A DNA stretch of 63,342 nucleotides, the filler included, from Octopus bimaculoides (Eukaryota), in assembly GCF_001194135.2 (NCBI RefSeq). It is 8 parts of 7 records of this genome, joined end to end, with 100 filler letters (N's around TTAATTAATTAA, not from the genome) between each part and the next. Parts side by side here need not be neighbours in the genome. Positions count along the whole stretch, not along the records: positions 25,747 to 39,014 come from NC_068981.1; 7 more parts are not named here. One strand, 5' to 3'. This document shows positions 1-63,342 of this stretch, one piece after another. Every line of letters starts with the position of its first letter. The first letter of the stretch is position 1. The notes beneath the pieces are model-generated. The model made no database searches. It saw nothing but the letters and a program-made list of their open reading frames with translations, and was not told the DNA's origin. The translations under genes and the position numbers were made by a program.

Positions 1-380
1 TTAACAGTCGTGGTCAGTTTGGCTTCTCGTTGGTTTGGTAACCCGAGGATGTTTTCAACAAACATAACTTTGGGGTTATTCTTAAACGAAGTTTTTAGTG
101 TCACCATACGTCCCGTCGCCCACTGTAAGTATATTTTGTTTTTATAAGCATTACCGCTTATTTGGTTTAGCTCCTCGTTTAATTCCATTTTTTCTCCATT
201 GTAATCGTAGGAAAGTTTGGCAAAGGAATTCCTTCGTCCTTTAGTCATGTTATTGCTGACGTACATTTCAGTTTTGATCACAGATTTCGGAGAGATTTGC
301 ATCATAAAATTATTTTTGATTTTCTTGAATGGCCAGGTATGGATGTGAGAATGTGTGGACTTCAATTGGAAATTAATATT
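1..380 (-). CDS. Coding exon (runs off window edge) of a large basic beta-strand-rich protein, tentatively large lipid transfer protein (apolipophorin/apoLTP/vitellogenin-like)
   Basis: Acceptor cttgtctttcattgcag|AAT at 381/380, then 126 stop-free codons to the edge: NINFQLKSTHSHIHTWPFKKIKNNFMMQISPKSVIKTEMYVSNNMTKGRRNSFAKLSYDYNGEKMELNEELNQISGNAYKNKIYLQWATGRMVTLKTSFKNNPKVMFVENILGLPNQREAKLTTTV. Phase 0 matches the donor of exon 3229-3451. Not in the ORF track, probably because it has no stop in the window. Family call is from composition and alternating hydrophobicity only. Confidence 0.85.
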
Positions 381-2574
381 CTGCAATGAAAGACAAGTCG
401 TTATATTAATTAATACTTTCTCACCAAACTAAGACGATATCTTGTACCACATTATAAGTCTCATTCACCTCGTACTAAGGTTTATATATTTCAATTAAAA
501 TTATTTTAATGAATTAATGCGTGAATCTTATGCATAGTTATGCTCTAAAGAAACGCACGCACAGTACACAGACAGACACACACATGTATACATATAGATA
601 TATACATACGTACTTACGCATATATATATATATATANNNNNNNNNNNNNNNNNNNNNNNNNNNNNNNNNNNNNNNNNNNNNNNNNNNNNNNNNNNNNNNN
701 NNNNNNNNNNNNNNNNNNNNNNNNNNNNNNNNNNNNNNNNNNNNNNNNNNNNNNNNNNNNNNNNNNNNNNNNNNNNNNNNNNNNNNNNNNNNNNNNNNNN
801 NNNNNNNNNNNNNNNNNNNNNNNNNNNNNNNNNNNNNNNNNNNNNNNNNNNNNNNNNNNNNNNNNNNNNNNNNNNNNTTATTAGTTCCACCTGACATATG
901 TTCCATTTACAAAGGATGATTATTAATCACACAATAAAAGTTTGATAATCAAGAACATATTGTCAAATTGTCAGAGACATGTAACATTTAAATGCAAAAT
1001 TATTTCATGTAAAATATTGACAGAATGAATTATTCTGAAGATCAGTCCAATAATATTACTTATAATAGTTACACATCGCTGAAGATTTTACAAGTGTTGA
1101 TTAAGTAATAATAATCTCATTGTATTAATAAAATCTCCATTATGTGGTGTAGATGATATGTATTAGAAACAATCTCCCATGTCTGACTTATTTTATAGAC
1201 TACTTCTTTACTGTCCTCCTCCCACTTCCATCAATACTGTCTCTGCCCTTGAAATATTTATACCTTTTCTTTTCATTATAATTTGTATATTTCATCCATT
1301 CGACTTGTTGAACATGTGTATATCTTATTTTTCTCATAAATTCCTATATTTTTGCCTCTTGTAAATCGTACGGCGATGATGGCAGCATGGCTACCACTTC
1401 TGTGGGATAGTTTCCTCTTCCTATCGTCTCGTACAAATATATTGGCTGCTTTGTTTCGTCTTTCTCACTTACTGCATCCATGACTTTTACCATATTATGG
1501 TGTTGAACGGTAAGCGATGTCCAGATTATCTTAGATTTGTTTTTCCTCGCTATGAAAATTTCGACATTTTACTCAATCACAACCTGCATTGCTACTGCGT
1601 TAAAGTAATTCTAAAACATCGTCTTTGATTTAATTCAAATAGATTCTAATATGCCTCTTTAATATGAGACTGACCGGATGCTTTGCCTACACCCAAATGT
1701 CGTTAATGTTGTCTCCGTCCTGAAAATATTCATAATTTGTCTTTTTCACGATAGTTTCTACAGTCCATCCAATGAAAGTGTTTGATTTGTTGAATATTTG
1801 TATAACTTTTCTTTCTCAGAAATTCGTATATTTACGTCTCATCATAAGCCTTGCACCTCACTTGATCACGATGTGCCCACCCATTCTCACCCCCACGACC
1901 TACACCAGAAACCTTTCTTATGTGCCGCCATCCTCCAAGCTTATGTCAACACTCATTGTTGTCAGTAAGGTGGAGGTCAGCAATGAGTTTAGTGGTGTCG
2001 AGATGATCAAAAGTGGTAAATGGCGCAATGAAACAATGTCATTTTCTTTGGAATTAGCATTCACACCTATTCCCACAACAGGGTGAGTTTATTAAAAATA
2101 AGACCTCAATCCTGACTGTTTGGCTCCTGCAGTGAAGAAGAAAGGTGTTGTTTTTTTTTGTGATGATTTTCGTTAGAGCCGTATCATAGAATTCACTCGG
2201 CTCTTTATGTGTCTTACATAGCAGAGCTAACAGGGAGAATTTTCTGAATATTTTGGTTGATCATTTCCATTCTACGTTGCAAATATTGTTCTCTGGTGGT
2301 AATGCCATCTTCCAGTATGGTAATACACTAATTCACATGGCTAATGTTATTCAGAATTGGTATGAAAGGTACAAAAGTGTTGTAGACTACATTAGTCATC
2401 CTCCGTTCCCATTGTGTTTCCTTAAGTGGGCCTGTCTATTGGCTTGAGACTCCAGTCTCCTTCGTTTCTGCTCTGGTACCCCTTGTTACTTCAAGCCGGC
2501 TTTCCTGGTTATTTCAAACTGAATTGTTACTTCTCGTTGCCCTTGTGTAAAGCAAGTGTATATGTGCGACAGAG

Positions 2575-3140
2575 CGCTAATAATTTGAGAGAGAAATTAG
2601 GCACAAGAAGAATTAAACTATATTGGTTTGGTCATGTGATATGTATAGATGTAAACAGGTGAACACAAAAGTGCCGATCAGTTAAAGTGGATGGAACTTG
2701 TGGAGGAGAGAGACCCAAGAAGACATGGGACGAAGTATTGAAGGAGGCCAATCACAAGACACTAAGCCTTGCAAAGGAGACGACCGAGATACATCTGGCA
2801 AGCTGCTGTATTCAGGAAGGCTCATCTGCTACACCAGAGTTGAAACCGGTACTGGTTCCACACAAAAATAACTCGAGAAGACTCGTACCCACAGCAGAAG
2901 TCATTACGGTACAGATGCCACACAAACGTAACTCGTGCTAGTGCCATGTTGAAAGCACTGGTGCTGGTGCCACATAAAAAGCTTCCAGCACATTCTGTGA
3001 AGTGGTTAGCATTAGGAAGAGCATCTAGCCGTAGAAACTATGCCAGAACATGCAATGGAGTCTAGTGCAGTCCCTGTCCTTACCAGATTCGGTCAAACCA
3101 TGTCAGTATAGAAAACAGACGTTAAATGATGATGATGTTG
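2575..3140 (+). mobile_element. RTE-type LINE 3' end (degenerate)
   Basis: Translates RRIKLYWFGHV...GTCGGERPKKTWDEV; 3' UTR and (GAT)n tail shared with the 51544 and 55720 copies. Confidence 0.8.
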
Positions 3141-3228
3141 ATAATGAAGTGTCTCAAACCTATAGGCTGAAGATGCGTAGAGAGTATACATTGTAACAGA
3201 AACATAGAATTTAAAAAAATCTACATAC

Positions 3229-3451
3229 CTTTGTTTGGTCAATCACACTGAGTGTATAATCATATTTACGGGTAATTCCTGGTGAAGCATAAGTGAGGAG
3301 GGTGTTGAACTTCAAGGTGTTGCTTCGCTTCTCTCTGGAAGACGGATTTGTGTATATAGCGACGAAAGAAGTTGATAGTTTTCCGATGCCCCTCACGGCA
3401 CGACCTTTCACATTGAAGTTCAGAACTGGCCGTTTCTTACTGGTGACGTCT
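3229..3451 (-). CDS. Internal coding exon of the same gene (223 nt, phase 2 to 0)
   Basis: Acceptor ggtttcacag|A, donor AAG|gtatgt; only one frame is open: DVTSKKRPVLNFNVKGRAVRGIGKLSTSFVAIYTNPSSREKRSNTLKFNTLLTYASPGITRKYDYTLSVIDQTK. Phases match both neighbouring exons. Confidence 0.85.
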
Positions 3452-3499
3452 CTGTGAAACCACAACAATAACAACAACAATAATCATATCATTAAGAAT

Positions 3500-3716
3500 A
3501 ATAACGGTTTCAAATTTTGACACAAGGTCAGCAATTTCAGGGGAGGAGGTAAATTGATTACATCGACCACAGTGATCAATTGGTACTTATTTTCTCGACC
3601 CCAAAAGAATGGAAAGCAAAGTCGATCTTAGCGGAATTTGAACTCAAAGCGTAAAGTCGGACGAAATAGCGCTAAGCATTTCGCACGGCGTGCTTACGAT
3701 TCTACCAGCTTCTGCC
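3500..3716 (-). mobile_element. tRNA-derived SINE family C (GGCGGCGAGCTGGCAGAA head)
   Basis: Homologous to 30241-30460 and 60298-60484; B-box-like GAGTTCAAATTCC on the minus strand. A second partial copy follows at about 3720-3862. Confidence 0.7.
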
Positions 3717-4765
3717 TCAATAATCCCTTTTACTATAGGCACAAGACCTAAAATTTGTGATGAGGAGACCAGTAAATTACATCGGCCCCAGTGCTTCACC
3801 GGTACTTAATTTCTTGACCCTAAAAGGATAAAAGGCAAAATCAACTTTGGCGGAATTTGAACTCTCTCTTTTAAGCTCCTTACTGATCATCCTTACCCTT
3901 TCTTCTAAAATCTGTTTATCTCCTCTCCAGCAAGAAATCTGTTCTACTCTGGCCCCTTCTCTTATACTTTCACTCCTTATCCCCTAACGTAAAGCTGCCT
4001 CACTGAAGTTCATAGTTTTGAAATTTGCATGGTTACCTCAATAGTCAATGATGGCTTGTAAGAAGCAACCAGGGCACTTTGTAAATTACTTGGCATTAGG
4101 AAGGGCATCCAGCCGCAGAGACCATACCAAAGCAGACAATAAAGCACGATGAAGTCCTAAGGCACATCAGATCCTGTCAAACCGCCTATCCCATGCCGCA
4201 GCATTGAAGCATGGATGTAAAATGAGAGTGATGAGGATGATGATTATGATAGGCATGGTTGTGTGCTGCGTGGCACCATGAGAAAGTGCTTCTACTATAA
4301 CCTCAGGCTGACCGAAGCCTTATGAGTAGACTTGGTAGACAGAAACTGAAAGAAGCCCAATCATATATATANNNNNNNNNNNNNNNNNNNNNNNNNNNNN
4401 NNNNNNNNNNNNNNNNNNNNNNNNNNNNNNNNNNNNNNNNNNNNNNNNNNNNNNNNNNNNNNNNNNNNNNNNNNNNNNNNNNNATATATAATATAAATCC
4501 CGTTGTGTGTGTGTGTGTGTGTGTAAAAAATTATAACGGCCGTATTTTTCAACTGATTTTCTCTAAACTGGGAGCATACATTACTTAAGTTCCAGAGATG
4601 GTTTTAGCCTCTTAAATGTTTTCATATAATGAGTAAAGGGCCCCTTGAAGCAGAAATTGCCCGTTCCTGGGTTACGTGGAGAAGGGAGGTAACATTTTGC
4701 AAAATAACTATCAGAAATTGATTGTTTCCCTTACATCCATTGGTCAAAATATTATCACAATCTCA

Positions 4766-6100
4766 TCTAATATATAATAATCTATCTATCCTATTTGTCT
4801 AACTAGTTATCTCTCTCTCCCCCTCTCTCTATATCTCACTCACAACTCACTCTCTATTTCAGACGCTATTGTTTTCATTTTAAGTTCAGTCGCTATTTTT
4901 TTCACTAAGTTTTCAATTGCTATTTACAAACAATAACGACAAATTACTGACAGAAAGAAGTTCACAATTCCCGATGAAAGTAATTTCATACATAATTTAC
5001 TGATAGAAGTAACTTCAAAATTTCACTTCAATCCGTACACTTTGTTAAATTTGCCTGCAATTTCTTATTTACCTTTGCAACATTTTGTGCTTTTTTTGTT
5101 GTTGTTGACGGAATTACTGATAAAAGTAAGTTCATAATTCACTGCCAGAATTAACTTCAAAAATTTCACTTAAATCCGTACACTTAGTTAACTTCCCTAA
5201 AACTTTACTTTTGCGACGGTTTTGTGTTTTTCTGTTGCTAACGGCTTTTTTCTGGTTTCTTTGTTACTGTCTCTTTGGTCCAATAAGTGACAAATTTCAC
5301 TTCAACCCGTATAATTCTTTATTTTCCGTAAAAATTTCTTATTTAATTTCTACTCGTCGTATTAAGAAATATAGTTTCCGTTACCCAATTATTTTCATTG
5401 TTTACCATCTTCTGCACCGTGTATTTCTGTATCCGTATACAACCATGCCTAGAATGAAAGTGTCAAATTTTTCTGCAATGTCAAGGTCAACCAAAAGAGT
5501 GTCTCTGTCCAGGGAAAGAGAGACAGCTGCAGAAAGGGAGGAATAACAATGAAACGAACAGATTGTGCACTACAAAACCCAGAGCATCTCAAAGTGATGA
5601 ACAGAAGTATGCACGGCTGACAAGTATGCACTGCAGAACGAAGAGCAATTGCAACAGCTCAGAGAAGCAACTTCTATGAAGCAGCTCTCAATTATGATCC
5701 AGCAGTTCATTATGGAGATGACACTAGAGTATCCATTGGTGCAATGACAACTGAGTGCATACATTATAAAGCAAGGAAGTGGCCTGGAGAGATACCTGCA
5801 CTGTCCTGCAGTGGTGGAAAGGTTAAACTCAATGCAATACCCCAACCTCCAGAGCTATTGAAGAAACTGTTGTCATCAATTGACCAAGATTCAAAGCACT
5901 TCCGAAACAAAATTAAGCAATACAACGCTGTACTACAGATGACATCATTTGGAGCCACAAGAGATATAACTGAGCCAGAATTCATGCAAACTTTCTAGAT
6001 CCGAGGTGAGATTTATCATCGCATTGGTTCTCTACTATCTCTGTCAATGAATCACCAAATGAATCACCAAAATCGTCCTTTCACTATTTGTGATATGGAC
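4766..6100 (+). mobile_element. Helitron 5' fragment (degenerate RepHel N-terminus) in an intron of the lipoprotein-like gene
   Basis: 5' end A|TCTAATATATAATAA; translation AALNYDPAVHYGDDTRVSIGAMTTECIHYKARKWPGE...GGKVKL...PPELL...IKQYNAVLQMTSFGA...IRGEIYHRIGSL matches the Helitron N-terminal zinc-finger region. Confidence 0.85.
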
Positions 6101-6251
6101 CTGTTTTTTTGGTTACGAAATAAGCTACAAAAGATGTCACATATAAACAAAATTTCGTTTTTGAAGCGTTGAAATGTATTGTAATTTATATGATATCTAG
6201 CCTTTCTCGATGACTTTATAACTTCTAAAATTGCAGAAGAATTCGTTGGTA

Positions 6252-6328
6252 GGCAGTTTAACTTAAAGGGTAGAGCACTCCAACCGGATATTGGAGGGGT
6301 GTGAGTTCGATCCTCATGGGTGGTTGCC
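6252..6328 (+). pseudogene. tRNA-like sequence (tRNA pseudogene or SINE head)
   Basis: T-arm gtgag-TTCGATC-ctcat and anticodon stem ctccaa/ttggag are present. The acceptor stem pairs only with wobbles and a 4-nt insertion, and the anticodon loop is non-canonical. Confidence 0.5.
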
Positions 6329-6470
6329 GGCAAATTTTTCTATTCTTAAAATGATTTTATCCTTTATATATACTGTTCAGTATTTACGTATCGAAAAAAT
6401 ATTTCTACTTGTTCTCCAATACAATTCAACGCTTCAAAAACAAACTTAGGTTTCTTTACATATGACGTAA

Positions 6471-6514
<44 letters not shown>

Positions 6515-6719
6515 ATTTCTTTATTTGTAAATTAAGTCTACCATTGGTTTCATGTTAAGAAGAGTAGGAAAATATCCAAGTATCTTAACAATCTTTCAAG
6601 CCGATCACATGGAGAAAGGTGTTCGCCTCCATTTTGGAATATAATCTTTTATTATTTATCCACCAAATGCGGTGGTGAGCACTCATTCCAACGTTTCACA
6701 TTTACGTAAATATATATAC

Positions 6720-6764
<45 letters not shown>

Positions 6765-6795
6765 AGTGTGTTCGTGTATAACCATGTATACTCAC

Positions 6796-7015
6796 ATGCT
6801 GTATATGTAGGTTACAGAGTTCTTGAGACGTTGTTCCTGTCCTTTGGTTGAGACGACAATTTGGTCACTGAGTTTGGGTCCAAAGTTGTACAACAAAGAA
6901 ATGCGACTCTGTTTTGCTATTTTAAAGACCATCCGAGCATTACCCATTCCAGACTTGTAACCAATCTTCCCCTCAAGTCCTCCTTGTTGCCCACGCCTGG
7001 ATCGGCCTATTCCAA
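6796..7015 (-). CDS. Internal coding exon of the same gene (220 nt, phase 1 to 2)
   Basis: Acceptor ttattctcaacag|TT, donor AGCAT|gtgagt; GIGRSRRGQQGGLEGKIGYKSGMGNARMVFKIAKQSRISLLYNFGPKLSDQIVVSTKGQEQRLKNSVTYIYS. The split codon AT|A (Ile) joins exon 3451 in frame. Confidence 0.85.
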
Positions 7016-7238
7016 CTGTTGAGAATAATAATAAGAACAACAATTTTAGTAATAACGACTGGAATTTTATACCTTTTCTTTCTGTATCTAAATATGCTGA
7101 CACAAGAGAAACGATGAATGAAAGTGGTGAAATCTTTAATTAAAGATGTGATTTTCTCCATTCTTGCTCTCGTTTATATATATACACACACACACACATA
7201 TGTTCGTATATGTACACACACACACGCACACACGCAGG

Positions 7239-7290
<52 letters not shown>

Positions 7291-7594
7291 TATATATATG
7301 AACCAGACTTAGGAACGATGTTTTTGGTGTTTACTTCTTGCTATTTACCTTTTACCCTGAAGATGTATAAGGTAATTTATCTATTTAACTTGTATTTGAC
7401 AGTTAAATATAGCCTTATACAGAAATGTTGACATAGGAATAAACTTCAATAATAATGGATATCAGCGTCAAAACTCTCTTTTAAATTTTTGATATATAAC
7501 CAAGGAGATCGATCCATAAGGCGTCTACTTTAGACCTTTGGGGAGAAATCTCTTGCTACTTTGGTAGCGATTACATGTTTATCTCATCAACACA

Positions 7595-7694
7595 NNNNNN
7601 NNNNNNNNNNNNNNNNNNNNNNNNNNNNNNNNNNNNNNTTAATTAATTAANNNNNNNNNNNNNNNNNNNNNNNNNNNNNNNNNNNNNNNNNNNN
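7595..7694. other. Assembly join spacer N44-TTAATTAATTAA-N44
   Basis: Six-frame-stop linker at 7639-7650 inside exactly 100 nt; the same structure occurs seven times. Confidence 0.95.
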
Positions 7695-8880
7695 GAAAGA
7701 CAGAAGATTGAATATACGAGAATATATTATTAATAACAACAATTGTTTTGACACATCTAGCATCGACTCAACTTGTGGAACACAAAAACTAGTTCACGAG
7801 TATCCGGTGGTGCAGACGTATCTTATCGGGTGATAAAAAATGAAAAAATATTGTTACAATGACTGTTCCATAATACAACTTTCCGTTTTGTAGAGAGAAA
7901 AACAGCCGGACGGAGGAAAATTCTTCATATATATAGAATATCAAAAAATAAAATTACAGAAGACAAAAGAGAAACGAACACTTAATCCAGCGAGAAAAGT
8001 ATTGAAAATANNNNNNNNNNGAGAAAAGTATTGAAAATAACCGTTAAGAGATATGGATGTATAAACGCCCTCGGGCAAGCAGCATGGCACGAGTACACAC
8101 GCTCACAGAAGCATTAGCAAAAATGTGAGTATACGCACACGCGAAGGTAGGCGCACTCATAATTACAAAGTGAGTTAGATATTTAGTAGGTGTTTAAAAG
8201 AACAAGGAGGTTTCAAGTAAATTTAAGTCATCCATACCTTAAAGTAAAATAAAATAAAATTACACTAAGTTAACAGTTACTCAAAATTCATTCTCACTGC
8301 ATTGTGCGAAAGTATATCTATATGCATGTAGGCATCTCGATAGTCTTTCAGGAATTTTATTAAGTATCTTTTCATTAGTCCACAGAATAGACAGGGATTC
8401 CTCGGAACAGAGACGGCATCTCCTGGAAATTGCACTGTATGGTTTTACATGTCTAACTACGGACCAAGTAATGTAGTATTTCGTATTAGCCTCCTTTAGT
8501 CGTCTTATAAAATCGGCCAAAGGTGTCGAATGTCTCTTATTGATTGAACTAAAGTTGGCAACATGGTTACGATAACGATTCTTAAATGAATCAGCCGTCT
8601 GCCCAATGTAAACATAGGGTCCTCCCCTTGTGTGCACGGTACATTTATATACAAGATTTGTACTCATACAGAGATTCATCAAAGGGCATTTGGATTTATC
8701 CCTGCATGAGCATTTGTCGTTTATATTTGTACATAAAGTAGTCCTGACTTCATTTACTGGGGTTGTTATCGTGCTAGCCGTACCACGAGAATTTCTACTA
8801 CTACTACAAATTGGTCGAAGTTCATGATTATCAATGCGGATTACATCTCCTTGGCTGGCATTTAGATGTAAATGTGTTTC
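7695..8880 (-). mobile_element. Penelope-like element: C-terminal GIY-YIG endonuclease plus 3' pLTR region
   Basis: Frame is stop-free from about 8880 to 8281: KCSCRDKSKCPLMNLCMSTNLVYKCTV...VYIGQTADSFKNRYRNH...CRLCSEE...LNK...CLH. A degenerate hammerhead motif lies downstream at 7733-7834; a SINE fragment interrupts the 5' side. Confidence 0.85.
7733..7834 (-). ncRNA. Degenerate type I minimal hammerhead ribozyme motif (PLE pLTR)
   Basis: ATCAC-CCGATAA-GATACGTCT...AGATGTGTC-AAAA-CAATTG-T-T-GTTAT: 9-bp stem II and palindromic stem III ACAATTGT, but three core transitions (U4C, G8A, G12A). Confidence 0.45.
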
Positions 8881-8981
8881 TCAACCACCATCACTTGACA
8901 ACCGATGCTGGCGTGTTTACGTCTCCGTAACTTAGCGATGTTCCACAAGAGTGACCGATAGGCTTCACACAACACCATACA

Positions 8982-9216
8982 TGTTGTTGGCACTCCGTCG
9001 CTTACGACGTCAAGGGTTCCAGTTGATCCGATCAACAGAACAGCCTCCTGAAATTAACGTGTAAGTGGCTGAGCACTCCACAGATACGTGTACCCTTAAC
9101 GTAGTTCCCGGGGATATTCAGCGTGACACAGTGTGTCAAGGCTGACCCTTTGAATTACAGGCACAACAGAAACAGGAAGTAGGAGTGAGAGAAAGTTGTG
9201 GAGCTTTAGGTGTTTT
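8982..9216 (-). mobile_element. tRNA-derived SINE family A, partial
   Basis: Near-identical to the 3' part of 12921-13296; runs into an N gap. Confidence 0.85.
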
Positions 9217-9847
9217 NNNNNNNNNNNNNNNNNNNNNNNNNNNNNNNNNNNNNNNNNNNNNNNNNNNNNNNNNNNNNNNNNNNNNNNNNNNNNNNNNNNN
9301 NNNNNNNNNNNNNNNNNNNNNNNNNNNNNNNNNNNNNNNNNNNNNNNNNNNNNNNNNNNNNNNNNNNNNNNNNNNNNNNNNNNNNNNNNNNNNNNNNNNN
9401 NNNNNNNNNNNNNNNNNNNNNNNNNNNNNNNNNNNNNNNNNNNNNNNNNNNNNNNNNNNNNNNNNNNNNNNNNNNNNNNNNNNNNNNNNNNNNNNNNNNN
9501 NNNNNNNNNNNNNNNNNNNNNNNNNNNNNNNNNNNNNNNNNNNNNNNNNNNNNNNNNNNNNNNNNNNNNNNNNNNNNNNNNNNNNNNNNNNNNNNNNNNN
9601 NNNNNNNNNNNNNNNNNNNNNNNNNNNNNNNNNNNNNNNNNNNNNNNNNNNNNNNNNNNNNNNNNNNNNNNNNNNNNNNNNNNNNNNNNNNNNNNNNNNN
9701 NNNNNNNNNNNNNNNNNNNNNNNNNNNNNNNNNNNNNNNNNNNNNNNNNNNNNNNNNNNNNNNNNNNNNNNNNNNNNNNNNNNNNNNNNNNNNNNNNNNN
9801 NNNNNNNNNNNNNNNNNNNNNNNNNNNNNNNNNNNNNNNNNNNNNNN

Positions 9848-9890
<43 letters not shown>

Positions 9891-9996
9891 ATAGTCAGTT
9901 CAAAGCAGAGAAAAAAGAATAGGAAACAACCAAACAAACGTGAGGACGTTGCACAAGCAATGTATTAATGTAAACGCTGAAAGAAGAAGGTTGTTG

Positions 9997-10029
9997 TTTT
10001 ACGTTTCGAGCATAGCTCTTCGTCGGAAA
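9997..10029 (-). ncRNA. Minimal hammerhead-like motif
   Basis: TTT-CCGACGA-A-GAGC(TAT)GCTC-GAAA-C-GTA-AAA; U4C core variant with a weak 3-bp stem I. Confidence 0.4.
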
Positions 10030-10149
10030 GAGGTAAGAATGACGGGGCGTTTGAATTCTTCATTCATCAAAAGCCCATCCGTAGAATATCTTCATATTCA
10101 CGTAGCCAATCAATACCAAGTAATTTATTTTTACCTAAACAATGCATAA

Positions 10150-11674
10150 AATAACCATCAACATATTCAAGCAACTAAACTCTCGTATTATTTTGGTAAA
10201 GACACTGAAGATTCAGGTGCATCACTAATGCCACACTCTTGAATATTACATTTGGCAGTCATCAAGTAAGATTTGATGAAGCAAGATAAGACAACGCAAG
10301 GAATATTAGAGATGACTGGCAGGTTACACACCATCCATGCGTTGCAAGGAGAACGCTTGTATTTGAGACTGTTGCTTCGTCACAGAGATGAATCTGATCT
10401 GTGTACGGTCGACAATGTAACCTGAGAAAGTTTAAACCATTTTTGCTAAACAACGAATCATTTTGAAAATGACAGAGAATAGTAAATATGCGTGAATAGC
10501 CGAGGAATGACTTGGTGGAGCTGTTCAGAAATTTATCGGTTTCAAACTTACAATTTTGGTCTCCACAGATGCCTCTTTGTACAACATCTTTAGCGACAAT
10601 CGTATTGAAACTTTACTTCATCGTAGAAGAAAAAGACAATGCCAATGAAAACGCAGCAGGAAACGGCATTAAGACATGCTATACACACTGGATAACCGTT
10701 TGATACAACATGAATGCTCAACAGTGTAAAATGCTTTGCCAGTTCCAGATTGCTAACAACAAAATGTGCTAGTTAATGCAGAACAAATTGATCCTTCGTC
10801 AGAAGTGTATTACAATAGTCACTCAAACAACTTTAATAAGGAAGGAAAAATCGCTTTTGTGTCAATTAAATGATTAATTGTCAGCAACGAAGGGGCCTGA
10901 TATTAATGCTCTAGAAAGAATAGGCAAGACTTGCCTGTTGAACTAGCTACTGCTCTATGCTTGTAAAGATGACAGAATTTCACTTGCTACATACGATGTT
11001 GCAGCAACACGTTGTGCCCATGATTGCTTCAAATTTCCCATTCCAGTAAAATCTACCAGTCAAATATATCTTCATTATTCAACTGAAAGCCTTCTGTTCG
11101 ATGCTCAATTCTTAGTTAGGGATGTGGCCTTTGTATAGCACCTTCATCTAGCCGAAACTTTAAATAATGAACAATAAGCAATTTTGGGGAGGTAAACCAT
11201 AATTCCTCAGGGAAGGTTTCCAGCAGATTCGGCCAGTAGTCTGAAGAGTTCAACGATGTTTTTGTATCTGATGCGTATATAAGCTTAAAGTTTACAGTTG
11301 CCTCAACAACTTGCTAACAACATTGTTTAGTGAGTCGTCTAAGTAAATGTGAATATTATAGAATGTATAAACTAAGTTTCTAGAATATTAAAAATAAAAT
11401 CTAAAAATAAACGCTTTTAGATAAACAATGTAATAAAATCTATTTATTTAGCCTTCACCGAAAAAGGAAAGAGATTTCAATAACTTAACAAATTAAAAAA
11501 TCACCTAATGTAACGTCTAACTTTCTGAAAATGAAAACAGAGCTAATAAGAATAAGTTTCTAATTAATAATTCTGAGAATATTTTATATTACATGAAACA
11601 TTTAAAATGGAAAATTTTAATTTAAGATTTCGCCTTTTTTTTTGCCATCGGCAAAGCGATGGGTATCGAACTAG
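10150..11674 (+). mobile_element. Helitron 3' fragment with intact terminus
   Basis: Translates GRLHTIHALQGERLYLRLLL, a degenerate helicase motif I (GKTCLLN..AATRCAHDCFKFP) and LGGKP..GFQQIRPV. 3' hairpin CCATCG-gcaaag-CGATGG (11645-11662) followed by CTAG|T (11671-11674). Confidence 0.85.
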
Positions 11675-12920
11675 TTTAACAATCATCCAGATTATTCCAT
11701 TAAGAGTTTGTTAAATAGTCGGTAAAGGAAAGAGCTTCGTTTCCTTAGAATCTGGCATGGAATTTTATTAACTACAACATAATTAAAAAGTAACACACAC
11801 GGTCTGTTCTAGATTATTGGGCAGAAAAAAGCACTTTATTTTTACAACTAATGCCTCTATATATGGATTGACAATAAATCTAAGGAATATCATTTTAGAG
11901 TATTACTGAATATTCCATAAGACTTGTAACTCCTGGGCACATGAAGCGTTTGGCATAACTGACTCCTCTAATTAGAGTCTCAGTTCATCTGTTGAGCTTC
12001 GAAAGATATTTCTTATAATCATTTGCACTTATTGGAGTTGGCGTGATCCAAGAATGATGCAGAATGCATTTGTCCAGAGCATGGTTTGATGGAATTTAGG
12101 ACATCATCAGTACGAGGAGAAAATCATATCCATATCTCGCACGATGCACAGTCCGGTTGTTATAAATATAGACATCCACTATAATAATATTCGAGTATTT
12201 TTCTCCGTCACATCATATGACTGAGAAAGGAAGGAGTGATAGATGAATATGGAGGGGAGGAAAAAAATCAGAGTTTCAACACTGCGTGAGTATATATGGG
12301 TGTATGTAAAAGGGATGTATGTTAATGTGTGTATGTGTGTGTGTATTTGTGTGTGTGTGTGTGTATGTGAGTGTGTGTGTGTGCGTGCGTGCGTGCAATG
12401 GAAGTGGGATGGTAGACATTCAACGCTGAAAAGAAAAATATCAAACAGCGTTTGAACCCTGTGTATTTGGTATTTACTGGCCAGCTCTCGCATTTAGTCA
12501 CGGCCAGCTTTGTGTGGCCTTATGTCATACAAGAAGGAAAACTTTAAAATTCTTTTGAAGGAAACAAGCAGTCAAGGGATGTAAGTTCTGGATAGATTTT
12601 TAGCAAAAGAAAAATTAGAAATAAAAAGAATTATTAAACTAAAAACTTGCTTTTGTGCCTTATTTATATATAAAATACTGCAATTAACCATCATTTTTGA
12701 CGGCACGGGTTCACCTAGTAATCTAAATAAGCATTTCTATCTTTAGATACTCTCGTTAAAATAACCCGTCAATTGTAGTGTGGAAATAACACAGTTTATG
12801 CTAAAATAATAGAAAGAAAGGTAGTTTATCATGTTTTGCCGCTGTATTTTGAAATCGTTTAACTATGGTCCACTCATGAAATCTTTAATGAAAAGTCAAT
12901 CGATTGTTTGTATATAAAAT

Positions 12921-13296
12921 GTTGTTGGCACTCCGTCGTTTACGACGTCGTGGGTTCCAGTTGATCCGATCAACGGAACAGCCTGCTCGTGAAATTAACG
13001 TGCAAGTGGCTGAGCACTCCACAGACACGTATACCCTTAACGTAGTTCTCGGGGATATTCAGTGTGACACAGTGTGACAAGGCTGGCCCTTTGAATTACA
13101 GGCACAACAGAAACAAGAAGTAAGAGTGAGAGAAAGTTGTGGTGAAAGAGTACAGCAGGGTTCGCCACCATCTCCTGCTGGAGCTTTTAGGTGTTTTCGC
13201 TCAATAAACACTCACAACGCCCAGTCTGGGAATCGAAACCGCGATCCTATGACCACGAGTCCGCTGCCCTAACCACTGGGCCATTGCGCCTCCGCC
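12921..13296 (-). mobile_element. Full-length tRNA-derived SINE family A (resembles described octopus OR/OK SINEs)
   Basis: Box A TGGCCCAGTGG, box B GGTTTCGATTCC, short (CAA) tail; 11-bp TSD GTATATAAAAT at 12910-12920 and 13297-13307. Confidence 0.9.
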
Positions 13297-13349
13297 GTAT
13301 ATAAAATATATCATACAGAATTATGTACAAATTATGTAGGCAGTTGCAA

Positions 13350-14420
13350 TGAAATTTAGTTGGATATTATGCATCAGATTTATTGAAATTTTCCTTGGCA
13401 GGGAAGATACAAGGTATTGAATACAACCTGCTTGTATTCGTGGTAAATATATTTTTTGTGTAGTTCAACTGATTAATTCTTTTATCGGTGTTTCTGTATC
13501 TACCATGCTGCTAGCTTTTTCTTAATCAGATTGTCTTTTAACTTATTCGCACATGGATTTTTTCCTGCTATATCCTAGTGCAGAATAGAAATTTGTTGTG
13601 CATGCTGTCAGCATATTTATATTCGTGTCCAATAAACTATAGTATTTCAGTTTCTTGTAATTGTTTCATTGACTCTCAACTGATGTGTAGCGCCCCAACG
13701 TTTTTATATTCTCTGCATACTGTAAGATAAAGTTTGCAGTTCTGTAGTTTTGGTAGTTCAGTGTTCCGTCAATATTAGGGATCAAGATCGTTGTCATTTC
13801 GATGCGTTATGTATGTGTTGCTTCTATACTTTTTCAGTTGACCAGAAATACATATGGAAATAAATTTTGTATAAGTGGTTAAGTATTTTGGTCACAAGAG
13901 TAGAAGTGTGGAAAAATCATTTCTTTGCCCCTTCCACATTTTCAGCTGTAAAATGTCAGTGCAAATAGTTTTGTTGTTATTGCCTCCAACGATTTACAAG
14001 TGTTGCGATGCTTGCTTTGAATATTATATTATCTTCAGTGGCAATCCGTTTGTTTTACATACTCCACAATTCTTTTGCTTTTATTGCTGCTGTTAGGGTG
14101 TTGGTTTCATTTTGATTTTTACCTAGATTTTGGTAAAATTGCTTTGTATTGGAGTTGAATTGTTTGACGATGTTTATTGCTAATCTTTCCTTGAGATTCT
14201 GGAATGAATGTCTCTTTAAGGAGTTCTTTGTATCGGGTACTTCGTTTTGATGTTGCATTTATGTGCTACTTGTTTTTCATTTTATGCCATTTCTGTATTT
14301 TCATTGTTGAATTGCTAACGGATTAAGAGAGATTTTTCTGTATTTTCCTGTATTTCTCAGTATAATTGTTTTCCACGTCGTTTGTATAAGTTTAATATAT
14401 TCCTGTAGGATAAAGTTTAA
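13350..14420 (-). mobile_element. Old degenerate R4/Dong-clade LINE fragment
   Basis: KQFNSNTKQFYQNLGKNQ...KELWSM and TTILIP...NYQNYR resemble the pre-RT and RT0/1 regions of the neighbouring Dong copies; boundaries approximate. Confidence 0.55.
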
Positions 14421-14789
14421 GGAAGTCCCTATTTACCTTGTGTCGACTGTTACTGCAGCATATATAATTGCATTTATCAGAATTACATCGATTGCGATAA
14501 CTTTCTTGCTATTTTTCATAGAATTTTATTGATTTATAGGAAGATCTATGGGTTATAATTTTCAACTATATATCTATATCTATATTATTTGCATATTCGG
14601 AAAAATGAATATGTTTATAATGCTTTGTCTGTTGGTTGTTTAAAAGGAAAGTAAAATAATAATATTTATTTCCTTATTTTTTCCATAGGTGCCTTCTCAA
14701 TATGTAACAAGTGAAAAAATGTGTGAGGATGTGCATTCTTATTTCTATAAAAACTAGTGACAGGCAAACTCCTTATACAATATACTGTA

Positions 14790-16357
14790 TAACATTAAAG
14801 ACGGTGATATCAATACATATTTAATGACATAAGTGATGACAAATCCGTCCAGTCTACATTAGGCTATCCAGTTCTGCCTCAGTTTTGTGAATAGCTTCAG
14901 GTCGTCCAAAAATAGCAAGTGGTTCAGTTTCCCTTACTTCTTTCCAGATAATACCCCATTTTTGTTTTCTGTAGTATTTCATTGAAGGGGTCATACCCAT
15001 CACGAAGATCGGTGGGGACACATTGTCCCCTTGGAAGATTTCTTTCTTTATTTTCACCTCTCCTGATACTTGCTTCCAAGCTGTCAATTCCGTTCTCCAG
15101 CATTTCATGCTGCTTCATATAAGGCTTCTCATATTTTCTGCTACTCCATACAGTTCCATTGTTCTTCTTAGCCAGGAGTGTGGTATCAAATCGTATGTTT
15201 TGAGGTAGTAAACCCATGCCATGCTTATGTTTGTATGTCTTCTCTTGCAGTTCCTGATATTTAGATTATTAATTACGACGTTATCCCTCGTTCCCCGGCT
15301 CCTTTTTCGGCACCCTTTCTTTTCAATGGGTAGCGGCCCACTTTTTTCCAAGTATCTGTACAGTTCACCCACCAAAGCACGTGAAACTAGTTTCCACATT
15401 AGCGGAAGGGATGTTATCGGTCAAAAGTTGGATGCAATATTTCCCTTGTCAGGATCCTTGACGCATAACGTTGTCTTTCCCTTTGTCATCCAGCTGGGTA
15501 CTGCACCTTCCTGCAAGCACTCATTTAGCTGTTGTACTATTCTTTCATGGAGCCCTCTCAGCTTCTTCATCCAATTACCTTGGATCCCATCCAGTTCTAG
15601 GCTCTTCTAATTTGGGAATTAAAATTTTAAACTGCTTTTCTATTATTTCTGTAGTTATCTTCATGTCCTCTTGGACTTCAATATTTCTTAACCTATTTTG
15701 AATTTCATGCAGCCACTCCACTTCATCATTATGCTCTACAAGGTGGTCCCAGAACCCTCTCCATGCTACCTTGCTTTCATCTGCATCTGGTGTCAGTGAT
15801 ACGTGTATCTGCCCATCTATTTCCTGAAACAGCTTCTGATTTGATTCAAACAATCTCTTTCGCTTGAACTGTCTTTTTCCAGTTTTGCTTTGATTGCTAC
15901 TGCTCTTTGCCCCACTTCTTCCAATATCACATCATAACCTTTATCTCTTATTCTATGTTCTTTCCAGCGTTATTCATATGCTTCCGTGGTGCAATTCCCC
16001 TCTTATCAATCTATCAACTTGTCCTAACTGTCTTTTACACTTTGTTTCTCACAAATTCGTCTACGCCAGAAGGGTTCTTTACGTTTTGTTTGTTCTTTCT
16101 TTTGTATCCAACTCTATCTGCATGACCATAGCTGAAGCCCAAATAATCTTGTTAGTTTCAGTTATATTTTTGTCTGGAATAGTCTAAGAACCAAATCTGT
16201 CTTTTGGGTTTCAACTTCGATCAATGCACCTCAGGTTGATGTGGAGTGCTTGACCATGGTCTTCTCTAATATATCAGCACAGCGTCTTCATTTGTGTCTT
16301 GTTGGTCATCATCGTATTCTTGTCATAACCTCTTCCTATCATTTATGCTTCAGTTGC
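14790..16357 (-). mobile_element. R4/Dong-clade non-LTR retrotransposon, RT-region pseudogene
   Basis: MFESNQKLFQEIDG...FWDHLVEHN, KGCRKRSRGTRD...AWVYYLKTYDLIPHSWL, EIFQGDNVSP; frameshifted; 5' end abuts (ATT)n; 3' end lost. Confidence 0.85.
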
Positions 16358-16374
16358 TTATTATTATTATTATG

Positions 16375-16446
<72 letters not shown>
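16358..16446. repeat. (ATT)n/(AAT)n microsatellite between two Dong elements
   Basis: About 29 triplets, near-perfect. Confidence 0.95.
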
Positions 16447-17192
16447 GTTCAGTAGTTTTATTTTTATAACGTGCTTTCACTTCACTACCGAGCGCAGCTC
16501 TGTGCGCCTTGGGTATGTGCTGTGGTTTGCTGTGGTGCTCTTATGGTTACTGTATTGAAAGTGTTTTGCGTAGGATGTGTGCAGTGCCCAGTAGTGCAAT
16601 TTTCTGTATGTTATACATATTTGTAAGTCCTGGTGTTTTTGNNNNNNNNNNNNNNNNNNNNNNNNNNNNNNNNNNNNNNNNNNNNNNNNNNNNNNNNNNN
16701 NNNNNNNNNNNNNNNNNNNNNNNNNNNNNNNNNNNNNNNNNNNNNNNNNNNNNNNNNNNNNNNNNNNNNNNNNNNNNNNNNNNNNNNNNNNNNNNNNNNN
16801 NNNNNNNNNNNNNNNNNNNNNNNNNNNNNNNNNNNNNNNNNNNNNNNNNNNNNNNNNNNNNNNNNNNNNNNNNNNNNNNNNNNNNNNNNNNNNNNNNNNN
16901 NNNNNNNNNNNNNNNNNNNNNNNNNNNNNNNNNNNNNNNNNNNNNNNNNNNNNNNNNNNNNNNNNNNNNNNNNTATCCCAGAGTATGGTTGCTTTCTCGT
17001 TTTCTGTGACCTTTTCTGGCGTGTGTTTATACCATCTTTTTTCTGTTGTTATTCCATAGTGTTGGCAGTGTATATAGGTCCCAGTTCTGTCGTGTCTGTG
17101 AATATATTCCTTCTTAGTCAGGACTGGGCAGCCAGAGATAATATGATTTATGGTTTCTTGTCCATCTCCACTTATTCTATAGTTACTTGTTA
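16447..17192 (-). mobile_element. 5'-truncated young Dong/R4 LINE copy (CCHC knuckle + REL domain + 3' UTR)
   Basis: ETINHIISGCPVL..EYIHRHD..KHTPEKVTENEKATILWD; 3' end AAAACTACTGAAC then (AAT)n; (AAT)n also at the 5' junction; internal N gap. Confidence 0.9.
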
Positions 17193-17263
17193 TATTATTA
17201 TTATTATTATTATTATTATTATCATTATTAAAGCAAGAAAAGAAGAGTACCATTGATATGAAG

Positions 17264-17304
17264 TGAACGATATTTCGGCATCTAGCATTCCTTCCACAGG
17301 TTCA
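17264..17304 (-). ncRNA. Minimal hammerhead-like motif
   Basis: TGAAC-CTGTGGA-A-GGAAT(GCTAG)ATGCC-GAAA-TATC-GTTCA: perfect 5-bp stem I, palindromic ATAT stem III, AUC site; A6U core change. Confidence 0.5.
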
Positions 17305-17339
17305 AAAAATAAATTTGTCAATCTACTACGTGTTTGGTA

Positions 17340-19990
17340 ATTATTTTGGTTTGGCACAAGTTTGGTCTTATTCCTGGTAGGATTTAGAAGGGTAGCGTGT
17401 TGCTACATGTAACCTTATGTATCCACGAGTTTTCTGCAGTCTTTCACTGGCTTAGAACTCTGCTGATAATCCTTTCTGTCCCTAAGTAATAAACATTCTG
17501 TAGGAGCTCTACCGAACATTCTACTTCAATCTCCTTCGGCCATTTGTTTCTATCTATGCTTATTGTTCCCAACGCACCATTTATTATAGGCACGACCTTT
17601 ACTATTCTCATGCTCCAAATTCTTCATATTTAAAATTTTAAGCGATTGTATTTTCTTTCTCTTTGCTCATTCTTTACGATCCTGGAATCAAACGGGCACG
17701 ACGGGCCGATAAATAAGCAACTTCGCTTTTCTTTGTCTATAATCGTTACGTTTGGCCTATTCTTTTTTTAATTTCTTACCCGTTTGAATAGGAAAGTCGC
17801 ACAAAATCTTACATTTCTTCGACTCGAGTACTCTTTCGACTCGATGATTGTACTATGTGTTTCCAGTTTTAAATCTCTACTAAATTAGGCTTTCTAGCTT
17901 CTATTATTCTGTCGGTTTCACTGTTTAGGTCCCACCACATCTTGTATTTCTTACTTTCTAGTACTTTACTAGGTTCATGTCAGATTCTAATATTCCTAGA
18001 TACTTATACCTCTCTCCTTTTTTTAATGACTGTAATGCCTGGCCATCTGGTAATTGGATGCTTTCACTGTTGTCTACATTTCCCCTTTTTCATGACTAAT
18101 ATTGCACACTTATCAAATTCTATTCCTATATCTTTGCTGAAGAGTCTTACAGTCTGTATTAAGGAATCCATCTATTTTTCGCTCTTACTAAAAAGCTTGA
18201 GATCATGCATGTAGAGGAAATGGTTAATTTTTCAATTACTATTTCAAAACTGATAACCAACCTGTGCCTTCCTTAATACTAAACTGAGGGGGATCAAGCA
18301 TAAGACAAATATTAAAGGGGTAACGACTCTCCTTGGAAAATTTCTCTCGATATTAACCTTCCCTAACACTACTGTGTCGCCTGAGTAGAGATTTGTTTTC
18401 CATTTCTTCATCTTAAAGCTAATTAATTCTCTTATGTTATCTGATATACTGAATATACTCAAACATTCATTTATCCATGAATGTGGAATCATGTCATAGG
18501 CTTTTTTCTAATCTATCCATGCTATTGTTACAGTTTTCTTTCTAGCATTTACTTCATTTAGAACTGCTTTGTCTATATATAATAAATCATGCGTTCCTCT
18601 AGCCTAGCCTTCTTTCTGCCACCTTTCTGTTCTTCTGGCAGTAAATTCTGGTTGTCAAGGTGCTCGTAAATTCTTTCTGAAAGCATTCCTGTTAGCAGCT
18701 TCCACACTAAAAGTAAGCAAGTGATAAGTCTATAATTGCTAGTCGTATTACCCTTCATTTTATCTCTCATAAAAAAGTATTCGTCTCCCTCTAATCATCC
18801 AATCTGTTATTATTCCTCCATTCAGACAATCCTGAAGTTGTTCCTTCAGCCTCCCCTGTAAACTACTAAATTTCTTTAACCAGTATCCTTGAACTAAATC
18901 TGGTTCTGGCCCCTTCCGTTTCGACAGTTACCCTAACACTTAACTCATTAATACATTAGTTAATCTTAGATCTGACTGCTTCTCACTCACTACTTCTTCC
19001 CTCACTTTCTTTTACCATACTGCATCTCCATTATAATTGACTGGCATACCCAAAATATTACTCCAGAACTTCCTAGCTTCTTCTGCATTAGGTATCTCAT
19101 CTTCAGCACTTTCTTCTTCCCCATTTATTTGGTTATAAATTCTCCTTTGCTCTGTCTCAAATAATCTATTCTGTTGATACTGATCTCTTTTTCTGATATC
19201 TGGAAAGCTTACCTGCTACTGCTATGATACGCTGTTTCAACTCTTCTACTACTGTCCTAAATCCTTTCTCTTTGACTAAATATATTTTCTCCAGATAAGA
19301 TTTGCATCTTGTGTTTCCTAACTTGTTCAGTTACTAGGCTTTTATTCTACTCAGATCTTGTTTTAAAGTTTTCACTATATTTTGTAACCTCCTTTTCCAC
19401 ATTTGCTCTTTTATAATCTTTCTTTGTTGAATATCTAATCTTCTAGCTCAACTACATCTCCTGCATAGATCATTAAGTTAGTGTCTCCTATATTTTTAGT
19501 ATCTTTCTTAATGATAACAAAATCTACTTTCCTAGTCATATCTAGCAGCTTCCTTCTGTTGGTACCTTTTAATGCTGGCGATCTTTTTCTTACTTTTTTA
19601 ATCATTACGTCTTGCAACTCATCTAATATTTTCTGGTCTTTCTCACTTAAATCATTTAAATTACTGGTGCCAGTTCTCCCATCCTTATTGGCAGTGGTAT
19701 TATTTCTTTACTTTAAGTTCTTCCATATTTTGAGTTGTATCTCTTATGTTGTTGTCTGTCTTTCCTATTGCCTGGTCTTTCTTTCCCAGCTTTTTTTTAT
19801 TTCTTCCACCTCCAATTCTGTCTTAATAGCATTAGCTTGATCTACTAGTTTCTGCTCAGTCATTTTCAACATACCCATCTCTACCCAAAGTGTTAACATC
19901 CGTTTCCTATAACTCCTTCTTTTAGGTTCGCTTTCTAGATCCCGTTTTCTTCGCTGGTCTACTTCCTCTTCCTTACTCTATTATCTGCTG
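17340..19990 (-). mobile_element. Near full-length, internally deleted R4/Dong-clade LINE
   Basis: N-terminal YRKRMLTLWVEMG..TEQKLVDQANAI; RT NYRLITCL..EQKG, YDMIPHSWI, YKYLGILESD joined at about 17970 directly to REL KKYKMWWDL..TDRIIEARKP; RIWSMRIVKVVPII.GALG. Confidence 0.85.
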
Positions 19991-20861
19991 CTGGTGTCTT
20001 AGGATAACAACTGTGGTCAGTCTGCATCTTTACTGAACCACTGCTGAGCGAGAGACTTTCTGATTTTCATTGTTACAACCACAGCTTCTTGATAAACACT
20101 TGTCTCTCATAAACTGAGGTAAGGTAACGTTCGTCACCATCTTATATTTTTCAGCATTTGATAGTTTCAGGTAAATTTCTAGTACATCGCTAGCTGCACT
20201 TTTGTGCTGGTGTGGTGTGAGTTTCATTTTTTTTTACCTTTGGGAATATTGTATTGCATCACTATGATTTGTTATGGGGTCTGGCTTGAGTCTTTTGTTG
20301 TATTAGTGTTTTTATTGTGAGTTGTTTGTTCAACGCAGGTCATGTTCTTCTATTGGGTATCGGACCTCTATGGCAGATGCTGTGAGTTTTGTTCAGTTTA
20401 TTGGGTGTTTACTGTATGAGTTTCTTCGCATATGTTTTTAAAGGAGTGATCCATAGTAGTGTGTGTAAATCATAAATCAAACATTTCATAGTATCCATGG
20501 TTATCTATCCATCGTTTTCTTTTTTTTTTTTTTGTTTTGTTTTGGCTGGCTTTGATATGGGTCAGGCTTTACAGCGTTTACTTGCTAGCAGAACACCGCC
20601 CATGGACATGTGTTGATCTTTCTTTCGTATCTATAGTTATTATTGATGTATAAGCGAGAGATCGGGAATAGACAGAAATGTGCATATATATAGAGGGATT
20701 GTATAGATATGAATGCATGCATATGTAATTAATATGTGATTAAAATTTTACTCACACGTTTGCAGTTTTCGTAAAGAGGTATTGCAGGTTCATGTGTTTA
20801 CATTTTCACGCACTTGTTACTGGGGCGGCGCATCTGAGGGAAGCTAGTGTATATATATATA

Positions 20862-20961
20862 NNNNNNNNNNNNNNNNNNNNNNNNNNNNNNNNNNNNNNN
20901 NNNNNTTAATTAATTAANNNNNNNNNNNNNNNNNNNNNNNNNNNNNNNNNNNNNNNNNNNN
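20862..20961. other. Assembly join spacer
   Basis: TTAATTAATTAA at 20906-20917 flanked by 44 N each side. Confidence 0.95.
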
Positions 20962-21026
20962 CGGGGACATAAACACACCAGCATCGGTTGTCAAGCGATG
21001 TTGTGGGGACAAACACAGACACACAA

Positions 21027-21069
<43 letters not shown>

Positions 21070-21235
21070 TATGATGGGCTTCTTTCAGTTTCTGTCTACC
21101 AAATCCACTCACAAGGTTTTGGTCAGCCCGAGGCTATAGTAGAAGACACTTGCCCAAGGTGTCACGCAGTGGGACTGAACCTCGGACCATGTGGTTGGTA
21201 AGCAAGCTACTTACCACACAGCCACTCCTACGCCT
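21070..21235 (-). mobile_element. SINE family B (CORE-like CCTTGGGCAAGTGTCTT), partial
   Basis: Reverse copy of the 24182 head; further copies near 4255, 22626, 27275, 40590, 42950, 46865 and 47355. Confidence 0.8.
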
Positions 21236-21239
21236 ATAT

Positions 21240-21355
21240 GTGAGTGTTTATTTTTAAAATGACATTGTAAGGTAGGTGTGAGAGGCAGGATCTGGCCAGT
21301 TTGAACATAAAACAGAATATTCTGATTGGGTAAGACTGGTTTAAATACTAAAGGG
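21240..21355 (-). mobile_element. piggyBac-type MITE, partial
   Basis: Ends CTAAAGGG|TTAA; homologous to 21539-21758 and 22830-23038. Confidence 0.65.
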
Positions 21356-21538
21356 TTAAATGTTGAATTTAAAAAAAAAATACGTCTGATTGACAGGACA
21401 AGATCTAACAATCCACTGGGATGTGCCAGATCATGATGTCAGTTTTAGTCTGGTTTCTATGGACGGTAGCCGATCTTAAAAAAAAAAAAAAAACATCAGA
21501 AAGTAGCTGTCCTAACATATTACCATTTTTAGCATTAA

Positions 21539-21758
21539 CCCTTTGGTGTTTAAGCCGGCCATATCCGGCCCAAATATCCTGGCCATTTACATTCAAACTG
21601 GCCATATCTAGCCTCTCACACCTAACCTACATTGACAGTCTAAGAATAAACTATCACACCGTCGAAACTTCAAACCTGTAAGATAATGTATGATTAATTC
21701 AAAACAATTTGAGTGAAAAAAGTATTACATTTAACAGATTAATCTGAACACTAAAGGG
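21539..21758 (+). mobile_element. piggyBac-type MITE (220 bp)
   Basis: TTAA|CCCTTTGG ... CTAAAGGG|TTAA: TTAA TSDs (21535-38, 21759-62) and CCCTTT TIRs. Confidence 0.8.
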
Positions 21759-22829
21759 TTAAATGCTAGTTTTTAAAATANNNNNNNNNNNNNNNNNNNN
21801 NNNNNNNNNNNNNNNNNNNNNNNNNNNNNNNNNNNNNNNNNNNNNNNNNNNNNNNNNNNNNNNNNNNNNNNNNNNNNNNNNNNNNNNNNNNNNNNNNNNN
21901 NNNNNNNNNNNNNNNNNNNNNNNNNNNNNNNNNNNNNNNNNNNNNNNNNNNNNNNNNNNNNNNNNNNNNNNNNNNNNNNNNNNNNNNNNNNNNNNNNNNN
22001 NNNNNNNNNNNNNNNNNNNNNNNNNNNNNNNNNNNNNNNNNNNNNNNNNNNNNNNNNNNNNNNNNNNNNNNNNNNNNNNNNNNNNNNNNNNNNNNNNNNN
22101 NNNNNNNNNNNNNNNNNNNNNNNNNNNNNNNNNNNNNNNNNNNNNNNNNNNNNNNNNNNNNNNNNNNNNNNNNNNNNNNNNNNNNNNNNNNNNNNNNNNN
22201 NNNNNNNNNNNNNNNNNNNNNNNNNNNNNNNNNNNNNNNNNNNNNNNNNNNNNNNNNNNNNNNNNNNNNNNNNNNNNNNNNNNNNNNNNNNNNNNNNNNN
22301 NNNNNNNNNNNNNNNNNNNNNNNNNNNNNNNNNNCAGCTCGCCGACTTCTCTCACTTTTCTGTCTACCAAATCCACTGACAAAGATTTGCTCAGCCAGGG
22401 ACCGAACCTGGGACCTGTACCTATAGTATAAGTGTATATACATGTGGTGGTGGTGGGGGGGGGGATGGCAGTGAAGGGTGCATTCATGGCAGAATGATAA
22501 AAGGAGTTGTCTCTGTAATCGTGACTGCTGCAGGTTTTATCTCGCTTAAAAAACAAGTGCCCGCTAACATTGCTTTGGGGCAACCCAGACCTTTGACACC
22601 ACCATCATCATCATCATCATCATCATAGGCACAGGTATGGCCGTGTGGTTAAGGAGCTTGCTTAGCACCACTTGGTTTTGAGTTCAGTCCCACTGTACAG
22701 CAAGTGTCTTCTGCTATTGTCTGTGGTTGCCAGGATTTGAACTCAGAATGTAAAGAGCTGGAAGACATGTACTAAGTGTTTTTATCCGATACACTAACGA
22801 ATCTCTCTGCTCATTACATTAGTATTTAA

Positions 22830-23038
22830 CCCTTTAGCGTTCAAATTAATATGTCAAAAGTAATCCTTATTGATTTACATTTTAAAAAATTAATCTGGTA
22901 TTATCTTGTAGCTTCAAGATTTGAAAGTTGTAATTGTTTATTTTTAGAATGGCATTGCAGGGTAGGTGTGAGATACTGGTTCTGGCCAGTTTTAGCAGAA
23001 TATTTGGGCCGGATATAGCCGGTTTAAACACTAAAGGG
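22830..23038 (-). mobile_element. piggyBac-type MITE (209 bp), inverted relative to 21539
   Basis: TTAA|CCCTTTAG ... CTAAAGGG|TTAA; interior is the reverse complement of 21539-21758. Confidence 0.8.
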
Positions 23039-23127
23039 TTAATGTTATGAGTGCCTGTTCACCTTCGGTGACAAAAGTGTTCTTCCAAAGTTACTCATAT
23101 TGGCAAAAGTATATTCCTAATGTGAAG

Positions 23128-23407
23128 GTGCATGGCTCAGTGGTTAGAGCGTCGGGCTTGCAATCATGTGGTAGTGAGTTCGGTTCCTGCACAAGACACT
23201 TTATTTCACGTTGCTCTTGTTCACTCAACTGTAGAAATGAGTTGTGATGTCACTGGTGCCAAGTTGTATCAGCCTTTGCCTTTGCCTTGAATAACACATC
23301 AGTGGTGTGGAGAGGGGGAGGCTGGTGTGCATGGGTGATTGCTAGTCTTCCATAAACAACCTTGCCTGGACTTGTGCCTTGGAAAGGAACTTTCTAGGTG
23401 CAATCCC
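23128..23407 (+). mobile_element. tRNA-derived SINE family D (Meta/V-domain-like centre)
   Basis: TGGCTCAGTGG box A, GAGTTCGGTTCC box B, CAAGACACTTTATTTCACGTTGCTC..TCAACTGTAGAAATGAG; reverse copies at about 23790-23880 and 48495-48690. Confidence 0.65.
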
Positions 23408-23972
23408 TTTCATATTGCTTAGGTCCTAGTCTTCTCTGAAACCTTCAACAAATGGATCAGAGGCCTTTACTGAATCATAGGCTTCCTTATAAGGCTAGTT
23501 TTCTGGATTCTTTGCTGGTGTCATGTAATAGCACCCATGCCAGTGCCACATTAAAAGCACCTGGCACATTCTGTAAAGTGGTTGACATTTGGAAGGGCAT
23601 CCTGCTCTAGAAACCAAGCCAAATTAGACGACTGGAGTTTGGTGCAGCTCTCCTGCTTGCTAGCTTTGGTTCAACCCATGCCAGCTTGGAAAACATGTTA
23701 AAGGATGATGATGGTGGTGATGATGAGGATGCTGATAATATGATCTCCCTTCCCTGGGTGGGTCACTGGTCTATCTCATGGATACTCTCCTTGTGCCAGC
23801 TGAATGGACAGGACCAACATGTAATGAAGTGTTTTGCTCAAGAACACAGTGCATTGCCTGGTCCAGGAATTGAAACCAATAAGCCACTCATCTCGTACAA
23901 TTATAACCTTAATTAGCAACAACCGGATATTTAATCGTTTAATTTTTATTTTTCCTCTCACTCTCTCACTAA

Positions 23973-24119
<147 letters not shown>

Positions 24120-24181
24120 TAAAGTATATTTTTGTTGACCTGCTGCATTAAGAAATACATATTAAGAAATGAAATAATAAA

Positions 24182-24336
24182 TGGCTGTGTGGTAAGTAGC
24201 TTGCTTACCAACCATATGGTTCCGGGTTCAGCCCCACTGCGTGGCACCTTGGGCAAGTGTCTTCTACTATAGCCTTGGGCCGACCAAAGCCTTGTGAGTT
24301 GATTTGGTAGACGGAAACTGAAAGAAGCCCGTCGTA

Positions 24337-24379
<43 letters not shown>

Positions 24380-24660
24380 ATATATATATATATAGATATG
24401 TATATATATATATGTGNNNNNNNNNNTATATATGTGTGTGTGTGTGTTTGTGTGTCTGTGTTTGTCCCCCCACAACGTCGCTTGACAACCGATGGTGGTG
24501 TGTTTACGTCCCCGTAACCTAGCGGTTCGGCAAAAAGAGACCGATAGAATAAGTACTAGGCTTGCAAAGAATAAGTCCTGGGGTCGATTTTCTCGACTAA
24601 AGGTGGTGCTCCAGCATGGCCACAGTCAAATGACTGAAACAAGTAAAAGAGTAAAGAGTA
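24182..24660 (+). mobile_element. Full-length SINE family B with internal (TA)n/(TG)n microsatellite
   Basis: tRNA-like head, CORE-like segment, internal SSR and conserved tail GACCGATAGAATAAGTACTAGG...GGGGTCGAT; similar copy at 54305-54680. Confidence 0.8.
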
Positions 24661-25215
24661 ATAGAATAACAATAAAATAAGCATATTAAGAAATATAACT
24701 AAGTTAGTCATGAATTCTGGCTCACTCTATATATTTTTAAACAAGCTCACTGGCTAATTGTCACCCCAGTTCCTGTTCTGGCACTGTTCTATATATCACT
24801 GATGGGGAGATGAGTTACTGCTATCTCTAGCGGTTGAGTGCCCATCATTGACAAGACCAAAGAAGGTCGAAATTAAGCATCAGCACTGGAGACTGTGGGG
24901 ATTTATCTCCCTGCTAGTGATATAAACAAGAGAGCATTTTGCACCAAAAGCCAATATGAGTTTCTCTCATGGTAAAAACTGCAGTATTGTTTTTTTTTAT
25001 ATAAGAATGTCCACATGTAAGTGGGGATAAATATTACCTAATTTAATTTAATCCTGTTAATTGTTCTTTCTTTGTTGTGTGTGCATGTATTTGTGGGCCC
25101 TCTTGTTGGTTTCTTTTATTCAGTTGTGTCTTATGTCTTTGACACCTGAGTAAATAATGGGTAACTATTTGGTTATAAATAGAAGAACCCAGGGTTGGGT
25201 TCAATATTCCGCCAG

Positions 25216-25261
25216 GACACCTGATGAAGGCTGGAGAGTAAATCAGATGAAAAGTCGTAGT
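25216..25261 (+). ncRNA. Minimal hammerhead motif, copy A (no tRNA head)
   Basis: GACAC-CTGATGA-A-GGCTG(GAGAGTAAAT)CAGAT-GAAA-A-GTC-GTAGT; intact core, damaged stems; the downstream tail is shared with copies B and C. Confidence 0.6.
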
Positions 25262-25340
25262 AACAACAAACAAGATGAGGACACATATCCGCCCAGTGTA
25301 AATAATGTATAAATATGCTTGTGTATATATTTCTGACAGT

Positions 25341-25646
25341 GGAGGTGTAATGGCCCAGTGGTTAGGGCAGCGGACTCATGGTCATAGGATCGCGGTTTCG
25401 ATTCGCAGACCGGGCATTGTGAGTGTTTATTGAGTGAAAACACCTAAAGCTCCACGAGGCTCTGGCAGGGGATGGTGGCGAACCCTGTTGTACTCTTCCA
25501 CCACAACTTTCTCTCACTCTTTCTCCCTGTTTCTGTTGTGCCTGTAATTCAAAGGGTCAGCCTTGTCACACTCTGTCATGCTGAATATCCCCGAGAACTA
25601 CGTTAAGGGTACATGTGTCTGTGGAGTGCTCAGCCACTTGCACGTT
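25341..25646 (+). mobile_element. tRNA-derived SINE family A, cut by segment end
   Basis: High identity to 36327-36716. Confidence 0.9.
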
Positions 25647-25746
25647 NNNNNNNNNNNNNNNNNNNNNNNNNNNNNNNNNNNNNNNNNNNNTTAATTAATT
25701 AANNNNNNNNNNNNNNNNNNNNNNNNNNNNNNNNNNNNNNNNNNNN
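25647..25746. other. Assembly join spacer
   Basis: TTAATTAATTAA at 25691-25702. Confidence 0.95.
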
Positions 25747-26811
25747 TATGCAATTGAATGTCTTTCTATGAGGAGAAAATATTGTTCTGTTGCATTTTGC
25801 TCACTTGCCCACCCACGTCATACATAAAACATGCATGTATACACACATACTTACATGTGCGTGTGCATGTATGTGTGTGTGTATGTGTGTGTAGGTGTGT
25901 GTATGTATACTTGCACATATGTGAGTTTGGAGGCATGTCGAGATGTGATCTCAAGTAGTTGAAAATACAGCAACATTATTTCTACTAGTCTGAAAAGAAA
26001 GATGCTATACAAACATACATATGTACTTATATGTGGGTGAAAATAAAAGCACGTATGTATGCATGTGTATCTATATATGTTTCCGTCTGTGTATGTATGG
26101 ATGTGTGTATTTATGTATATATATCGAAATACACTTACAAACACACACGTACAAACACGATTATCTAATCTATACATACATGTATATATAGAGACAAAGA
26201 GATAGAGAGAGAGAAAGAGAAAGAAAGCAGTAAGAAATGCTGGTGACAGTGAAAGAGTTAGGGATGAAATGCTTGTTATAGATGTAATGGAAAACAGTAA
26301 GACAAAGACAAGATAAAAAGATGATGAGAATAACCCAAAAAACTAACAACCAAATACACAGAAAAACTTTTCTTCACAACAGAGAAATGGTTTCCTCGAG
26401 GAAAATAAAATGTTGTTTCCAAAGTGAGTCATTGATTTATTTTTCTATCTTTTAATTTTTTCCAAAAGACTGACAAGCTAACCAGAATAAGAAATTCTAT
26501 TTAGGTGCAGCGGTAGACAATTATAGAATATATATAGCTATATGCAAATTTACATATGTATATATATATGAATATAATTATATGCATGTATTTATGTATG
26601 TATGTATATGTGCGCGAATGTGTGTGTGTGTATGTGTGTGTGTGTGTGGGCATGGTTGTGTTTAAGTATATGTATATATTCACATATACATACATACATG
26701 CATACATAATATAAGCATATATTTATTATATGTATGTATTATTTATATATGCATATAATATACATATAAAATATATATCCATCTATATGTACATATATAT
26801 GTTTGTATGTG

Positions 26812-26846
<35 letters not shown>

Positions 26847-27013
26847 CTATATACATAAAAAACCATTCGCCCCAAAATTATATATTTATATATATTATAT
26901 TTATATTGATATATGTACATACATATACACACATACACACACATATACAGAAATATATGCAGACACCCCCCCACCCATATGTCAGTATATCTCTCTATCA
27001 ATCAATTTCTCTA

Positions 27014-27090
<77 letters not shown>

Positions 27091-27156
27091 TTTATTTAAA
27101 AGCAGCAGAAATATAACAAAAAAACCGTTACTCTGAGTTTCACGTTCCCGTTCATC

Positions 27157-27245
<89 letters not shown>

Positions 27246-27789
27246 TATATATGTATGTGTATACATACATATATGTGATGGAAGCATGGTTGTATGGTTG
27301 AGAAATTTGCTTCATAATCATATGGTTTCTGTTTCAGTCCCACTCCGTGGCACTTTGAGTATGTCTTCTATTATAGCCATAGGCTGATTAAAGAATTATT
27401 AATGGATTTAGTGGTTGAAGACTAAAAGAAGCCAGCTATGTATTATATATAGATATGTGTGTGTATGTGTGTGTGTGTGTGCAGGCGTTTTTGTTTAGAT
27501 TTCTGCTTCTTTGAAAATTACTGAACTATAAGCTGTGGAGTTGTCATTTTCCCTCTAAACAAATCAACTTCAGGCTTTGTGCCTTCAGAGACCTGTTGAA
27601 TAAAGGATGAGTTATTTGAAAAACAAGAATGTATTAGTGACAGGAAAGGCATCCATCTGTAAAACAATGTCTCAACAATAGATTCATCTAACCCATATTC
27701 ATTATCATCATCATCATCATCATCGTCATCGTCATCGTCATCATCATCATCATCATCATCATCATCGTCATCGTCATCATTATCATCAT

Positions 27790-28110
27790 CATCAACATCA
27801 TCAACATCATGGTTTAACATCCGTTTTCTATGCTGGCATGGGTTTGACGGTTTGACTGAGGTCTGGAGAGCCAGCAGCTGCACCAGGCTCCAATCTATCT
27901 AGCAATGTTTCTACAGCTGGATTCCCTTTCTAACGCCAACCACTCTGAGAGTGTAGTGGGTGCTTTTTACATGCCACTGGCACAAGGTGCTTATTACATG
28001 CCACTAGCACTTTGATCACATTCAGATAGTGCTTTTTATATGTCGCTGGCATGGGGGCCTGTCAGGGAGTTCTGGTATTGACCACGTTCGATGGTGCTTT
28101 TTACGTGACA
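27790..28110 (-). mobile_element. RTE 3' UTR fragment with (GAT)n tail
   Basis: Reverse copy of the 56140-56510 tail; expanded (CAT)n at about 27703-27810. Confidence 0.75.
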
Positions 28111-28149
28111 TGCACACAGACAAAAACATATGATAATAATGATATATAT

Positions 28150-28790
28150 ATATATATCAAAACTGGGTATACGAGGCATCAGATGTAGCATGCACTGGTA
28201 TGGTCATGTAATGCATAAGAATTAAGACAGTTACATCATGAGATACTGAACTCTAATTGTAGAGGGAACATGTGCAAGGGGCAAACCCAGGAAAATGTGG
28301 GACGAAGTGGTGAGAAAGGATCTACAAATTTTAGGACTCACAGAGGGGATAACAGGGGACCAAGACTCTTGGGAGTTTGCTGTGGTTGAATAGACACATT
28401 AAGCTAAGTAATAGCATAGTTGTCCTTGCATACAGGCTTGTCCCCCGCATTATTCTCCAGCTGAGCATTTCTAACCTTGCAGGCTCATAGGTGCTGGTGC
28501 TATGTAAAAAGAATCCTTACTGGTGCCATGTAAATACACCTATGCTGGTGCTGTGTAAAAGGATCCAGTACGCTCTGTAAAATGGTTGGTGTTAGGAAGG
28601 ATATTGAGCTATAGAAATCATGCCAAAACAGACATGGAGCCTGGGCAGGCATTGAGACATAGAAATCATGCCAAAACAGACACAGGATCTGGGTAGATCT
28701 TCAGTTGAACAGCTCCTATCAAACTGTCCAAACTATGCCAACATGGAAAATGGATTTTAAATGATGATGAAGAGGATAATTTATCTATAT
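28150..28790 (+). mobile_element. RTE-type LINE 3' end (older)
   Basis: WYGHVM...EGTCARGKPRKMWDEVVRKDL and the shared 3' UTR. Confidence 0.75.
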
Positions 28791-28952
28791 ATGTATGAAT
28801 AAGGCAGCAAGCTGGCAGAATCATTGGCATGCAGGGCAAAATGTTTAGAGCCATTTCATCTGTCATAAGAGAAAAATTTATTAATTTTTCACTTTAAATA
28901 TATTTATTTATATTAAGGGCATTACAATACATAAATGTAAATAAATAAATGA

Positions 28953-28995
<43 letters not shown>

Positions 28996-29089
28996 TTTAA
29001 GTTCGCTTACGGGAGTAAGTTTTATGGGGTTCTGCTGAGCTGTGCCATTATAATGTAGGATACACATGGTGATAATAATAATAATAATG

Positions 29090-29356
29090 ATCCATGAATG
29101 GAATTTATAAATATTTTAATACATCACTGTGCATGTTTCCACAAGTTATGTGTTTCTGATGCTGATAGTCTGTATTCCTGTGATGATTACAGTACAATCT
29201 GTAATATCAATGGATATCAGGTGGATCTTACTCCATGGATATTACAGATTGTACTGTAATCACCTCAGGAATATGGACTATGATCATAAGAAACATGCAG
29301 CTTGTGGAAACATGTGTAGTGATGCATCAGAATATTTATAAATTCCATCCATGGAT
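29090..29356. repeat. Long gap-free inverted repeat (125-bp arms, 17-nt loop) inside (AAT)n/(ATT)n
   Basis: 29090-29214 vs reverse complement of 29232-29356: 106/125 identical, no indels. Confidence 0.95.
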
Positions 29357-29378
29357 TATTATTATTATTATTATTATT

Positions 29379-29414
<36 letters not shown>

Positions 29415-30240
29415 ATTATTATATTTTTATTATTATTATTATTATTTCTATCTGTATATAATGGGCTTCAAGTACCATACAGTGGAACTATATCCCAAAC
29501 CATGAGGGGTTGAAACTGAATTTCTTAATCACACTGCCTTTCCTGTGCCTATATGTGTGTATATGTGTGTGTGTATGTTTGATTGTGTGCATGTGTGTGT
29601 GATTGCATGTCTGATTGTGTGTGAGTGTGAGTGTGTGTGTATTCACTAGATTATTTCCATTTGAATTTTGTCTTCTTTTCATGTTATTTTACTTTCAGTA
29701 CAAGTGTGAAATTGATTATTTAGGCACATTTTACTAATTTTGTTAATTGTCTTTTACTTACTATTTTGTTTTAGGTTTGTTAAGAATAGGTTGATGGAAA
29801 GTAACATTCACATTTATAAACATAGAAGAAACATTTCTTTGCACAACTGTGATTCAACTTGGCATGTTATCATTTCTAAAAATGAGGCAGAACAATCAAA
29901 ATTTATAAAATTTAAATATACTTCTAATTTAATTAAAAATCAACAATTCAAACAGCCAAATGTCTGTGTAAGAATTTGAGCAACATTTATTTGTATAACA
30001 AAATTTGTCTATTAGCAGGAAGTAGTCTTTGGTGTGATGTATAGCATAAGATTCAGAGCAAAATGTGGGTGAGATAACAATTTATGTTTGGATTGCATTC
30101 CAATTTTCTGTTTGTAATTCAAGAAAGGCTACCTGTGAATGTTATTTTTGTATGTGAGATTCTTTGAGATGTGATACTAAGAACCAACAGTTAAGATAGG
30201 CCTATGTGAGTTTAATAATGTCAATATTTAAAGTTAAGTA

Positions 30241-30460
30241 AGGCAGTGAACTGACAAAACCATTTACACGTGGGGTAAAATGCTTAGTGCATTTTGTCCA
30301 TCTTCATGTTCTGAATACAAATTCCACTGAGGTGATGAATTTTGCCTTTTATCATTTTGCGATTGATAGAATAAGTACCAGTTGAGCATTGGGGGTCAAT
30401 GTAATTGACTTACTCCCTCCCATGAAATTGCTGGCCTTGTGCCAAAATTTGAAACCAATA
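30241..30460 (+). mobile_element. SINE family C, degenerate
   Basis: Homologous to 60298-60484. Confidence 0.7.
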
Positions 30461-30552
30461 TTTAGATTTAAATATATACCTCTAAAACATAGCTAAATAT
30501 CTGCAGTGAACTGGAATATGAAAATTATGAGTTTTTAACCAATAAAATATGT

Positions 30553-31198
30553 AGTTCTATATTTAAGAGATGAGGAATTATGTACATTATTCACATTATT
30601 TACAATTGACGGATATTTGTCCACATCTTGTTTGTTGTTGACACAAGGTTTCAGCTGATATACCCTCCAGCCTTCATCAGTTCTCATTCCTAAGGTATTT
30701 TTCGATGTTGTTGTTGTTATTATTATTATTGTTCAGTAGTTTTATTTTTATAACGTGTTTTCACTTCACTACCGAGCGCAGCTCTGTGTGCCTTGGGTAT
30801 GTGCTGTGGTTTGCTGTGATGCTCCTTTGGTTACTGTATTGAAAGTGTTTTGCATAGGATGTGTGCAGTTCCCAGTAGTGCAATTTTCTGTATGTTATAT
30901 ATATTTGTAAGTCCTGGTGTTTTTGTTATGTATTTGTCTGAATATTTTTTTATTATACCTAAGGCACCTACTATGATAGGAATTGTTTCTGTTTTTAGAT
31001 TCCACATTCGTGTTACCTCTATTTCCAGGTTTTTGTATTTTGAAAGTTTTTCCATTTCTTTTAGGGAAACGTTGTCATCTGCTGGTATTGATACATCAAT
31101 TAGAAAGCATTGTTTTTTCTCTATTATCATTATTATTATTATTCAAGTCACTGCCTGGAATTGAACTCGGAATCATGGGGTTAGTAGTCTGCACTCTT
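30553..31198 (-). mobile_element. tRNA-head/(AAT)n/hammerhead SINE-like element, left copy (interrupted by Dong)
   Basis: Head GGTTAAGAGTGCAGACTACTAACCCCATGATTCCGAGTTCAATTCC, then (AAT)n with a Dong insert, then ATCGAAAAATACCTTAGGAATGAGAA-CTGATGA...GAAA (hammerhead copy B at 30640-30685). Confidence 0.75.
30731..31122 (-). mobile_element. 5'-truncated Dong/R4 copy nested in the (AAT)n linker of the left SINE-like element
   Basis: CFLIDVSIPADDNVSLKEMEKLSKYKNLEIEVTRMWNLKTETIPIIVGALG (REL); same 3' end as 16447; (AAT)n on both sides. Confidence 0.9.
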
Positions 31199-31233
31199 AA
31201 CCCCATGATTCTAAGTTCGATTCCAAGCAGTGA

Positions 31234-31280
<47 letters not shown>

Positions 31281-31425
31281 GCAACAACAACATCGAAAAA
31301 TACCTTAGAAATGAGAACCCAGGTTCGAATTTTCCCCAAGACATCTGATGAAGGATGGAGGGTATATCAGCCGAAATGTGTTAGCAACAAAGAAGATATC
31401 CGTCAATTGTAAATAATGTACAATA
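31196..31425 (+). mobile_element. tRNA-head/(AAT)n/hammerhead SINE-like element, right copy
   Basis: TAACCCCATGATTCTAAGTTCGATTCC (box B), (AAT)n at 31238-31280, body, and hammerhead copy C GACAT-CTGATGA-A-GGATG..CAGCC-GAAA-TGTGTT at 31340-31382. Confidence 0.75.
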
Positions 31426-31618
31426 AAATATGTATTCAACATTTTAACTGCTCTGATTCTGTTGCAACGTATTTCTCATTGAAATACTTATTGAATACTG
31501 TATTTTCATATGTAGTGTCTAGTGTCAAGTGAACTGAGTGACATACATAACAGATGCAAAGATGTCAATGGTTATATGTAGTTCTTAGTTCAATACTCCG
31601 TGACCATACCCTCTCGAA

Positions 31619-31970
31619 CAGTGGTTCTCGACTAAGGTCCATATGGCCACTGAGGGCCCATTTAAGAGTTTTGGGGGTCCACACATCAAAATAGTAAATT
31701 AGAGATCCACAATTGTATTTTAAGGACCCCTGAAAAAAAATTTCGTTTTAGATGTATGTATTGGTATGTATTACAAAAGACAGCTAGGTTTCTTTCTTGA
31801 ACATTTTGCATAGTTCAATGTAAACAAATTAATATGTGAAAAACAAAATAGGAATTTTGAAAGATGTTTCTATAAAACTAGTTTATAAACATCGAATAGC
31901 TGTGGGTGGGGTCCATTAAAATAAAATAGTAATCAAATAGTCCATGGATAAAAGCGGTTGAAAACCCCAG
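31619..31970. mobile_element. hAT (Charlie-like) MITE, 352 bp
   Basis: TIRs CAGTGGTTCTCGAC / GGTTGAAAACCCCAG; 8-bp TSD CTCTCGAA (31611-18) / CTCTAGAA (31971-78), which fits the NTCTAGAN Charlie target preference. Confidence 0.8.
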
Positions 31971-34900
31971 CTCTAGAATAATGAATTCCAGGCAACATTA
32001 TTCTGTGTGTCACAAGATGGTAGAATAAGGATTAAGGGAGATTTAGTTGTTAATCCAAGCAGATCATGTGACCATGTAATTGTTCCCACATTGGTTTGCC
32101 GTTCGTCATAAATATTCTTTAAGATAAAGTGACAGACTGATGATGTTAATGAACTGTTGCTCAATATGTAAGGAAACTGCAAGGTCAGTCACCTGTCTTG
32201 ATGACAGATGATCACGATCTACAGCCACATAATGATACAGTTCTTAACTATTTATCCAATTTCTGAACGGTACTGTTTCAGTTTTCTTTTTCCTGTTCTT
32301 TACAAAATGTAATCAGCAATATACTTTATTGCTGTTTACCCCTCAAATGAACTCTCTCCCATAGATCTATGAAGGAAGGCATTCCAGCCATGGTTATCCT
32401 GTCCTTTCCCTTTTCAAGTAAACTTTTCTCCAAACTACATTATTGAATGAGTCTTTTTTTTTTTTATAAGGCAGTAAATCATGATTTTAGGAAAATTTTG
32501 CTATTATTTCTGGTAAATCAAGAAGTTCTCTCTTTGGCTTGCAACATTCTTTACCATAAACCCTGGTCAGTAAAGACAAGCCTAAGTTAGTGTAGCAATG
32601 TTGGTGTCCAGTTTGATGAGATCTGAGCATCACAAATGATAACAATCATGAATGGCCACCTTAGAGTGCATATTCTAGCAACTAAACTTTGTGGTTATTT
32701 TCTCATTGGACTAGTACATGTGGGCTGCATCACATATTAGAAATGCAAATTAGCAGTCATTAGCCAATTGTTACAATTTTGAGTCTGTAAGACCTAAGTG
32801 TAATGAAGTCATATCATATAGTACCAAACATCAAATCGCAGCCAAGGAATTATACCCAAACCATTGTGTTCAGATCGAAAGCAAACAGGATCTTGTTGGG
32901 GATTGATTATGTCATCAAACAAATAGCTATTTAGGATAATGTCACCAAACAAATAGTGATTAAGAACTTGTTTTTATCAATAGATGGGATGTATAGCAAA
33001 ATACACTGAACCCAGCAGATGCCTAACTCATTAGAATCCCAGCTGTCATAAACAACATATTGGAAATTCATAAACAATTTTGTCCTTCATGCCTTTTCCC
33101 TGACAGACCATTAATTATATTTAGGTTGTTTGTCTGGTAACTGACCAGTGGCTGTAACAGCTAAAGTTAGCTTGCTACAGGAACTTATGCCATTCAATTT
33201 GGCTCTGAAATTCTATATCAACAATCTACTAACCTTGCTGACATGCACATCTCTCATGGATACACACAAACTGATTCATTTGGTGAATATATCTCTTTCC
33301 TGTTGTTGCAACAACAACATCTTTTTTGTTAACAATAAATAAATATTTTTGTATTTGGACTTCACATAGGTTTGTGTTCTGTCAACCAACCAAATATTTT
33401 GTCATTACACTCATATTACCTTAATGTATTTAATTACTAATCAAAACAGAGTAATAAACATTGTACAGTGAAGCCTTTCACTTTAGTATTGCATTTCATG
33501 GTGTCATGTGTAAGAGCAGAGTGCAGTGAGATAGGGGAGAATAACAATGGTTATTCAGTCAAAATGTTAATATATCTTTAGGCAGCCATTTGAATGCTTC
33601 CTAACCCAAAGCAGAAGCATATTATTTGTTTGATTCTAATATATGCAGCTTGAAATTTCATTTAAAAGAGTTTTCTCGTGAAATATTCAGATGTAAATTG
33701 TTATTTTGACTATTTCATGATAAAACTGAAAATGTAGAAAGTTTTATGTCTTTCATAGCACATTTGGTGAAAGGGTTACTAAGTATTTTAGACAAGCAAT
33801 TTTGCCTTTAGCTTATTTTTTTTTTTAAATCAAGTATCTGTCAGTTTTCATTGTCTTAACTGCATTGCTAAATCTTGGTAATAGTTTCATTTAAATTGTG
33901 GTCTTCAGAAGGCTATAAAAAAGATTTCAATGATAGAACTATTTCAAAACCTTCAATTGTCAAATAAATAATTTAACCAGTAAAAAAAATATGAAATAAA
34001 ATGTAATTTAGAATAATATAGAATGTAAACATTGAATTATTCATCACTTCATAAAAAGAAGAAATAAAAAAAATAGGGAAACAGGTAAAAGAGAAAATGA
34101 AAGGGGAAAAATATTACAAAGAGAAGCCACATTAACAAAATAGCTGCTGAAAGAATTTCAATGAAGATTAGTTTGACGAAAAATTGGATAACTTTAAATT
34201 CATAAACAACCTGATACTAAATATTGATTGTGAGATATAGAAAAAAAATATTGTTGTTGTGATAAAGAAAATAGCAATTGTAGTCAATTTATTGAAGACA
34301 ATTTAGGAACCCAATTTAAGTACAGATCTGCTGTTGTGTTTAATAATATGTAATTTATCAAATTGAAGTGCTTTAAATATTATAATATTAAGAGATAAGA
34401 AAATAACTTTTTGAAGTTACAGGAAATTTTTAAAGTTTATTTTTAAAGATTAGATCTTTCTATAGAATACACTAAGAATATATTGTTGTCTGCAAGCTGG
34501 AGAAAGAGTAATGGGAGGTATATCGAGTTTGTTATTCAAGCAAATTCACTTATCAGAATGTTATTTGTTCCTGAGTAATCTGGGTTTTTTATTCAGTCAG
34601 ATATTTTAAATTAGTACAAGTATTTTTCTAGGCATTTACAACTTGCTTGCAAGCATTTAGAAGACCAGACTTCTCATTGAGAGATTTTAGGATCTCGTGA
34701 GGTGGTGATTCCAACTTCACTTGCCTAATGCATAGTTCCACCATTTGTTAGAGTGTATAGGTAAAAAACAAATGTTGCCCAGTAAACCACTAGAAGACAG
34801 AACATCTGGTGTATAAACTTTTATCTCCTTTTAGACGACCACAGATATTGGCATCTTGGAAGAATACATACAGGAATCAAAGTATTGGTTAACAATAACT

Positions 34901-35569
34901 CTTGAGCTTCTGTCTTTTCTTCTTATAGCCAAACCAAACAAAACTATAACTAAATACTCTGAAATGTCTATCACATGGAATAACAATAAATCTGCTTGAC
35001 AATTTTCCCTCCTGTTTGCAAACATTCATAAATTGTAGTTGAACATGGACCCTAGCTATTACCTATTATTACCTCCCAAAACATACATTTTGTTCTCTGG
35101 AGTACAAACCTCTCATCCCACGTCTAGAGTTCATCTTTGCTGTTCAGGCAACATCTTGCATTCAGTCTTCACTCCAAAAAATGGTGCCTGGATATATGGT
35201 AGAATATGATGTAAGGGAGATTTGCAATTATTTCTTGCAGTGAATGTCCATATAGAAGCCCAAGTCATAACACTCCTTTACATTAACATTATCATTACTC
35301 CTTTTGACTCCGTACTCTTTTCACACAGAGATTAATGGTGCAGCAGAATCTTTTATCATCTTGAACTTTCTACAACATTTGTACCATCCTTACACCTATT
35401 TTGAACAGCACAAACTCACAAAATAACTGCTTTCTTCTTCACTTTCAATGTATGTATGTCATTATTCAGTTTATTTCAAGACCTCTTGCCAAAATAGAAA
35501 GAACAAGTTTCTAAATATCCAAGGTTCCTTCATTGGAATTTCAGCATCAATAATAAGGTATTTTTGTTT

Positions 35570-35877
35570 GTATGTATGTATGTATGTATGTATGTATGTA
35601 TGTATGTATGTATGTATTTATGTATGTATGTATGTATGTATGTATGTATGTATGTGTGTGTGTATATGTGTATGTATGTATGGATGCATGTTTATATGTA
35701 ATGTATGAATGTATATATGTATGCATGCATGTATGTATAAATGCATGCATGTTTGTATGTATGTAATGTATATATGTATGTTATGTATGTATGAATGTAT
35801 GTATACATCTATGTTTGTATGCATGTAATGTATGTATATATGCATGTATGTAGATATGTATGCGTGCATGTTTGTTT
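35570..35877. repeat. (TATG)n degenerate microsatellite
   Basis: Direct inspection; ends at an N gap. Confidence 0.9.
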
Positions 35878-36015
35878 NNNNNNNNNNNNNNNNNNNNNNN
35901 NNNNNNNNNNNNNNNNNNNNNNNNNNNNNNNNNNNNNNNNNNNNNNNNNNNNNNNNNNNNNNNNNNNNNNNNNNNNNNNNNNNNNNNNNNNNNNNNNNNN
36001 NNNNNNNNNNNNNNN

Positions 36016-36057
<42 letters not shown>

Positions 36058-36326
36058 CATGTGTGCTTGTATGCATACTTGCATGCATGTATGCACAGGC
36101 TTCTTTGTAATTTCAGCTGAGCAATGAAAACCATGATCACTTTAAACAACTTCAATAGTTTATTATTCAATCTGCCACAGATCTGTAAGGAAAGCACTTG
36201 AGAAACACTGCTATGAGAACTCAACTTTATATTGGTTAGCTCTACACCATGTAGAAGGCTATCATGAAGTGCATATTGATATAGTTCTCATTTGGTGTTT
36301 TATATACTGCCTGTTGCTATTGTTAG

Positions 36327-36716
36327 TGGAGGCGCAATGGCCCAGTGGTTAGGGCAGCAGACTCATGGTCATAGGATCGTGGTTTCGATTCTCAGACTGG
36401 GCGTTGTGAGTGTTTATTGAGCGAAAACACCTAAGGCTCCACGAGGCTCCGGCAGGGGATGGTGGCGAACCCTGCTGTACTCTTTCACCACAACTTTCTC
36501 TCACTCTTACTTCCTGTTTCTGTTGTACCTGTAATTCAAAGGGTCAGCCTTGTCACACTGTGTCACGCTGAATACTCCCGAGAACTACGTTAAGGGCGCA
36601 CGTGTCTGTGGAGTGCTCAGCCACTTGCACGTTAATTTCATGAGCAGGATGTTCCGTTGATTGGATCAACTGGAACCCTTGACGTCGTAAACGACGGAGT
36701 GCCAACAACAACAACA
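36327..36716 (+). mobile_element. Full-length tRNA-derived SINE family A
   Basis: Boxes A and B, (CAA)n tail; 11-bp TSD GCTATTGTTAG at 36316-36326 and 36717-36727. Confidence 0.92.
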
Positions 36717-37418
36717 GCTATTGTTAGCCACAAGACAGCAGACCTATTCAGATCTATGATCAAATGGTCTTAAGCCATCACAATACCATCATATTTATTT
36801 TAACAAGCATAACTTATCTAGGATTGCATCATCTAAACTGTCCTTCTTTCTCTAATAAGAAGCATGTAAGGAGAATTGCCTTGCTATTTCCAAAGGTTCC
36901 TCTTTAGATCATATACTGCCAATTTATGCTGATTGATGCCAATGATAAAAAAGTCTTTATTAATTTTTATCAATGTGTTTCAACATTTAAACACATTATT
37001 AATGCTTAAGCTTTTATATTATCAAATCACATTGAAGTTGGGTGCCAGTGAGTCTGAAGTCTTAAAACGAAATTAATATATATTTTTGAAAGAGAAATAA
37101 TATAAAAATATATTAAAACATCTATTATACAATTAGTTTTAAATAAATTGACTTGATCTATATAAAATTATTTGTTTTAAAAAGAAATGTATTCCATATT
37201 GTCTGTTATTTTTTTTTTGTTTTTTACTTGAAAGTGTTGCTATATTTTAGCTTTATTATTATTATTTTTTTTTTACGTCTCAACAGTCTGAGATGAAGTA
37301 TTTCTCTTATGCTTCTTGATCTTTCATCTATTGAGTCAGGGTTGATTTATTTCCATTATTTCTTCTTTCCCAGTAAATCAATATTTAGTGTTAAATATTC
37401 TCTTTATTTAAATTTGTC

Positions 37419-37461
<43 letters not shown>

Positions 37462-37738
37462 TACATATTAGGTATGTATGAATGAATGTATGNNNNNNNN
37501 NNTTCTATTGCTGTTTAACTACGCATAAAACTGTGCGCCTGTGTGTTTGTGTATGTATATGTTCATTTGTGTTTGTGAGGGTATGTGTGGTGTGTGTGTG
37601 TGTGTGTGTGGGTGAGCGTGTATGTGCATGTATGTTTGTGAGTGTGTGTGTGTGTTGCTGATTTTTCAATGAAATATAGCTTTTGCGACTTAACGGAAAA
37701 AAGATAGCAGGTGCTGTTTGGCTCCAAGAAATGCATTA

Positions 37739-37788
37739 TCACTTTGTCGTGTTATCAGTTTCTTCAGATGCTTGCATTGCATCAAGAG
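37739..37788 (-). CDS. Possible short terminal coding exon of an unidentified gene
   Basis: Acceptor tacctttcactag|CT, then LDAMQASEETDNTTK-TGA-TAA. No partner exon and no recognisable homology. Confidence 0.2.
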
Positions 37789-37879
37789 CTAGTGAAAGGT
37801 ATTATTTACGTCTTGTCGAAGAGGAAGGAAACAAAATGAAAATACTAATAAAAAAAAAAACATGAAAACAAAATTAAAA

Positions 37880-37992
37880 ATAACAACAACAACAACGACA
37901 ATAGTAATGATGTTGATGATGATGATAACAACAACAACAACAACAATAATAATAATAACAATAATGGTAACAACAACAATAACAACAACAGC

Positions 37993-38027
<35 letters not shown>
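37880..38027. repeat. Compound (CAA)/(GAT)/(TAA) microsatellite
   Basis: Direct inspection. Confidence 0.9.
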
Positions 38028-38028
<1 letters not shown>

Positions 38029-38749
38029 GAATCAAATGAATTTGAGTTAATAACATGCATTATATGGAAATGTAAACTGATAAAGAAATAGAAAACTAGA
38101 CATATATAAATAAATGCTAAATGTGTGAGTGGCAGAGAGAATAAAATGTATTTTCGCTTTCTTTTACATAACATTTATCAGAAAAAAAGAACAATTTTCC
38201 ATAAATATTATTTAATGGCTGGCAAAGAAAAAAAAATGTCAGAAGATATCAACTTGTAAGTATACTGAAGAAATCTTATACAATATCAGATTTCTCATCA
38301 CTTCCTTCCTTTCTTTATTTCTATTTCTCACTCCCCTCCTCAATCTGAACCTCGTTTTCTTCTATCCTGCTCTTATTCTTCTCTTCATCATGCCCACCAC
38401 CATTTTTTTTTTTTCATTGGTCTTCATTTTCTGTCTCATCATTCTTTATGTTTATTTCTTTCTGTGTGATAAAAAAAAGCATTTCTTCTTACTCAGTTTT
38501 CCCCCTTTCATATATAATCCGAAACAAAATAGAAAAAATTAAAATTTACATTGCATTTAAAATTTTAAATTAGTTTCTGGATCATAAAAATTTGATTTAC
38601 TTTACTTGAAATTCTTATTGGTAATTTTGTGCTGTACATGAAGCTAAATTTCATAATATATCAAGAAAGCAATTTGTTTCATCTTTCGCATTCCAAACTC
38701 AACTACATCCCCATATCAGAAAACAATAGAAACGCGAAAACAACCATAC

Positions 38750-39014
38750 GTCGTCGTCGTTTAACATCCGATTTCCATGCTAGCATGGGTTGGACGATTT
38801 GACTGAGTACTGGTGAAACCAGATGGCTACACCAGGCTCCAATCTGATTTGGCAGAGTTTCTACAGCTGGATGTCCTTCCTAACGCCAACCACTCAGAGA
38901 GTGTAGTGGGTGCTTTTACGTGTCACCTGCACGAAGGCCAGTCAGGCGGTACTGGCAACGGCTACGCTCAAAATGGTGCATTTCATGTGCCACCCGCACA
39001 AAAAAGAAAACAAA
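38750..39014 (-). mobile_element. RTE 3' UTR fragment
   Basis: Reverse copy of the 52260-52490 tail. Confidence 0.75.
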
Positions 39015-39114
39015 NNNNNNNNNNNNNNNNNNNNNNNNNNNNNNNNNNNNNNNNNNNNTTAATTAATTAANNNNNNNNNNNNNNNNNNNNNNNNNNNNNN
39101 NNNNNNNNNNNNNN
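39015..39114. other. Assembly join spacer
   Basis: TTAATTAATTAA at 39059-39070. Confidence 0.95.
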
Positions 39115-39418
39115 TTCTAACCCTAACCCTAACCCAGTATCTCTTTCACAGATGAGTGTTTACGAAATTCACTTCATAATTATATTACTTCCTGGTGCCA
39201 TATAATTATGTGACATCTTGGGCAAGTTTCTTTACCATTGCCTCTGATAGACTCATGTCTTATAAATAAAATTTGGCAAGTGAAAGCTGTGTTGGGGCTC
39301 GATAGGTGGACTGTGTCTATAATTAGATGGTCAATAACATTGATAAAAATAGAATACAACATCTTTTTAATCTACGAAATTCACCTTATAATTATATTAC
39401 TTCTTGGTGCAATATAAT
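39115..39418 (+). repeat. SINE-derived tandem repeat unit starting with (CCCTAA)3
   Basis: Near-identical to 42111-42391; internal period about 212 nt (TACGAAATTCAC at 39161 and 39373). Confidence 0.85.
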
Positions 39419-39559
39419 NNNNNNNNNNAAAAAAAAACGGAAACAAAAAAGAAAAAGAAAGAGATTTTGCATCACTTGTAAATGAAAGATAATACGAAAC
39501 TACCCTGAGTTTTTAGTCGCTTCAATGCTACTGCAAGTCAGTTACATTTCGGGTGGCGG

Positions 39560-39732
39560 CAAGTGACGATATTGAGGGAGGCGATAAAAGCTGGAATTTG
39601 ACTATCATTATTATTATTGTTATCATCATCATCATCATCATCGTTATCATTATCATCATTATTATTATTATTATTACCACTACTATTATTATTATCATTA
39701 TTATTATAATTATTATTATTATTAAATAGACA

Positions 39733-39771
<39 letters not shown>

Positions 39772-40210
39772 CATCATGATTTTTATTATTATTATGAGAT
39801 GATGATGGTAATGTTGATGTTAATGATGACGATGATAATGATGAGGATGATGGTGGTGGTGGTGATGATGATGAAGAGGATAGTGGTGGTGATGATGATA
39901 ATTATGATGATGAGGAGGAGGAGGAGCAGGAGGTTGATGATGAGGAGGTGGAGTCAGAGGAGGAGGTGGAGGCAGAGNNNNNNNNNNGGAGGCAGGGGAG
40001 GAGGTGGAGGCAGAGGAGGAGGTGGAGGCAGGGGAGGAGGTGAAGGAAGAGGAGGAGGTGGAGCAGGCGAGGAGGAGGATGGTGGCGGTGATGATTATGA
40101 TGATGACTACAACGATGATGTTGATGATAATGATGCTGATGATGATGATGATGACGAGGAGCAGGAGCAGGATGATGATGAGGATGATGATGTTGATGAT
40201 GATGAAGATG
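39560..40210. repeat. Mosaic trinucleotide tract (ATT/CAT, GAT/GAG/GGT)
   Basis: Direct inspection; source of spurious low-complexity ORFs. Confidence 0.9.
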
Positions 40211-40521
40211 ATTTATTTATTTATTGTCATTTGTTTGCTTTTGTTTTTTGTTTTTTTGTTTTTTGTTGTTGAAATTCTTCCAAGTTTAATATAGAATCGT
40301 TGGATGATTTAAGAAGTTTATTTTAAGAATTTCAACTGAGATTATTTACAATTTGTAATAAACAAAATGTAAAAAAAAGAGAAAAGAATAAAAACAGAAA
40401 AGAGTAGGAAAAGTGCGAAAAAAAGTGGGAGCAAAAAAAGGGGTTGATTCGTGTTTCCACCTGCACATGAGTGTATATATGTGCATGTGTGCATGTGTGT
40501 ATGTATGTATATACAAATATG

Positions 40522-40555
<34 letters not shown>

Positions 40556-40808
40556 TATACATATATATACATATATGTAAACACACCAACATCAGTTGTC
40601 AAGTAACGGTAGGGGGACAAACACACACACATACACACATATATATATACCACAAGCTTCTTTTAGTTTCTGTCTATCAAATCCACTTAAAACTTTGGTC
40701 GGCCTGAGGCTATATTAGAAGACACTTGCCCAAGGTGCCATGCAGTGGGACTGAACCCGGAACCATGTGGTTGGTAAGCGAGCTACTTACCACACAGCCA
40801 CTCCTATA

Positions 40809-41022
40809 TGATGGGGGTGGGGGTGCTGAAAAATTCCTGGTTTTCGGTAAAAGAAAATACAGGAGGATCAATTATGATTTTATCCAATACATCCCCACAC
40901 TTATTGCAGCAGTCCTTCAGTTTTTCTAGGCCCTGTAAAAGAACTCAGAATGTTGGGCCTCCAACCAGGCCTTTCGCGATGTCTTTAGAGCCAAGAACTT
41001 TTTAGTACGCCCCCCCCCCTCA
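40809..41022. mobile_element. Tc1/mariner-type MITE (214 bp)
   Basis: TA|TGATGGGGG..TGCTGAAAAATTCCTGG ... CCAAGAACTTTTTAGTAC..CCCCTCA|TA: TA TSDs and about 30-bp imperfect TIRs. Confidence 0.65.
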
Positions 41023-41619
41023 TATTTCACATTGCTCCAGTTTTCTGGCCTTGTGCTAAAACTCGAAACCAATATTTAAGTGTGAGCATCATTTGAAATT
41101 GGTTGAGGACAGATATCGTTTGGGAGTGAAGAATTTTCTGTCCCTTGAGAGAAGAACCGATTTTAAAGATATGGTCATTTAGCTATGTTAAGGAAATACT
41201 CTCACCAAGTGAGATCCAAAGTGATAGCGAGGCCTAATGGTTGGAGTGACTGTAAGGGAGTGTTGCATATTGCTCATCATCATAAACTCTAAATTTTGCT
41301 CACAACAAACTTCATGTGGTGCATCTGAGCCAAAAATGCAAATCATTCAACTCCATTTTGCCAGATTTTGAAGGACAAAAATAAAACAGAAAGAAACGGG
41401 TTCCATTCCTCTGCTTCACGTCTGAGCGGTTTGTAGTAGGCTAGAAAGAGAAAGAAGCATCCAGCTGTAGAAACAATTGTTCCAGCAGATAAACTATCCC
41501 ACCCATGCAAACATGGAAAATTGAATGTGAAACAGTTTAGAAACATGTTGAGCACCGTCATCAACGATTTAGCAAACATGCTTTTTGTCTGTTATTGTTT
41601 AAAAATTAAAATACCATCA

Positions 41620-42391
41620 TCGGTTGAATAAAAGTAGAACGTAACATCTTCTTTTTAATCTCCCAGATGTTTTTAGCTAATGTTTCCCCATCTAACAGCA
41701 TCTAGCTTCTTCCAAACTACAAATCTCTTATTGCTATTTCTCTGTGTCTTTCATCTATTTTCCCAGCATTTCTCACATGGCTGAGCTTTTAAGAAGTTTC
41801 CCCTCATAATCATGTTCCTGCTTGGTGCAATATAATATGACGTCTTGGGCAAGTTTCTTTACCATTGCTACTGAGAGACCCATGTCTTATAAATAAAATT
41901 TGGTAAACGAAAACTGTGTTGGAACTTCATAGATAGATCGTATCTATTATTAAAAGGCCCTACCCCGTCATAGATAATTATGTTGATTCAATGCAAGAAT
42001 AACATTGAAACAATAAAACACATTTATTTAAACTCCCACATGTTTTTAGCTAATGTTTCCTCATCAACCAGCAGCCACCTTCTTCTAAACTACAAATCTC
42101 TTATTATTATTTCTAACCCTAACCCTAACCCAGTATCTCTTTCACAGATGAGTGTTTACGAAATTCACTTCATAATTATATTACTTCCTGGTGCCATATA
42201 ATTATGTGACATCTTGGGCAAGTTTCTTTACCATTGCCTCTGATAGACTCATGTCTTATAAATAAAATTTGGCAAACGAAAACTGTGTTGAAGCTCGATA
42301 GGTGGACTGTGTCTATAATTAGAAGGTCAATAACATTGATAAAAATAGAATGCAACATCTTTTTAATCTACGAAATTCACCTTATAATTAT
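41620..42391 (+). repeat. Tandem array of SINE-derived units (about 373-nt period) with interstitial telomeric motif
   Basis: CTCCCA(G/C)ATGTTTTTAGCTAATG at 41660 and 42033; TTGGGCAAGTTTCTT core in each unit; runs into an N gap. Confidence 0.8.
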
Positions 42392-43479
42392 NNNNNNNNN
42401 NNNNNNNNNNNNNNNNNNNNNNNNNNNNNNNNNNNNNNNNNNNNNNNNNNNNNNNNNNNNNNNNNNNNNNNNNNNNNNNNNNNNNNNNNNNNNNNNNNNN
42501 NNNNNNNNNNNNNNNNNNNNNNNNNNNNNNNNNNNNNNNNNNNNNNNNNNNNNNNNNNNNNNNNNNNNNNNNNNNNNNNNNNNNNNNNNNNNNNNNNNNN
42601 NNNNNNNNNNNNNNNNNNNNNNNNNNNNNNNNNNNNNNNNNNNNNNNNNNNNNNNNNNNNNNNNNNNNNNNNNNNNNNNNNNNNNNNNNNNNNNNNNNNN
42701 NNNNNNNNNNNNNNNNNNNNNNNNNNNNNNNNNNNNNNNNNNNNNNNNNNNNNNNNNNNNNNNNNNNNNNNNNNNNNNNNNNNNNNNNNNNNNNNNNNNN
42801 NNNNNNNNNNNNNNNNNNNNNNNNNNNNNNNNNNNNNNNNNNNNNNNNNNNNNNNNNNNNNNNNNNNNNNNNNNNNNNNNNNNNNNNNNNNNNNNNNNNN
42901 NNNNNNNNNNNNNNNNNNNNNNNNNNNNNNNNNNNNNNNNNNNNNNNNNNGTTAGCCTGAAGCTATAATTGAAGACACTTGCCCAAGATGCCATGCAGCG
43001 GGACTGAACCCAGAACCATGTGGTAGGGAAACAAGCTTCTTTATTTCATAAATATTTGCCATAAAGGCATTACAAAGAGGGGACGAACAAGGACAGACAA
43101 ACATAAAAGGGGTGAAGAAGCTGTATCGACTAAATATTTACAAATTTAAATACACAATAAAAATTATTTACAATGTTCGATTGAAGTATTGCTCATTACA
43201 GATGCAATTTGTAATGGGTTTCCTGAAGGATAGGCATCCGACCACCAGGGTAGACCCCTTGCCTTTTCTTTCCCTTGTTTTTGGCTCCTACCACACATCC
43301 ACACCTGTGCCTGATATAATTTGCTAGACATTTAACTACTATTTTTAGCAGGTCAAGAAACCACATAGTAGTTCCTTTTTTTTTGAGCAGTGTTAGATAG
43401 ATAAGCAGATGAATGGGGAGAAATAAGTGAGTATATGTGTAATTACATGTTAGGAGGATGATAGAGATGATGACAAGAT

Positions 43480-43634
43480 GATGATAAGATGATGATGATG
43501 ATGAGGAGGAGGAGGATGGAGGTGGCGATAGCATTAATATATAATGGTTACATGCGATAGAGAGAGAGAGAGAGAGAGAGAGTGTGTGTGTGTGTGTGAC
43601 ATTGATGTTTGAGTAATATCTTGTAATGATGATA

Positions 43635-43665
<31 letters not shown>

Positions 43666-45870
43666 GGAGGAGGAGGAGGAGGAGGATGATAATGACGATG
43701 ACAATGCTACGGCTGCTGTTGATGATGATGATGATGATGGATTTGGAGGCGGTGGTGGAGGGAAGCGTGTTGCAATGGTGATGAATTTATGACTGTGTGA
43801 GAAGCGTATAAGAAGAGGTTGGCATGTGTATGTGTGTGTGTGTGTTTGATGAAGACAGTAACAATGACGATGACGATGATGATGATGACGACGATGGCGG
43901 ATGTTAAAGACGATGATGACAAATGCTCAAGAAAATTCATCACTCAAGAGTTATAATAATATGGTTCTGGGATTNNNNNNNNNNNNNNNNNNNNNNNNNN
44001 NNNNNNNNNNNNNNNNNNNNNNNNNNNNNNNNNNNNNNNNNNNNNNNNNNNNNNNNNNNNNNNNNNNNNNNNNNNNNNNNNNNNNNNNNNNNNNNNNNNN
44101 NNNNNNNNNNNNNNNNNNNNNNNNNNNNNNNNNNNNNNNNNNNNNNNNNNNNNNNNNNNNNNNNNNNNNNNNNNNNNNNNNNNNNNNNNNNNNNNNNNNN
44201 NNNNNNNNNNNNNNNNNNNNNNNNNNNNNNNNNNNNNNNNNNNNNNNNNNNNNNNNNNNNNNNNNNNNNNNNNNNNNNNNNNNNNNNNNNNNNNNNNNNN
44301 NNNNNNNNNNNNNNNNNNNNNNNNNNNNNNNNNNNNNNNNNNNNNNNNNNNNNNNNNNNNNNNNNNNNNNNNNNNNNNNNNNNNNNNNNNNNNNNNNNNN
44401 NNNNNNNNNNNNNNNNNNNNNNNNNNNNNNNNNNNNNNNNNNNNNNNNNNNNNNNNNNNNNNNNNNNNNNNNNNNNNNNNNNNNNNNNNNNNNNNNNNNN
44501 NNNNNNNNNNNNNNNNNNNNNNNNNNNNNNNNNNNNNNNNNNNNNNNNNNNNNNNNNNNNNNNNNNNNNNNNNNNNNNNNNNNNNNNNNNNNNNNNNNNN
44601 NNNNNNNNNNNNGTGATGGTGATGCTGGTAGTTGTGGTGGTAGTGGTGGTGGTGGTGGCAGTAATGGTTGTGGTTGTGGTGGCAGTTGTGGTGGTGGAGA
44701 TTGTGGTGGTGGTGGAACTGATGGGTGTGGTGGTGGTGATGGTAGTGGCAGTGATGGTGGTGGTGTCGGTTGTGGTGGTGGTGGCTGTAGTGATGGTAGT
44801 GGTGATGGTTGTAGTTGTGGTGGTAGTGGTGTTGGTGTTAAAAACGGTGGTGGTAGTGGTGGCTGTGATAATCCTGGCAGGGTTTGGTGATAGTATTGGT
44901 TGTAGTGTTGATGATGATGACAACAGTGGTGATACTGGTACTGGTACTGTGGTGGTGGTGGTGGTGATGTGTGGTGGTGGTGGTGATGTGTGGTTGTGGT
45001 AGTGAGTGTGGGTTGGGTGATGGTGGCAGTGGTTAATAGAAATGTAAGCATGTGGAGGTAGTAGCGTATGGCAGGAGTATGCAGTGGTCCTGATTAATGC
45101 AAGTAGAAGTAGTGGTGGTGATGGCAGTGGTGGTAATGGTTGTGGTAATCATGGTGGTAGTAGTAGTAGTAGTAGTAGTAATAGTGGTGGTGGTGGTGGT
45201 GGTGGTGGTGGTGGTAATGATGGTAGTAGTAGTCAAGGCGGTGGCAGTGGTTCTGTTGGTGGTAGCAGTGGTTGTACTGGTTGTGGTTGTGTTGGTGGTA
45301 GTTGTAAGAGTTGTAGTCCTGGTGGTAGTAGTGGTGGCAGTGGTAGTAGTGATAGTTCCAATACTGGTTGTGGTGGTGTTGGTTGTAGTTCTGTTGGTGG
45401 TAGTAGGAGTTATGGTGGTAGTAGTAATAGTGGTGGTGGTGGTGGTGGTGGTGGTAGCAATAGCAGTGGTGGTTGGTGTGCAGGTGGGAAATTTTATTAG
45501 CCAGAGAGCAACGTCTTTTGTCTCTTCTGATGCACTGCCGATCCACCCCTGCCATCCACCTCCTACCCTGGCTGTAACCTGATCTGTTCACTCAGAAACC
45601 AACAGTCATCTTCCACAGACAGGGTGAGGGGACCGAGTGGTGGAGTGTGTGGCGGCAGGGTGGGGAGATAGAAGTTCAGTGGGTGGGTGGGGGGAGGATT
45701 GAGTGGTGATGGGATGGGGGTTGGGGTGGATAGCGGTGGCATAACAAAGAGATCCAGGCTGGCTATGGCATCATTAATTATAATGATGATGATGATGATG
45801 TTGATGGTCGGGGTGGGGTGATAGTGATGATGATGAGGTGATGGTGGTAGTGGTGGTAGTGATAATGATN
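43480..45870. repeat. Long G/T-rich degenerate trinucleotide mosaic (GGT/AGT/GAT/TGT)
   Basis: Direct inspection; strong strand skew; interrupted by gaps. Confidence 0.9.
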
Positions 45871-46547
45871 NNNNNNNNNNNNNNNNNNNNNNNNNNNNNN
45901 NNNNNNNNNNNNNNNNNNNNNNNNNNNNNNNNNNNNNNNNNNNNNNNNNNNNNNNNNNNNNNNNNNNNNNNNNNNNNNNNNNNNNNNNNNNNNNNNNNNN
46001 NNNNNNNNNNNNNNNNNNNNNNNNNNNNNNNNNNNNNNNNNNNNNNNNNNNNNNNNNNNNNNNNNNNNNNNNNNNNNNNNNNNNNNNNNNNNNNNNNNNN
46101 NNNNNNNNNNNNNNNNNNNNNNNNNNNNNNNNNNNNNNNNNNNNNNNNNNNNNNNNNNNNNNNNNNNNNNNNNNNNNNNNNNNNNNNNNNNNNNNNNNNN
46201 NNNNNNNNNNNNNNNNNNNNNNNNNNNNNNNNNNNNNNNNNNNNNNNNNNNNNNNNNNNNNNNNNNNNNNNNNNNNNNNNNNNNNNNNNNNNNNNNNNNN
46301 NNNNNNNNNNNNNNNNNNNNNNNNNNNNNNNNNNNNNNNNNNNNNNNNNNNNNNNNNNNNNNNNNNNNNNNNNNNNNNNNNNNNNNNNNNNNNNNNNNNN
46401 NNNNNNNNNNNNNNNNNNNNNNNNNNNNNNNNNNNNNNNNNNNNNNNNNNNNNNNNNNNNNNNNNNNNNNNNNNNNNNNNNNNNNNNNNNNNNNNNNNNN
46501 NNNNNNNNNNNNNNNNNNNNNNNNNNNNNNNNNNNNNNNNNNNNNNA

Positions 46548-46728
46548 GAATCCTTGTCTGATGTTGGATCAATTCCAAAATCTAACCACTTTGTGCCAGT
46601 CACAAGGCCAACATCCCTGAAAGTTTCATCCGAATCCATCCAGCGGTTCTTGAGATATCTTGTCCACGGACAAAGAAACAAACAAACACAACTGAAAACA
46701 ATACCTCTGCCTTCGCTAAGGCGGAGAT
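46548..46728 (-). mobile_element. Helentron/DINE-type non-autonomous element, 5' part
   Basis: Minus strand begins ATCTCCGCC-TTAGCGAA-GGCAGAGGTATTGTTTTCAG, then a GTTT microsatellite and GATATCTCAAGAACCGCTGGATGGATTCGGATGAAACTT, the layout of HINE/DINE-like elements; sits beside (AAT)n. Confidence 0.5.
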
Positions 46729-46732
46729 GATG

Positions 46733-46796
<64 letters not shown>

Positions 46797-46810
46797 TAAT
46801 AATAATAATG

Positions 46811-46865
<55 letters not shown>
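46733..46865. repeat. (AAT)n microsatellite
   Basis: About 44 triplets. Confidence 0.95.
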
Positions 46866-46866
<1 letters not shown>

Positions 46867-47925
46867 CCTTTCCACTATAGTAGAAGACACCTGCTCAAGG
46901 TACCATGCAGTGTGACTGAACCCAGAACCTTGTGGTTGGAAAGCAAGCTTCTTACCACACAGCCATGCCCACACTTACATATATATATGAACACACACAC
47001 ACACACACACATGTGCACACACACATATATATGTATGTATACATATATCTCTCTCTATATATATGTGTGTGTTTAATTGCACTAACCTGGTGACTAAAAA
47101 ATAGTATAGTTCCTTATTTGTAAAGGTTTTCACACTGAAAAACTAATTTGTCATGTGTCAAGTTGGACAATGGCACAATATATGTTCTCAGTGACTCCTT
47201 ACACGGACTCACTTGCCTTCCGATTAGTTCAGTCGGAGTACTGAAGATTGCAGGCCATCCGATCACCCATCCATCTATCCATCCATCCATCTGCTCATCC
47301 ATTCATCCATCCGCCCATCCAAACGGACAAAAGTTGAAAGGAAATATAACAAAACATGGTTGTGTGGTTTGAGACTGCAAGGCTTCAGGTTCAGTCCCAC
47401 TGCACGAAGGCACCTTGGACAAGTGTTTTCTATTATAGCCACAGGGCTGAGCAATGCCTTGTAAGGGAACTTGGAAGACAGAAACTGTGTGGAAGCCTGT
47501 TGTGAGCGTATGTGTGTATGTGTGTGTGTATACATACACGCACACACACATATATATATATATATTTATATACATACACATATATATTTATATATATATG
47601 TATGTATGCATTTATGAATGTATGTATGTATATATGTGTGTTTTTACAGATATTTATTTTTGTGTATGTGTATATATGTATATGTGTGATTTTATGTATA
47701 TATGTGTTTATATGTATGTAGTTTGTTAAAGAAAGAATACAAGACATTCTTAGCTTAAGCTGCTAAAAGAATTCTAAAAGAATTCTAAAAGAATTCTTAA
47801 GTCCATAGAATTAGAAGAACTCTGAAGAAGTTCTTTGAGAATGTCTCAAATATTTTGGCTTGAAGAAAAACTAACATGAATTTAATTTCAGCGAAGTATA
47901 AATAAAGAACAGTAAACCGTATCAG

Positions 47926-48025
47926 NNNNNNNNNNNNNNNNNNNNNNNNNNNNNNNNNNNNNNNNNNNNTTAATTAATTAANNNNNNNNNNNNNNNNNNN
48001 NNNNNNNNNNNNNNNNNNNNNNNNN
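47926..48025. other. Assembly join spacer
   Basis: TTAATTAATTAA at 47970-47981. Confidence 0.95.
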
Positions 48026-48698
48026 CGACGTTGGCATCGGTGCCAGTCGTCGAATTTAACTCAATTTTGATTTCACTTGCCTCAACAGGTCTTCGCAAGT
48101 GGAGTTTAGTGTCCAGTTTAACTACTTATTTTAATGACCTTGAAAAGATGAAAGGCAAAGTCGACCCTGGTGGCATCTGAACTCAGAAATGTAAAGATGG
48201 ACAAAGTGCTGCTAAGTATTTTGCTTGACATGCTAATGATTTTGCTAGCTTGCTAGCTTCTACTCTACAAATATTATCAACTCCTTCATCCATCCCAGTC
48301 TGCCTTCTCTTCATTAGAATCAACATGTCAACTCTTCTGCTGCTACTGCTCCTCCTCTTTCCCCTCTCCCCCTACTACTACATAGTCATGGCCATTGCCA
48401 CCACAGTTAGTGCCACTGCTTGACATCACCAGTAAAAAAAAAAAAAAGAACCCCCCTGAGGCATAAGGCAAGGCAAGGTTGTTTTTAATGGAAAACCAGC
48501 AGTCGCTCATGCATACCAGCCTCACCTCTCTACACCACTGATGTTATCCAAGGGAACGACAAAGGCCGATACAGCTTGGCACCAGTGATGTTGCAACTCA
48601 TTTCTACAGCTGAGTGAACTGGATCAATGTAAAATAAAGTATCTTGCTCAAGAAAACAACACACGGTCTGGTCCATATATATATATACATATATACAC

Positions 48699-48749
<51 letters not shown>

Positions 48750-49729
48750 NNNNNNNNNNNNNNNNNNNNNNNNNNNNNNNNNNNNNNNNNNNNNNNNNNN
48801 NNNNNNNNNNNNNNNNNNNNNNNNNNNNNNNNNNNNNNNNNNNNNNNNNNNNNNNNNNNNNNNNNNNNNNNNNNNNNNNNNNNNNNNNNNNNNNNNNNNN
48901 NNNNNNNNNNNNNNNNNNNNNNNNNNNNNNNNNNNNNNNNNNNNNNNNNNNNNNNNNNNNNNNNNNNNNNNNNNNNNNNNNNNNNNNNNNNNNNNNNNNN
49001 NNNNNNNNNNNNNNNNNNNNNNNNNNNNNNNNNNNNNNNNNNNNNNNNNNNNNNNNNNNNNNNNNNNNNNNNNNNNNNNNNNNNNNNNNNNNNNNNNNNN
49101 NNNNNNNNNNNNNNNNNNNNNNNNNNNNNNNNNNNNNNNNNNNNNNNNNNNNNNNNNNNNNNNNNNNNNNNNNNNNNNNNNNNNNNNNNNNNNNNNNNNN
49201 NNNNNNNNNNNNNNNNNNNNNNNNNNNNNNNNNNNNNNNNNNNNNNNNNNNNNNNNNNNNNNNNNNNNNNNNNNNNNNNNNNNNNNNNNNNNNNNNNNNN
49301 NNNNNNNNNNNNNNNNNNNNNNNNNNNNNNNNNNNNNNNNNNNNNNNNNNNNNNNNNNNNNNNNNNNNNNNNNNNNNNNNNNNNNNNNNNNNNNNNNNNN
49401 NNNNNNNNNNNNNNNNNNNNNNNNNNNNNNNNNNNNNNNNNNNNNNNNNNNNNNNNNNNNNNNNNNNNNNNNNNNNNNNNNNNNNNNNNNNNNNNNNNNN
49501 NNNNNNNNNNNNNNNNNNNNNNNNNNNNNNNNNNNNNNNNNNNNNNNNNNNNNNNNNNNNNNNNNNNNNNNNNNNNNNNNNNNNNNNNNNNNNNNNNNNN
49601 NNNNNNNNNNNNNNNNNNNNNNNNNNNNNNNNNNNNNNNNNNNNNNNNNNNNNNNNNNNNNNNNNNNNNNNNNNNNNNNNNNNNNNNNNNNNNNNNNNNN
49701 NNNNNNNNNNNNNNNNNNNNNNNNNNNNA

Positions 49730-62212: not shown

Positions 62213-63016
62213 AATAATAATGGAATACAGTATATTACTGGTATATAGTTTATCGATATTTAAGAAGCTGCCATTCAGTATCCTGGCTGTCAACTAGAAC
62301 TACCTTTAAATATTGTGACTGTTTTTCCTAGGATTATACGGGGTAAATTTACATTAAGGACTGGAAGCCTGGAATGTACAATTTCCTGTAATTCAGGTCA
62401 CCTCATGGTCTCAGCAGACAAAATGGAAAAGGCGTTGCCTCGGAGGATTGTAAGGGAGATGCGCTAGAATAGCCACTCTGACTAACAGGGGTCGCATTTG
62501 CGAGCTTCTGAAGACATGAAAGAGCGAAGTCGAATCGTCATGTAAATCGAACGTGGAACAGAGAAGAAAGAAATTGAACGAGAAAACAAAAACAAATCTT
62601 GTCCATCTTGAATGAATTGTTTATAAGAATATTATTTATATATTTAGATTTCCTTTAATTAATTTCTCTATGCTCTAATTAATTTATAATCTCGCTTAAT
62701 GAATTATTAAAATAGTGTTCTATTGAGTATCACGTACAATTTCCAATCCTGAATCCTTTTAAGAAAGGTATTATTTATGCAAACAAATTGAAATGACTTC
62801 CGCCGGAAATTAAAATTCGTTAGGTTTTTTTTTTTCATGTATTTTTCTTTAGCCCTAGGACACATAAGGCTGGTAACCCGGTTTTCATGGTGTAAAAACG
62901 ATCGAGATTACAGCATTACCCTGAACGGAACACCAGTCTGTTGCAGGGTTTAAAGCCAGCAATTTTTGAGAGGAGGGTACAAGTAGTTTATATTGATCCT
63001 AGTACTTGACTGGTAC

Positions 63017-63078
<62 letters not shown>

Positions 63079-63100
63079 CATTATTATTATTATTATTATT

Positions 63101-63257
63101 GTTCAGTAGTTTTATTTTTATAACGTGCTTTCACTTCACTACCGAGCGCAGCTCTGTGTGCCTTGGGTATGTGCTGTGGTTTGATGTGATGCTCTTATGG
63201 TTACTGTATTGAAAGTGCTTTGCGTAGGATGTGTGCAGTGCCCAGTAGTGCAATTTT
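63101..63257 (-). mobile_element. Very short (157 bp) 5'-truncated Dong/R4 copy inside (ATT)n
   Basis: Same 3' end GTTCAGTAGTTTT as 16447 and 30731; long (ATT)n on both sides (63018-63100, 63258-63342). Confidence 0.9.
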
Positions 63258-63273
63258 ATTATTATTATTATTA

Positions 63274-63342
<69 letters not shown>

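What the first reader, a model, noticed from the sequence alone, without database searches (positions are those of the whole stretch)
29072..29374. Unexplained long, indel-free hairpin (125-bp arms, 17-nt loop) embedded in complementary (AAT)n/(ATT)n
Seen: 106/125 identity with no gaps. Of 19 mismatches, 9 would be G-U pairs in + strand RNA, 5 would be A-C (editable by ADAR, or G-U on the minus strand) and 5 are transversions. The flanking SSRs extend the stem by about 18 bp. Each arm begins and ends with a TCCATGGA-like palindrome. It matches no other repeat in the window and has no obvious TIR/TSD signature. Three TG/CA pairs also fit neutral CpG decay of a palindromic MITE, so selection on structure is not established. 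Candidates: hpRNA/endo-siRNA or miRNA source, ADAR substrate (coleoids edit heavily), or an unclassified fold-back element.
Basis: partly seen in the sequence, partly recalled or inferred. Interest (0 to 1): 0.7.

Follow-up and report, generated by a model that had tools for sequence, protein, structure and literature searches.

The report
Decaying fold-back palindrome in octopus repeat DNA
The long hairpin is real, but it looks like an old inverted duplication of a short non-coding repeat in an octopus genome already known to be full of such structures, and nothing shows it is a small-RNA gene.

Summary
Arms 29072-29214 and 29232-29374 (143 nt) are 86% complementary with no indel around a 17-nt loop. 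The 125-nt core matches at 106/125, and 15 of its 19 mismatches are transitions. RNA folds of both strands lie about 25 sd below shuffles.

The element has no CpG (7.6 expected) and an excess of TG/CA. G.U-compatible mismatches do not favour either strand significantly (10 vs 5, p=0.30). No Rfam family is reached and no TSD exceeds chance.

The only homologue found anywhere is a single, non-palindromic, non-coding copy of the arm on a Logan contig. It is 76% identical over 88 nt and still has CpGs where the two arms now carry mismatched TG/CA. Each arm is bounded by the self-complementary octamer TCCATGGA. Two further palindromes ending in trinucleotide repeats, built from other sequences, lie within 2 kb.

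Published work reports that molluscs lack a dedicated siRNA pathway and extended miRNA hairpins, and that Octopus bimaculoides is exceptionally rich in long dsRNA-forming loci.

Best reading: a roughly 20-25 My old fold-back inverted duplication, decaying neutrally. At most it is a generic ADAR substrate if transcribed. Genomic copy number and expression could not be tested here.

The parts
29072..29089 (.). Left simple repeat, (AAT)n read as ATAATAAT...G. It forms the outermost 18 bp of the stem.
   Evidence: 17 matches and one G.T against 29357-29374
29090..29214 (.). Left arm core (125 nt). By comparison with the outside copy it is the more derived arm and carries all 5 transversions.
29091..29098 (.). 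Outer octamer of the left arm, TCCATGAA (TCCATGGA with one mismatch)
29116..29183 (.). Middle of the stem, holding 17 of the 20 mismatches (25% mismatched, against 4% elsewhere)
   Evidence: permutation p=0.004; p=0.04 after allowing for G+C
29184..29262 (.). Apical part: 25 perfect bp, an A.G mismatch, 5 bp and the 17-nt loop. This is the only part that draws miRNA-model hits, all below threshold.
29207..29214 (.). Inner octamer of the left arm, TCAATGGA (one mismatch)
29215..29231 (.). 17-nt spacer/loop, TATCAGGTGGATCTTAC
29232..29239 (.). Inner octamer of the right arm, TCCATGGA (exact, self-complementary)
29232..29356 (.). Right arm core (125 nt). It is the closer arm to the outside homologue: 76% over 29233-29320.
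29348..29355 (.). Outer octamer of the right arm, TCCATGGA (exact)
29355..29450 (.). Right simple-repeat block: (ATT)9 (GTT)12 (ATT)3 ATATTTTT (ATT)6. Only its first 18-20 nt pair with the left repeat; the rest lies on the right side only.
   Evidence: D2, D3

Best explanation
The feature is a non-coding fold-back palindrome. A unit of about 125 nt from repeat-type DNA, together with the start of an adjoining AAT/ATT simple repeat, was copied once in inverted orientation next to itself, leaving a 17-nt spacer.

Inferred mechanism: snap-back (hairpin-primed) synthesis or a strand switch. A nascent strand ending in the self-complementary octamer TCCATGGA paired with the neighbouring copy of that octamer and copied its own strand back out to the simple repeat, where it rejoined. 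Whether a DNA polymerase at a fork or break did this, or a reverse transcriptase during retroposition, is open.

Since then the two arms have drifted apart without constraint. They are 15% different. All CpGs have decayed to TG/CA. The right-hand simple repeat has expanded.

Shown: the anatomy, the decay pattern, a non-palindromic relative, and the nearby analogues. Inferred: the formation mechanism, single-copy status and lack of function.

If the locus lies inside a transcript, the RNA would fold into about 143 bp of dsRNA and would be expected to be hyper-edited by ADAR. That is a by-product shared with many other octopus inverted repeats, not a selected function.
For: Anatomy and stability.

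Neutral decay: 0 CpG against 7.6 expected, TG 30 against 17.3 expected, CA 22 against 13.0 expected, and three TG/CA doublets. Transitions to transversions are 15:5. Wobble pairs are 10 on + and 5 on -, p=0.30.

Outside homologue: HMMER over 1.84 billion representatives gave one credible hit, P0023. It lies on Logan contigs L003/L004. L003 1597-1684 matches the right arm 29233-29320 at 76% without gaps (E 1e-13) and the left arm at 70%. That copy is not palindromic: no inverted repeat, and a DNA fold z of +2.5. It is non-coding: the 21 differences fall 7/7/7 over codon positions. It reads ACGCGCGT where the arms read ACATGTGT and ACATGCAC, so one mismatch cluster is directly explained by independent CpG decay.

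Octamer: TCCATGGA bounds each arm at both ends and is rare in the piece.

A process rather than one family: within 2 kb, 31122-31259 (67-nt arms, 88%) and 30593-30733/31265-31419 are further inverted repeats with AAT/ATT/GTT repeats at the arm ends. They are built from unrelated sequences.

No TSD and no extension beyond the simple repeats.

Background: octopus has an exceptionally high fraction of loci able to form long, near-perfect dsRNA (4.4e-3 of random 50-mers) and the strongest hyper-editing signal (PMC5625713). About 66% of the O. vulgaris genome is repeats (PMC13282606).
Against: Genomic copy number could not be measured, because no octopus assembly is searchable with these tools. 'Local and single-copy' is therefore an inference.

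The organism behind L003 (SRR11869390/91) is unknown. L003 could be a solo arm of an element that is normally palindromic.

Mismatches are clustered: 17 in the middle 68 bp against 3 in the other 75. This is only partly explained by base composition. It could reflect constraint on, or homogenisation of, the apical 31 bp and the base.

Polarised against L003, the left arm carries all 5 transversions and the right arm none. Simple symmetric drift does not predict that, although the numbers are small.

The octamer-primed snap-back step has no direct support beyond the anatomy.
Confidence: 0.5

Rival explanations
1. It is one copy of a dispersed, mobile fold-back element or long-TIR MITE. The terminal inverted repeats make up nearly the whole element, and a transposase encoded elsewhere moves it.
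For: It is small, non-coding and almost entirely palindromic. A related sequence exists at an unlinked place, so the arm belongs to some repeat family. Octopus genomes carry many TIR and MITE families. The TIR/Helitron expansion is dated at JC 0.09 (PMC13282606), which matches the per-arm distance of about 0.085 that I calculate from 19/125. A palindromic Harbinger repeat is a major dsRNA source in frog (PMC5625713).
Against: No TSD exceeds chance. The ends are simple repeats rather than a recognisable TIR terminus. The only homologue found is not palindromic and has no inverted partner within 2.1 kb. No further copy turned up in the 13-kb piece or in any collection searched, though those searches have little power for octopus DNA.
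Confidence: 0.3
2. It is a long-hairpin RNA gene: either an hpRNA-like source of endogenous siRNAs or a young, unusually long miRNA precursor whose apical 31-bp stem is diced.
For: The RNA hairpin is very stable on both strands. The apical 25 bp are perfect, and the apical 31-bp stem with a 17-nt loop has roughly pri-miRNA proportions. Mismatches avoid the apex and the base. There are twice as many G.U pairs on + as on -. Generic miRNA covariance models hit 29172-29272.
Against: The Rfam hits are far below gathering scores (44.6 against 100, 35.6 against 54) and occur on both strands, as expected for any hairpin. Molluscs, including O. bimaculoides, lack siRNA-class Dicer and Ago and show no endo-siRNA read signature (PMC12479628, PMC11114477). 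Molluscs appear to lack extended miRNA hairpins (PMC12553114). The stem has no single-stranded basal junction about 35 bp from the loop. The strand bias is not significant (p=0.30). Complete CpG loss and TG/CA doublets fit drift. No expression, conservation or target data are available.
Confidence: 0.06
3. It is kept because it is a dsRNA substrate for ADAR, for example as an editing sponge or regulator, or as an edited structural element of a host transcript.
For: 143 bp of near-perfect dsRNA is the preferred ADAR substrate. Octopus shows the strongest hyper-editing signal among the animals surveyed, mostly in repeats that form such structures (PMC5625713).
Against: The same paper implies that such structures are extremely common in octopus, so being a substrate does not imply selection. 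There is no sign of a host gene in the 13-kb piece: ORFs are low-complexity or TE-derived. The decay pattern is neutral. Transcription is unknown.
Confidence: 0.04
4. It is an assembly or library artefact, such as a missed-adapter palindromic long read or a chimeric amplification product.
For: Artefactual palindromes with short spacers do occur in long-read and amplified libraries (my own knowledge).
Against: The arms differ at 20 of 143 positions, all substitutions with a 3:1 transition bias and CpG-decay doublets, and there are no indels. Artefacts give near-identical arms with indel-type errors. The arms are short and end in genuine, unequal simple repeats.
Confidence: 0.01

Closest known systems
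Fold-back inversions / inverted duplications formed by hairpin-primed (snap-back) synthesis or template switching (yeast and human examples: PMC7467729, PMC3907307, seen as titles and abstracts)
   Same: Two inverted copies separated by a short spacer. There is a short self-complementary sequence at the centre (TCCATGGA on either side of 17 nt) that could prime fold-back. A non-palindromic relative of the duplicated unit exists.
   Different: The scale is about 0.3 kb, not kilobases to megabases. There is no chromosome-end or amplification context. The outer junctions lie in simple repeats. The event is old and fixed. The mechanism is inferred from anatomy only.
MITEs and fold-back transposons, e.g. 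the palindromic Harbinger-derived repeat of Xenopus mentioned in PMC5625713
   Same: Short, non-coding, almost wholly palindromic, AT-rich, able to form dsRNA when transcribed.
   Different: No target-site duplication. No recognisable terminal motif, because the ends are simple repeats. No second palindromic copy was found, and the one relative found is a single non-palindromic arm.
Drosophila hpRNA loci (e.g. hp-mir-997-1, discussed in PMC12553114)
   Same: A long inverted repeat giving a stem of a hundred or more base pairs with a small loop.
   Different: hpRNAs depend on Dicer-2, Loqs-PD and AGO2, a pathway reported absent from molluscs. They have identifiable target genes and abundant 21-nt reads. 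None of this is shown here.
Inverted SINE/Alu pairs as promiscuous ADAR hyper-editing substrates (PMC5625713)
   Same: Repeat-derived, long, near-perfect dsRNA potential. The expected consequence is clustered A-to-I editing if transcribed.
   Different: Here a single tight palindrome (17-nt loop) replaces two separate insertions. Transcription and editing are untested.

Membership tests
MITE / fold-back DNA transposon | Terminal inverted repeats | tested here: met
   The whole element is an inverted repeat. However, the termini are simple repeats with no superfamily-type end motif.
MITE / fold-back DNA transposon | Target-site duplication directly flanking the element | tested here: not met
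   Systematic scan of all plausible boundaries: the best is a 7-mer, TATAATG, at 29049-29055 / 29457-29463, and 65% of shuffles do as well. The simple-repeat ends blur the boundaries, so the test is weak.
MITE / fold-back DNA transposon | Many dispersed copies of the same palindromic unit | tested here: inconclusive
   None in the 13-kb piece. One non-palindromic relative in public data. No octopus genome is searchable here.
MITE / fold-back DNA transposon | Short (<~800 bp) and non-coding | tested here: met
   About 303 bp. ORFs of at most 92 aa had no homologues apart from the arm copy. Differences to the relative fall 7/7/7 over codon positions.
hpRNA / endo-siRNA locus | Long inverted-repeat hairpin transcript | tested here: inconclusive
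   The hairpin potential is shown. Transcription is not testable.
hpRNA / endo-siRNA locus | Host has a dedicated siRNA pathway (siRNA-class Dicer and Ago) | tested here: not met
   From literature, not from this sequence: absent in molluscs including O. bimaculoides (PMC12479628, PMC11114477).
hpRNA / endo-siRNA locus | Phased ~21-nt duplex reads and a complementary target mRNA | not testable with these tools
   No small-RNA data or transcriptome is available.
Canonical miRNA precursor | ~35-bp stem with single-stranded basal flanks and a terminal loop | tested here: not met
   The stem is continuous for 143 bp. Below the apical 31 bp there is only a small internal loop at 29181-29183.
Canonical miRNA precursor | Match to a described family at its curated score | tested here: not met
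   Best Rfam hits are MIR7994 at 44.6 bits (gathering score 100) and mir-374 at 35.6 (gathering score 54), on both strands.
ADAR hyper-editing substrate | Long, nearly perfect intramolecular dsRNA | tested here: met
   143 bp, 86% Watson-Crick and 93% paired counting G.U on the + strand.
ADAR hyper-editing substrate | Transcribed, with clustered A-to-G RNA/DNA differences | not testable with these tools
   No RNA-seq access.
Fold-back (snap-back) inverted duplication | Short inverted repeat around the spacer that can prime fold-back | tested here: met
   TCAATGGA, 17 nt, TCCATGGA at 29207-29239. The octamer is self-complementary and rare.
Fold-back (snap-back) inverted duplication | Progenitor sequence exists in non-palindromic form | tested here: inconclusive
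   L003 1597-1684 is a single-arm relative without any inverted repeat. It is not the orthologous locus, and its organism is unknown.
Fold-back (snap-back) inverted duplication | Sister taxa or haplotypes carrying the single-arm (pre-duplication) state at the same locus | not testable with these tools
   No related octopod assemblies are reachable.

The most novel reading that the evidence does not exclude
The hairpin is transcribed and is a functional long-hairpin RNA locus in a clade thought to lack endogenous siRNAs. Its nearly perfect apical stem would be processed by the miRNA-class Dicer/Ago, or the duplex would serve as a selected ADAR target. A related reading: palindromes bounded by simple repeats, like this one and its two neighbours, are made recurrently by a snap-back step during retroposition, and this process feeds the exceptional dsRNA and editing load of octopus.
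Probability: 0.06. Interest if true: 0.7.

Novelty: new member of a known kind. Interest (0 to 1): 0.22.

Why it matters
As it stands, this is one more long inverted repeat in a genome reported to be unusually rich in them, so it matters little by itself.

Two aspects could be worth a genome-wide look. First, three palindromes within 2.4 kb all end in AAT/ATT-type trinucleotide repeats, and the one studied here is bounded by a self-complementary octamer. If that architecture is common, it would point to a specific, recurrent way of making hairpins in octopus DNA. It would also help explain why octopus has so many dsRNA-forming loci and so much hyper-editing.

Second, such structures are the usual raw material for new miRNA genes, and coleoids have gained many of those. 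Neither point is established by this single locus.

Tried and rejected
1. Copies elsewhere:
- Exact 23-mer and degenerate 27-mer scans of JGI metagenome contigs and IMG/VR gave 0 hits.
- Exact look-ups of hairpin ORFs gave 0.
- A word-indexed protein search with the hairpin frame gave 0.
- A profile of the three arm translations returned only P0023 itself.
- These collections hold almost no octopus DNA, so the negatives say little about copy number.

2. Sampling the octopus genome through a neighbouring retroelement ORF:
- The best long contig (L001, 3.6 Mb, ENA ERZ25066855) is another organism; only the TE matches, at 70%.
- The octopus-like hits sit on contigs under 1.3 kb.
- The idea was dropped.

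3. Two of the three HMMER hits (P0021, P0022) are tandem-repeat proteins that score through many weak stretches. I rejected them as spurious.

4. Identifying SRR11869390 from the literature found only an unrelated accession. The cluster look-up gave no names.

5. Extension of the palindrome beyond the simple repeats is not significant.

6. Homology of the 17-nt loop to L003 in one orientation: both orientations align about equally, so it does not show which arm is the original.

7. Searching paper texts for stem sequences (DNA and RNA spelling) gave 0 hits.

8. ARAGORN found no tRNA gene in the piece.

9. A six-frame Pfam scan of the neighbourhood was prepared but not run, because it would not bear on the hairpin.

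Full report
**1. Is it there?**

Yes. The repeat finder lists one outstanding inverted repeat in the piece: arms 29072-29214 and 29232-29374, 143 nt, 86% complementary, 17 nt apart (I1, I1).
- Counting base by base gives 20 mismatches and no indel.
Its mismatches are 9 G.U(+), 5 A.C(+) and 5 transversions, exactly as reported.
- As RNA, the + strand folds at -180.1 kcal/mol (shuffles -72.1 +/- 4.3, z -25) and the - strand at -167 (z -27).
- The octamer TCCATGGA, which is its own reverse complement, sits at both ends of both arms. It is exact at 29232-29239 and 29348-29355, and has one mismatch at 29091-29098 and 29207-29214. Only three exact copies exist in the whole source, against 0.24 expected.
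- The substitution-only divergence of the arms excludes an assembly or adapter artefact.

**2. Where is it?**

The piece is AT-rich (33% G+C, CpG observed/expected 0.35) and is mostly simple repeats and decayed interspersed repeats. No ORF looks like a host gene.

A 99-aa ORF at 30831-31130(-) has an 'Uncharacterized protein, Octopus bimaculoides' as its best named relative, at 89% identity. From memory I also recognise the abundant octopus SINE at 28795-28865.

**3. Does the mismatch pattern show selection for structure?**

No.
- The 269-nt element has no CpG at all (7.6 expected). TG (30 against 17.3) and CA (22 against 13.0) are in excess.
- Three mismatch doublets are TG in one arm against CA in the other, which is the signature of independent deamination of an ancestral CpG.
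- Transitions outnumber transversions 15:5.
- Every transition mismatch in a hairpin is a G.U on one strand or the other. The split is 10 (+) to 5 (-), p=0.30.
- One feature is not fully explained. Seventeen mismatches fall in the middle 68 bp (29116-29183) and only three in the other 75 bp (permutation p=0.004). Counting only columns that are or were G/C gives p=0.04.
- Composition and CpG hot spots explain part of this clustering. Local homogenisation or constraint on the apical 31 bp cannot be excluded.

**4. Relatives**

Nothing else in the piece resembles the arms. DNA-pattern scans of metagenome and viral collections and word-indexed protein searches were empty.

A full HMMER scan of 1.84 billion representative proteins, using the open frame that runs through the hairpin, gave one believable hit, P0023 (51 aa, E 9e-4). 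The other two hits are tandem-repeat proteins.

P0023 is encoded on identical 2.16-kb Logan contigs from SRR11869390 and SRR11869391 (L003, L004).
- At the DNA level, L003 1597-1684 matches the right arm 29233-29320 at 76% with no gap (E 1e-13) and the left arm at 70%. With gaps, the similarity runs over nearly the whole arm.
- The 21 differences are spread 7/7/7 over codon positions, so this is non-coding homology.
- L003 has no inverted repeat there, and its DNA fold is weaker than shuffles.
- Its flanks are unrelated to the window, so it is not the orthologous locus.
- L003 reads ACGCGCGT where the right arm reads ACATGTGT and the left arm (reverse complement) reads ACATGCAC. The mismatch cluster at 29129-29131 is therefore CpG decay caught in the act.
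- Polarising with L003, the left arm has 10 derived changes (5 of them transversions) and the right arm 7 (none a transversion). The numbers are small and the outgroup is distant.
- I could not identify the organism behind these runs.

**5. Neighbouring analogues**

Within 2.4 kb downstream of the finding there are two more inverted repeats with trinucleotide repeats at their arm ends. Both are built from different sequences.
- The first is 31122-31259: 67-nt arms, 88% complementary, 4-nt gap. Its flanks are (ATT)5 on the left and (AAT)15 AGC (AAC)3 on the right, and its core looks like a tRNA T-arm.
- The second is 30593-30733 against 31265-31419, with (GTT)4(ATT)4 and its complement at the inner ends. 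It encloses the retroelement-like ORF.

Palindromes bounded by simple repeats therefore look like a recurring product in this genome, not a peculiarity of one sequence family.

**6. What it most likely is**

I take it to be a fold-back inverted duplication of a roughly 125-nt repeat-derived unit plus the beginning of an adjoining AAT-type simple repeat.

The self-complementary octamer on either side of the 17-nt spacer is what a nascent strand would need in order to snap back and copy itself. The simple repeat offers an easy place to rejoin. This mechanism is an inference from anatomy. It could have happened during DNA replication or repair, or during reverse transcription of a retroposon.

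The core arms differ at 19/125 positions, a Jukes-Cantor distance of 0.17, or about 0.085 per arm. With the calibration quoted for octopus TEs (JC 0.09 about 25 My; PMC13282606), that puts the event very roughly at 20-25 My. The estimate is probably inflated by CpG hypermutability.

The main rival is an ordinary mobile fold-back or MITE family. I cannot exclude it because genomic copy number is untestable here. Against it stand the lack of a TSD, the simple-repeat termini and the non-palindromic relative.

**7. Function**

Surveys of molluscan small-RNA machinery and libraries, which include O. bimaculoides, find miRNA and piRNA pathways but no siRNA-class Dicer or Ago and no endo-siRNA signature (PMC12479628, PMC11114477). 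A survey of giant miRNA hairpins notes that molluscs appear to lack highly extended ones (PMC12553114). Rfam models give only sub-threshold hits on both strands. The hpRNA and miRNA readings are therefore unlikely (about 6% together).

ADAR editing is expected if the locus is transcribed. However, Porath et al. report that 4.4e-3 of random 50-mers in O. bimaculoides lie in long, nearly perfect dsRNA-forming structures, exceptionally high among 19 species (PMC5625713). By my arithmetic, for a genome of about 2.7 Gb (from memory), that is on the order of 10 Mb of such sequence. Being a potential substrate is therefore the rule for such repeats, not evidence of a role.

**8. Verdict**

- It is a new instance of a known kind of thing: a decaying fold-back or inverted-duplication repeat.
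- Interest is low for the locus itself.
- The octamer-bounded, simple-repeat-ended architecture, and its recurrence nearby, is a modest lead that a genome-wide census could test.

Noticed in passing
window 31122-31259: A second tight hairpin: 67-nt arms, 88% complementary, 4-nt gap. Its unique core (31144-31237) contains a tRNA T-arm-like GTTCGATTCC...CAGTGACC. The outer ends are (ATT)5 and (AAT)15 AGC (AAC)3, so this is again an inverted duplication that includes part of an adjoining trinucleotide repeat. ARAGORN calls no tRNA there.
   Followed up: partly
window 30593-30733 and 31265-31419: A long inverted repeat (segments of 54 nt at 94%, 51 nt at 80% and 24 nt at 100%, with a 21-nt indel). 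Its inner ends are (GTT)4(ATT)4 and the complementary (AAT)n(AAC)3. It encloses the hairpin above and a retroelement-like ORF. The same 'repeat + ATCGAAAAATACCTTAG...' unit follows two different upstream sequences.
   Followed up: partly
window 30831-31130 (-): A 99-aa ORF with no Pfam hit. It is 89% identical to an uncharacterised O. bimaculoides protein and 50-80% identical to about 20 ORFs in ENA/JGI contigs, including a 3.6-Mb eukaryotic contig of another organism (ERZ25066855). It is probably the C-terminal part of a widespread non-LTR retroelement protein.
   Followed up: partly
window 27694-28115 and 38754-38937: Two copies (84-89% identical) of an interspersed repeat that begins with a (CAT)n(CGT)n trinucleotide tract. 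This is another case in this piece of a dispersed repeat with a trinucleotide repeat at one end.
   Followed up: no
window 28240-28390 (+): One reading frame gives ...GKPRKMWDEVVRKDLQILGLTEGITGDQDSWEF... From memory this resembles the conserved C-terminal tail of invertebrate non-LTR ORF2 proteins, so it is probably a LINE 3' fragment.
   Followed up: no
window 29116-29183 versus the rest of the stem: Mismatches between the arms are strongly clustered in the middle third of the stem: 17 of 68 positions against 3 of 75. G+C content and CpG sites explain this only partly.
   Followed up: yes
L003 1-2161 (Logan SRR11869390; L004 identical): This contig carries the only outside relative of the arm. 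It has CpG observed/expected of 0.70 against 0.35 in the window, starts in an (ATGT)n repeat and has no recognisable protein domains. Its organism is unknown.
   Followed up: partly
window 35900-36015: A run of N inside the piece (148 N in all) within a TG/ATGT-rich simple-repeat region. It is an assembly gap, not sequence.
   Followed up: no
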